Assembly (NCBI GenBank): GCA_004022145.1
Contig: RCNU01000001.1
Origin: Paecilomyces variotii
Taxonomy: Eukaryota
Length of the DNA stretch: 64,000 nt
Reading direction: 5' to 3' (one strand)
Shown here: piece after piece, positions 1 to 64,000 of the stretch
Numbering within the stretch: the first letter of the stretch is position 1
How the letters are laid out: the number at the start of each line of letters is the position of its first letter
The notes under the pieces: generated by a model
What the model was told of the DNA's origin: nothing
Seen by the model: only the letters and a program-made list of their open reading frames with translations
Databases searched by the model: none
Position numbers and translations under genes: made by a program

Positions 1-1035
1 AGAACTTTCTGTCGCGGTAGTTTTGGAGGTTTCATAGATTCGTCGCACCAGAGGTCTTAACGTTGGAAGACAAGTACAGACGATTCCAACGGACTGTTCG
101 ATAGAGGACCACATTGCTGTATTAATTGTGGTGTAAGTAGGATCTTTTGGATTGGATTTATTGAATGCAATGATGCGTAGGATAGAGACGACACAGACAC
201 TGTTGGTTTTTGTTAACGATCATCATGGAATTGAAGCCAGAAAAATAGATCCACTTACAATCCACCGAGAAGAAAGATACCACTAATGACGAACTTTTGC
301 CTCCAGCTCGCTCTGATCTGCCATGTCATTGAAAGGGGCAGGCAGAGGACCAAAAAGTCCAGCAGCATATTGGTGAACCCATTCCAACGGAAGAAGTTGA
401 CTTCGTCTATACATTTGCCAGGCTGATGTTTGTTCCAGAAATATGATACCGGCTGGCAGCCCGCAATACAGACGATCATGCAGGCTATGAAATAGCTGAC
501 AATAATCCCCCCTGATACCCAGAGAGCGTAGCAGAATCCCCTGATAATCCCAAAAATTCGATAATATAGAAGCAACAGAGAGGCTTTCGTAGTGACCGCA
601 TTGGTGAAATAGGTGACTTGAACTGCAAGAAAGCTCTGCATAGCTACATCAGTTACGTGGAAAAGCGGCTATTTCACGTCACTCATGAAAGAGATGCTTT
701 ACCTTCTGGAATGACTGAACTTTGTCGGCGGCAAGGAATGCGGCATGGCGACCATAACCATAATGCAACACCTGAACCCATCGTATCGCTGCCATCGCCC
801 AGTTGACAGCCTGCCAACGGTGTCAGGGATTGATATTGAGGCCTGTCTACTTGAAGGGTCACCATACCAGGGAGGCTAAAATCGTCCAGTCGTCCCACCA
901 GAGTCCAGCGCTCGCAACGTAACGTGCAGTGAACCGCAAAACCACCGCAAACGTGGCCGGCACCACTGTGGTAATTGTTCCGACCCAGATGCGCCAACTG
1001 ATATCGACATCTTGCTGCAGACCATTTGCAGACAT
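1..1035 (-). CDS. Pth11-like / fungal rhodopsin-domain integral membrane protein, multi-exon, 3' end runs off the window
   Basis: ATG at 1035. Exons read 'VVLRFTARY...GLWWDDWTILAS', 'GMGRH', 'KASLLLLYYRIF', 'CQPVSYFWNK...GKC', 'NMLLDFLVLCLPL' and 'WSSIEQSVGIVCTCLP', all typical of this family. No CFEM domain is seen. Confidence 0.85.
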
Positions 1036-2399
1036 GCTCGGGCAGACTGCTACTGCCTCATCGTTGTCGCAAGGGGTGTCCTTTTTCTTTTTCAAGGAGC
1101 GGCATCGCGCGGGGGTACCTTTACATACATATACAACGAACCCTTTGGCTGGGCCATAACTCTACTTCGGCGGATGAGACCAGCCCTGTGATCCGGCTGG
1201 CCCATCCTCCATAATTCTATGTTTGTCCACCGGCTGAAGTTTCCTCTGGCGATCCTGGCCGGAAACGGCGATTATGGGTGGTCCTTGTCTGGAGACGCGG
1301 GATACCAATGCCTGACAGGCTGAGAGTAAGCTCTGCGATCCCTCGAGGAGTTCACGCCTTAAATGTGGGTCATCGCTTTGCGATCTTTGACTGCTCGAAC
1401 CCAATTGTGTGGGAACTTCATCCAGTGGAACCGAGATCTGCTTTTGTCTGGGGGCCGGAATCGACTCGATGCAACGAAACGCCACAATGTCATGAGCTTT
1501 CGAACCTTTCATTTGGGCAAAAGCAAATGATTAGTGACGGCCTATAGAGACGATGAGGTTAGACTGTCAGGCCAATTTTCCAATTGATTGAAACAAAGCG
1601 AGCTGGAAGTTACCTAAACATGAATTCGCTTCTTTTGGAATATTCCACAACGACCCTACCCTGATTGCGAATGTAGGTCAAGAGGATTATACGGTAAAAT
1701 CGGCATTCCCAAGTGGCAAAACATCTGCGAAGACTTAAGGAAAATCGTATATAGTATACGAGAGAAGGTGATGTTGCAGCCCTCAGCCTCGTGCTGGTAG
1801 CATGCATTAGAAGCCGTTGCTAGGTAATCGGGTCCAAATTCCACATTAAATAGGAGACATGTGCCGATGGTATGGATGAAAATCAAGATAATCCTGTCTA
1901 ACAAATTCACGGCTGTGGCACCACTTGAGCACTCGAGCACGTGCAGAGACAGAGAATAATTTATTCTCCGGGCGAAAGCCGCCATCTGCACTGCTATATG
2001 ATATGGTGCATTTGAATGTACGGATTAGACAACAACGAGGGTAAGAACTTCGAACTAAATCTAACCCACAATGAGGAAAGTAAGTATATTGAAGAATTAA
2101 CCAGAAAGAAATTATGTTAAAGTCGAATCCAATATACGACCACAGACCCAGAACCTGACCCAAGTGCAGAACTCATGTCGAATACATGAAAATCGTATAA
2201 TGCTTGAACGCGGCAGAAAGGCAGAGCCTACCGAACTCCATCCTGAAATGGGTCCCAGAAAACGTCATGGGACGAGGAAACCAAAGAACATATGTGTATC
2301 GAAAACCGATCGTTGCCAATGACCCAGGTATTAAACGGTGGGTAAGTTGCCAAAACTCCAAAAATGTAATAATAACAAAGGAAACTCGTTCGTAAGACT

Positions 2400-4934
2400 T
2401 TAATGAGCGTGTTCATCTTCCAGGGCAGCTTTGATCTTAGCATAGAACCCAGCTGGCCAAGCAGCCAGTTCCTCATCTGTTGGCACACCGCGTGCACGAC
2501 AGTGGTGAACAACGTTGGTCAATATTCGACTGAGCATCTCTTGGCTCACAGGAACTGTGCCTTCAAGCTGAGCCTCGGGGTAAAGAAAGGGATCCCTCTG
2601 GCTGAGGAGTTCTTCCACCGTAGGGCGTAGAGTCTGGTCACGCTGCAGACACCGCTTCATTGTCCGGATGAGTCCCGGGGGAACCGGCACAGCTCCTACG
2701 CCATACGCCGGGAATTCGATTTGCACTTTCGGGTTCGGAATCGCCATGATTCGTTCATAATATTTGGCTATCCGTGCGAAGGGCGGTTGCCCGTACACCA
2801 TCTTGTACAGAATACAACCAAGACTCCAGACGTCGCTAGGTTTACCCAGCTTCATCATCTTACCAACACTTGCCGGCAGACCGTTGGCAGCGTTGGAGTC
2901 GATTAGAGCTTCTGGGGACATGTAATTGGGCGTCCCCACTTGTTGTTCACGATGGACATTGACAGTGTCGTCCTGGATGGCATTTGCGATTCCAAAATCG
3001 ATCAACTTCAGTCTCCCCTGGACAAGGAGAAAGTTCGCAGGTTTCAGGTCTGAGTGAACCACATTGAAGTTGTGCACTGCCTGGACGCACTCAAGCATCT
3101 CCTTCCAGTAGTATCGAGTGAAGCTGATGTCCAAGACCGCATCCTCAGCATTCAGCCGATATGTGAGAATCTTTTCCAAGTCTGACTCGCCAATCTCCAT
3201 CAGGACACTCAATGTATGCTTATCCGAGTTTAGCTCCCAGTCAAATAGTCGGACCACACGGTCCACATTTTCGAGCTTCTTCAAAAGGTCAATCTCTCCT
3301 TTATAGCCGGAGAGGGTTACCGGATCGACGTCCTCGATATTCACTCTCTTGAGAGCAAATATCTTGTAGTTTTCTGCCATCACACGGTAGACCCTGGAGC
3401 TTCCACCACGGCCGATGCAGTCCATGCGAGTGAACGGCTTGTGGTTAATTGATACCTGACTACGCTTCTTTCTAGACTGGGAGGCAGTTGCAGCTCCGCC
3501 AGTGGCTGTTGCAGTCTCGAGGACGGACATTTTTGGCGGCGGGGGAGCAGGTCGGTGGGGGGTATTGTTGCTTCGAGAAGTCAGCGCCTTTCTAGGTGAA
3601 ACAGTCGCGGGCGTCTTTTCAACATGCTTTTGGTCCTCGTCATATATAACGGAGAACTTCTCAGGTTTGTCCAGCAAGCTAAAACCTTGCGACTTCACCC
3701 GCTTAAACGTCGGCGGCGGGTCGTTCTCCTGGTCGTCTGTTGAAGGTAGAGTTGGAGGGGGCACTCTGAATATCGGTTGCTCTTTCGCGCTTGACATTTT
3801 GGAGGATGTCTCAGAGCCTGTTCCTGGGGTTGATTTCGAGCGAGATCCATAGGATTTGGGCGAAGAAGGCCTCGAGAAGGGGCCTTCGCCGTTCCCGGTT
3901 TGTGCAGGGTTCGAATCGTCGACTGCTGGCTGCGGGGTGGGATCAACCCAGGATAGCTTCGGTGATGGACTTTTACGGGGCTTGCTTTGTAACTCTGCGA
4001 CGTTGTCGCTCGCACTGTGGTTTGAGTCTCTTCGTCCCCCGTCAGGGCTGCGTCTGTCGTCTACTGTTGGCTCCGACTCATTGTTCTCCTCGCTTTGCCT
4101 TCGCAGCACTCCTCGCCTCGCAGGGCCATTCAAGAAAGAACCAGTAAGCCTTCCCACTCGCTTGACTCGTAACGAGCTGTGGATGCCAAACTCATCGCCA
4201 TTCCGCGTACGAAGAATACTAGAAGTACCAATACGAGGCGCTGGTTCTTCGTCGAAACGCAATTTTCGCTCTTCAATCGCATAGTCCGTGCTTTTGTGAT
4301 CTTCACCTACTTCTTTCTCCGCTGACTTTCTATATGACGGAGAGTTGGACGTAGGTGACCGGGTGTGGCTTCGGGACCCAGTTATGCGAACACTGCGAGT
4401 CCGTGGAGCTGGAGTAATGAGATCATTTCCATAGTCTCTCCGGTCGATTTCCCCGCTCTCATGTTGCAGGAGGGAACTTTCCCGTCTCTGCGAAGCTCGG
4501 GGGCCAGAAGCGACACGGACTACTCGAGGAGCAGGACTACCCGTTGAATGCTCATGAGGGGAGGCAGTTCGAGATTCCCTCTCCAGTCGAGATGTTGTCG
4601 ATACGGACGGACGACTATCGTTGAAGAACTCTCTGCCCTTCTCGTTCCGACGAGGGGAAGCATCCAGGCGCATGTCGTCTTCCTCTAACAAGGCCTTAAC
4701 AGAGGCGCTGAACTTCGGTTCCGGAACCTCATCATCCGAGCTGTCGCCGGAACTGAATTGCCTCGATATGGATGTCGGAGCATATCCGGTCGCAGGCGAA
4801 GTTCTCCGGGAGAGGGATCGTGAGAGCGTTGAGCGGGACATGTGCTGCGATGAGGGTCGTCGGCGGAGACTGTTGCTGTAATTCGATGCGAGTGGTGTCG
4901 GAGAGGGTGCCATCGCCATGTTAGTAACCCTCAT
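2400..4934 (-). CDS. mps1: Mps1/Mph1 (TTK) spindle-checkpoint protein kinase, single exon
   Basis: 844-aa ORF with a long disordered N-terminus and a C-terminal kinase domain: IGRGGSSRVY, ALKRV, HSDLKPANFLLVQGRLKLIDFGIANAIQDDTVNVHREQQVGTPNYMSPE (Mps1-type activation loop). The start could be any of three nearby Met codons. Confidence 0.93.
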   Translation of the reverse strand: MRVTNMAMAPSPTPLASNYSNSLRRRPSSQHMSRSTLSRSLSRRTSPATGYAPTSISRQFSSGDSSDDEVPEPKFSASVKALLEEDDMRLDASPRRNEKGREFFNDSRPSVSTTSRLERESRTASPHEHSTGSPAPRVVRVASGPRASQRRESSLLQHESGEIDRRDYGNDLITPAPRTRSVRITGSRSHTRSPTSNSPSYRKSAEKEVGEDHKSTDYAIEERKLRFDEEPAPRIGTSSILRTRNGDEFGIHSSLRVKRVGRLTGSFLNGPARRGVLRRQSEENNESEPTVDDRRSPDGGRRDSNHSASDNVAELQSKPRKSPSPKLSWVDPTPQPAVDDSNPAQTGNGEGPFSRPSSPKSYGSRSKSTPGTGSETSSKMSSAKEQPIFRVPPPTLPSTDDQENDPPPTFKRVKSQGFSLLDKPEKFSVIYDEDQKHVEKTPATVSPRKALTSRSNNTPHRPAPPPPKMSVLETATATGGAATASQSRKKRSQVSINHKPFTRMDCIGRGGSSRVYRVMAENYKIFALKRVNIEDVDPVTLSGYKGEIDLLKKLENVDRVVRLFDWELNSDKHTLSVLMEIGESDLEKILTYRLNAEDAVLDISFTRYYWKEMLECVQAVHNFNVVHSDLKPANFLLVQGRLKLIDFGIANAIQDDTVNVHREQQVGTPNYMSPEALIDSNAANGLPASVGKMMKLGKPSDVWSLGCILYKMVYGQPPFARIAKYYERIMAIPNPKVQIEFPAYGVGAVPVPPGLIRTMKRCLQRDQTLRPTVEELLSQRDPFLYPEAQLEGTVPVSQEMLSRILTNVVHHCRARGVPTDEELAAWPAGFYAKIKAALEDEHAH

Positions 4935-5065
4935 GCGCTAGCTAGCGCATTGAGGCCCGTATGCGAAATGTCGTTGCTGTTTGGTTCTGTGTTGACTCGT
5001 TCAGGTGTCGAACATCCTGATATCTAAAACACGAAGCCCGAGATGAACTGGCGCGAGTACTGGTC

Positions 5066-5156
5066 ACGTGAGAGCGGACATCAACAGTCGTTGCCAGAGC
5101 AACAGGACGGCATGCTGAGTCAGCCACTCTCGCTGAGTCATCGAACTATCACGTGA
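5066..5156. promoter_or_regulatory. Two CACGTG E-boxes (bHLH/Cbf1-type) upstream of mps1
   Basis: GTCACGTGA at about 5064 and ATCACGTGA at about 5148 fit the RTCACGTG consensus. A similar CCACGTGAC lies upstream of trm5 at 21601. Function is inferred only. Confidence 0.35.
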
Positions 5157-7067
5157 ACATGGGTTCCTCTCCAGACGTCAACGCAACTCTTCAAGAGCAT
5201 CAAGTATCTAACATTGTGAGCTTCGTTTCCAGACTGCAGGATAACTCGAGTCTTCAAGGTACGATTCATCTTTGCGAATCAGCAGATGCACATATACGTG
5301 CTTATGTCAGTTTTTGCATCCATCTATCTCCGAGTAAGACTTATCCGTACGAGCCACGGAGCTGTCAACAGGATTAGATGGAAGAGCCGGCTATCACGGT
5401 CCCGTCTTTTCCAACACTACCAGGTTCAACAGCATGCTCTTTTCGGTAATGTTTACGAGGTGTCCTAACGATATATCTCTCTGAGCCAGAGGTGTACTTT
5501 GGGCAGCTGAGAATCACTAGCGCCGACTCTGCCTCCCTTCGGTAACTACGTACGGGGTAGGTTCTTCACAAATGTGACCATTACGATTCTGGTATCAGAC
5601 CTATCACTTGCAGGGCAGTCGTGAACGATAAATGACTGCTCATATGAATCTATGAACGTTCTATGCAGGCCTCTGCAAACCACCGTCATGCACTGATGCA
5701 GTAGTATGGCAAAACATGGCAACGTTAGGCGATTTCCTGATGAGGCTTACTCCATCGGACGGACCACTATCAGAACAGTGCCCTCGGTTGGGAATCCGGA
5801 ATCACGGAATCGGTTCCAGACAAAAACGGACACATTTAGCTTCGCCTTGAGCATAAGAGGCTGACACCCGACCTGTAGCTGCTTGTCGTTTCCAAGGCCG
5901 TTGACACAACTATTCTTTGCCGGATGCTCTAAAATCGTCCCAATTTCAGCCTCAGTGAACAACACCTCCACCTCCCAAAATCGAACGCATTTAGGCGATG
6001 TGAACTGACTGACCAAGCCTGTGGTGATGTTTCTCGTTGTTCGTACCGTCAATATCTTGCAGGTACTCTCCTTTTTAACCTCAATATTGTGCATTTTCTC
6101 TCCTTCGCTCGTTCCCACGTGGAGCGATTACTGGCCCTTTCCCAGGTGCCGTTATAAAATCAGGGCACTTAGAATCCTTGATTAAGCTATTGAAATTTCC
6201 GGTTATTTTAATCTCCCAGTTTCACTCTAAAAGGCGAACTACCAACAGACCAACGGACACCCGGAAGCCGGAGCCAAAGCATACCCACCAAGCAAGTTAA
6301 GCTGCGGCGATCTGTGGATCATGACACCTATCTCCATTCATCATGTCCAATCATGGATGTCTTCGGGTTCGATTACCGTTCTATTCAATTTCCACGTTTT
6401 TATTTGGTGCCATTTCCGTCTCGATCTAGAGAGCTCTCATGGAACTTATGCCTTTTTGCTGGATCCTGTTAAGGCCAAGCTACCAACACGCCTGCTTGTC
6501 TTTCTCCAGCCATATGATCCTAAATTTTGGTCCAAGTTATCAGATATCTGCAAAACTGGTGTCATCGTTACCGGAGACATGCAATCAGCACTTGTCAAAA
6601 AGCATCTAACTACATCTTGCATCAGTCATGGAACTAGAATAAGACCGGCAATCCACCATCTCAATACGGTCCCCTTTCTTCGATCCACCTCCAATTGCAA
6701 TTGACCGTTACCCTAGAGTTTAAGCTATCCACGTCGGAAGCTGCTCCGCTTCGCCCCATCTGTTGTTGACTTGGCTGCTTGGCAAGTTCTCAGCCCCTGG
6801 GGTCTTCCAGACGAGAGCACTGGTAGTAGGCCGAAACGTCCAAAGAGCATGGTCCCTGGAATCAAGCAGCCTGCTGTTGTTCAGGGGCTAGTGAGTATAT
6901 AACCTGTCCAACAGCTCTTGGACATCGTTTCCAGGTCACCAACCATTTTCCCACCTCAGTCTCTCTTTTTTGGTCTTTCGCCAAGGGCATTTCACTCGTT
7001 CTTTACCCTTGAACATAGACAGTCTATCCTTACATTTTTTTAATTTCAAACGTACAGCCTAATCACC

Positions 7068-8897
7068 ATGCGTTCAAGCATCGTCCTCCTCGCCACCTTG
7101 GCGACCTATGCTCTCGCTCTCCCTACCAACCTGGCCTTTGACCGGAGGGGTGTTCAGCTCACCAACGTGGTCGCTGATGTGGTCGCTGATATCGAGGCCG
7201 ACCTCACTCCCTTTGTCAACGGCCTGCTCGGCATCCACACCGTCAGTGGCCTTGGAGCGAAGGGAGCCGCTGCCTTGGAGGGATGCGCCCTCGGCCTCAA
7301 GGCTGGTCTGTTCGATGCCGGTGCTAAGGCACAGCTGCACGCTTGGCTGAGCGGCTCGTCTGCTGTATTCTTCGATGCTTCTCTCAAGACTGCCGTGATG
7401 GATTGGTGCACGGGTGACGACTCTCTGACTGTCTCCGTGGACGTCGTTGCCGGTTTGTCTATGTATGTCCCGGCGACTGCCCAGGTTGCTGCCCAGGGCG
7501 GCCTTACTGTCACTCTCGACGGTGTCGTCACTGCTGCCGATGTTAAGAAGCACGCAGTCATTGGTGTCTCTGCTCAGGCGTCTCTTGCTGCTTTCCTTTC
7601 CTCAGCAGTTGGCCTTGATGCCAATGTCAAGGCTGGTCTTCACCTCGGTGCCGCTGGTGGTCTGTCTCTTGGATTGTCTGCGGATGTCAAGGCCGCTCTT
7701 CAGGCCTACGTTTCCAGTGCTGACTGCGCTCTCTCGGTTGAGCTGAAGACAACTGTTCTCAACTGGCTCAGCGGCACTATTGAAGGTGCTGTTGTCGCCA
7801 TTGAGGACCTCGTCGAGACCGCCCTGTCCTCCCTCTCCGTCGGTGCTTCCATCTCTGCCCACGTCGAGGCCGGTGGTGCTCTGTCTATTGCCGCTCAGGC
7901 TTCTCTGGGAGCCTTCCTGTCTGCCGACGTCTCCGCAAAGGTCGACGCTGATATCAAGGCCTCTCTCCAGGTTGCTGTCCAGGGTGGACTGGCCAAGACC
8001 CTGAGCGTGGATGCCCGGGTTGCTCTGACTGCTTGGCTTGCTAGTGTCGACTGCCAGCTTACCGCTGAGCTTAAGGGAATTCTGCTCTTCTGGCTCAACA
8101 TTGGCTCCGAGGTTGACAGCGTTGTTACTCTCGCTGTTGACGAAATCTCCAAAATCACTGCTTTCCTGGAGAGCAGCGTCGGCACCTCCCTTAGTGCTGT
8201 CCTCCGTGGCGCGATTGCTGTGGCTGCTGCGGGTGAGGATGTTCTCTCTCTGTCTGCAGATGCCGTCGCCGAGCTGTCTGCTCTTCTTTCCGGCTCCGTT
8301 AACATCGACATTGATATCGACGTCAAGATCGCTCTTATCAACTGGACCACTCGTACCGCTACCAGCAAGATCACGTCCACCACCGGTACCGCTACCTCCG
8401 TGCCTGCTCTCCCCAGTGCCAGCGCCGTGAAGGTGCCAACCGCCTCCATGGTTAGCAATGTCAAGCCTGTTCCCAGTGTCTCTGCCCCTGCTGTCAACGT
8501 GCCCAGCGCCTCTACCGTTGTCCCCGACGTTCCTGTTGCGTCTGCTCCCGCTGTCAAGGTGCCCAGTGCCTCATCTGTTGTCGTTCCCAACGTTCCTGTT
8601 GTGTCTGCGCCGGCCGTGTCTGGCGTTCCCAGCGCTTCCGTTCCCACTCTGAAGAGCGTCGCCAGCAGCGTCCCCAGCGGTGTTTCTGGCATCACCAACA
8701 ACAACAGCGACAACAACGTCCCCAGCCTGCCCAACGCCACTGGCACCCCCAGCATCCCCGTTGGCGGCTCTACTTCGACCACCAGCTCTAGCGTGACCGA
8801 GTCCTCCAGCGTTATCTACCGCGGCGGTAAGACCGTCGTTGGCTCCAGCGAGATGGAGAGCAGCACCAGCTGCACCTGCCAGCAGAAGTCGAACTAA
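7068..8897 (+). CDS. Secreted/cell-wall protein with four Ala/Leu/Val-rich internal repeats and a Pro/Ser/Val-rich tail
   Basis: 609-aa intronless ORF with strong C-ending codon bias and a good start context (atcaccATG). It has a signal peptide (MRSSIVLLATLATYALA), an RR site, repeats about 100 aa apart and a C-terminal CTC. TATATAA lies at about 6896. Confidence 0.85.
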   Translation: MRSSIVLLATLATYALALPTNLAFDRRGVQLTNVVADVVADIEADLTPFVNGLLGIHTVSGLGAKGAAALEGCALGLKAGLFDAGAKAQLHAWLSGSSAVFFDASLKTAVMDWCTGDDSLTVSVDVVAGLSMYVPATAQVAAQGGLTVTLDGVVTAADVKKHAVIGVSAQASLAAFLSSAVGLDANVKAGLHLGAAGGLSLGLSADVKAALQAYVSSADCALSVELKTTVLNWLSGTIEGAVVAIEDLVETALSSLSVGASISAHVEAGGALSIAAQASLGAFLSADVSAKVDADIKASLQVAVQGGLAKTLSVDARVALTAWLASVDCQLTAELKGILLFWLNIGSEVDSVVTLAVDEISKITAFLESSVGTSLSAVLRGAIAVAAAGEDVLSLSADAVAELSALLSGSVNIDIDIDVKIALINWTTRTATSKITSTTGTATSVPALPSASAVKVPTASMVSNVKPVPSVSAPAVNVPSASTVVPDVPVASAPAVKVPSASSVVVPNVPVVSAPAVSGVPSASVPTLKSVASSVPSGVSGITNNNSDNNVPSLPNATGTPSIPVGGSTSTTSSSVTESSSVIYRGGKTVVGSSEMESSTSCTCQQKSN

Positions 8898-9509
8898 AAG
8901 GACTAAAACTCCTTTTCTTTCTTCTCGACTCAGCTAACGAACGAACGGTTTCTTCCAAGATGTCAAAATATAAATCAAGAGTAAATAGATTCTGCCTTTT
9001 CCCCTGGCCCATTCTTCATCTCTCCAGTCAGTGGCGGGCGACGCTTCCACCAAATGGAACGAAGGGAGGAGTTAAAACTTGAGCGGAGGCCATCTTGTAT
9101 CTAGCTTTACGTTCAATTTTGTACTTAATTGACATTTTACGTGCACTCCTACGTGACCGATGGAGTGCCGTATATAACATTATACATAATATACCCAGCT
9201 ATCTGTTTTCTTCGCTTCGATGGACCCAGTCTCTTCTAGATAGATGGAGCAATTTGTTTTTTTTTTCTTGAAGTAAACAGCAATTGTACACTTTGCATTG
9301 AAGAACTTGACAGCTACGTTCACTTCATAATCTCAGTTAATTAACTAATGGGCTGGAAATAATAATAAAGCGGACTGGGCTTTATCTCCTATTTCTCCGG
9401 TTTGAATCTTAGCTTTATACGGAAGACTCCTTAATAGATATAGACGACTCGTGATTAGGGTACCGTGGTTGGCAGGGTGCTTAGTGGGTTCAATATGATC
9501 AGAGGGGCT

Positions 9510-9610
9510 TATATATATATATGTGTGTGTGTGTGCGTGTGTGTGTTCGTAGACTCGGAGAGTGACAGGTTTATTTTCGGCGTAGGAAGTTATATATATA
9601 TATATATATA
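9510..9610. repeat. Microsatellites: (AT)n(GT)n at 9510-9546 and (TA)10 at 9591-9610
   Basis: Dinucleotide runs read directly from the sequence. Confidence 0.9.
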
Positions 9611-9911
9611 CTCGGTTGTGGTGGCGCGGGAACTATAAGTATCCGCATCATGTAGAAGTTTAACTACTAAGTTACTGAGATGTACAGACTAGGAAGCATG
9701 GAGTAAAAAGCTGGAAGGAAGGGAGGAAGGAAGAGATTCATTATTTTATTTGATTAACTAAAACCAAAAGGAGAAGAAAGAAAAATGCACTTTCGATGGA
9801 ATCGACGCTTGGCTTTCTCCCCGAGATAAACTCCTTTGCTTTTGTGCCAAGGACCGCAACTCCCATGGCTCCTGTTTCCTGATGCTTACACCTACCTAAA
9901 TGAAAAAAGAA

Positions 9912-11887
9912 TTATTCTTTGGATGTCGCTGCTTGCTGAGGCTTTTCGCTAGCACTTGTACGACGCATGGCGGTTAACTTCTCCCGAAGCAATTTCTCAC
10001 GAATTTTCGTAGCAGAGAGCCGCGAGCCAACGGGATTCTGTTGTTGCCGTTTTGCCTATACCGCCATGATAGGTGTTAGTGGACAGGAAGACCACCGTAA
10101 GCAAAAACAAGTTGGGTGGTAGATGACTGTACATGGACGACCAGGATTGTTATTTCGAGGTCAGGTCTCATCTACCCACCTGGTCAGGGCTTGAGGTCTT
10201 TCCCGGATCCTGCTCGTCCTTCGAACTTCGACGGCCTGCGGGGGAAGGTGACCGCTTTGCGGTCTCCTCTTCTGAATCAGCCATTCTCTGTCGCTTCTCA
10301 GTGGGTACGGAAACCGAAGAGGTGTTGCGCCGTCTTCGGGCTGCTGGGGCATATCTTTCAATGGACCGCCGTCTCTTCCTGTCCCCCCTGGGAGTGCGGC
10401 TGCGACTGCGACTGCGCGAACGATCACGTCGTGGGCTGGCACTGATAGTGCGAGTGCGACCTCGACTACGGCTTCTGCTCCTGCTTCGACTTGGGCTTCG
10501 ACGTCGACGGTCGCGAGACCGGTCTCTGCTGCGGCTCAAACGGCGATCATCACGGGATCTACGGCGCTTGCCAACATCAGTGCGTGCATCTCTTCTATAG
10601 GCTCTGGAATCGTAAGATGGAGATCTCCTCCAGCGGCTACCCCTCCCACCGGGGCCCTGAGAGTCAGACGGTGAGCGGGCGACGGATCTGGTCCGCGACC
10701 TAGATCTGGACCTTGATACAGACGAATGCTTCCTGCGACGATTGTCTTTGGGCGTAGGCGACCTCGAAACGCTGCGGGAAGTGGTCGATCGATCCCTCCT
10801 TCGGTCTCGCCTGGGAGAACGTGAGCGAGGTGAAATACTGCGAGTAACGGATCTAGCTCGATCATCACCGGCATCCGAACTGCGTCTGCGCGACTTCCTA
10901 GTGTCCCTCCTATCCGGGGAACGAGAGCTACTGATTGAAGGCCTCCGCCTCCTGTCTCTGGACCTGTCTCTTCCCCCATAGCGTGATCGACGCGGGGGTG
11001 GAGAACGCGACGAAGAAGCAGAGCGAGACACTGAACGCGAGATCGACCTGGAGGGGCGACGTCCTCGCCGGGAACGCGGAGGAACATACGAATCAAATTC
11101 CCGCCTTGGCCGGCCTTCTCTATATCGGGGCGGACTGCGTCGCCTGGGCGGAGGTGAGCGGGAGTCTCTGAAACCTCTTCTGCCAAAATCGCGACCTGAA
11201 CGACCTCCAGGTGGGGGACCTCTACCGCCACGGTCTGCGCGTTCCCTCTGCCTGATACTTTCGATTTCTTGTTCGCGGGATCGCTCTTGTTCTTTCCGTC
11301 GTCGGGCTTCCTCGGCAGCCATCTCTGCTTCAAGCTAACCACAGGTCAGCACGCTCGCCATACACGGACAATAACACCTTCATACCTTCTCTTGTCTCAA
11401 TTCAAGCTTCTTTGCTTCCAGCAGTTCTTTGGGAACGCCTTGAGGGTTCTCTTGGGCACTGAGACATAAGTTCCACAGGTCTTTGCAGAACTTCGGAGTA
11501 TCCTTGTCCAGGAACCCAGTGAGTTGGATCTGTAGCGATTTGATATCGGGCTGCAGAATGAAACAGGAAACATTAGCGCGCTCTACGCATAGCAATAGGC
11601 ACAAGACCAATAATAATAACTTACGAAGCGCGAGCCTTCGAGAAGGTTGAAGCAGAGCTCAATAACGACGTCATCTTCATTGCCGAGGATCTCAATGATC
11701 TTGCCTGCAATCCATCTGTAGCCCAAAGTCTCAGTTAGACCAAAAAATTCCCATGTCAACATGACTGCCCATGAAAAACTCACTTCTTCATAACCTCAAT
11801 ATTGACCTTGGTCATATCCACCTTCTTGCTAAACTCGGGCGGAAACTTGGTCTGCTTCAGCAGCTTGGCGTCTACGCTGGTTGCCAT
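9912..11887 (-). CDS. PWI-domain SR-related splicing factor (SRm160/SRRM1-like), 5 exons
   Basis: Spliced reading MATSVDAKLLKQTKFPPEFSKKVDMTKVNIEVMKK|WIAGKIIEILGNEDDVVIELCFNLLEGSRF|PDIKSLQIQLTGFLDKDTPKFCKDLWNLCLSAQ is a PWI domain, followed by a long RS-rich region. The predicted last exon reads AKRQQ...IREKLLREKLTAMRR...KE* and ends at 9912. Confidence 0.9.
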
Positions 11888-12424
11888 CTTGGACGACAAG
11901 GGGGTTTACAGGTCCCCAGCCTGCAAAGAGAAATCGACCAGGTGTGGAACAAGAGGTACGATGAGAAAGGTTTGGAACGCGCAGAAGAATTGAGAAGCCG
12001 TGGCTGGCTGGGCTTTAACACTGATTGTCGGAAGCTTCAAAAGATCCCAACAGTTGCGCGGAAGGTCAAAGTCGCGTGCCGGAGTCCGCGGGGAAATCGG
12101 GCCGGTCCGCCCATTGTAAGTAGGAGGATGCATCGCTTTGTAAATGGGGAGATGGTAATTGACTAGTTATTTCTATCAAGTTAAGTAAAGAATGATTTCC
12201 AGGAAGTTCAAATTCTGCTGTGGAGGAGTCTTCTCGGTGTATACTCCGTAGATCATTATGCCTTGAGTTAACCACTCCGAGTAGGTTATCTTTTTGCATA
12301 GTACATAAAATTACACATATCAAAACACCACGAGAAGAACCATATCTCATCTCGAATAAAAAAAAATATAGTACAAGAGTCCAACCTCCCCCTCCCAAAA
12401 AGAAAACACGAATTCCCTCACCAC

Positions 12425-12894
12425 TCACAACTCTCTCAAAACCCTATTAACATCATCCCTCGCCTTTCGCAACCCCTCATCCACCATCCCCGGCTGCTGA
12501 CCGCGCACATGCTTCATCTTAACGTTATAATGCAAATCAATCAGATCCTTTGCTCTTTGCAGATCAGGGTTTTGGTTCTCTTCTGACTTTGCCCTGCTCT
12601 CTGCATTGTCACCGTTCTTGTGGACGGTCACTAGTGCCATTGCTTCGTTGTGGCCCTGGACATGGAATGGTGATTGGTTAGATTGAGTTCGGGTGTTTTA
12701 TTATTTAATTGATTAGTTTTTGTTTGGGGGAGGAGGGATGGGATAATGTGACCTGATTTGATGTTGTGCTAGATCATCATTTATCGATTTGGATTATAGT
12801 GTAGAAAAAGGGAATACGATAGAATTAGGGGGTTAGGGAGACGTACGCATGCTCGTAGAGATGTGAGATCGGATAGGATCTCGGCGATTTGCAT
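12425..12894 (-). CDS. Small two-exon hypothetical protein (about 92 aa)
   Basis: Exon 1 (12894-12847) reads MQIAEILSDLTSLRAC. A GTACGT...CTAAC...CCAG intron spans 12846-12656. Exon 2 continues in phase 0 as GHNEAMALV...DPDLQRAKDLIDLHYNVK...VLREL*. Confidence 0.8.
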
Positions 12895-13929
12895 CGTTGG
12901 AGTGTAGCTGTGACGTGCACTTGGTCCTTTCCAGCGAAACAATGACCAACGAAGGGTCTACAGGTTCGAGCACGTATCCAGTGATACGTAGTACGGAGTA
13001 GATACACAGGTGCTGTCGAGTGCTCTAGCCTGTCCTAGTTCGGGATCCAATGGGTGGTTCGAGCGCAGGTGGTCCGTAGGCCCGGGACTGAATGCTTCAG
13101 ACCAGTCCAATGGTTGGCTCGAGCGGCGTCCAGTGATAAACAGAAATATTCGACAGCAGAGTTGATATAACCTGGATGGTTCGACGATGTGCTTGATGGA
13201 AAATGAACAATGTCGTTGTCCGCCCTGGGGTTACTTAAGGTTCGAATTGCCTGGGCCATCTCTTGGCGGTGAACTACTTAGTGAGTTAAGCTTCCCCCCG
13301 AACCAACGAGGACCTTAAGGGTATGGGCGATTAACTTTCAACTCTTATCTCTTATTTACTGCTAGTTACGATTTTATCTTTGTTTCTCCCAAGGTATTCC
13401 GGTATGGAAGCTCACGGTCATCAGGTAGAGGCACGGAGGAACACTTAACTGGTTCAGGTCGTAGTTCATCAACATGGGGCTTTCCTACGCAATACCAGCA
13501 GTGGCAGCACGTCATACCATCCAGGATGGTGTCAGCCAGAAAGAATATGAGGCAATATAAGCAATATAATGCTGTTCATTCCATCGATATGAGGATACTC
13601 GTTGAGTGGCGTACGGGACGCAAAGCAGCCAGGGTGCCTTTCCTCACACAAAAATGCAAGAAACGAATCATAAAGTATGTACACAGATTCCGTCCCATGT
13701 AACAGAGAAACGATTATGACTTAGTAACATAACAGTGTGTTCAGGATGCGGAGCCCACTATCGGTCGATGCAATCCAAAAGGAAGAAAGGTATAACCAAG
13801 AGACTCGACGCTTGCAATAACGACAAAAGAAGAGGTATCATATCGTGTGAACTCATGGAACAACCCGGATGCTCATAAAAAAAAGGAAAAAAAAAAAACA
13901 TAAACGGACATGCAGTTCGTAAAGCGACC

Positions 13930-16191
13930 TCATACGTACGAATCATGCATATCGTCCTCGTCCGATACAGAGGTTGCTGGAGATGCTAGGCCCGAAACGA
14001 CGGATGCGGAGCCCCCACGATCCCCGTCGAGAGCAGCCTGTGCATCGGACATAGTCCCATCACGCTGGGAATTACGGTGTTGGATGGCCGTCTTGGCGGA
14101 GTTGGCCATCAGCTCCTCAATACCGGGCTTCTCAGGGACGTTCTTGACTAAGCCCCGTGCGACATCGAGGCTCTCCACGGCAAAGTGCAGGAACCCTGCA
14201 TTCTTGCTGCTAACACTCAATGTCCAGCGGTATTCGGCAAGTCTGGTGCTGTAAAATTCCGCTTCCTCCTTCGTGGGAGCGGTGACCTCGAGGAGAACGC
14301 CAAAAGATCCGATGAGGGCGAAGTTGGTTCGAGAAGCCGCAGGCCAAAACGATTTGAAGTGTGCCGGTCGAAGACGGTTGACAAAATCCATCGCGGAGAT
14401 GAGTCGTGTCTTCGCGGCGGAACGGCAGATGTGTGAAAGATATGGATCGGCAGTCTCTGGCTTCAGAGAGCGCACGATGCAACGATGCAGTGTGATCTCC
14501 GTGGCAAAGTACGCCAGATGCAATGCGCCATTACAGGCTGCTTCTTCGGAAATGGTGTCAGTGAGACCAAGGCTCGAGTCCATTTTCAGCGGCGAGGGAA
14601 GACGCGAGAACCACTCCTTCAGACGGATTTGCACCGGCTTAGCCCTCTCCAGAATAATCCGTGTCTGGTTGATGCCCGAGGCGTTAAAGATCTCGGTGGC
14701 TCTGAGAGTGTAGAAGCTATCGAGGATATCGGAGAGGATAGAGGTGAGTACCACGAACTGGCAGAAGAGGAGAGGACCGTGACCAACAGCAGACCCGTCT
14801 TCCCGCTTCACTGCCGGAAAGGCGTCCAAGAAGTCCTGCTCCGTCAGATCCTTAACCGTCCAGTTTGCGGAGAAGATGTGGGATGGCCGGCCGTGAACCA
14901 AGGATGACCACTTATCCTGCAGGTACAGAGCCCAGGCTAGTCGCTTCCTCAGCCCCTTCTCCCTCTCTTCCATCTTCCAGTTGGAGCAATCCTGGTGTAG
15001 ACCAAGCTCGAACGCCGCATTTACCAGCTGAGCGTTCAGCGAAGAAGTATTAAGATTCGACCTCTGCATCAGGAGTAGACCGGCTTGCATGGTGGCAGTG
15101 TTCGCACGGGGGAGGGCTTCGTTGAGTAGTTTCATCGCGGTGCTTTCGAGACGATTGGCGTCCGGTCGTCGTGCCGGCTGTGAACCTGACCCCAGATCCA
15201 CAAACTTCAACGCGATCACATAGACTGCAGCCAGCAGGAGAGGGGAGAGGCCCCTTCTGGACCTATATGCTTGGCGGAAGGCGTCCTCGATCAGGATGGG
15301 AAACGTAGGATGTACGCGCTGGAAGTACTTCTCCACCAACGTCGGCCCATACGGAGCAACCATGTTCTCGACCGTGTCGACAGAGACTGAAAGAGAGACA
15401 GCTGACGGCGGGACATCAAGCAGGCGCATAAAGACGCCATCTTCAGCGAACTTCCGCACCCGCGAGGTGGCCAGCAGCGTCTCATCGTTCTGGTCCAGGG
15501 GAAGATGCTCCAAGAGAGCAGGCTCGAGTTCCGTGGTCATACCGATATGTTGGTTCGACTGATAGGATGGCCTCGGGGACGCTAAGGAGGCTGCACTCGA
15601 ATGTGGTCGTGGCATCTCGGCGCTAGATGTCGGGCGGTCCTTTGATGATCTATACAGTACCATTAGCTTGCCTGATGGCGATACTCTGCCGGACGGGCTC
15701 CCATGCGACCGGGGAATGATGATGTTGGATCATCCTCCGGGGTCAGTTCCCGCAAGAGGCGTGCCATACCTCTTGGTTGATTCCTGGTCGATCGCAGTCG
15801 TCTCGTCCAGCTTCCTCTTTCTCGATTGGGCTTCTCCGGCGGCGGTACTGCTGGTGATGCTGCTGCTGGACAAGGTGAAGGTGCAGTCCTGACGGTGGAA
15901 CTCGCATGAGTAGCATTTGTTGACCATTTCGTTCATGGCGCATCGGCTCTTTCTTCGAAGACAGGCGTCACAACTGGCCCCATCCCGACTCGGACCGCGA
16001 GAGATGCTGCTGAGGGACGTCAAGGCGGTAATGGTAGAGGCGGAATCGGAGGCTGAGGACGAGGCCGAACTCATCTGCTGGGCACGATGTCGGAAGAGAT
16101 CACGGCTCTGCTGAAGAGAGGTGGGCGAAGTGTCCACCGGGCCAGCAGCAGGGCCGGCTGAGGTCGGTTGAATAGTGATGACCGTGGCCAT
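13930..16191 (-). CDS. tamA: Zn2Cys6 transcription factor of the Dal81/TamA family
   Basis: Zinc cluster CDACLRRKSRCAMNEMVNKCYSCEFHRQDC and one intron (about 15768-15650). The Fungal_trans region (LGLHQDCSNW...RKRLAWALYLQDKWSSLVHGRPSHI) and C-terminal 'CRSAAKTRLISAMDFVNRLRPAH' are Dal81/TamA-like. Exact orthology is not verified. Confidence 0.8.
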
Positions 16192-16477
16192 GGCGGCGCC
16201 CCCAGGATGTTGATATGGGGGAACGATAGGAGGGATTGACGATAGGGAGATCCGACGGGCGATTATGTCACGTATCGAGTGTGCGTGAATCACCTTCCCG
16301 GTATAGCACTTGGTTATCCGGGGTTATCGAACTGGAGCCAGATGGGCCAATGGATCCGAGACGGTTTTGCTCTGGACTGATATCAAGACTGAACCCCGTG
16401 CAGCTTATCACCGGGGATGCAGAGCGATCTCGCGCCCAGATAACGAACCCTGCTGGGGCGGAACGGAGGGTTTGTTA

Positions 16478-16503
16478 ATTGATTGATTGATTGATTGATT
16501 GAT
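16478..16503. repeat. (ATTG)n tetranucleotide microsatellite
   Basis: attgattgattgattgattgattgat read directly. Confidence 0.85.
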
Positions 16504-18496
16504 GGCTGATTATTATTGATGGAAACGATAAATGGAAACCAACGGTTTTTCTCTTATCCGATTATTATTCACGGTCTTGGGGAACCTGCTAGGCCTAGTG
16601 ATTGCAGCAGGATGAGATGTCGGTGGGATCTCTCCGTCATTCCTGGTCCTCCTTGGCGGAGCGGACACGCGACCGTTCTTGACGCTATTCACTCTTTGTC
16701 CTTGAAGGCAATATAATTCAGTCGTGTTCGCTCGATTCCTTCCTCCCTGGAGAGAGAAGAGGCAGAAAGAAAGAGAGAAAAAGAAGAGGCTCGTCCTCTG
16801 CTCCTGACGCCTCCAACGCTTCCGTCTACAACGATAATATACCGTCGATTAATAACAGAATCCATGACTTCTTCCGGGTCTCTCCATACGATCATCTCGT
16901 CCGCTGGTTTCCAAACGTAACAGATTCCGCCCTCGCCGCCAGTCCTGAGCATTCCGACTTCAGGAACGAGATAAGCCACGCCCGCCTGATTGGATTTCCG
17001 GCCTGGAGCCTCCCGGCCGCGCGGGTCGACGTTTAGTATTACGTACAGCGAAATCTGCCTCCGGACTGCGGCTTGTTGGGCGACAGTCGCCGCGGTGCTC
17101 TCTCGGAATGCTCTTTCTCGTGCGAAAATGCGAGATATACTCATCGGGATCTCTGTGCGAGCGATGGACATGCCCTCCTGCTATATCTCCTGGCCGCCTT
17201 GACCCTCGAAGGGAGCAGAACAGAGGGCATCTTGAAGGTCGATAAATGGCCGTCCAATCAGAGACAAGCGATAAGCTGTTCTCGCAGCCAATCATATAGC
17301 GTCGATCCGTCCGAATGCGGCATAGCGTACCGCACGTGTCCCGATCTCCAGCCGGCAGTTCGTTTTCCCCGCTCCGGCGTCGAGCGTCTGGGGTCAATCC
17401 CCAATATCTTCGCCCTCATTGGCCGGGGTCGCTCCCAGTTCACCGCCCTGGCGATGATCGCTGTGGAGTTCTCCAGAACTGCTGGCCTTCGCTTCTCCTC
17501 GTCGGGCAACTGGCCGTGTGAGTATTATTATGATTATTATGATTATTATTATATTATTATTACTGTCGCCCAATGTAGATTAACTGCATGATTGACCGTG
17601 CTGACAGAGCTAAAAAAAACCCGAAGGGATCTTTCACATGCCAGCTGGAAATCCCCCACCCTCATGACGCAGTCAGAAAAAAGTAAAAAAGTATAAAAAA
17701 AGAAGAAAAGAAAAAGAAAAGAAAGAATATAATCGCATGAAGTTGACAGGTTCAGGTGCAACTTTCAACTATGACTACCTGATCTGTTATTTGTATTGGT
17801 TCGAACCCCATCCAGATCACTGTCTCGTCCCTCTGTATGTGAGAGTATGAAGATGCCACTGTGAAACTGGTTGATGGAAATACATATGTGGAGAGATAAT
17901 TTTCCACAAGAAGCACTTTCTAGAGCTCCACAGTAGGACTGAAGTTTCAAAGACGCACGGGCGATACGAAAATACATACAGAATTACAGATGGTGGGATC
18001 TTGAGGGCGTCCCAGCTCACGCCACTGGTTGGCCGGAGCTTACTCTGATACGGGGTAAATTGCCTCGATTGCTGATTGATTATTATATCCACCCTTCATC
18101 TAGGATACAGATGCAGTCCACAGCGTTGATACAAGCCACTTTTATCCAGAGGAAGACCTTTGAACGAACGCTCAAGGCAGCAAACACATGCCAATATGCC
18201 AGCTGCGATGTTCGAGATCATCCAGCAATGCTACATACGTAACTCAAAGCAAGTGCCGCGCCTGCGCCCTTACGGCGACATCTGTCTTCGACATGACACT
18301 TGATATTGCATCAAAAGGGAATATGTAGTAGAATACACTGCGATAAACAGGATCATAATGCATGGTATCTGACCTCCATTCATTTTGATCTTTCTTTCTT
18401 TTCATTCATTTTTTCCACCCAAGAAACACCTGAACTCCATGCTATGTATGCTTTTCTTTAAAAGCTGCCAAAACCTCATCTACAGAATTATTCCCC

Positions 18497-19164
18497 CTAC
18501 TCAACAAAGTTTCTCAACTTCGTCAGCTCATCCAACAACTCCTGCAACTCGTTATCGGTGATCTTGTTCTGGAGACTGGGAATGAGCGACTTGGCTTCTT
18601 CCGCGTTGTCGCAGCACAGACTTCCTATAGTTACCCCATATCATTAGCTCAGCTGTTCTTCATATATATATATATATCATACCCAAATCCGACCCCGTAA
18701 GAGCCTGGCCTCAACAGGTAATATAATATACGAGAACATACCCAACTGCGACCGCTCAAACATCTCCAACTCCGTATGCGAGTTCAGCAAACGCTCCACG
18801 GCCTTGATGTTCTCTTCATCCTTGAATCGCGAAAACACTTCTAGATAATCCAGCGTCTTCGTAAGATTCCTATCCAGAAGAAAGCAACATAATTAGCAAA
18901 AAATAGTTCCCCACCAAACAAGAAAAAACCCCAAAGCCAACACGACACAATGTGATGTGATGGAACCACTTACTCCGGCTCATCATACTTCTTCCCACCC
19001 CTCCTCTTATTCTCCAACACCTTATTAATAACCAGTCTCGCTTCCGACAGCGACAACGTATGCGTGTTCTGGTCCGCACCGAGTTTCAGCGTCGACGCAG
19101 CTTCCAGCTCGCCTTGCGGAACGACACGCTTGCGGTGCGTAGGAGGGGGGAGGTTGACGCTCAT
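18497..19164 (-). CDS. rpb4: RNA polymerase II subunit Rpb4, 3 exons
   Basis: MSVNLPPPTHRKR...ELEAASTLKLG...LSLSEARLVINKVL|NLTKTLDYLEVFSRFKDEENIKAVERLL...LEMFERSQL|GSLCCDNAEEAKSLIPSLQNKITDNELQELLDELTKLRNFVE*. Confidence 0.95.
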
Positions 19165-19806
19165 TTTGGGGTGGATATTATTCCGATCTCCTTTTTCTTT
19201 TGAACGATGGACGAACGAACGACTGATGGTCTGCGCTGAAGATTAAAGGCGGGGTTTTTCGCGCGAGAGAAGATGCGTGTTTGGGATATAGCTGCCGGAT
19301 TATTAATACCAGGTGGACTCGATGAACAGGCGCGTGAGTAGATTCGAGTCGAGTCGAGTTGAGTTGAGTTGCGACTTTCTCGAAGAGAGTTGGAGGCGGC
19401 GATTCGGAGATGGCGCGATGTTTCGAGGTTCCGCCTCCGAGAGGCTCTGAGGAAGGTTTGGGGGTTGGAGTCTCGGTCTTGGCAGGGCCCGTCCAACCGG
19501 GACGACAGATGATGATCTAGATATCAATCTACTTCAATGCAAGTAGGTGCCAGGAGCATCGTTGGTAATAATGCTGGAGATGTGATTTTATCTCAAATAA
19601 AAAAAAAAAGATGACATATAGAAATAAATTCCGAATACATGATCCAGTGGACCAATATTCTACACAACCATTTACAAGGGTATCAAACTCGACTTTTATT
19701 TTTGTCTTCCGCATATACAATAGTATGCCTGGAATATGCTAAATGCACCGCAACGCCCCCGGTATATGCAATTCGCATGTACGTTTATTGTGCATGCTGT
19801 TTTTTT

Positions 19807-21412
19807 CTATACCTTCTTAAACGCGACCTCCTTGGGCAGACGGAAGCTGGCGCAGAACATCTGCTTGTTTGGACTGACTAGACGAACGTTATGGATCGCT
19901 AGTTCCACGTCTTGGTTGCCAGATCCGCCAACCTTGTCGTCCGGAGTGATGGTGTAGCCGATCCGCTCAGAGATCCGCTTGCAGATGTCGATATGGTCGT
20001 CGAGCTCGTTGTCCGAGTTGCCTGAGAAGCAGTAGACGTGGACCATGGGCAGCGAACGCGATGTGTGAGGAGAAAACTGATCCTCATGACCTGCGTAGAC
20101 GCCCACAAATGCATCCAGAAATTCAATAGCTGTGGCAGGTAGGTTCATCACGTAGTGGTCGAAAGTCGTAGGTCGGACATATTCGACCGGCTCGGGAGCA
20201 GGCGCAGCACCCTTGCCATCCTCGGTCTTCTTTTGTCGTTTCGCCTTAGGCTCAACAGTGACCGTCACCGGTCCCTCTGCGAGAAGATCCTTTGCGGACT
20301 TCTGGATGAATTCCCGGCCGTCCAAGTTGAACGGCGTCACAAACTTGTCCACTTTGTTCCTTTTAACGGCATCGACCATAACCTCGTAGCCGTGCGGGTT
20401 GAGGTCGTTCGCCCAGACGAATATCTTCTTCTTGCCTGCTGGAACTGCAAATGGCCCAACTCCCGCCATCACGTCGCAGACCATATCCCCTTCCCGGAAC
20501 TTATCCACCAGCCTTCGGTGCTCCGTTTCCAGACGGCTGTTCCAGTAGACCCGAGCATAGTCGAAATGAAACTCGCAGTCCTGCTCGTGGACAACGACAT
20601 TTAGGTCGTTGTCGCCCGCCAGTAATTCAAATGGGAAGGTGCGGAAGACGCTATGAGATCCGACATCCTCCGTTTTGTTAATCACCGTGCGCACCGACTT
20701 GTTCTTATCCTTCAGAATCTCCGCGATCAGATGCTTGTGAGGAAGATATTGTTCGCGTAGATTCAGGTGCGCTAAACAGTCAGCATATCTTCGAAACTCC
20801 CAACAAAATCAACAACACGCAACTTACCAACATGTCCAACCTGCGTGTATCCAACCGGGATCTCTCCTAGATCGTCTTCGGGAAGCACAGATTGAATTAT
20901 ATCAGCTAGTCAAGTTAGCGCATGGAAACGGATATAAAGCGACCACTTGTTCCTACAGTAAGTCCAGTAATCATAATCCAGTTCCAAGTCATAAGGTCCC
21001 AAGCCTACTGTTCCCTTCTCGAGCAGCTGATTTATCGTCGGAGACCACGTCGCAGGATCTGCCAGGCTATCTATCAGTCTACCTAACCCACCAAATCCAG
21101 CGGGGGCAGAAGATCCTCACCATCATGCTTAACTCCCTCCCGTAGCAAAACACACTTCTTCTGATCGGCATTATCCCCTTGCGCAACACGAATCGGATTC
21201 AGTCGCGGCACCGCAAGAAGGTCACGACTGCGCAACAGCTCGTTCCGGACCCGGGAAATATCTGACGTCTTGAGGACGGTCGCAGCAGAGATGGGAATTG
21301 TTTTTCGAAAGAAAGACCGGTCAAGCACGCGCATGGCGCGGTTCACGGGGGGTCGAAACATCGCGGAGAGTTCGCTCTCGTGAGGTTTGGACGGGTCAGC
21401 GCGCGAGTCCAT
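19807..21412 (-). CDS. trm5: tRNA (guanine-37-N1)-methyltransferase Trm5, 4 exons
   Basis: MFRPPVNRAMRVLDRSFF, IPVGYTQVGHVAHLNLRE, VYWNSRLETEH, VCDVMAGVGPFAVPA, ANDLNP, HYVMNLPATAIEFL and VRLVSPNKQMFCASF. Confidence 0.95.
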
Positions 21413-21966
21413 TTGACGGGCCAGAAAGTCGCTCTAGGATTATGCGGTGAGGATGAATCTAGACCGGAAACGGTACCAGTTCATAGAGAGAAATTCTGGG
21501 GCTTTCCTGTTAGTAGTTTTCGAGATCTGCTGCTATTATTGAGGGGTCATTAAGCGCTTCTCTTCCGATGCGGAATAATTACTTTTTAGATCTTTTGGAC
21601 CCACGTGACATTGTCACGATAAGATAAGGATTGTTCTTGTTCAACCTAAATATCAAAGTTGTTTCCGATTGCCGCCATGTATAGACGCATATGTAGTTTA
21701 GTAGACATTTCTCCTTATTTTATATATACATGAGAGAGATATGATTATTGGAATAGCGTACTTTTGCACTGGATAAAACAATCCAGCACCTGATGACACT
21801 CGGGAGTACTGTATCAAACTGAAACCATAACAGGCAGAAGAAATTATAAACAAAGAACAATAGAAAAAAATTCGCCAATACTTACACTGTCATCTGCAAG
21901 GGTATCTAGGCTGAATCCAAAACGCTGCCAAAAAAAAAGTCTACTGGTTCAAGAACAGTGGACGTA

Positions 21967-23043
21967 TCATTCCGGTTGCTGTTTCAAACCGGCAACTGCA
22001 CTTCTGTTCATCTCTCTTTCAGCCTCCAAGCCTGAAATCCTCTCATTTAGCTGCTTGATCTGTTCGTCCTTCTTCTTAAGCGCAAGCCGCGATATTTCTC
22101 TGCCTCGAATAATGCCTCGTGTCCTCAGATCATGCCTATTCAGCAATTCAACCAGGGCCTCCTTTGCCTTCCGTGGCATCACCACATCATGGCTATCAAG
22201 GATTGCGAGTGTGGTCGTGGCTAGTTCGGAAACATCAGGATTGTTGTCTGTAGATAGGACATTGGTATATCTGCTAGGCGTGGGCGTCGCGGATATCTCC
22301 ATCGACGATGGCGGAACGCTACCTAGCTGGGACGGGGCTTGTGATTGCGGCGTCGCAAGATGAGTATCCTGAGCGAAGGAAGTAAACGGATCGGAGTATG
22401 CATTGCTGCTGGCGCTTGCTGTCTCTGATAACTTCTTCTTCCCAGGCGATGTGAAGAGCGCCGTTCGTGGTGTCTTCCGCGGCGTTTCAGGAGAGAACTT
22501 GGGCTGAGCCGGCCGATCCAGCATGCCCTGAACCTCGTCATCAAGACCCTCATCCCAGCTAAAATATTCATCGTCCGAGATTTCTCTCGACTTTCGAACC
22601 TTGGATGGCGTTCCTAGATTTGTCCGGGGCGCATCATGTCTCCTCCACGCGGATGCCGGGGTGAGCAGACCTCCGCTCTTATTGACTGTCTTGGATGGTG
22701 TCTGAGGAGTCTGATCCGGCTCCGATACCGAATGCGACAAGCTAAGCTTGTCTTCGCGGACCTTCGCATCGTCGTCCCACAGGAAGAAGTTGCAACGTTC
22801 ACCCTGAGGTTTCTGGCATGTATAGACTAACATTCGAGTCAGTATGATTAAAACAATACCCCGTGGACTTATGCTCTACATACACCATCGCCCGTGGTTG
22901 GGGCCTTGGTTTTTCGTCTGGAAATGAGCTGCGAAGAGTCGCGGCTCGCAGTTGCAGTGCCATTCGCCTTCGATAAACCGGCCACGCAAGGGCGCCACCA
23001 CACGAGGCGAACGAGGAGTGATACTACCCCTGTTGCGAAACAT
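21967..23043 (-). CDS. GRF-type zinc finger protein with a C-terminal coiled coil, 2 exons
   Basis: Exon 1 reads MFRNRG...GEWHCNCEPRLFAAHFQTKNQGPNHGRW, then a GTATGT intron, then YTCQKPQGERCNFFLWDD. Together these give the zf-GRF pattern. Confidence 0.85.
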
Positions 23044-24319
23044 CGTGTCGAATACTCGTCATGTTATATTTCATTTCACGGCGGTAAATAATTACCAGAG
23101 AGCAGATGGATGGATGCGCAGTAGAGAAAGTCGTAGAGTCCCACCGGTTGTCGCATCCGTCACTATGGAAACTCGGGTGGCGGCTTTAGCAAGTCCCACT
23201 GCGGAGAGACGATCCAGTGCTTTCTTTGCAACCTAGAAGATACATATCCTAGAAGATGATGCGACGATTGATCTAAGACAAACCACGAGACTTACCCAGG
23301 AATTATCTCCTTGAAGAGCATACCTTGACTCTGTGCAATGTTTCTCCAGCCTGAGCATAGGTGGATATCGTTGCAGTAGATAGCTACTGCGTACCACCGC
23401 TGTATATCGCTATCGGAGCTGAATGCACCCAAACAGAAACAAACATGGGGGAAGATACAACTGTAGGATTCCCATCTACCAGAATTCCCATGGAAGAAGA
23501 AAAAGAAAAGAACATTATTCCAATTTGACCCGACAATCCAATTGGCAATGCCTCGGATGGCTTGAAAGCTGCAATGAGGGGTAAATACTTAACGAGCCGT
23601 TAGTTAGTTCCGTGCACCGTTATCTATCTACACGACGTTCAATCCACCAATTGAGACGATCTCTGTCCGAAACTCTTGATACACTCTCTGGCCAGCCCCG
23701 AATCTCCAGCTGATAGTAGTGCTTGTGGCCAACGAGGCCATCTCATTCATTGAGTTGTCTGAGGTCGCTACTGATGATGGATGGATCCCTTGAGCGTCGT
23801 TATCAGGAGGCTTCTTGGGTATTCAGTTTAACCCTATCTATGAAACACATTATCAAGAATAAGAAAACACGCATCCATTTCTTGGCCTAATACCTGTCCC
23901 ATACCAGAAGAGGATTATCGATCGGCCAAGTTAAAATGGGCACTAGCACACGCACTCAGATCGGCCAACTGGCAACCAACCTGCTATTCAAGCTCATCGC
24001 CGACCATCCATTGGAGGCTTCAAGTCCGTCAAAAATCTAGTTAAGCTCACCCACCTGGAGGCGGTCTTAGCCGACGTTGGAGAGAGCTGCAGCTCCCGCT
24101 GAATGCTAAACGAGGGGAGACCGGGGTCAAGTCGAAGGGAGTCCAGACTATTAGATGGGCAAAGCCGACGATAATCTACGCACGTCCGCCTTATATGCAG
24201 TTCAGAGACCCTGGATCGATCGACACGACCATTCTTCCTTCACTGTCTTGTTCGGTCTAATATCTCTCTCTTGACTGTGCCTTGCTGGCGACGTGATCGC
24301 GCATAGTCAGTCCGGCATC

Positions 24320-26743
24320 ATGGTCAACTGGAAGGAAGTAAAGAACAAGTTGACTGTGTATGTTATATCCCATGTTGAATAAACACCTCATTATCAGAGA
24401 TATGTGCATGGCTAATAATAAATCCCAGCCCAATCGATGAGGACAGTTACTATGAAAACACCACTTGGTGTAATAGGGATCTGATCCCCATCCCGCCGGA
24501 GCGTCGTACCTGGGGAATATGGGGATATTTCGGTTCGTCACGCGGTGAAATCGTGAATATTTGTGAAATACCAGCTAATGCAGTCCATTTTTTTCAGGAT
24601 ACTGGACCGTTTCAGGTTCTTGTATTTCTGCATGGTCGACAGGCAGCACATTACTGGCCTTCGGTCTAAGTCCACGACAAGCAATAGGATGTGCGGTATG
24701 TGTGAAGCCCTTCGTATGTACAATAATACAACTGGGATAACTGATAGAACCTCAAAGGCGGCTGGTGGTGTCATCACCGGTCTTTTGGCTGTTGCTTGTG
24801 GATGGATGGGCGAGAAACACCATATCGGATTTACGGTCGCATCGAGGTTCTCCTGGGGCATGCGCGGGTCTTATTGTAGGTTTCTCCTGCGGTCATCACA
24901 TCCAGGATCATCTCTGACGGTCACAGTTCCGGTTATAATCCGAATATTCGTTGCCTGCATGTGGTTTGGGATGCAATCCTACTGGTATTGTTCACATCCG
25001 GTACCCAGCGTTAAAATAGAAGTCTAACAGCACAACTAGGGGAGGACAAGCTACAAGAGTGCTCATAGGCGCCATCATCCCAGGTATGATATTTCAGGAT
25101 GATTCGATACTATATTTGAGATGAAGTATTAGTACTAACTTTACATCAAGGGTTCGCACACATGAAGAACTTCTTCGCTGAAAGCTCCCACATCCTGACC
25201 AAGGACTTCATCGGAATGGTCATCTGGTACGCAGCATTCATCCCGTTGGTTTTGATCCCACCGGAACGTCTGCAGATACCATTTGCCATTTCGTTCGTCC
25301 TATTTGCCGCGTCATGTCTTGGTATCCTTATCTGGTAAGTCATTCTGCGCAAACCGACTAACTAACTATAATCGAATGTACGACTGACATCTATCCTCTC
25401 AAACAGGGCAGTAGTAAATGCCCACGGCCCCGGAGAGATGTTCAACCATACTCCAACCACGATCCCCGTCGGCTGGGGCGTCATGTACGGTATCACGGCG
25501 ATCATGGGCGCCTGGGGTGCCGGAACACTGGGCCAGTCCGACTGGACCCGTTATGCCAATCGACGTCTCGCACCGACACTGTCTCAACTTGTCGCGGCTC
25601 CTATAACCATCACGGTGACAGCAGTTATTGGAATCGTCGTCACGAGCGCAGCAAAAGATATACTAGGCGGAGATGTCGTCTGGAATCCAATCTATCTGTT
25701 GGCGGATATCCAAGAATATTATCACTCGAGCCCCAGATCGAGAGCAGGCGTTTTCTTTGCATCAGTGGGCATGGTCTCGACTCAACTATCGGTGAGGAAT
25801 CCCTTTTACCCGAAAAAGAATATCATAAAGTGTGGAACACTAACTCGACAACATCGAATCCCTAGATCTCCGTTGTTCTAAACTCCGTCTCCACGGGAAT
25901 GGACATGGCCGGTCTATGTCCAAAATACATCAATATCGTCCGCGGTAGCTACATCATGGCAGCCATAGGAATCCTCACTCAGTACGTCATGACCTATTCT
26001 TCTTCCCTCTAACCTTCCAAAAGAACAAGAACAAACACTAACAAATCGACGATACACATAGACCATGGCAACTTCTATCCACAGCAACAAAGTTCCTCTC
26101 CGTCCTCTCTGGCTTCGGTGTATTCATGGCTCCATTAACGTAAGCAATCAAACTCCTCTTTCTCTCTCTCTCTAGCATCATCATACTCATAAAGATAAAT
26201 AAAATAAACTAACCACATCTTCACCCCCCCATCCAGAGGCGTCCTCCTAGCAGATTACCATCTTGTTCGTCGTCACAAGCTCAAGCTCAAGGACCTCTAC
26301 ACTGGTAACCCTTCCTCCATATACTGGTACAATCGCGGCTTTAATTGGCGCGGTCCTGTCGCTTTCGTCGCTGGCATGTGGCCATTACTTCGTAGGTGGC
26401 CTCCCTATTAAATATATACACACACATTACTGTCGAACTATATTCTAACATGTTGTTAACAGCCGGCCTCGCTGGATCCGTGAATAATTGGACAACACCC
26501 TCTTTCGCCGGCTGGATCAAGCTCTATAATCTCACATTCATAGTTGGGATCGCGATGAGTTTCACCGTCATGACTGCTACATGCTACATTTTCCCTCCTC
26601 CTGGTTTAGGTGTCGATGAGCCGTTCCTTGTAGTTGATGGATTCGAAGAGTCTACTGGTATTGAGCCTAAGTCGCCTTCGTTGGCTGGTTCGGTGGTTGG
26701 TGGGGTGGAGAAACATGCGAAGAGTGTGGAGATGCAGGTTTGA
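24320..26743 (+). CDS. NCS1 family nucleobase/allantoin permease (Fur/Dal4-like), about 12 exons
   Basis: Spliced motifs WCNRDLIPIPPERRTW, HIGFTVASRFSWGMRGSYFP, WFGMQSYWGGQA, QSDWTRYA, DMAGLCPKYINIVRG, PWQLLSTA, ADYHLVR and YWYNRGFNWRG. Eleven GT-AG introns traced. Confidence 0.9.
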
Positions 26744-27117
26744 GGTGTCTTTTTCTTTTTGGTTTGGTTTGGTTTCGTTGTGTATTATTTATATACGGTC
26801 CTTGTCATTATCGTGATTTAAATCTGGGAGAACTTTAGTGGTATATAATCCACTTCGAGAAATAAGATACTGTTCGATCCCAAACGCAGAAAAACCTTCA
26901 TGTAGCGCACATATCTATAGGCTTCTAATGATGCACAAGTGGGATAAGATACTCCCACAGTCAACAGGTTCAAGGGAACTAAAAGAGCTCTTAAAACATA
27001 CAGACGGATACTCATAATGACCATCTGGTCAAATCGTATCTCACACAAAGACCAACTAGAACCGGAAACTCGCTGGAAAAGAGTCGTCTGCAATCGCCCA
27101 GCGACTGCTGTCTGTGT

Positions 27118-30100
27118 TTAATCCGCAAGAACAATTCTTAGCATCGACACGAATGGATCCTGTAGTTTCAGGACCTCCTTCACTTCCGGCTTGACGGGTT
27201 CGCCGGCGGCACGTCGGAGATGATCTCGTTTCTTCGCTCGGCGTTTCCGCTCAGCGGCAATAGGGTCGAGATCATCGTCTGCGTTCTCGTCTGATTCGTC
27301 GGACTCGTCGTCGGAGATGGCGAGATCTTCGAGATCAGCCTAGAGACATGTTAGTTGGATATAAAAAGGTGTAGGGAGGATGACCATACCTCGTCCAAGC
27401 CAAAGTCACTACTTCGGAAGGTTGCGCTTCCGGGTACAGAGTCACTGCCGGTGCCTTCTGCAGCCATCTTCTGTCTAGTCTTGTCGTTGTGCCACTTCTT
27501 TCTATCCTCTTGCCACTTGACGAGGGAATTGATCTCTTGGATGGCAACTTCCTTGTCAATCCGTCCAACATCTATAGCTCCTCGGAAAAGAGCGTTCATG
27601 TCGAGCTTTCCGCCTTTAGGACCCTTGCGAAGGAACTCCAAGATATCTTCCACCCATGCCATCAGGGATCCAAATAGCCCGTTGTCATGAATGTGAACCT
27701 CGTGAACAAACTTGTAAAAGCTATCTTGGTGACGAGCACATAGGTCGATAAAAGACTGAACGGTCTGGTTCGGGTCAGCAGAGACGTCCTGCCGTTGAGC
27801 CTTTTCGATAGTTGCTATAGCATCATCGGCGAAACGCGCAAAGTCTGTGATACTGTTGTACACATTCGCAGATTTGTAGACGCGCACCAGAGGTTCATAA
27901 AATATTGTGAAGAGGTCGCGGAATAATTGAAGAGTGACCGGCTGCAAGAAGAGATTAGTTTCGGACTACATTTCCAATAAACGCAGAACATACCTCTTCA
28001 ATAATGCTCAACATCATGGCCTTGTCGCGCTGTCTCGTATAGAGTTTCAACAATTGCTTCAGGTGTGCAAACCACTGCGCGCCCTGCTTCATCTCGAGAT
28101 CGACCTGACCAGTCAGTCTATTGTTATCAATATACCAGGGCAATCTAGCTCACATTTTCAACGGCATGATTCCACGCCACATAGGAATTGAACACTTTGC
28201 CAACCTGTTCTGGAGTGAGGGCCGGTTCTATGAGCTCGGACCTCAGAACGGCAACGACTATGTCCACGTCCTCCGCTGCCGCCTCCTGTCGGATTTCGTT
28301 CTTCAGCTGTTCGTCCGCATCCGTGAAAGCTTTCAGTTTCTGCGTCAGGACCGGGTCGTCGATCTTTGCTACCATTTCATCTATCGCCTTTTGGAAAGCC
28401 TTGATGCCGTCATGCAAAGTCATGGCAAATATCCGCTGTAAAAGCGATCGTGAACCGAACGGTTGAGCTAGGAAGAGATCCAGGACACCAGACATGACTG
28501 CCGCAGGGTTTGCGATGCGGATGACGTTCTTCATCAGGGTATAAGGGATGAGCGAGTGAATTCTCTTTGCCTGGGCGAATAGCTCTGGGGAGTTATCTTC
28601 GGCAAGGAAAAGATGATATATCGTGGCAGCAACTCTGGAATTGAATGGTCAGAACAGAATCAACGGAGTGACGCTCTTCACATACTCGATACGGAGCCAT
28701 TCGGCGAATTTTTGATACTCAGGGCTCAACTCTGCTATCGTATTTTTCTCTCGGATCTCCGAGAACAGCCTTGTCAACCCGTCTACGAAAGTTAGCCTGG
28801 CACTCTCGAACAGAATCACGAGAACTTACTGCTCTCCACAATATCTCTGCGGAACCTCTCCATGTAGACGTCCAGTTCAGCCGCACGCTGCCTTGCAATT
28901 TCATAGAACCTCCTCTGCTCCTCTATCCGCAATGCATCCGCGTCCTTCCGACGCTGAATATCGACCAGGTCTTCTTCGTTAAGACTGATCGGTTCTCTGG
29001 TGAGAAATTCCGCCATTGCCTTCGAATCCGCTATGCGCTTATTCTGCAGCAGAGTACGCAAGAAGGCTCGTAGAGACACCCGTTGTTCCTCTCTATAGAG
29101 GACGACATCATCTCTCGACAGCTCTCCTGACGCGCGAGGCGATTTCGGCGACCTTCCCAGAGCAGATCCGAGGCTGGACCCTATAGTGGATTTAGAGGCA
29201 GACCGGCTGTGGCCTCCGGGGGCCAGGCTACGGCCATCTGCACCAGCGATCGAGCTCTCATCCGCCGGCCCCGGGTCCTGCGTTGAGATTGAGGACAGCG
29301 AAGAGGCATCATCATCAGCGGTGCTGAACCAGCTAGTAGAAGTGGATGTTTTGTTCTTCCTGGGCAGTGGCGGTAGGATCTTTCCCGGCAGTTCTGTCCG
29401 CAACCTCTTGTGTAGCTTCGCGAAATCTCCGTATCTCTTTGCGACGTAGACGTCGGACTTTCCCTCGCGACGGACTCTAAGGATGAATTCCTACGGAAAT
29501 CAGCAGTGTCTCATACGAACAATGTCAGTTCCTACGTACCGCATGCCGATGATGTCTCACCGTGCGTCTGATAGAGGTCGACCTCACACCAGCCACGTTG
29601 ACGTCCCATCCATTGATAAAGTGCCCATCGGGGATATTGACCAACAGTCCCTGTTCGTTGGCCCCGCGATCCACAACTTCCATCTCCGCAAAGCGTATCC
29701 GTTCTTCGTAGCCCGAGGCCGTCGGAATACCCGATACCATCATCAGCTCGATCAGCTTTTCACATTTTCGCGCCAACTTTCTCCGTTTTGTCTCCTCCAG
29801 ACGGTCTTCGGAAGAGGAAACGTGCTTGTTGGCGAACGACTCGAGGAACTAGCATAGATGTCAGTCACGCTGGGACCGCTGCGGAGCTCCAAGTCAATCG
29901 AACGGCGGACGCACCACCTGCAGCTTATCCTGCCAGAACTCCTTCTCCCTGGCCTGGTCGAGGAACGGGAAGTTCCGCACATGGTTAACGAATATATATC
30001 GCAAGATGGGTAGATCTGAGTCGACAGGAGCAATCTCTCCGAATTCCGACTTGAACGGTGCACCGAATCGCCGCAAGGCGGTGGGGGAGTTCAGCTCCGC

Positions 30101-30345
30101 GATCTCGCTGCTGACCTGCCGGCTGATCAGTTCGCGTTTCAGGTCTGTTGATGGTCAGTTAAGAAGTAAAATCGAACGGAAATCGGATGCCACGGACAGT
30201 GCTCTTGTTTTCCAGTCAGGATCTGTCCTGGCGGCGGTGCGGGCTGCGGGCTGTTGAAAGCTATCGCGCTGTCGAGCGGCTTTTGTCGGGTATCACCATT
30301 CGCAGCATTATCTGCACTGATGGTGAGATCATCGCGCCTCGACAT
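27118..30345 (-). CDS. PX-domain protein with PXB/DUF3818-type regions (yeast Ypr097w-like), multi-exon
   Basis: LTGKQEHYLKRELI, ALRRFGAPF, VRNFPFLDQA...FWQDKLQ, SSSEDRLEETKRRKL, PX-type YVAKRYGDFAKLHKRLRTELPGKILPPLPRKNK, YREEQRVSLRAFLR and LFLAQPFG. Confidence 0.88.
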
Positions 30346-31295
30346 CTTCTCGAGACGCCGACAACGAACGGCTTCCGGAGCGGTGGCGGATTATATTAAT
30401 GTGCAGACAGGGAAAGTCGATGGGTGGGAAGTTGAATTTTGGGATCGAACGGACTGGCGGGAAAGACTTCCTTTCAGATGACGTCGTGGGGATGACACGC
30501 GACCTCAGTTAGTTGAATAAATCAAATCAGCTGCCGGTTAATGAAATGAATCATCAATGAATTCCTTTCGCCAGTCTCCTTCTTTTTCTCGTCTTATATC
30601 AGTTGAAAAAAAAGAGACCAGGAAGACAAGAAGAAGTCGAGAGTTACAACAGCCAAGACAACAAGAATAGTTTACGAGCTGCAGCTTTTTTTTCCCCCAC
30701 AAGCTCCCAAAAAGAAGACACTAAAATGAAATAAATTACTTTCTGCTCGTCCTGGAACTCCATCATCTATCTACTCTAACTATCGATCTGCCTTTCAGCA
30801 GACTCTCAGATCGTCTTGTCCACGCCTTAAACCGTCTTTAGTATCTGCTAGTCTCCAGGCCACGGCTGCAGTTGACGCGTCCATTCGGACGGCATCATTT
30901 CAGCCATTCTGAGTCTCCGCCATCATTAGCTGCGGAAAATCTCTCTCCACTTTAACTGACACTACGACCCAAAGTTGAACAGGCTCAAGATCGTTCCAAG
31001 GGTCGTCGTGTCCAAGTGCGACGGGAACGGGACCTCCATCGCGATAGAATGGTTCAGCATAAATGCTAAGAGTCTCGCAGAGACACCGGAGCCTTCACAA
31101 AACCAACCGGTAAGTAATACCATAAAAATAATTAGTCTACATACTAGATTACAATCAGTCATGCGTGTGAATGCGGACCCTAAAATAAATTACACTGGAT
31201 TGGTTTGTTTCACAATCATCGATGTGTAACGGTCCTACGGACAGATGGGGAACCGTTTAACTTCTTGGGCTCCAGGAATAATAATGGGCCCAGTC

Positions 31296-31577
31296 TGTAA
31301 GGCTGAGCGTGGCTGATGCCGTTCTAGAATATCTGGTCTGGAACAAGAATAGAAACAGGCCAATATCGTCTTATTCTTATTCTAGTTAATAATTACTACC
31401 TACTCTAGAATAATACAGTAAATATAGTGACTTAGATGCCGCCCCTTTCTGACACGAGTGATTAAAATGATCAAGTTATAGGACACAGAAAATAATAATA
31501 ACTCTTATATTATTTGACTCTAACCTTCAATCTATCATCCAAGAGGGGGCCAAGTCTGAGGGATCTGGCAGGTTACA
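31296..31577. mobile_element. Possible degenerate solo LTR (282 bp)
   Basis: Starts TGTAA and ends TTACA (TG...CA rule plus 5-bp inverted ends), with an AT/TpA-rich interior. The flanks CAGTC and CAATA match at only 3 of 5 positions as a TSD. Confidence 0.4.
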
Positions 31578-32162
31578 CAATAACCAACGCAACTTATGCA
31601 GATAAGCCCTAATTATTTAATATTGTCCATAGACCAAGCCACTTGAGAATTCGTCTGCCTACAATCCACCAGCTTGAGGATTAGAAATCAGCCACGCCAT
31701 GTTTGATCTGTGCTATGGGGGTGCCAGCTCGTCGTGGTTCCAAACTCTTAGCGCGGTTTTTACACCACTTCCATAACTGATCATATACCACAAAATAATT
31801 AGGGATTAGGGTGATTAGAGGAGAGCGTTTTGGAACTACGCCGAGCTGTAAGCCCTGTGCTATGGCAGGATGAGACCATTCATTTAACTTGGTAATAAGG
31901 ATAATAATAACTACCGATGGCACGCAAAGAAGATGGAAACACATAAAATATCTTTCCACTTGATAACTACGTTCAGCACCTATTCCCCGCTCTCTAAACC
32001 TCTATTCTATCTTGTTCTAACTGTCGGTTCCTCTTTCCAATGAAGCCAAACCCCAACCTCTAATCCACACTAAGAGCAAAGGGACCACAACCCGGCCATC
32101 AAACTAAAGAATCCGTCGGCTAGGCACGTCGCCGCAGTCAAGGCCGAACGTCAACCGGTCCC

Positions 32163-34180
32163 TTAGGCGCTGTTTGAGCGATCCAAGCCTCTTCCCTTGG
32201 CAAACAGAGCGGCTATCGTCGCAACAGCGCCAAACCCCGCAGATACTGCGAAAGATAATCTGATTCCATCATAGTAGACCAGCCGAGCGGCCATCTGGAC
32301 ATCAGGCGGGAGGGTGTGGATTGCAGATACGGAGTGTCTGATATCTTCGATAACCTATCCAAAAAAAACAAAGTCATTTGATCAGCGGCCATTCATAGAT
32401 GATAGGTATCTTGATGTTAATTTCCGGATATGGGATGGGTTTACTTTCCATTTGTCTGGTATTCCACTCAGGGCCGCTGGAAGGCCTGATTTCAGTGTAC
32501 TTTGCACGATGGCAGATGTGATGGCGACGCCCCATACCGTTCCGAGGGAGCGGATCAGGTAGACGGTCGAGGCCGAAACGGCGTGATCTGGAAACAAGGT
32601 GAGGAAAATGATTCTTCTGCAGAAACGAAAAGAAAAAGGAGGCTTGGGGAGGAGGAACGCACCTGCATGGTCGAACGCTGCGAGGAACGTGAAGAGAATA
32701 CCTGGGTAGACAATTCCCTGTCCGAGATTAGCTGGAATGAGGTAAACAATATACTTCCATGAAGCATCGTTGAATCTCAATAACATGACGAGCGTGTTTC
32801 CCAGGAACATCAAGAAAGCACCCGCACGGACGAGGTGCGCCAGATGGCCCCAGCGGGACATGATGATGCCTGAAATCAAACCACCCACGGGCGTCGATAG
32901 AGAGGGAATAACAAGCCGTGCCCCTGCTTTAGTTGCCGAGTCCAGAAGGATGACCTGAAACAACAGAGGCAACGTGAAAAGGAACTGCGCTAGAGTCAGG
33001 ATCTCTAATAATTAGAAACAGGAAATGAGGGACAATCCTTACAGCATATGCCGCCATCCCGACGAAAACATTCGCAATCTGCGTAGAGACTGGCAGAACG
33101 CCGCGCAGCATCTTGAGGGGAATAATCGGGACTGTAGTCGTCTTCGCCTCGACCAGGATGAATAGGGCCAGGAATAAGAAACTTGTCACGAAAGACAGCA
33201 CCACCCATGGACTATCCCACGGTAGCTCATTACCACCCAGACTTAGTCCAACAAGCTGAGTAGAAAGCCCCAAGACGAGAAGCAGGGAACCCGATAGATC
33301 GATACGTTTCCACACACCACGAAAACCGGGTTTGACGCCTGTTAATCCGGTATCCGATGACACTTTGATCACCTTGTTCCCAACCGCGAGAGCAACGATG
33401 GAGACAGGAACCTGGAGAAGAAAGCACCAGCGCCAACCTATTGTGTCTGCAATCGTACCACCAAAGGAAGCACCGCATATTGACCCGAAACCATGCAGGA
33501 CGTTCTGAGCAGCTTGGTACAAGCCTCGTTCTCGAAACGGGATCATGTCGGAGTTGATGATTGTAGCTGAGAACATGGATCAGATTTGCTTTGAATCATA
33601 ACAACCAGCTCACAGTCCTTACCCATAGTCATAAGCCCGCCACCACCGATTCCAGCCAGAGCTCTCATAGCGTTCAAGAAGATGATATCCTTAGCCAGCC
33701 CACTGCCCACACAACCCAGCATGAACATGATAGTAGAGGTGAAAAAGCACACTCGTCGCCCGAAAATATCAGAGAACCTGCCATACAGAGGCTGGAACGC
33801 CGTACTGGTAATCAGATACGAAGTTGTCAACCAGGACGCTGTATTCGCAGCATGGAACTCTGAACTGATAAGAGCGTACGTTGATGCTGTTATTGTGCCG
33901 TCGAACCCGGAAAGGAAAACATTGGCGAAGATGGCTAGATATAAAATCAGCACTTTAACTATCCCAGATAAAGCTTCTAAGGCCATATTCATCGATACAT
34001 ACCCAGTTCAATCCAGATAAACCCCTTTGGAGCCTTCCAGGTTTGCGGTTCCGTGTCTGGCTGCAACAATGGCTGCACTTCGTTCGGCTGCACCACAGAC
34101 TCCGCGTCGAAGTCATCACCAAAAGACGTCGCGACGTCGCGAACCCCATAGATTTCTCTTTCTGAATCTGGAGAAAACAT
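32163..34180 (-). CDS. MFS drug/H+ antiporter-type transporter (Vba-like, about 14 TMS), multi-exon
   Basis: AIFANVFLSGFDGTITASTY, WLTTSYLITSTAFQPLYGRFSDIFGRR, RALAGIGGGGLMTM, SDMIPFRERGLYQA, GWRWCFLLQVP and YLIRSLGTVWGVAI. The start at 34180 is tentative. Confidence 0.88.
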
Positions 34181-34970
34181 TCTTCTTTTTCCTTTTCTTT
34201 CTTATCACCCAATTCGATAATGTCTGATTGTTTCCAGGTACTGTACGTTCCCCGCACTTCAATATATCAAGTCCCCAATCTCAACCCCGCACACTCACCA
34301 GTGATATATTCAACAAATGCAAAAAATGACACAGTACAATTAGAGGATATTTTAATTCAAGCACCACGACTAGCCTCTATCAAAAAGTTAAGACTATTGG
34401 TGAATGGCAGATGAGGAAATTTGTATCAACATAAAAGGACAATCGTCTCTTACTGAAGGCACGCATATGACACAACTGAAAATCCCACATGAAATTTAAA
34501 CACGAGTAGTTAAGCGAAAAGAGATCCGTGCCAACTTCACTATGTGCATACAATTTGACAGGAGGGGTGAAATCTACTAAGTTAAACTAAGCAGCACGAA
34601 ATCCCGCCCCATTATTGCATTACCCGATCGAGTGGGGAAATTTCGGAGGAGATTGGCCTCTTGGAAGTAATAATAACTTGGCAAGGAGAGCTTTACTCAT
34701 AGTTAGCAGGTGATCTAACTATATCAATTTACTGAATTTCTGGACTTCTGTTCGATCAGCGGGATCTCGATCGAGACCTGTATATAGTATACAGTGCGAT
34801 CTGTGGTTCTTGGGTACCTAGGTCTGGGGGGCTAAAGTAACTCGATGAAGTTGAGAATTTTGATTCATTGATTGCATGAAGCTAAGCTTTTCAGAAGTCT
34901 GATAACAATACACAAAGCTGCGTTTATGCTATGGAATATGCACCGTCATGAAAAGATCACAACGTTGCTC

Positions 34971-37134
34971 TCACAGCTTCGCCTGACCACCCAACTTATC
35001 CACCACACAGCACGATTTCGAAGAGGGAAAAGCATCTCTCGAGACATTATCCACAGAAACACTCGAGGGCGGAACCCACAAGGCCGGGTTCTTCTGGAAG
35101 AAATTCGACGCCCGTAGCATTATACTCACCGGTTCCGTTGGCATAATGGGGAAGTCTTCCGTGCGCGGGAAATGTGTCAAGCCGAACTGCATGTAGCATA
35201 CGATATCTGTGTTTTCGATAGACTCGTTCCTGGAGGCCCAGTCGACGATGTTCTCGTTTCCGGGATAGTTGTCCTCTCCGGTCGATTGGCAGACGTAGTC
35301 GCCGGCTGGATATAGTTCGTAGTCTCGGTAGGGGAGAACCCAGAGGGATTTGCGGGCAAATCCTGCGCGCTTGTAGACTGTGCTTCCGGGTTTAGCTAGC
35401 AGACCAGGGCATTGGTTGTTGATGATCTTGTAAGCGACTGGTTTCTTGCAGATGGGATTTATTATGTTGGGATTGACAATATCCCACGAGCGGCTTGTTT
35501 CGTGGCAGTAGTCGACGGCCCCTTCAAGGGATGTTTTCAGGGGCGTCTTCTTGCTGTAGAAAGCATTGCCGTATCGGTTCCCATGAGACCCAACAGGCTC
35601 GTCACCAGCGACAGCGTCGCTCTGAATGACTGTGTTGTTCGGACCGTCTATTTCAGGATCGATCCTGAGCGAGAAAATGTGCTGGTGGTTCTGTGCAGTG
35701 ATGTTTCTAGCAACTTCAGTGCCATAGGGGGCAGCTTGTTCTGTAGGATGCATACAATAGGTGTTGAGCATGCCAGTCAGCTTGACTTCAAGCTTGTAGG
35801 TTCCGTCCAGGGAAAAGATGTGATAGAACGCATAGTCGTAGTTTGCAGCAGTGATGATCTGCGAGATAATGAGCTTGCGGTCGCGCGCTGAGATCACGCT
35901 TCCATCGCGGAAGTCGGTATGCTTATACAGCAGACCATTGTCTTCTTCGTGAATGCAGACTGCATTCTTGACAATAGCAGCCTCACCCTTTGCTGTCGAC
36001 AGGACAGCATCAAGGTAATGGATAGTACCCTTGCAGTCGCAACCCAACTGGAGTGAATTGGTCATCAGACCGCTGCCATACTCTCCGACGTCGAAAGCAT
36101 GTTTCTTATGGTGAGGGGCGTCGGGAGAACCGTAAGGGACAACCATCTCAGCAACGCTGATCCTGTTGAAGAGGGCGCGTTCACGGTTCTCGTATGGGTC
36201 ATCGATTCGGACATCAGAGATGACAATGCCTTCACGATAGTTGAACCCAATGTGCATTTTGTATCCAGCCCACGACAGTTCATTTCCCTTCATCTGGAAA
36301 GAAACGCCTTCTGGCTGTGTGATATTTATGGGCTTCAATTGGTCCATCTTGTAAGACCTGCCAATGAACTCAGGGAGGTAATTGTGTTCATCCAAAGGAA
36401 TCCTGGTCCGTTCCCCATTGACAAGTCGTATGTCCACGCTGAGGACTTCCTCTGTTTCCGTGTCCACCACCACGGCAAAGTCAAGCGGATGAGCATATTG
36501 GTTATCATTGGCGGAATTCCTATAGTAGGCAAGACCCTGTTGCAAGCGACGCTCGAATCCCCAGCGCTCATCGATACCGATGGCCCACGCGTCGAAGAAG
36601 ACCCTGGACATATCCGTAATGCCAATCGCCTCGCAGGCCTCGATCACACGGGTGTCACTCTTTGCCACACGCTCCGTCACATCGAGGTCCTCAAGAGTCA
36701 ATGTAGGCATCACGTCCTTCACAATCTTCCATTGTTCAACGCAGCTTGTAGTCAGGTTAACAATGACCTCTGCGACATTGCAGGTCCCTTGCTCCAGAAC
36801 TATCGAAAACGCGCGTCTATCGGGATGGGGGCTCTCTCCACGACGGAAAGCAGCATACTCCTTCTTTAATGGCTCTCGTAGCGTGATGCAGTTGAACTTG
36901 ACTTTCTTGGGGCTCGCATATTGGCGGATCAATTGCGCCACGATGGGAATCTCTGTCACTGAGAGCTGATCTGGATCGACAGTCAGTAGGCAACCTAGAT
37001 GTACATACGAGTAACACAACCAACGTACCTAACGGGTGAGGAATCGTGCTCGACTTTTGGGGGACTGCAGCTTTGTCATCATCCCCATCATGGTAGATGG
37101 TCCAGCCTGCTATCGAGGTCGTATCCAGATTCAT
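34971..37134 (-). CDS. Copper amine oxidase (TPQ-dependent), predicted peroxisomal
   Basis: PHPL|DQLS N-terminus (one intron), NQYAHP, AFDVGEYG, LGCDCKG, TAANYDY (TPQ consensus N-Y-D), HQH and THFPR copper ligands, EDFPIMP, and C-terminal AKL (PTS1). Confidence 0.95.
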
Positions 37135-37429
37135 GGTTGTTGTTCACTGCTGTAGCTACAGGAGTTGAGCACATTGGCAGAAGACTTGCGGGAGAGAGAA
37201 CTGAGCCCTTTATATCACTGTCGACGAAACGAGACCCGCATGCACTTTCCTATTGTGGAATTGAAGTTATTATTCTTTGTTATGATTCTGCCGGTTGTGG
37301 CCGGCAGATTGCCCATTTGACTGAATAACAGTACTTCTAGGGTACTTTGACACCAAACAATTCGTACAAGGTATTCATTGAACAGCCCCATGACAGCCGC
37401 TTGGACCAACCTGAACAGGAATGTCTGGG

Positions 37430-37645
37430 AGATAACATGCAGCACCTCTTTTTATTGTCTGTGTCATCTGCCGCTGTCCGGGCTGTTCTACCATATAATA
37501 ATGAAGTCTTATCATTGCTAGCAAGTCTCCATGGCCCGCGGTAAATGTTGGGCTCCACCGTACTCGTCCCGAAATGGGAAGTCCATCCAGAATCCGAGGG
37601 GCAGATAACCCTTAGCTTGCAATTCACGATAACGCTGATCTATCT
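37430..37645. promoter_or_regulatory. Cluster of HGATAR (AreA-type GATA) sites upstream of the amine oxidase
   Basis: AGATAA at 37430, TTATCA at 37509, AGATAA at 37603, CGATAA at 37627 and CTATCT at 37640. This fits nitrogen-metabolite repression. Confidence 0.45.
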
Positions 37646-38181
37646 ACAGAGCGCGGGGAAGGGCGTGCTTAGCAGGAGAAAATAAAACAATTGTGCGGAA
37701 TTGACTACGATCTAGAAGGAAGTTGACCTGAGTTAGCAATCCACAATGGCTGACTGAACCTACGCTACAGTACTCCGTACATGGAAGAGAAACCTTGCTA
37801 TGGAATATCAATTGCTATCTCTCTCTGTCCAGACTGATTCATACGAGCTAGAGTATTCATTCTCTTTTCTCCACATTACATGAGCTGAGAGGTCGGCTCA
37901 AGCAAACCATCAAGGAACCCAACACTGAACGACACAGCGCAATCAAAACCACAGAGTTGCCCCATCAAAATGAATTCATAGCAGAAGGGGGGTAGCGCGA
38001 CATGTAAACCGCGCTCAGATCTCATTCATCATGCAGAAATAAGTAATAGTAAGCTATAGAAAACAGACAAGAAGTGTCGGGACGCCGCCCGCGCTAAAAA
38101 GAAAAGAGAAGAGAAGAAAAGAAAAGAAGAATAAGGGTGGCCATAAGAATAGACAGTTAATGTATGTAAGCTGGAGACTCG

Positions 38182-40926
38182 CTAACCCAAATAGTCGTCC
38201 AGATCCATCATACCGTTGTTGAAATTAGAAGTTGCGAAGCATTGTCCCGCCCAGGAATGGTCTCCAAGCCGCTCATTGTTGGCTGTGTTCAGTGGAGGGA
38301 ACATCTGGTTCGATTCATGTGCAGTGTGCAGATCATAGGGCCTGGCTGCTCCTCCTGCAAAATTACCACCTGCATTGGCACCGTTCTCGTAGAGAGTAAA
38401 ATCATTCATGGGCTTTTCGCTCCAGCCACAGTTATAAAGATCCGTGAAAGCCGCATCGACGTTGCTAGAGTACGGGGAATAGAGCATCAGATTGCCTTGG
38501 CCACCGGGAGACAGGGAGGAGATCTTGCACTCTTGAGGCATAAGAGGGGAAGCATTACAGATGGAAGGGTTTCGAGAAAACGAATTCATGCCGTGCGCCT
38601 CGACAGAGCCGTCGGGTGTCAGCAGCTGCATGTTCATAGCAGTGAAATCCCCGTCCATGTTACCCGATGAAATGTTGCTCCAGTCGATGTCAAAGTTAAT
38701 GCTGCTATCGGTGGACGTCAGAGGAGAATCATCGAAGATCCCAGGCGCGCCCATCGAGTCGGTGGCCGTGCCAGTAGAGTCAAACGATGGCCGGTGGATA
38801 TCCGTGGGCTGGAGAAGCTCATTGCGAGGTGCAGCCTCCAGTTGAGCGCGGAAAGCTTCGAAGTCTGACGAAGTGAAAGGACCGAAGTCATCAAGACCAG
38901 CGCCAGTCGGATCCTCATACGGGCTGTTATCCGGGAAAAGCTGGAAGTCTTCATTCGAGGCAGAAGGCGGATCCGCGAAGGAGAACGGAGGGTCGATGGG
39001 GTAACTCATTACTGGTTCAAACGGAGAGGGCGCGGGACCAGTCATGGGTGTGGGCAGGTGGTCAGTGAGATTGGAGATTGGTGTAGCCATACTAGGCGTC
39101 TGTGGGACGCTAGGCGTCTGCGGGATGGACGAGGGAGTTGATCCCTTCTTCCCGGTCTTCCCGTTGTTTTTCGAGCGGACATAAACCCATCCATGCGCTT
39201 TCTCCATGTGCTGTTTGCAGTTGCTCTCGCGCTTAGACTGGTATGTGCATGGTGAGAAGCTGCACTTGTACAGAGCTGGAGTGGTAGAGTGTTTGTCATT
39301 AACATGGCGATCTCTCTCCTTCTCGGTGGGCCATCCGAGTTCGAAGTACTTGCACGAAGGCTCGGAACACTTCCACGGACGACTATGCGTCTTTTCGTGT
39401 TTCCTAGAATACGTTAGCTCGCTTCACAACGGAGAATGGGAGATTTGCACTTACGTGAGATCACATGGTCTCTTGAAGACCTTGTCACAGTCTTTGCACT
39501 TTTGGTTGATATCCATGGGAGGTGCATTCTTCTTGCGGCGGGCCATGGAACGGACTACCCCATCGTCAAGAGTCTCGGTGCTCAGAGACCGCTTAAACGT
39601 AGGAACGGAATTTTCTTCATAGGGTTTTCCTGTACGGAGAGACACAGCCTTGCCATCCTTATGGCAGACCAGCTCAGCTGGCCGTCCGTTTTGAGACAGA
39701 CCACCCTCGAGAGTGAGGCGTTCGCCGGCGTGGTCATCATTCACCTCCTCCGAGGGTTGCGCCGAAGCCCGGCGGGCGCGGGCCCTCTCTCTAGAAGCCG
39801 CCATCATAGCTGCGTACTGTCTAATCTGTGCAACGAGGTCGAGAAAGTAGCCGTTAGTGTAAGGTCGGTCGGTTGGTAGTCGTTGCTCGCGATCGTTAAG
39901 ATGCCCGACTGCCGTATGAATGCACTGGATCGAAAACTCGCAGAAACCGAGATATGACGCCTTGGAAAAACGAGAGAATTGCTTCAAGCGCGAAAAATAA
40001 GCAGTGCCCCAGACGCCCCTATTCCGAGATTCACTTACCGGTGCTAACCACAGAAGGGTCTTTTCGAGGTCACGGAGACAGGCAATCTCTTTATTGGCGA
40101 TCCGCTGGGGAACACTCTTGACGAGGTCGTGGAATGGTTTCAACTTGTCTTCTTTCAGAATCGGGATAAGGACATAACGTTCAATCCGCTTGCATGCAGA
40201 CAAGCTCAACTGGGAGCGTTCGGGAGCTGTGATATCAGAGGAGATGGAACTGGTAATGGCAGACTGCTGCATTTTAAAGCTTTCGGTAGAGCCACGCTTC
40301 CAACCTTCTACAGACATGTGACCTGCTTTGACTGGCAATAGGTTAATATCATTGGAAGCATAGGTGTCCGGTGAAATCAACGCACCTTGCCCGCTACGGC
40401 CAGATGGGTAGAGTGCCGCGCTGCTGCTGATGGAAGAACCCAAGCCGCTGTCGGACAGTTGCTGGCGGTGTCTGGGGGCCTTTTCCGGCTGGTCCATTGG
40501 CGGCGAGAGCAGACCGTGCGTGCGGACCGGGAGCGTGTCCATTGCGTCAGTCCGCCCAACGTGAGCCTGTAGAATACCTCTCGGGACAGGAAGGTCGTCG
40601 TCGTGGGTCTTGGTGGATGCGGAGAGGGAGTCCAAATTGAAGCGGTCCAAGATACCAGCCATACGCTGTTCACCGGCGGCGATGGCCTCGAGCGACCGCA
40701 GGCATGTAGGGGACCGTCGAGGCAACGACGGGATGCTGAGAACGGGGTCACGGTCCTCAGACGGCGACGTAGGTGAGTGGAAAGTCTCTGCCTTCCTCAG
40801 ACGCATACTAGGGCATGGCGATGCAGAGTCCTGACGGTCTGAAGAGGACGGGAGGGAGGGTACAGCGGTCTTTAATGGACGGCGACGAGGGTGAACATGG
40901 GACTGCTGAGCCTGGGGCGCGGACAT
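38182..40926 (-). CDS. sltA: C2H2 transcription factor SltA/Ace1
   Basis: MARRKKNAPPMDINQKCKDCDKVFKRPCDLT|KHEKTHSRPWKCSEPSCKYFELGWPTEKERDRHVNDKH...YKCSFSPCTYQSKRESNCKQHMEKAHGWVYVRSKNNG gives three Ace1-type fingers. N-terminal CLRDLEKTL and LPTDRPYTNGYFLDLV blocks are also present. Confidence 0.92.
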
Positions 40927-43900
40927 GGCTGCGGCTGCGGGCAATCACTGGGTACAATGATATGGATATGGATCTAAGAGCGGAACCAGGGGCAGGTAGG
41001 TTAGCGGGGAGAACGGGCAGATTGTTCGACAATGGCTAGATCACTCAGTGACTCACCGGAAGTGCAGAGCTATTCCAGAATCTGGAGCGGACAGGCTGTT
41101 CCGGTGATTCAGAAGGATCCTGGGGAACGAGTCAGACGCAACGTCTTCACGGGACAGTCATCCAAGGTGTGTGTGCAGCCCGAACGGGAAGCATAAAGAG
41201 GGTAAAAAATCCCTCCAGCTTGTCTTGACGGACCGGTTTTTCTTATAGACTCACCCTCTCAATCACCCAAAGCATCCACCTCTGGTATCCAGCGGGCCCC
41301 CAGACCAATCGTTCTTCTGATCGGGGCGATATTGGGAAGGGACGATTCGAGTCGAGACACGATCGACAGACGAGCTTTCGGAGACGAAAAGGGAATCGGG
41401 GGGCTGATTGTACCGTCACAACCAGGAGGGCGCAGAATGAAGGCGTAAAGGTGGCTATGCACCCGATGTTGAGATGGAAGCCGTCACCCGGAGGGAGGGG
41501 GGTGTTGAAGTTCTGTATAACAAACCGAGGACGCTGTGGTGTCCACCAGAATCGAGATGGGTTTTCACTGAGTTGAAGTAATAATTGATGCCTTGCGATA
41601 ATGGACCATAGCAGAGATTAAAGAGACGCGAAAGCAAGCGTCGATGAGGGAGCGGACGATGGAGGTTCTTTGATCTGGCCTTGCAGTCAGTCCATCGTCG
41701 GCGCTGATGTCTGCGCTGCGGCGTCTTCGATGTCTGCCTGATAGACGAGAGCGCTAGGCCCGGACAGGAACGGCTTCGCAGCCATTGGGGAGATATCATT
41801 GGTTCTCCTTTCTGGATGAGCCCCGCTGATTACGGAGCAGCCCGTTAGATACGCGCTAAACCCGATTGGGGGTCGGGGAACGGACGCGGTTTCATCCGAC
41901 GGGTTCCGCTTCACTCACAATAATTATTATGTATGGTATTATTATTACCAGTAGTACGGAGTACAGTAATGCAATAAATTAGAGAATTATTGTCGGGAAC
42001 TAGTTAATAATTTCGAAAGAACAGTTGTTCCCAACAAGACCTATGGATAATAACTAATCTAGTAGAGAGTGGTGTGCTGAAAGGAGTCGTGGGTGCCTGT
42101 TCTCTGTACTTGTACAGAGATGCATCATCCATGATCCTGTAGTCTAACGTTAGTAGATGTAGATACGGAGTACACATGTCCACCAGGTTGAAGCAAGAGC
42201 CGCATCGAAACTCCCTGTTCTTGCGACACTTGCAGCCCATCACTATCAACTCTCAGGGGAAACGCCAATGAGAGGCTCGACGGAGTAGAATCGTGCGCGT
42301 TCCGTCGACGGGCAGTTCGGCTACAGGCACAGGCAAGTTGGGAATCCAGATCCCGTTCTTGTACCGCCCCGTTGAAACCGCCGATTACCAAGGTTAACAG
42401 CCGCCTCTCCGCCATTTCCTGCGCATCGCGGGCTCAGCCAAGCGGCCATCTCGCGGTCAAGGTCGCACAACTGAATGGTGAGCTGCGCCTGTCTGACGAT
42501 GCTTTACAATACCATCCCCGCCCCCACGACGGGGCTTGGCGGTGGACCGGCCCAGTCTCTCCCGTTGATGAGTCTTCCGTATTCAACTGACAACAACTGC
42601 CATCTGTTAGGGCCATCCAACGCGCTATTTATCCTCTATTATTTAGCTCGATCGAGAAGTCATTGCCAACGTCACGGCTCGTGCGTTTGAGGCTCAAAAA
42701 TTCAGCGTGTGGTGTTGTAGCTTCAACTTACACCGACCATCTCAGCATCGAGAACCAACCACGACTGCTGGCAACACTGGTTACGTCGGTGATCCGGTGC
42801 TCTTCCTGCGTGCCCGTGGAAGATGCAGCAACTCATCATCCTTAAAAAGCTTGTGGCACGATGATACGCTTGACTCCGAGACAGAAAAAAAAAAGTTCAG
42901 AATTCTCCGCCGCCATGCGATCACTTCCAGTTACGCTACCGGGATAATGTCTCAGCCACCGAAGTGCAACCGGAATTAGCGAAGTCTGCCCCTGGAGAGC
43001 CTCGTGCCCGGCCAGTTTCTGGCAAGTAGTAGGAAACCGGTGGCGATTAATTAATATTATTACTATTCCATCCATTGCACGAAAGGGGACCAAGGATCCT
43101 TCCTCCGCTGGGTGAACTAGCCAGTTTGAGGAAATGGTAATCACTAATTAGAGCACATAGATTTCACGTGAACGCAACTCTGATCAGCACAGGGGGAAAG
43201 ATATCAACTTCCCGCGTCGAGATCACAAGGTCGTACCATGCAGTGCGAGGAACCTTAATAATTGTCGATTCGTGTCTGTCCTTGGATTCGTACGGAGGAG
43301 TCAGGACTCACAGAACCTACCGCTACGAGTCACAATCCTGCCAAGGAAGGTCACAAGCCATTCCTCATTCGAACGCCCTTGATATAACAGACCCGTGTCC
43401 ATGGGGCCGTCATAGAATGAACTCTGCTCAGCTCTCCCTCATAGATGTTCGCGGCCACACAGACAGATCGAGAACTCTAACTTCTCATTGGTAGACATTT
43501 CGATTTCGAATTTCTAATCGAAGGTAAAGCGGCCGCCCTTGGCGTCCATGCGTGTATACGCGCTCAAGGCTCGAATCCTATGGACGATTGCGCAATTGAT
43601 CGTAACTGCAAAGTAGAAAGGCTACTTGTTTGTTAAAACGATAGCTAAAACCCAAACCAAATAGGGCTCTTTGACCTGACGTACGTCATGCAACAATGGT
43701 GAAATATATGGCTGCCTGATTATATACTCCGTTCCGCGGACGCGGCTATCACGGGTAAAGAGGTCGAACAGAAACCCTAGGTACTGATAATTGACACGTA
43801 CGCATTAAGCTAGATCAGCTAATCCACTTTGATAAAATTCTCCTCGAGGAATAGTTAGTATGGTACAAGAGTCCCGATTCTGTAGGATTCACTGAGGTGG

Positions 43901-44639
43901 GGTCCATAATGAACTTTCCAAGGTGTCATCGAGACATCCTACCTACTACTAGTCCCTCCCCGTACGCCAGCACGAGAGTACTATACACACTTTCGAAGGC
44001 CTGGGATATACCTAATGCTAAGTCTATCCCATATCCATGGTTTCCCGTACCAGGACATCCAATAATATCAAACCCATGACATAGCCCTTAACCTACTAAA
44101 CTCCAGATCCCGAGTTCTCAATTCGGGCACTAGATTTTGTCGAGCCGCGGAAGTGGAACTGAGAGCGGTCTCAGACATTAACTATGTACTCTGATAGAGA
44201 AGTTCCTTGGACTTATATGGTCGTATCCATGGGATGGATTGGCCATAGGGCGTCCAATGAGCTTCTAGAGTATCGTTTCTTGACCTTGGGCGCCTACGGA
44301 GCTACCACCAGAAGAGCTCCAAGGAATGTTCCTCTTCTAGTATCAGGTGTCGTCACGTCGATTCTGCTATTTCTTCAATACAGCGAGACATTACCATACA
44401 TACATTTTTTATTTAGTAATCTGTATGGAGGATCTAACAGATATCTAGATATTTACACCATCTGATGGATTAGCTAGAAAATACCAAAATCACGTATACT
44501 TTACGAGATAAACCACAACTAGTCTGTTGTTTATCAAGTTCCATATCACAGATTAACCAGCCTTCGTGCATACATACACCAATCGTGCTGTTCTTGGATT
44601 ACATCCAACCACTGATGATTGTTGTTTCCAATTCTTTCT

Positions 44640-44980
44640 CAGTTCTTCCCCGGAAGTAAATAAGGACAAACAGTTGTTATATTCGGCCCCGGTGCCGTAG
44701 GACTAGCCAAGGTAATGGCAGCAAAGCTTACTCTAGCAACGATGCTGATTGTTGTTGATTTAATAGCTTCTAAGCTGGATATGGTCAGGGAGTTGGGCGC
44801 AACGCATATAACAAATGCTAACCAGACTGGTGTTTTGGTCAGATATGCTCTCTTACCGCCTATCTGAACTGATCGGGCTATATAAACGTCATTGAACATG
44901 ATATATTCCGCGGCTCCTCTGTTGGTGCTCCACGAAAAGCCCGATTCTCGAGATTGAAACCCGCAACGTGGCTGGTGAGC
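44640..44980 (+). pseudogene. Relic of a Zn-dependent (MDR) alcohol dehydrogenase NAD-binding domain
   Basis: The frame reads PGSK*GQTVVIFGPGAVGLAKVMAAKLTLATMLIVVDLIASKLDMVRELGATHITNA (GxGxxG, VD and ELGATH motifs). An in-frame TAA sits at 44661 and no catalytic domain lies upstream. Confidence 0.75.
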
Positions 44981-45331
44981 GAAATTCTAATATGTCCCCT
45001 GATGCCTAGTCTAGGTAGTCTAATAACCCATAGTTCATCACGTTTTGGCCCAGTCGTGGAAGGATGGCCGATTTCCCATTGCCAAGCTAGTGAATGCCTT
45101 CTTCTAGAAAGATATGGGTGAAGCAACAGCTGGTTTGCGGTCAAGGAAATTGGATTGAAGCAGTCCTTTTGGGGTGAATATGGAATTCACTGCATTGTGG
45201 TTACGGCTACTGTCATTGACAGTATCATTCCTTTGTTCCTCTAGCACTATAAATCATCGCCTTGACCTCATATCCTTTTCTTCTCTTCCTCTCTCCGCGG
45301 TGCACTAAGTGGTCATCTCAATCTCACTTCT

Positions 45332-45469
45332 TCTGTCTGCGGTACTCTGCCTCGTCACTTCAACCTGGTTCTCGTCTTGTGTCCACGGTACTCTGCCCGG
45401 TCACTTCAACCTGGTTCTTATCTTGTGTCCACGGTACTCTGCCTTGTCACTTTAACCTGGTTCTCATCC
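45332..45469 (+). repeat. Tandem repeat, about 3 x 46 bp
   Basis: Unit tgtgtccacggtactctgcc(c/t)(g/t)gtcacttcaacctggttctyatct. GGTACTCT recurs at 45341, 45387 and 45433. Confidence 0.92.
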
Positions 45470-45588
45470 TCTACTACGCCACTCTCAGCTCGCAGTCCAC
45501 GAGATCGAGGAGCTATGGAGACCGCGATACATCACCCACGCCTGCAATCAGAAGAACTTCAAACGAAACCGCACCTTGGCCGTTTCCC

Positions 45589-46434
45589 ATGTCGCCATCC
45601 TCTGAACTCGCCCTGACGGAGCAGTATCCGCCAGCTGAATACAGAGGGCCGCAAGCCCTGGAACGAGCAATTGCAGAAAGATACGAACACCTGGACAATG
45701 GAGGTCAAGACCAGTACCTTTCTTTTCGCCATGTCAGCCTAGGGGACTTTGAGACCATTGAAAGCCGCAGGATCCACCTTGGTGGAAAAGGAGTCGCTTT
45801 TACCTACTTCGGAGATATCGAGACGTTGATAATCAAAGTACCTACTGAAGCGCACGAGGCAGCTCACTCCGAATTTGCGAACGAGGTTCTCCTCCGCTTG
45901 CGGGGAAATATGCGCCTTGATCATGGAGAGTTCTACCAAATCAACGCTACAAAGTTCAGGGGCGGTAACAGTTCCTCGAAAGAGGGCGACTCCGCGTTCC
46001 GCAATAAGCTGATTAGAACAAACCATGGCAGTTGGCCGCACTTCGTTATTGAGGCGGGATATTCGGAGAATCTCCAGCGTCTACGTACGGACGCAAGGTG
46101 GTGGATCGAGAACTCTCGCGGGCAGGTATACCTCGTTCTTGTCATCTGGCTCAACCCGTCCACCACGTCAGTTAAGATCGAGAAATGGATCCCAAGTCAG
46201 CCGCCACTCGCAAGACGCAGTCCCTGTCTTAACCAATCAAGCGGATCCATGATTATGACCGCTGAGATTTCCATTGACCAATCTTCCACAACATCCGTGA
46301 TCAGTGGCGCCCCTTTGCGTTTGGAGTTTGATAAGCTTGTCGGAAGACCAGCACAGAGAGCTGGTGAGGGGGATGTGGTCTTTACGCGGAACGATCTTGA
46401 TCGTTGGGCAAGGCTTTTATGGCTGGGGATCTGA
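45589..46434 (+). CDS. Intronless hypothetical protein (about 281 aa), probable PD-(D/E)xK / Uma2-like nuclease fold
   Basis: First in-frame ATG is at 45589. Motifs LIIKVPTEAHEAAH, KEGDSAF and WPHFVIEAGYSENLQRLRTDARWWIENSRGQVYLVLVI resemble the H...D...ExxxSE pattern of a widespread fungal restriction-endonuclease-like family. Confidence 0.7.
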   Translation: MSPSSELALTEQYPPAEYRGPQALERAIAERYEHLDNGGQDQYLSFRHVSLGDFETIESRRIHLGGKGVAFTYFGDIETLIIKVPTEAHEAAHSEFANEVLLRLRGNMRLDHGEFYQINATKFRGGNSSSKEGDSAFRNKLIRTNHGSWPHFVIEAGYSENLQRLRTDARWWIENSRGQVYLVLVIWLNPSTTSVKIEKWIPSQPPLARRSPCLNQSSGSMIMTAEISIDQSSTTSVISGAPLRLEFDKLVGRPAQRAGEGDVVFTRNDLDRWARLLWLGI

Positions 46435-47240
46435 GATATGTACTTCGTAGCTCAGGAACAGTAATGAAGTACTCTAGATCTATTTTCTGTCATCTGTATA
46501 ATTTATATCAGCCAACCATATGCTATTTCCGATGGTATAAAGGGACAAACAATCACCATTATGAATGCGCACTGTGAGAATTCGACCTATCATCAACAGG
46601 AGTGAAACAACTCGATATTGTCAAGTATGGACGACACATCTTGGTTAAACCGCAGCACGAAGATCTATCATGTGCTTTATGTAGCTAAAACAACCTTTGA
46701 AGATACTCGTGTCAGCTAATCAGCTGAAGATGGTTGGTGCAATAATGCTAAAGCGTCTTAATTAATTGGAGAGCCGATGGCTTCTCCGCAAAACGGCCAC
46801 GCGGAGAAGGAGAGACAAATGAGGGGGAAAGCAGGATGAGAGAGAGAGGCATCTCACTTGCCTTTCGCACACCGACTTTCTCCTCTGATTTTATTTCCCT
46901 GGCAGCTTGCCACTGTACAAATAACTTCTTCATTATTTTCTCTCCAGACAGACAGGTATTCCCCTGTGCTGATCGGACACGAAGCAAAAGCGAACCTCGG
47001 TTCGGCGGCGGCAGAATGCACGGGCGGTATGCGGACTTCGGAATAGTTCAATAGCCTGTTGACCCCAGACCCGCAAGCAGTTGATTCTCCCCACCGTCAG
47101 CTCGCCTCTTCTCAATTGGAATTATTATTATTCTCCTCAGCTCTGTCTTGGAGGTGTTCTCTTGAGTCATCGGTCTCCCTCTGCAACTGTTCAAGGAGAC
47201 AGTCTGGAGTTGGAAGTGCCCCCGGTGTCTGGACCTCAAG

Positions 47241-50200
47241 ATGGACGCGGAACGTGACGGGCATCTGCTGAACCAGCCTAGACGGAGAAGGCGGAAGGCC
47301 ACCAGGAGGCGGTTGCGCGACAGAGCTCCCATCAGTGCGCATCTCGTCCTGGATCAGCACTTCCGCGGTGATGTAGGAATACTGTCTGATGACCTGGTGA
47401 CGGATCTATTCCCAGGCTTGGATCTGGCCGGTAAGTCACGGATCAACGAACTATTCGGAGCAACTATACTGATGAAGCTGTGAAGAGGCTGGCATGGACC
47501 CGCAGAAACAGCAGCAGATCCTTCACGTGGCCATATCGCCTTATACACCTAACTATTCTGCCATCGAGGATATCCCATGGACGATTATTCCAGTGCGAAT
47601 CCAATCCACGGAGCGATCGCAGACCGCGCCGGTCTCGCATTCAACCGTCTTGTTCCCCGCATCCGCAAGCTCACTGCAGTCATTTGCTCATGCGTTGGAG
47701 GTGCTGGATCCGACGCGGCATTTTGTACATTCGCGACCTATCGAGATTCGCATCCTCGATGTCGTTCCGTTGCACCTCGATACGGTGTACGTTACAGTGG
47801 AGCGGAATATGCTCCGGGCTCTCGATGATGTCCAGAGTAAGTTCGGAGGAGGATTCGATACCAACGCATACGGCGTCAACGGGATCTGGAATAAAGGTGG
47901 AAAGGCCCTGGATGTGAAGAAGAGGTACACGAAGAAGGCAGCTGCTGAGGCGGAGGAACGGCTTACAGCGGCTGTTCGTGAGGCTCTATCAACGCAAAAG
48001 ATACTCCATACTGGAGATATATTGCCTCTTCCGCTCCCTTCCCACCCAATAACCCATACACCACCCCCGCCTGCGAAGATCTCGTTCTGTGAACCGGTAT
48101 CCCAAGGTCTACTGTTGCCGAAGACCAAGATCGTCTTGGTGCAGGCGCGGCGCCACGAGCGATCGCAAAAGCTTTCCGGGTCCGGTCTACTGAAGGACAC
48201 GCCTGTTGAAGAAGCAGAGGACACGTCGAATGAGCAGTTCTACTCTGCAGCAGAGGACAAACAAACCGAGAGTGGCACAGAAATGGAGAGCACGTCTCCT
48301 CCTGACGACTCGGAAACAGAAGGCTCTGTTGGCGGCGCAAGCGACTCCTCGGAAGATTCTCTTGAAGACATGATCTCTCTCTCAGCACCACAATTGCCGC
48401 AACAGCCTTCTGGCACGTTGTCCGCCATGACATCCGCCACTCCACGCCCGGGGATGCGCTTCACTGATGGGGTTCATACTCCTAATTCTGTGATGTCCAG
48501 CTTCACATCAGGGACAATGCGCCCCGGTCATGGCGGTGGAAAAGTATTCAGGGCCGAATGCTTGCTTAATCGTATACCAAATGAAGCCTTACATCCCAGA
48601 CCCCGGGAAGATGATGATACCGATTCCTTCGTCTTCGTGGACATTAGCACTCTCGTCAAGATTGGCTGCTTCTCCGGAGACTGGATCAGAGTCGAGGCTT
48701 CTGAGGAGCCGCAGCTGAATATGTTTGCCTCCTTGAAATTCGGAAGTCTTGGTGACCAGGAGGAGGAAGCAGGCAACTGGCGCGTTGTCAAAGTGTTTGG
48801 CCTTCCCGGACTCCCCTCTCCTAAGCCTCGGTATGCGATGCACCATTCAGGTGACCGAGGAACTAGCATCGCCCATTTTCCCTCGCGGGGCCTTACACCG
48901 ACCGTGTTCGTTCCGCCGGTACTGCTATACAATCTGGAGAATCCGAAGTACCTTAGGCTTTCACGACTAGCAGGCTCTCACCCTCACGGGGCCACGCGAC
49001 CTGGCTTAACGCAGTCCAGGGCCAGCGTACCAAAAGCTCCACCAGTCGCCAAGGAGGTCACCTTGCTTAAGATATCTACACCACTGTCGATGGATCGTGC
49101 CTTGCAGCCGGCCTTGTTTGCGGGGCTAAAACGTTACTTTGAAACAAAACGGAGACTCCTGAAGAGTGGCGATCTCATTGGGATCACAGTTGACGAAGGT
49201 CTAGGGAGAACCGTTTTCTCGGCTACTAAGAATGCAGACGGTGGTAACCTGGAGGATGATCTTACGGCTAAGTTGGGATACACGCCGGAAGCTCACCAGC
49301 CCGACGCGGGTGCAAGAAAGGTTGGTGTGGCATGGCTACGCGTAGGACAAGTTGTCCCTGCGAGTTCGGAAGAACAGGAAGATGGTGAAGATTGGGGAGG
49401 GGTTGCGGCGATTGATTCATCCAGCACCAGGATGGTTCAAGCGGGAAGTGAGACCAGCAGGGTACCCGGCACGCTTGACAATGCCTGGGAATACTGGCTT
49501 GGAGTGAAGCCTATCCCTAAGTCAAGTGGCCGCCTCCCTACATCTCATGGTCTGGTTACGGAGGTCCCCAAAGCATTCATCCCTGTTCTGCAGCAACGAA
49601 TGCGCGACTTGATGGCTGCTGCGACTAGCCCCCGTGCCATTCAACTGGGAATGAAGCCGGTCGTGATCCTCCTCACATCCACCCAGAGAAACATCGGAAA
49701 AGCGACCATTGCAAGTCGAGCTTGCGCTGATATCGGTCTCCACACGTTCACGATAGATGCCTATGACATTTTGACGGAAGGCGGTGCGAACGGCGGGGAT
49801 GTCAAGACAGAAGCATATCTGAAGGCGAGGGCGGAACGGGCATTCACCTGCGGCGCAAATTGCACGGCGCTTCTGATCAGACATATCGAGGTCTTGACTG
49901 CCGACAGAATGGTAACTGCGATGAAGGAAATCGTTGCTGATTCGAGGGTTCTCATTGCAACTACCACCGATGTCGAGAAGATCCCAGAAGGAATACGCAG
50001 TCTCTTTACGCATGAGCTCGAGATGACTGCGCCGGAAGAGAAAGAGAGAGAAGGCATCCTTCGAAATGCGGTTGCTGATCGCGGCATTCAGATTTCCCCC
50101 GACGTTGACCTCGCCTCAGTTGCTGTGAAGACGGCCGCGCTTGTCGCTGGAGACTTAGTGGATGTCGTAGAAAGAGCGTCGGCTTCTAGGACTGCTCGAT

Positions 50201-51800
50201 TGGAGGACTTAGTCCAGTCAGCAACCAAGCAGGATCCGTCATCGATAGTGGGCCCTAGGGATATAGTTGTCTCCGGCGGCGATGCTGCGCGATGCGTGAC
50301 CAAGGCTGATTTCGACACTGCTGTTGATGCGGCCAGGAAGAACTTTGCTGATGCTATTGGAGCTCCTAAGATTCCGAACGTTACCTGGGACGATGTTGGA
50401 GGACTGACCAATATCAAAGATGCTGTGATGGAAACAATCCAGCTGCCACTGGAGCGCCCAGAGCTGTTCGCCAAGGGCATGAAGAAGCGTAGTGGTATTC
50501 TCTTCTACGGTCCTCCTGGTACTGGAAAGACCCTCCTGGCGAAAGCTATCGCCACTGAGTTCTCGTTGAACTTCTTCTCAGTCAAGGGCCCCGAACTGCT
50601 CAACATGTACATCGGTGAATCCGAAGCGAATGTGCGACGCGTGTTCCAGCGTGCACGGGACGCTCGTCCTTGCGTCGTCTTCTTCGATGAGCTGGACTCT
50701 GTAGCTCCCAAGCGAGGCAACCAGGGTGATAGTGGTGGTGTGATGGACCGCATTGTCAGTCAGCTACTCGCTGAATTGGACGGCATGAGTGGTGGTGACG
50801 AGGGCGGCGGTGGTGTCTTCGTGATCGGTGCGACCAACCGACCGGATCTGCTTGATGCTGCGCTCCTGCGACCCGGACGATTCGACAAGATGTTGTATTT
50901 GGGTGTGTCAGACACTCACGACAAGCAAGCCACTATTCTGGAGGCTCTTACCCGGAAATTCAACCTCCACCCGGACGTGTCTCTCTCCCGTGTTGCAGAA
51001 CGGTTGCCTTTCACCTATACAGGTGCAGATCTCTACGCGCTTTGTTCCGATGCTATGCTCAAGGCCATCACTCGACAAGCCACTGCCGTTGATGAGAAGA
51101 TCAAAGCCCTCCCTGGTGGCCCCGTAAGTACGGCATACTTCTTCGACCACCTTGCTACGCCAGAGGATGTGGCGGTGATGGTGACCGAGGAGGACTTCAT
51201 TGAGGCACAGAATGAGCTCGTGCCTAGTGTGAGGTATGTTTTCGTAGGGTATGCTTGATATGTATACCGATGCTAACTGTCAATAGCGCCAAGGAACTGG
51301 AGCACTTTGAGCGGGTCCGCCGCATGTTCGAGTCCACGGATGTACAGAAGAAAGACTCCGCCGTAGCTGCACAGCCCTCAAAGATCCCCCCTCGAACGAT
51401 TGCAGATGCTGTGGATGGTCTCAGCACGGGCGATGAGATATCTGAAAGCGGTACTGTAGTGAACGGCGCTTACGCAGAAAACAGGGGCAGCAAAGGCAAG
51501 GGACGATACCCTTTGTTCCCTATGCGTAGCATGAGCGACAATCTTTCCATCCGAAGCAAGGGAAAGAATAGCGTCAGTGGAAAAGGGAAAGGGAAACACC
51601 TGTCCGTAGGAGCAGGCGATTCGGACTCGTCTCTTGACAGCCCGGGACCGGGACTTGCTAATGGCGCCTCCTTCCCACGCTCCTACGACGATGTTGGGGA
51701 AGATGACGACCCTACCTCAGACGGGGTCCGCGGTGAAGACCAGGACGATTACGTTGTCCGGACGGATCATTTAAAGACTAACGGTGATGATGTTGATTGA
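47241..51800 (+). CDS. pex6: Peroxisomal AAA ATPase Pex6, 3 exons
   Basis: AIGAPKIPNVTWDDVGGL, KKRSGILFYGPPGTGKTLLAKAIATEFSLNFFSVKGPELLNMYIGESEANVR, FFDELDSVAPKRGNQGDSGGVMDRIVSQLLAELD and ALLRPGRFDK, with a degenerate D1 domain. Introns at about 47431-47486 and 51234-51286. Confidence 0.96.
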
Positions 51801-52244
51801 ATGCCATCAGCCCGCCAACTGCGGCCGGCTACGCGCTATATAGAAGATGCATAGCATGCCTTTTCATGTCTTATTATTGGAGGAAGCACTTGTTCATTCT
51901 CAATGAGTCGATGTTGCGCGGTGTGCGCAAGGTGCGGAAAAAGCCACGGCTGTAACGGATGTGATACGGTCGCACTATATGTCATAACCAGCATTGTACT
52001 GTACATGTTCTTATTTTTTTTTTTTAGAGAAAATTAGTACTTTTGTGCCATAGGTTTATACGAGATAGATGATTTTGAGGCTATGTTTCTGGTCATGTTC
52101 ACACGAATGCCATGACTGCCATGCAGATATGTGATGAAGATGAAATAAAGTAATGCCAATCAGGAACAGCATCCCGCTATCATCGGGAGAACAATTCCAG
52201 AAGAATCCTGTCATGCATGTTATGTCTTATAATAACAACTGCCC

Positions 52245-52816
52245 TTATCTGTAGCTCTTATCGTCAGCAGCTGACGGGGTGAATCTCCCGAGTATTCTCC
52301 AAGCAAGCCGACTCGGCCTGCGATCTCGGTTCGGAACCGGTGGAGAAGAAGAACAGAAATGCTCCGTTCGATTCGAATGAGACACCGGTGTAACGGAGGG
52401 AATGATACGGCGTAGTCTGATCTTCCCCTTTCCAGCTAGTTGTCCTCACTTTCCGGCGAAACATATCACAAACTCCTCCCTTCAGGTCATGCCGATAACG
52501 TATGCGAATTAGTCTGTCTAAGAAGCTTTCCTGGCCCCGCTGCCGATCCCCTCGGCGCGTTCCTTATTATCGCCCTCCAACTCTGCTCACTGGCCACCAT
52601 CTCCGTATGCTCGGTGATGTTGTCGAATGAACACTCAGCATCGTAATACGCACGCGCAAGTCTATCTGATCTTCTCTGAGCTCAGAGCAAATGCGACGGG
52701 ATAGATTTATATTCTTATTACCCCATATCAAGTAGTAATCTGTTGTTGTATCTCGCACGAGCCCTCTCTCTGGATGGGTCGTTTCCTTTCCCCGCGACCC
52801 ACGACGGCTGGTTATC
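52245..52816. promoter_or_regulatory. Multiple HGATAR sites upstream of the amino-acid permease
   Basis: TTATCT at 52245, TTATCG at 52258, CGATAA at 52493, TTATCG at 52567, CTATCT at about 52661 and TTATCG at 52811. Confidence 0.4.
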
Positions 52817-53089
52817 GTTTTCTCCGCGTTCAGGTTCGTCCCGTAGGCAGCATAGCGTAGTAGAGAGAGTGTAATCGTTCCTCATATGTCGTGTGAGCTG
52901 CACTCTTGCTTTTCCTTCGTAAGCTTTGCTTTGCGTACCCCGGGTTTTTGCTGTCCAGCTGGCCTGACCTGACCTGACATCTCGTTTTGTAAAGGAAGAA
53001 GGTCTGGGAGGTAGCTCGTGGTTTCTTCTTCATCTCCTTTTTATAGTGTATTTTCCTGTATTCGTGATCGGTCCGCGCAGTTCTATACC

Positions 53090-55883
53090 ATGAAGGACAC
53101 TCCAGCCGATGATGATGCCCAGCTGGCTCAGATGGGCCACAAGGCTGAGCTGAAGCGGAATTTCTCAACGCTGTAAGTTGTTAGAGAGACACATATATAT
53201 CAGTGGGGTAATCATCTTGTACTGATGTGGCGTTAAAGGTCAATGCTGGGTCTGGCTTTTGCGATCCTGAACGTATGTCGACCGACTTCGAATATCTTGC
53301 AAGCTCCAGAAGAGACCTCCATTGCGGGAGTTGCTATAATTGAGTTCGATGGAATCGTCGCTAATTGAATGCTTATACAACACAGTCATGGACTGCGCTT
53401 TCAGCGAGTCTGTCGCTCAGTCTTACCTCGGGTGGAAGCACCAGTGTCGTGTGGGGTAAGGAAATGCGAGACGATTTGGTCCTTCTTTTTGGTGGTTATC
53501 GGATGGATGGATGGTTGACTGATCGTTCCATGATGAATAGGTCTTGTTACTGCTGGAGTGTGTAATTTGTGCATGGCAGCGTCCCTGGCGGAGTTCCTGT
53601 CTGCATATCCCACGTGAGTTTGTCCGAACTGTTACAGATTGAAGTCGGGGGATGTGCTGACGGGGGCTACAGAGCTGGAGGACAATACCATTGGGTCGCA
53701 GGTACGTATCAATCTTGCTTCGATATTGGTCTGGGATTTATTGTGTACTAACCTTTCTTTCCTGTACAGTTAGTAAGTATAGAATTCGGGTATACGTCGA
53801 TGATGGGTCTAACGATCGAAGTTTCCTGGGAGAAGTGGGTGCCTATCCTGTCATGGATCACTGGCTGGGTCAATGTCGCTGGCTGGGTAAGCTACAGTGT
53901 GCCGTACGTGCAGGAGCCGTGTACTAATTCTTTAGGTCGCTCTCGTGGCTACCGGTGGTCTACTGGGAAGCCAGTTGATCGTTGGTGTTATTTCTCTGAT
54001 GAATCCAGTATGAAATTCCTTCTGGCTGATCACAGGTGCTTGACTGACTTGCGATCCAGGCATACGAAGCGCAGCGCTGGCACCAGTTCCTCATTTACAT
54101 TGGTTACAACATTGCCGCCTTCTGCGTAAACGCTTTCATGAACTCGGCCTTGCCGTGGGTCACAAGAGGAGCTTGTATGCATTCCACTGCCCCGTGCTTT
54201 CAAACCTGCATTTCTGACATCAATATAGTTACGTGGTCGATTACCGGTTTCGTGATCATCTCGATCACCGTACTCGCATGCGCATCACCGAACTATAACT
54301 CCGGAAAGTACGTAGAATATCAATGGTGGCTTTTCATTTAGGGAGATATTGACTGTCCCAGGTTTGTCTTTACGGAATTCATGAACCAGACAGGCTGTAT
54401 GTTTCATATCTGTCCCCATCTGGGTGATGATCTTCCTAACGTTTTTTTAGGGCCTGACGGTATTGCTTGGCTACTGGGAGTATGTTGCTTCTCATGTTAA
54501 GTTTACGAAAGACATCACTGACATGCATTCTAGCTCCTTCAAGGAGGACTGGGCGTCACTGGATTTGTAAGTTACATGAATGCTGAATTCTTTCCCTTCC
54601 AGAGCTGACTTGTGCCCAGGACGCAGTTGCGCATATGATTGAAGGTAGTAACCCCTGCAATGTAATACGGACGAACGGGCTCTGATCAACAACAGAAATA
54701 CCAAATGCTTCGACCGAAGGACCAAAGATCATGGTCGCTTGTGTTGGAATCGGTACCTTCACGGGTGCCATCTTCCTAATCGTACTGCTCTTCGTGGCCG
54801 GCGATATCGAGGGAGTCATCAATTCTTCTGCCGGACCGTTGCTGCAAATCTTGAAGAACGCAACGAACAGCAATGCTGGCGCTATTTGCTTGTTGGTGTA
54901 AGTACAGAAGCTATCATCGTTATCCATCTGATGTTCTGTTCTGACACATGGATTAGCATTCCGCTCGTGTGCATGCTCTTCGCAACTATTAGTATCATGA
55001 CTACTAGCAGCCGTATGATCTATGCATTTGCCAGGTAAGCCACCTCGTCCCGCATTGTGCCTGAGCACAAATTCTAATAATTAAATCGACAACAGAGATG
55101 GCGGTCTTCCCGCATCGACCTTTTTCTCCCGAGTCCATCCTAGGCTCGGACTTCCCCTGAATGCTCTTTACATAACCACCGCACTGGTCATTATCTTCGG
55201 CTTGATCTTCCTCGGCTCTTCAAGGTAAGATGACCGACTCTATACAGCATAGCATTTACCCTGCCCTCGCGTAACTCTTTACTGATGTCTATCTATACAG
55301 CGCCTTCAATGCAATCGTTTCCGCTTCCGTAGTCGCCCTTGACCTATCCTACGGAATCCCAATTGCCATAAACTGCATCCGTGGACGGAAAATGCTCCCA
55401 CCCCGACCATGGAAGCTTAATCCCGTCTTTGCCTGGGTAGCCAATATGGTACGCTTTACTTTCCATATACATACAATAACCCTCCCAATCCAGATACACA
55501 GTTTTTTCTAACAGCAACAAAACAGATCTCCCTAGCATACATCTCCCTCACGACTATCCTCTTCCTCTTCCCTCCTTCGATCCCCACCACAGGAAGCGGC
55601 ATGAGTAAGTCCATACCCCCCTCAACTTTCTATCCAGTGTTGTATATCTCCGAAAAAAGCCCCCTATATATAATACTAACCACAAATTTCACTTCCAGAC
55701 TACTGCGTCGTTGCATTTGGTATTATCATCGTCATATCCGTCATCCAATGGATCGTCGACGGTAGAAAGAACTTCACAGGACCAAGAATCAACGTGGACG
55801 AGTTCCCGCAGACATTGAGCGGTGTGCCTGTGTATGCGGAACCGAAAGCTTCTACAACGGAAATGGACACAGCTGAGAAATAA
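53090..55883 (+). CDS. APC-superfamily amino acid/choline (GABA-permease-like) transporter, 20 exons
   Basis: Spliced reading MKDTPADDDAQLAQMGHKAELKRNFSTL|SMLGLAFAILN|SWTA...SLAEFLSAYPT|AGGQYHWVA|VI|SWEKW...GFDAVAHMIEEIPN...SSRMIYAFARDGGLP...NYCVVAFG...GRKNFTGP. Nineteen GT-AG introns traced. Confidence 0.92.
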
Positions 55884-56407
55884 AACTATAAGAAGTGAGG
55901 ATCAAGATAAGATAGGTGTATGGGATGTGTATATTATTCATTGTCCTGGGTCATTTTTTGGTTATTTCTATTTTATCTCTATCAATAAAGAAAGATCAAT
56001 ATTGGCTTTTTTTTTATGTAAGATGTGAATCCTTTTTCCAAATATACTAAAGTGGAGGGTTAGGTATGTTGTTGCCACATGCAGGGAGACCTATTATATC
56101 ACGGTTTTTAGCTGGTTCGTTATATACTTAGGAGATAAATATGGAATTAACACCCCTCGGTTCCTCTTCTTAAATCGAAAATCAAGCCTGCTACTAGGCA
56201 TATGCGAGGCTGTTCAATGAGTATTTGTTTCCGTGCACTTTTTAAAATACGACGAATGGGATGTTCAGATTATGTACTGTATATATATATGTATGAGTGT
56301 TTGGTATGTACATATTCCCTGTTCTAGAGGTTGAAGCCGATCAATTCATAACTCTAATTGAACTGCATCATTCATCACAGAGCGTACGGCACACTCCCTC
56401 CTTGTCT

Positions 56408-58721
56408 TCAGTAGATCAGGCTCACATTGTCAAGGTACGCTGAGGCTACTATGGAACTGCTAACCCTGCAAGTAACCGTTGTAGTCCCTGAAGTGGCAGG
56501 CACACTGATGCTAGCCGTACGCCAAACATTCTTGGCCGCGGTGCCAAGGTTGACCGTGTATGATGTGCCAATGCTATTGTTAGCGCCGCACGTAAGAGCT
56601 GAGACCGGATTACCTCCTATCACATAGTAGTTGAAGGCCAAGGTGTAGAGATGTCCAGGAACCGTGGCCACAGTCTGGGAGATTGCGGAGTATGATGAAC
56701 CGGCACCCGAGACATAGAGATCGACGGCGACGGCACTGTTATATCCGGCCACGAAAGCCAGTTTTCCATTGCCGCCGGAGGTATATGTCCAAGGCGCAAT
56801 AGAGCCGCTTTGATAACTACTTTCAAAGCCTCCATTCTGTAGCAAATTCGTGGGCGTGGCGGATGCGGTCGCTGTCACCGTGGTGGTGCTGATGGTTGAG
56901 ACAGTCTGGGTGACAGTGAGGTCAACGCTGGTAGTGCTCAGCACTGTGCTAGTGATATCAACGGTAGCCGAAACAGTGGCTTGCACCGTTGTCGGCGAGG
57001 GAACAGTGACAGTCAACCATTCGGTTGAGGTGATAGTTGAAACGGAAGTGACATCTACCGTTGTAGTCTCTGTTGCGGTGGCTGTCACCGAGACAGTGGG
57101 AGTAGCAGTCACATCGACCGTTTGCGTGACAGTCGGGCTGACGGTCAAGCTTGTTGTCGCTGTTATAGTGTTGGTTAAAGTTACATCATTCGTTGTGGTA
57201 GAGGTCACATCCGTAGTCGTAGATTGAGTGACAGTGACAGTGTCCGAAGCAGTGACATCCAAAGTGGTCGAGGAGGTAACATCTGCAGTCACATCCGTCG
57301 TTGAGAATTCAGTTACTGTTGTGAATTGATTATCTGTGACAGTGATAGTCGGGACCTCAGTTTCAATAGTGGTGCTGGTCGCAGTAACGAACGTCGTGGC
57401 GTCAAGGGTAGTTGTCGAAGGCACATCGGTGATTGCAGTATTGGTCTTGAGAATGGTCGATACGGCAGTGAGGAAATGTGTCACATAGGCATTGAGATAT
57501 CTCGTGACATAGACAGTTTGTATCCCATTCGACGGAAGGTGCGTAGTGACAGTGGTCGTTGTCTGTATAACAATGTTAGGACTACGAGGAAGCAACGAGG
57601 ATTTCATGGAGAAAACATACAGTGGGCTGTGGTAGAGTCTCAGTGATAATCACGGTCGAGACCGCCGGGATCTTCAATGCAGAGCATGCGGTTGAGAGAG
57701 CCGCCACAGGAATGGTCCTCAGAGGAGAGGGTGTCGGATACGCTGCAACACGAAGGGGTTCTCTGTTGATGAGTGTATCTCCACGCTTTGCGACAGCGAT
57801 AGTTGCAACAGCAGTCGTGGTGACCAGAGTCCCGTCCGTAACTATCGTCGTGGTAATGACTGTTGTGGTCTCAATATCAGTGGTAAACACTGAGTTTGTA
57901 ACAGTGTCTGTCTCCGTCTGGGAAATCACATCAGGAACGCCCACGAAAGTGAGAGCCCCGACACTGTCCGTAGTAGTTGAAGCGATTGTATTTGTCTCAG
58001 TAGCTGTGATGGTATCGGTAAAGGAAAGTGTAAGTGTCTCTGTATGATAGTTGGTGACGCTTTCAGTAAGGAAATTGGTAAATGTGTCAGTGACAGAGTC
58101 AGTTGCCGTGGCCGTGATATAGTCGGTGACAGTAGCTGTGGAGTAGTCTGTAATTGTATTCGTATACGTCTCCGTAAAGGTTTGAGTGGTTGAGTCCGTG
58201 AGAGTGGCAGTGGCAAAGTTGGTGATAGTCTCAGTGACAGGATCTGTCGTAAAGCTACTGAAAGACAGAGTGATGGTCTCGTATGCAGGATCGGTGACGA
58301 AGGTTGTAGACACGGTAGTGATGGTTGACGTCTGGGTATCAGTGACGGTAACAGGAACAAGACTTGTCTGAGTAGCTGTGACATATTGGGTTTGCAAGTC
58401 GGTGATGTGCTCCGTGATGGTCGAGTCGATTGTTTGCGTGACCGTCTTGGTCGTCTTGAGGGGAGGACCACGATCATGGATTGTCTGAGTGACTGTCGAA
58501 GTTGCCGGGGGCGGAACGAACGAATTGATCTTCGTAGTGGTTCCACGGAGCGGAATATCGATCAGGTCGCGACAGAAAGGAATAGACTCTGGTACTCGAA
58601 GCAGCAGGTCGAGCACTTCGTCCGGACGCAAGCATACATCGGCTGGCTGCGATCTGCGTTCAGGTCGAGGCAAGGCCACTGCACTGGCAGCTAGTGACAG
58701 CAGCAAAGCTGTCCACCGCAT
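56408..58721 (-). CDS. Secreted Thr-rich (adhesin/flocculin-like) protein with a C-terminal CBM4/9-like beta-sandwich, 2 exons
   Basis: Signal peptide MRWTALLLSLAASAVA. A GTATGT...CTAAC...ACAG intron at about 57620-57563 joins the two long ORFs. The C-terminal domain starts NLLQNGGFES and ends AYLDNVSL. Confidence 0.8.
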
Positions 58722-60428
58722 TTTGGAGAGAAAAGGTAGATAATATGAACGAAGGACAACTTTTCTCAAGGCAGCTGGTCTAGGACAACCCGACGTATAG
58801 AGCTACCATTTTATACTCTTTCAGGTACGCCCCTCTCGCCCGGAGAACTCCCCGGAATTGTAAATATCCAGTTCTCCGCATTTTCTTCAGATGGAAGCGA
58901 AACAGTCCAAATCGGGGTAACGATAATCGAGAAAGAGGCGTGATCGTGTATGTTTTGATGTTTACAGAGGTGGTTATAGAGAGATTGGCCGGAACAGCCG
59001 ACGGACGAACGAGATGGCAGGGAGGCGTAATACTATCGAGCGTTCGGTTCTCGCTAGGAGATTTTGTCGGTGCGCTATACGAAGTAGCGGCAAAACCACG
59101 TGGTTCCTGAACAGCTTCGCGTGGCCAGATCCAAGTCTAGATCGAGAATTGTCCTGTTCCAATCCTGGCGAGAACACTGACAAGGTTCTGTGGAGTTGGT
59201 AGTCTGTAGCTACGCATCTTTCCACATCGGCGTTCCCGAGTAAATGGATTGAGGCTGATATCTCTGAACGTCTGACAACTGTAAGTACTCTTGCTTAATT
59301 TCGTGCCACAGGAACACGCAGGGCTTATCTAGCCGGTTAGCAATGAGAATGTGAGCATGGAAGACAATCGGAGCTTGTCAAGTCCACCAACCCAGCTAAG
59401 GGCCCCTCTGCGAGGTTGCTATACGCGAGGAACAGCATCACCGAGCAATTGAGACAATGCAAACAAACAGCCCGTTTCGTAAACGATACCATTGCGGACA
59501 TCCCAAAGATGCTGAGTGATACATCAGGATTATGCAGGAGCTGACTGATGCGCAGCACCCGGTCATGGAGTTTGATGATCAGCTTCTCAATTTGGTGGAA
59601 CACGGAACGGAACTGGCCATCGAGGGCTGTCGAGTTATTAGATCCTCATATTTCTTAGGATCACGAGGAGGACGTCGCTTCTCGACTGCCTGAGGGCCTA
59701 AGGCACCAACTAGATCGGACAATCACAATACTGTAACTTTTAATATGCCTAGCAATTTAAATATCTCAAAACACAACTATCCAGCCTTATAAGTACAATT
59801 ATTTCAGCTAGGTGCGTAGGGAAAACAATGGTTAATCAATCATCACCACATCGCCACATCATCATCAAGATCATCATCCTGACCAATATCTCACTTGACT
59901 GGCAATCTGATCTGCAGTGTTCCACTTATGCACATATTCTAACATGTCTTCTTCCCCTCCACTGTGAGCCTTTGCTTAAGCAGTCTTGTCTATTTCTCGA
60001 ATAAGAATAAAAATAATAATAATGAGCTATTCCTGCTTTGACAGGCAGACCGCTTACATAACAGAGTTTGCTTGTTTTGTCTGCCTGCGTCATAGCTGTT
60101 TTGAATTCCGTACCGAGACCTCCGTAATATTCGACGGTTTCGCTTCCAATACGCTGTTCTTCCCCAACCAAAAAACCGCCGTGTCACATGGAGGGTTCGA
60201 TGCTGATCTGGACGAGCGGGGTTCACGGTATTAAATCATTATTATTGATTTCCATGCATAAGAATTGTCTTTTATAAAGCTTCCCCGCGTTGGTAACGAC
60301 AAGTCTTGGTTATTAAAGGCTGGCTGTGTCTCGCAGTTGTGGCGATACGCTCCTCATTTCCCCATCAAACTTGCGTCGATCATCCGTATAATAGATCGTT
60401 TCGCTAGTACTCAACAAACCGGACAACA

Positions 60429-61838
60429 ATGTTGTCGTTTTCGTTTACTTTTCCCAAGCTGCTGGCTGGGACTCGCGGACGGGCAATCGATATCCACTCA
60501 GTCAAGATCCATGAAATAGAGACGGCGCAGGAGAAGCCGGCACGGGCTCTCAAGCACCTACTCAGACTGAATCATGCCAACAATGCCATTCTGTTCAATG
60601 AGAGACGCTTCCACAACCATACTCCACATGTAAGAACAGCCGTCTACTCGAGATGAGTATGTCCTTATGTCCTTATGTCTTCTGACAAGGTTGGCCCTAG
60701 ATTTTGAGCTCTTCGTACCTTTTGGGCGCTGATGCAGACGACTTAAACCGCATCTATGAAGAGGAGGCAAAGCAGCTGGACCCGTGGACGGATTCCCCTG
60801 GAGAGATTAGCACCGATGACTGGCGGGATTTCCTTGGGAATCGAGAGTAAGTGTCAGTATTCTATCCTTCGGAATGTCCTATACTCACCGTGTGCGGTAA
60901 GGTATCAACGAGCCTACGTGGATTTCTTTGAAGATGAACTCGTCCGCTATGGATACGACTGGAAGCGGGTGATTCATGAGTTTCTTTTCTCTGGAAAGGA
61001 ACCATTGATAAATTCTGTTCTCGCTGACCGTACGCTTTCCCGCCCCTATACATTGTCATAAGGAATTGATTGTTGACAGTCGCTAGTGGGCCATCCTCTG
61101 ATCCATCTCGGATATGCCTTGGAGATGTCTAATCGAGAAGTCGCGATGGAAGCTCTTGCAATGACAGCAACTTGCTATAGTGATATCCATAAGTATCTCG
61201 ACGATCCATCTTATTCAAAGGCGGAGGCTTCCTATCATTCAACCTCCCCTCTCAGTATTCTCGAGAAAGTCCGCACCGATAAGCGCTTTCACGGCTTGTT
61301 CGGCTCTCCGGGTGCCCAGAATACGCAAATTCTCTTCCGTGACCGTGAAGCTGCCCTACTTGATCACTGGAACGCATGGGAGATCCAAGATCCTGTGAAG
61401 CAGTTCCGCGAAAGCCAGGAAGCCGCGGCCGCGATGCTGGTCGCTACGCGCGAAAATTCCACAGCACGATACGATTTCTTCTTGGTTCACCTCCTGACCA
61501 CTTCCCATGCAGTCAGGATCCTCCTGCCGTTAATCCCTTCTGCGTTCCATATACCTCTTGTCCGACAGTGGTGGCTAATCACTATTGCTGTCTATATCTC
61601 CCAACTTCGACCGGAGATAAAGCTCGACAGGATCACCGACTACGATCTCAAGGGTAGAGATTGGAAATGGGCCAGCCATAAGGCTGTAAAGGGCCCTCAC
61701 TCCACTGATGCTCACTATGTCAAGGCTATCCGAGCATACAAGGAGGCTGCACAGACCTGGGGAGACCCTGATGAGTTCTACCTCAAGGCGGCAGTTAAGT
61801 TTGCAGACGAATTCGATGGTTGGGGTGGATTTGTTTAA
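60429..61838 (+). CDS. Questin oxidase / AflY / HypA family oxidoreductase (MGS207-like), 4 exons
   Basis: LKHLLRLNHAN...FHNHTPH, DDWRDFLG, YQRAYVDFFEDELV, GHPLIHLGYALE, YDFFLVHLLTTSHAVRILLP and DAHYVKAIRA. Confidence 0.88.
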
Positions 61839-62563
61839 AAGTCTTCTATGGGTCGTTTTGAATCTTGAGACACGAGCTCATAATGTTGCTGGGTATCATG
61901 TGAACACGTTCGCAACTACTTAATGAACTTGAGAGATACTCTTGGAGGCTTTCATTCTTTAACCTCTGTATTAACAGTTACTCTCCACTTATTTATAATC
62001 ATGAAGAAAAAGGCTTCATTTCTTTTTGCAATCGTCTCCTACCATGCACTAGCAGTTCAGAGTCTATATTGGCCATCTTAATGTCGAAACCTAGGATTAG
62101 AGATGCAAAGAAGGGAACAGAACATAAGTATAGAATAGGATCCTCTGGACTGTCTTGCTGAGCCAATGTCAAATGCCATGGTGCACTTTCCCGTTATAAT
62201 AACAACCGACATGCTCAGATACTCCGAGTATGTACACGCAGATTGTACGAGCGCTTGCAAGCATGCATACCCTAGTGAAGATAATGATCCAGGCGCAAAT
62301 AAGAAATATCTCTGGGCGATGGTTTGTAGCACACCTGGGCACCTGATTGATCTGGTTGGCCCAATCTTGGTTAGATCAAATATTGTTTGCAGCGTTTGCA
62401 CCAGACAAGCTCCATCTTGAAGGAGCTTTGACGGTTTGAACGAACAACATCTTTCAGATCTGCGATGAACAACCAAAGTATTCATCGATGACCGTGCTGA
62501 GAGAAATATGTTGACACAATACTAACATAAGGGTCACGCCGGCAGTCACTATTCTATCAGAGG

Positions 62564-64000
62564 ATGTCTTCTGACTCTGACACTCCCATCCACCTGCACG
62601 CGGAGCTTCTGCCCAATATTCGACAGCTCACCTTCTACGTTTCTCTTCCTGCAGGTAGCTATATAAGTCAGGATGGTGGCACGCTCAAGCCAGAGATCTC
62701 GCTGTCCGAGTCGCGGCGCGCAGTCACAGTGTCCGTCGGGGGAGAAATGGAGACAATGAAGCTTCCCGCGAGGGTCAGCGAGAGTTCTCGATCAGGCCTG
62801 CGGTTTCCGGCACATGCTTTCTCGGGAAAACCCGCGGCTATTGATGGCACGAACAGGATGGAATTCTCATTCCGTATGCAGGTGGATAAGGACGAAGTTC
62901 CTGGTTTGACAAAGGATGAATTCGTGGATGACTTTATCCCCTGGACGGCAGCGGACATGTCTACATCTGCCCTTGTGCGGTGTCGCGAGTGCAGTGCAGT
63001 GATCTTGGACCCCGGAGAACATACTGAAGGATGGACATGGAAAGATCTTCCTAGTGGGAACTGGGCTGAAATGATGGACTTTTGGCACTGTCACAAGCCA
63101 GATCCACATGAAGGTCATGACCACAAGTCAATAGAGGATTCTAATGCAGTCCTGAAAGGCTATGGAGCCGCGAACCAGATCTCAGCGAGCCCTGGGACGG
63201 TTCTCGTTGATGTTGCTTCATTCCTAGTTGCTGAAGTGGATTGTAATGGTCTGAGAAAGGTAAGAGAAAGGTACCCAGTTGACCATTGTCCTTCACTTCT
63301 ATGGGTCCTCCATGTTCCGTGTACTATGATACCTGAATCTATAACCATGTCATATAGCGCTGCTTGCCGTATTCCGCGTTACATCAAAACTTCTCTGCTT
63401 CCACTATCATACCATGGGCAACAAGAAGGAGGCCTCCTCCACTTCCATGATCTGGCCTCCGATACAATTGCCCGAAATCAATCAATCCATAAATATTCTC
63501 GTTCCAGGTACATCACATCTGTCACAATTTCGAGGTGAGTAGCTGTTGCGAACCACTGGCGGAGTATCCTCTTTGCGGAGATGGATTTCCTCCTTTGGTC
63601 TCTCTGCAGCTTCACGCCTCAGAGATTGTGATGGATTGTTCCTATGGATCGAGTATTTACCGCCTCATCTCTTTCACTGTTGGATTTCTTCTTTTCACAA
63701 CCTGCCCAGAGACATGGGATCCACAGGATTAAGACGAGGTACATGAATGGGCCCGTTAGATGGACACCGCCGGTATATCTGATATAGTAATTATCTCAGC
63801 CATTGATATCTGCAATGAAATTCATGTTTGACTTTAGATCAACTTTGCTTTCCTACAGCTAGTCCATAGAAAGCTAACATTTTTATTTCATAATAGTCAC
63901 AAAATGAGCGTCTTCCGCACACTGGAAACGCTAGGACCCGAGTCTACGTAGAATGTGAAGCCTGTGGTGCAACAATAGGCACGGAAGACGTCACTGCTAA
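62564..64000 (+). CDS. HECT_2 / ubiquitin-conjugating enzyme E2-binding protein (Ipa1/UBE3D-like), 3' end beyond the window
   Basis: LHAELLPNIRQ, PWTAADM, CRECS and WKDLPSGNWAEMMDFWHCHKP. The intron spans 63260-63896. Exon 2 resumes SQNERL...VECEACGATIG. Confidence 0.88.
63412..63702 (+). ncRNA. Intronic box H/ACA guide RNA, snR81-like (predicted guide for U2 snRNA Psi42); 3' end uncertain
   Basis: Lower stem TGGGCAA/TTGCCCG and upper stem GGAGGCC/GGCCTCC enclose pocket strands CAAGAA and GATACAA, complementary to U2 GUAUC-UG-UUCUU. Box H AAATCA (63475-80) lies 14 nt from the pocket apex. A long second hairpin and a candidate ACA at 63697 follow. Confidence 0.8.

What the first reader, a model, noticed from the sequence alone, without database searches (positions are those of the whole stretch)
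63412..63480. Hidden H/ACA guide RNA for U2 snRNA Psi42 (snR81-like) inside the ipa1/HECT_2 intron
Seen: this intron is 637 nt, while most introns traced in the window are 45-135 nt. It contains a two-stem hairpin: 63415-21 TGGGCAA pairs with 63468-74 TTGCCCG, and 63428-34 GGAGGCC pairs with 63454-60 GGCCTCC. The internal loop is CAAGAA / GATACAA, followed at once by an ANANNA box (AAATCA). Known: the U2 branch-site region reads GUGUAGUAUCUGUUCUU, yeast Psi42 is guided by the 5' pocket of snR81, and Psi lies 14-16 nt from box H. Inference: GAUAC pairs with U2 GUAUC (37-41) and AAGAA with UUCUU (44-48), leaving U42-G43 unpaired at 14-nt spacing. This is a likely unannotated, intron-hosted snR81 counterpart in a gene whose yeast relative is linked to mRNA 3' processing. 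The ORF track mistranslates it as protein (GQQEGG...SDTIAR).
Basis: partly seen in the sequence, partly recalled or inferred. Interest (0 to 1): 0.88.

Follow-up and report, generated by a model that had tools for sequence, protein, structure and literature searches.

The report
Intron-hosted H/ACA guide RNA for U2
The long intron of a ubiquitin-ligase-like gene in this mould encodes a conserved small guide RNA that most likely directs a pseudouridine into the branch-site-binding part of U2 spliceosomal RNA, filling a gap in what is known for filamentous fungi.

Summary
It is the 5' hairpin of an RNA of about 334 nt (63413-63746, + strand) inside the 637-nt intron of a HECT_2 gene.

- **Conservation:** A covariance model of the hairpin plus box H finds it in the same intron, on the same strand, in 77 of 80 orthologous loci from metagenomes. 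The other 3 contigs end before it.
- **Spread:** These loci include Penicillium-, Alternaria- and Sordariales-like fungi.
- **Guide signature:** The pocket strands (AAGAA / GAUAC) do not vary, while both stems covary.
- **Known match:** The pocket equals that of the Drosophila scaRNA that restores U2 Psi42 in snr81-deleted yeast.

- **Architecture:** The RNA has three hairpins, not two. A box-less middle hairpin follows box H.
- **3' hairpin:** It runs 63662-63740 and ends in the conserved ACA at 63741-43. Its pocket best fits 18S rRNA, not the 25S site of snR81.
- **Family:** Rfam's models do not recognise the RNA, so it is a functional counterpart of snR81, not a shown homologue.

The RNA ends, Cbf5 binding and the pseudouridine itself remain untested. 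I class it as a new member of a known kind.

The parts
62564..63259 (+). Exon 1 of the host gene (HECT_2 / UBE3D-Ipa1-like), ending in phase 0 with ...LRK
   Evidence: Pfam PF09814 HECT_2 at E 2.9e-50. It is 96% identical to a Paecilomyces variotii protein. The exon junction is seen in orthologous proteins.
63260..63896 (+). Host intron, 637 nt (GTAAGA ... AATAG)
   Evidence: Sequence. Orthologous proteins P0002 and P0003 join LRK|SQNE. Exon 2 translates as SQNERLPHTGN....
63413..63746 (+). Predicted H/ACA RNA (about 334 nt): HP1, box H, HP2, HP3, ACA and a 3-nt tail. The ends are inferred, not mapped.
   Evidence: The constrained minimum-energy fold gives three hairpins at -123.4 kcal/mol. 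Orthologues align from HP1 to a shared ACA column. Against a 2.5%-divergent contig there are 3 differences in 334 nt here, versus 16 in 303 nt of flanking intron (Fisher p 0.0016).
63415..63474 (+). HP1, the hairpin of the finding. Lower stem 63415-21/63468-74; 5' pocket strand CAAGAA 63422-27; upper stem 63428-34/63454-60; 3' pocket strand GATACAA 63461-67.
   Evidence: In alignment A2, 11 of 14 pairs show compensatory changes and 0 of 500 shuffles reach the observed values. GATAC is invariant in 33 of 33 sequences. Model R1 scores 72.8 bits here (the window was in the seed). The Rfam RF02667 alignment shows an identical pocket.
63475..63480 (+). Box H (AAATCA, ANANNA)
   Evidence: The first and third A are invariant in A2. 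The box lies 14 nt from the top of the 3' pocket strand.
63490..63659 (+). HP2, a long box-less hairpin between box H and HP3. Its conserved apical element is TATCCTC...GATGGAT at 63565-63586.
   Evidence: Fold. A loose pattern for the apical motif matches 53 of 76 orthologous stretches. HP2 is about 100 nt shorter in most orthologues. All three differences in the divergent contig fall in its lower stem and break predicted pairs.
63662..63740 (+). HP3, the 3'-terminal hairpin. Lower stem 63662-70/63732-40 with an A63667.C63735 mismatch; 5' pocket strand CTTTCA(C) 63671-77; upper stem 63677-83/63721-26; 3' pocket strand GATTA 63727-31.
   Evidence: Fold. Model R2 was built without the window and hits 63661-63746 at 32.3 bits, E 3e-4. 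In A6, 11 of 12 pairs are compensatory. RNAalifold predicts 13 pairs, 11 of them compensatory. The pocket fits 18S ...UAAUC-UU-GUGAAAC... with 11 bp.
63741..63743 (+). Box ACA, 14 nt from the top of the HP3 3' pocket strand. The predicted 3' end is 63746.
   Evidence: ACA occupies one alignment column in 35 of 36 distinct orthologues. The ACA at 63697-99, which I considered first, is not conserved.
63508..63534 (+). 27-nt 'micro-exon' (VHHICHNFE) present in one public P. variotii gene model. It lies inside HP2.
   Evidence: P0001 carries the 9 residues, while P0002, P0003, P0005 and P0007 do not. It is probably a gene-prediction artefact; this was not tested with spliced reads.
63897..64000 (+). 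Start of host exon 2, cut by the end of the window
   Evidence: Translation SQNERLPHTGNARTRVYVECEACGATIGTEDVTA matches P0001-P0003.

Best explanation

**5' hairpin.** Its pocket pairs with U2 snRNA. GAUAC pairs with U2 GUAUC, and AAGAA pairs with U2 UUCUU. This leaves U-G unpaired 14 nt from box H, so Cbf5 would isomerise the uridine equivalent to yeast U2 U42.

**3' hairpin.** It lies 14 nt from box ACA and probably guides a second pseudouridine in 18S rRNA, at one of the two U's of AAUC-UU-GUGAAAC, about 281 nt from the 18S 3' end.

**Middle hairpin.** A third, box-less hairpin sits in the hinge. Its role is unknown.

**Shown:** the structure, the boxes, the spacing, the covariation, the pocket invariance and the conserved intron position across three classes of Pezizomycotina.

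**Inferred:** processing from the intron, the RNA ends, protein binding and both modifications.
For: Anatomy
- Two stems, pocket and ANANNA are as described.
- The whole-RNA fold gives three hairpins.

HP1 across orthologues
- The host protein alignment A1 retrieved 80 orthologous loci from metagenomes.
- Model R1 (HP1 plus box H) hits the window and 69 of the 80 loci at E <= 1.8e-8. It hits 8 more weakly (E 0.018-0.12) at the same place.
- The other 3 contigs end 23-78 nt after exon 1.
- All 77 hits start 23-173 nt (median 72) after the exon-1 match, on the gene's strand.
- In A2 (33 sequences), 11 of 14 pairs carry compensatory changes. 83.1% of cells are paired against 72.3% when shuffled, 0 of 500 shuffles reach this, and slid controls give 35-43%.
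- RNAalifold independently finds the lower stem; 5 of its 6 pairs are compensatory.
- GATAC is invariant and AAGAA is at least 90% conserved.

Link to U2
- The best Rfam match in the region is RF02667, the Drosophila scaRNA PsiU2-38.40.42 (22.3 bits, E 0.19). The pocket strands are identical: ACAAGAA / GAUACAAU.
- That RNA restores Psi42 in snr81-deleted yeast (PMC3884663).
- The U2 stretch GUAUCUGU..UUUUCA follows from the guide sequences printed in PMC5473140.
- The 10 bp formed exceed the 8-bp minimum reported in PMC6049503.

3' end
- ACA aligns in 35 of 36 distinct orthologues.
- HP3 covaries.
- R2, built without the window, finds window 63661-63746 (E 3e-4) and 36 of 80 loci at E <= 7.4e-4.

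HP3 target
- The 18S motif lies in eukaryotic SSU rRNA.
- It gives at least 8 bp with 25 of 35 distinct HP3 pockets. It is the best or tied-best of 891 uridines examined in 20 of the 35.

Constraint
- A 2.5%-divergent contig differs at 3 of 334 positions in the RNA against 16 of 303 in the rest of the intron (p 0.0016).

Taxonomic spread
- The window's host protein is 96% identical to a Paecilomyces variotii protein.
- L005 is 98% identical to a Penicillium protein.
- L030 is 97% identical to Alternaria.
- L074 is 61% identical to Podospora and 56% to Neurospora.

RNA library
- Run X14 holds a 304-nt contig covering 63422-63706.
Against: - No match reaches any Rfam gathering score. RF02667 scores 22.3 bits against a cut-off of 88, with its 3' hairpin deleted from the alignment.
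- This species' own U2 and rRNAs were not available.
- A scan for U2 in viral contigs gave only 3 chance matches.
- The U2 duplex is short (5 + 5 bp) and A-U rich.
- The extra middle hairpin is not part of the canonical hairpin-hinge-hairpin-tail plan.
- Some orthologues have AGAUUGA rather than a strict ANANNA.
- The X14 contig stops at 63706 with adapter letters, 40 nt short of the predicted 3' end, and begins at 63422. Contigs cannot show ends or strand, and DNA can be present in RNA libraries.
- R1's seed included the window and 32 of the loci it then found.
- The 16-sequence HP3 seed was picked by my own parser for clean stems.
- The HP3 fit to 18S needs the closing C-G pair of the upper stem to open, or three unpaired nucleotides.
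- The HP3 fit fails in the Alternaria-like clade and in L001-L004.
- Only 18S model positions 584-1831, ITS, 5.8S and LSU positions 1-700 were scanned.
- One public gene model places a coding micro-exon inside HP2.
Confidence: 0.82

Rival explanations
1. It is a genuine H/ACA snoRNA, but HP1 acts on a substrate other than U2 (an rRNA or another RNA carrying GUAUC-UN-UUCUU), or HP1 is an inactive structural hairpin and only HP3 guides.
For: - The species' U2 was never examined.
- The Neurospora survey lists Nc ACA8 (192 nt) as a single guide for 18S-Psi1509 through its ACA pocket and predicted no snRNA targets (PMC2780460).
- Most of the LSU rRNA was not available to scan.
Against: - The pocket is invariant across three fungal classes while the stems drift, which an inactive hairpin would not explain.
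- The same pocket in the Drosophila RNA acts on yeast U2 U42.
- No site with 8 or more pairs rich in Watson-Crick pairs exists in the rRNA parts available. The best are 7-9 wobble-rich pairs in U-rich stretches, some of them in the ITS.
Confidence: 0.1
2. It is a conserved cis-acting intronic RNA structure that regulates splicing or expression of the HECT_2 host gene, and no stable trans-acting RNA is produced.
For: - The element keeps a strictly conserved position in one intron of one gene.
- The RNA-library contigs laid do not delimit a mature RNA.
- No spliced joint across the intron was seen in the four runs laid.
Against: A splicing element would not need any of these:
- Box H and box ACA, each 14 nt from an invariant internal loop.
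- Single-stranded loops complementary to U2 and to 18S.
- Two independently covarying H/ACA-type hairpins.

Host introns are also the usual home of snoRNAs in fungi (PMC2780460).
Confidence: 0.05
3. It is a chance hairpin in a long intron.
For: The motif pair alone can arise by chance: 4 of 100 shuffles of the window had one.
Against: - 77 of 80 orthologous loci carry it at the same place.
- The stems covary.
- Divergence is lower than in the rest of the intron.
Confidence: 0.01

Closest known systems
S. cerevisiae snR81 (box H/ACA; 5' pocket guides U2 Psi42, 3' pocket guides 25S Psi1051)
   Same: The 5' hairpin pocket followed by box H targets the same U2 uridine, leaving U42-G43 unpaired. 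It is also a dual guide for one snRNA and one rRNA.
   Different: - No Rfam model for it matches.
- snR81 has two hairpins; this RNA has three.
- snR81's 3' pocket pairs 9 + 3 bp with 25S (PMC6049503). HP3 here best fits 18S with about 5 + 6 bp.
- This RNA is intronic. That snR81 is an independent gene is recalled, not tested.
- A fungus-wide survey found the snR81 family only in Saccharomyces (PMC5824354).
Drosophila scaRNA:PsiU2-38.40.42 (Rfam RF02667)
   Same: The 5' hairpin pocket strands and the box H context are identical in the Rfam alignment. That RNA rescues yeast Psi42 (PMC3884663).
   Different: - The score is 22.3 bits against a gathering score of 88.
- Its 3' hairpin, which guides Psi38/40, has no counterpart here.
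- It is a Cajal-body RNA of an animal.
Vertebrate SCARNA4/ACA26 and non-eutherian SCARNA15
   Same: They guide the equivalent U2 Psi41 and rescue yeast Psi42 (PMC5733568).
   Different: They are different RNAs with other second targets.
S. pombe pugU2-43/44 (SPNCRNA.1709)
   Same: It is a fungal H/ACA guide for the U2 branch-site region, found by searching for the pocket sequence (PMC5473140).
   Different: - It targets the two next uridines through a 3' pocket (ACAGAUAC / UGAAAA).
- It lies downstream of RPC10, not in an intron.
Neurospora crassa Nc ACA8 (192 nt, 18S-Psi1509 via the ACA pocket) or Nc ACA9 (201 nt, orphan, intronic)
   Same: - The size class is similar; orthologues here are 193-253 nt.
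- Nc ACA8's predicted 18S site is compatible with the HP3 target, which lies 281 nt from the 18S 3' end.
- A Sordariales-like locus (L074) carries the RNA.
   Different: - Identity could not be tested. The sequences are in GenBank and in supplements that I could not see.
- Nc ACA8 is listed as intergenic, and no snRNA target was assigned to either RNA.

Membership tests
Eukaryotic box H/ACA guide RNA | Hairpin-hinge-hairpin-tail architecture | tested here: met
   A 5' hairpin, a hinge with box H, a 3'-terminal hairpin and a tail are all present. An additional box-less hairpin sits in the hinge, which is a deviation.
Eukaryotic box H/ACA guide RNA | Box H (ANANNA) immediately 3' of the 5' hairpin | tested here: met
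   AAATCA lies at 63475-80. The first and third A are invariant in 33 of 33 sequences. Some orthologues read AGAUUGA.
Eukaryotic box H/ACA guide RNA | Box ACA directly after the 3' hairpin, 3 nt from the 3' end | tested here: inconclusive
   ACA at 63741-43 follows HP3 after 1 nt and aligns in 35 of 36 orthologues. The 3' end itself was not mapped; the only RNA-library contig stops at 63706.
Eukaryotic box H/ACA guide RNA | Pocket top lies 14-16 nt from box H or box ACA | tested here: met
   63461 to 63475 is 14 nt, and 63727 to 63741 is 14 nt.
Eukaryotic box H/ACA guide RNA | Bipartite complementarity of at least 8 bp around an unpaired U-N in a stable RNA | tested here: inconclusive
   HP1 forms 5 + 5 bp with the U2 sequence deduced from PMC5473140. 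HP3 forms 11 bp with 18S taken from contaminant rDNA loci. The species' own U2 and 18S were not available.
Eukaryotic box H/ACA guide RNA | Covarying stems flanking conserved single-stranded guide strands | tested here: met
   HP1: 11 of 14 pairs compensatory. HP3: 11 of 12 and 14 of 15 on the model-fitted alignment.
Eukaryotic box H/ACA guide RNA | Association with Cbf5, Nop10, Gar1 and Nhp2, and accumulation as a discrete RNA | not testable with these tools
   There is only a 304-nt contig in one RNA library.
snR81 family | Recognised by the family's covariance model | tested here: not met
   All 4227 Rfam families were scanned at E <= 10 on 63150-64000 and on the L064 orthologue. No snR81 match was listed.
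snR81 family | 5' pocket guides U2 Psi42 | tested here: inconclusive
   The pocket geometry and complementarity fit. The modification itself was not assayed.
snR81 family | 3' pocket guides 25S Psi1051 (9 + 3 bp) | tested here: inconclusive
   The HP3 pocket best fits 18S. LSU rRNA beyond its first 700 nt could not be scanned.
Rfam RF02667 scaRNA PsiU2-38.40.42 | Score at or above the gathering cut-off of 88 bits, with both hairpins aligned | tested here: not met
   The score is 22.3 bits, E 0.19. The 56-nt 3' hairpin of the model is replaced by 5 nt.

The most novel reading that the evidence does not exclude
The box-less middle hairpin is a fungal targeting or assembly signal. Its apical element (AYCCUC...GAYGGRU) is conserved in sequence. 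Similar conserved UGG-containing apical elements occur in HP1 and HP3. On this reading the signal lets one H/ACA RNP reach both a nucleoplasmic substrate (U2) and a nucleolar one (18S). It would be a functional analogue of the metazoan CAB box in organisms where none is known. The association with one intron of the Ipa1/UBE3D-like gene, held across Pezizomycotina, would then couple guide supply to that gene's expression.
Probability: 0.1. Interest if true: 0.75.

Novelty: new member of a known kind. Interest (0 to 1): 0.55.

Why it matters
[quoted passage not shown] Its guide is known in S. cerevisiae, Drosophila and vertebrates.

For filamentous fungi, the papers I read give none:
- The fungus-wide snoRNA survey found the snR81 family only in Saccharomyces (PMC5824354).
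- The Neurospora survey predicted no pseudouridine guide for any snRNA (PMC2780460).
- The Aspergillus fumigatus screen cloned no H/ACA RNA at all (PMC2377427).

This locus supplies a strong candidate that is conserved from Eurotiales to Pleosporales and Sordariales, always in the same host intron. That makes the modification directly testable in moulds. It also corrects gene models that translate part of the RNA.

Tried and rejected
- **Wrong ACA first.** I took ACA 63697-99 as the box because the X14 contig ends at 63706. The 3' hairpin then had no proper base, and orthologues showed the conserved ACA is 63741-43.
- **Wrong lower stem.** A lower stem 63497-63503/63733-39 was considered and dropped in favour of the local, covarying stem 63662-70/63732-40.
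- **No genome.** The window's genome and the metagenome records behind the loci are not held, so the species' U2 and rRNA could not be fetched.
- **U2 scan.** A scan of viral contigs for a U2 motif gave 3 chance hits in phage-like contigs and no U2.
- **Poor alignments.**
  - Fixed 95-nt windows before the ACA aligned poorly (A4).
  - RNAalifold on a raw MAFFT alignment of whole 3' domains found almost nothing.
  - The window row misaligned in A5.
- **Strict parser.** The strict HP3 parser failed for 10 of 36 sequences.
- **Uncovered parts in the laid runs.** X14 and X13 cover nothing outside 63422-63706 and 63512-63733, X2 covers nothing after 63813, and no spliced joint was seen. Per the tool's own caution, none of this can be used as evidence.
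- **Other 18S sites.** Sites that tie for some HP3 pockets (offset -252, G-U rich; a GGAUU-UA-UGAAAG site in one organism) were judged weaker.
- **5.8S site.** The 5.8S site GAAUC-UU-UGAAC gives only 4 + 4 bp.
- **Earlier findings.** The scan's earlier-findings index held nothing for this place or sequence.
- **Literature searches for prior reports.** Supplements of PMC5824354 and PMC2780460, which hold the family sequences, were not seen and may already contain this RNA under another name.
Full report
**Observation.**
- The lower stem is 63415-21 TGGGCAA with 63468-74 TTGCCCG (six Watson-Crick pairs and one G-U).
- The upper stem is 63428-34 GGAGGCC with 63454-60 GGCCTCC (seven pairs).
- The internal loop is CAAGAA / GATACAA.
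- AAATCA lies at 63475-80, 14 nt after the first nucleotide of the 3' pocket strand.
- ViennaRNA recovers this hairpin as the minimum-energy fold.
- The motif pair CAAGAA-N20-50-GATACAA occurs once in the window against 0.04 expected, before the stems and the box are counted.

**Host gene.**
- Exon 1 (62564-63259) is a HECT_2 domain (PF09814, E 2.9e-50).
- Its best database relative is a Paecilomyces variotii protein at 96% identity.
- Orthologous proteins join ...CNGLRK directly to SQNE..., and 63897 onward translates as SQNERLPHTGN.... The intron is therefore 63260-63896, 637 nt.
- The ORF that reads through the hairpin is not conserved coding sequence.
- One public gene model (P0001) inserts nine residues that correspond to 63508-63534. 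Four orthologues lack them.

**Rfam.**
- No family reaches its gathering score anywhere in the window.
- At E <= 10 the best match in 63150-64000 is RF02667, the Drosophila scaRNA PsiU2-38.40.42 (22.3 bits against a cut-off of 88; E 0.19).
- The alignment is informative. The consensus pocket ACAAGAA ... GAUACAAU and the box H region are matched letter for letter. The stems differ in a compensated way, and the model's 3' hairpin is deleted.
- According to the passages I read in PMC3884663, that RNA restores Psi42 in an snr81-deleted yeast.
- PMC5733568 reports the same rescue for Xenopus SCARNA15 and for human and Xenopus SCARNA4.

**Orthologous introns.** No genome is held for the window. I therefore aligned the exon-1 protein with 25 relatives (A1) and used the alignment to fetch loci from metagenome contigs.
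- 195 stretches encoded a relative, and the best 80 were kept.
- A pattern scan plus a stem filter found the hairpin just after exon 1 in 46 of the 80 loci and in the window, giving 36 distinct sequences.
- I aligned 33 of the 36, dropping L027, L037 and L041 as near-duplicates (A2).
- GATAC is invariant, AAGAA is at least 90% conserved, and the first and third A of box H are invariant.
- The lower stem changes as GGGCAA/TTGCCC, GGGCGC/GCGCCC, GGATGG/CCATCC, GGGTAT/ATACCC, GGGGTG/CACCCC and CGGCAA/TTGCCG.
- RNAalifold on its own predicts the lower stem, with compensatory changes in 5 of its 6 pairs.
- For the two-stem structure, 11 of 14 pairs have changes on both sides. 83.1% of cells pair against 72.3% after shuffling, 0 of 500 shuffles reach the observed values, and sliding the partner gives 35-43%.

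**Model search for HP1.** A covariance model built from A2 (R1) was run over the window and all 80 loci.
- It hits the window and 69 loci at E <= 1.8e-8.
- It hits 8 further loci weakly (E 0.018-0.12) at the same position.
- One other weak hit appears elsewhere (L035 103-170, E 0.57).
- The 3 loci without a hit (L009, L066, L079) end 36, 23 and 78 nt after exon 1.
- All 77 hits are on the gene's strand and begin 23-173 nt (median 72) after the exon-1 match.
- The seed sequences match the model by construction. The other 37 strong hits and the 8 weak ones do not.

**Which fungi.**
- L005 is 98% identical to a Penicillium canescens protein.
- L030 is 97% identical to Alternaria proteins.
- L074 is closest to Sordariales: 61% to Podospora and 56% to Neurospora crassa.
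- With the Paecilomyces-like window, the element therefore spans Eurotiomycetes, Dothideomycetes and Sordariomycetes.
- Other loci have only moderate identity to named proteins, and I do not assign them.

**The rest of the RNA.** My first guess for box ACA (63697-99) was wrong. Aligning 345 nt from each orthologue puts an ACA in one column in 35 of 36 sequences (L052 has AAA there). In the window this is 63741-43 (...GGATTAAGACGAGGT ACA TGA).
- Most orthologues are 193-253 nt from HP1 to ACA+3. The window and L001 are 337 and 335 nt as extracted, with a few flanking nucleotides included.
- Folding individual orthologues and the window with both boxes kept single-stranded (-123.4 kcal/mol) gives three hairpins: HP1, a middle hairpin HP2, and a 3'-terminal hairpin HP3 ending 1 nt before ACA.
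- In the window, HP3 is 63662-63740:
  - Lower stem 63662-70/63732-40, with one A.C mismatch. The nearest relative L001 has G-C there.
  - 5' pocket strand CUUUCA(C).
  - Upper stem 63677-83/63721-26.
  - 3' pocket strand GAUUA.
  - 14 nt from the pocket top to ACA.

**HP3 statistics.** A tolerant parser gave clean boundaries for 17 of the 36 distinct sequences. The 16 other than the window align well (A6).
- 11 of 12 pairs are compensatory, and 0 of 500 shuffles reach the observed value on four of five measures (26 of 500 on the fifth). Slid controls give 29-49% paired against 85.2%.
- RNAalifold predicts 13 pairs, 11 of them compensatory.
- This seed was chosen by a parser that rewards pairing, which biases it. 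The model built from it (R2) nevertheless finds the window, which was not in the seed, at 63661-63746 (32.3 bits, E 3e-4).
- R2 also finds 36 of 80 loci at E <= 7.4e-4 and 10 more weakly (E 0.057-0.53). All are downstream of HP1 on the same strand, and there are no hits elsewhere.
- 34 loci have no HP3 hit at E <= 1. Some are truncated and some have a divergent 3' hairpin (for example the L033/L039/L059 group).
- On the model-fitted alignment, 14 of 15 pairs are compensatory.

**Targets.** For HP1 I could not obtain this fungus's U2.
- PMC5473140 prints the conserved guide strands used to find the S. pombe U2 guide (ACAGATAC and TGAAAA). Their complements give the U2 stretch GUAUCUGU..UUUUCA.
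- Against it, HP1 pairs GAUAC with GUAUC and AAGAA with UUCUU, leaving U-G unpaired.
- The minimum reported for activity is 8 bp (PMC6049503).
- In the rRNA pieces available, HP1 has no comparable site.

For HP3 the invariant strands UUUCA(C/U) and GAU(U/A) predict a target ...AAUC-U-N-(G)UGAAA.
- I recalled such a motif in 18S rRNA and searched for it in the prokaryote genome collection, finding 21 stretches.
- 8 of the 17 stretches I scanned are eukaryotic SSU rRNA contaminants by Rfam. All 8 show ...GGUAAUCUUGUGAAACUC... about 281 nt from the 18S 3' end.
- With 35 distinct HP3 sequences, this site gives at least 8 bp in 25. It is the best or tied-best of 891 uridines in 20. The window forms 5 + 6 bp.
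- The fit needs the closing C-G of the upper stem to open, or three unpaired nucleotides. PMC6049503 reports that up to four are tolerated.
- The fit fails in the Alternaria-like clade (GUUUA) and in L001-L004.
- Only 18S model positions 584-1831, ITS, 5.8S and LSU positions 1-700 were available.
- I therefore hold the 18S assignment at roughly even odds.

**Constraint and RNA libraries.** Four coded runs were laid on 62900-64000.
- A contig of run X8 spans the whole stretch and differs at 28 positions plus one deletion.
- Three differences lie in 63413-63746 (63490, 63631, 63654).
- Sixteen lie in the remaining 303 nt of the intron (Fisher p 0.0016).
- The three all break predicted pairs in the lower, window-specific part of HP2. 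None touches HP1, the boxes, the HP2 apex or HP3.
- Run X14, an RNA library, has one 304-nt contig that covers 63422-63706, with adapter letters directly after 63706.
- Contigs cannot give ends, strand or level, and DNA may be present, so this is only weak support for accumulation of the RNA.

**HP2.**
- The middle hairpin has no box after it and no pocket.
- Its apex carries AYCCUC ... GAYGGRU, found with a loose pattern in 53 of 76 stretches. The second pair shows U-A/C-G alternation.
- In the window and in L001 the hairpin is about 100 nt longer than elsewhere.
- I have no tested explanation for it.

**What is known.**
- The fungus-wide survey (PMC5824354; passages read) states that the snR81 family was found only in Saccharomyces.
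- The Neurospora survey (PMC2780460) predicted no pseudouridine guide for snRNAs. It lists Nc ACA8 (192 nt, 18S-Psi1509 by the ACA pocket, no homologues, intergenic) and Nc ACA9 (201 nt, orphan, intronic). Either could be this RNA, but the sequences and supplements were not available to me.
- The A. fumigatus screen (PMC2377427) cloned no H/ACA RNA.
- PMC5473140 says that no U2 guide was known in S. pombe before pugU2-43/44.
- Searches found no report of a U2 Psi42 guide in filamentous fungi.
- Rfam does not recognise the Alternaria-like orthologue either.

**Verdict.** The finding is the 5' hairpin of a conserved, intron-encoded, three-hairpin H/ACA RNA. It most likely guides the U42-equivalent pseudouridine of U2 and probably a second one in 18S rRNA. 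It works like snR81's 5' domain, but it is not shown to be a member of the snR81 family. I rate it a new member of a known kind. My confidence is about 0.8 that it is a functional H/ACA guide for U2.

Noticed in passing
window 63508-63534: One public Paecilomyces variotii gene model (P0001) contains a 9-residue micro-exon, VHHICHNFE, that maps here, inside HP2 of the RNA. Four orthologous proteins lack it, so it is probably a gene-prediction artefact caused by the long intron.
   Followed up: partly
window 63565-63586; orthologous loci between box H and HP3: The apex of the box-less middle hairpin carries a conserved AYCCUC...GAYGGRU element. A loose pattern matches 53 of 76 stretches, with U-A/C-G alternation at one pair. 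Its function is unknown.
   Followed up: partly
window 63435-63453; alignment A2 columns 47-56: The apical loop of HP1 holds a conserved YRUGG(C) element (CCAUGG in many orthologues, CCAUGA in the window). Similar (A/U)UGGG elements occur near the apex of HP3.
   Followed up: no
L001-L004 (1548-1622 in L001); L010, L011, L030, L037: The nearest metagenome relative keeps HP1, box H and ACA, but its HP3 5' pocket strand lacks UUUCA. The Alternaria-like clade has GUUUA instead of GAUUA in the 3' strand. The predicted 18S guide function may therefore have been lost or changed in some lineages.
   Followed up: partly
L082, L085, L086, L087, L088, L089, L095, L099: Eight short contigs filed in bacterial genome assemblies are eukaryotic rDNA (SSU, 5.8S and LSU by Rfam). 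They are contaminants in those assemblies.
   Followed up: partly
window 63819-63948 (- strand): There is a weak antisense match to SCARNA24 (18.2 bits against a cut-off of 70, E 4.7) across the 3' splice site. I judged it to be chance.
   Followed up: no
loci L013, L024, L028, L048, L053, L077 and others, just 3' of the ACA: In many orthologues a branch-site-like CTGAY/CTAAC and the 3' splice site follow the ACA within about 10-60 nt. In the window the RNA ends 150 nt before the 3' splice site.
   Followed up: no
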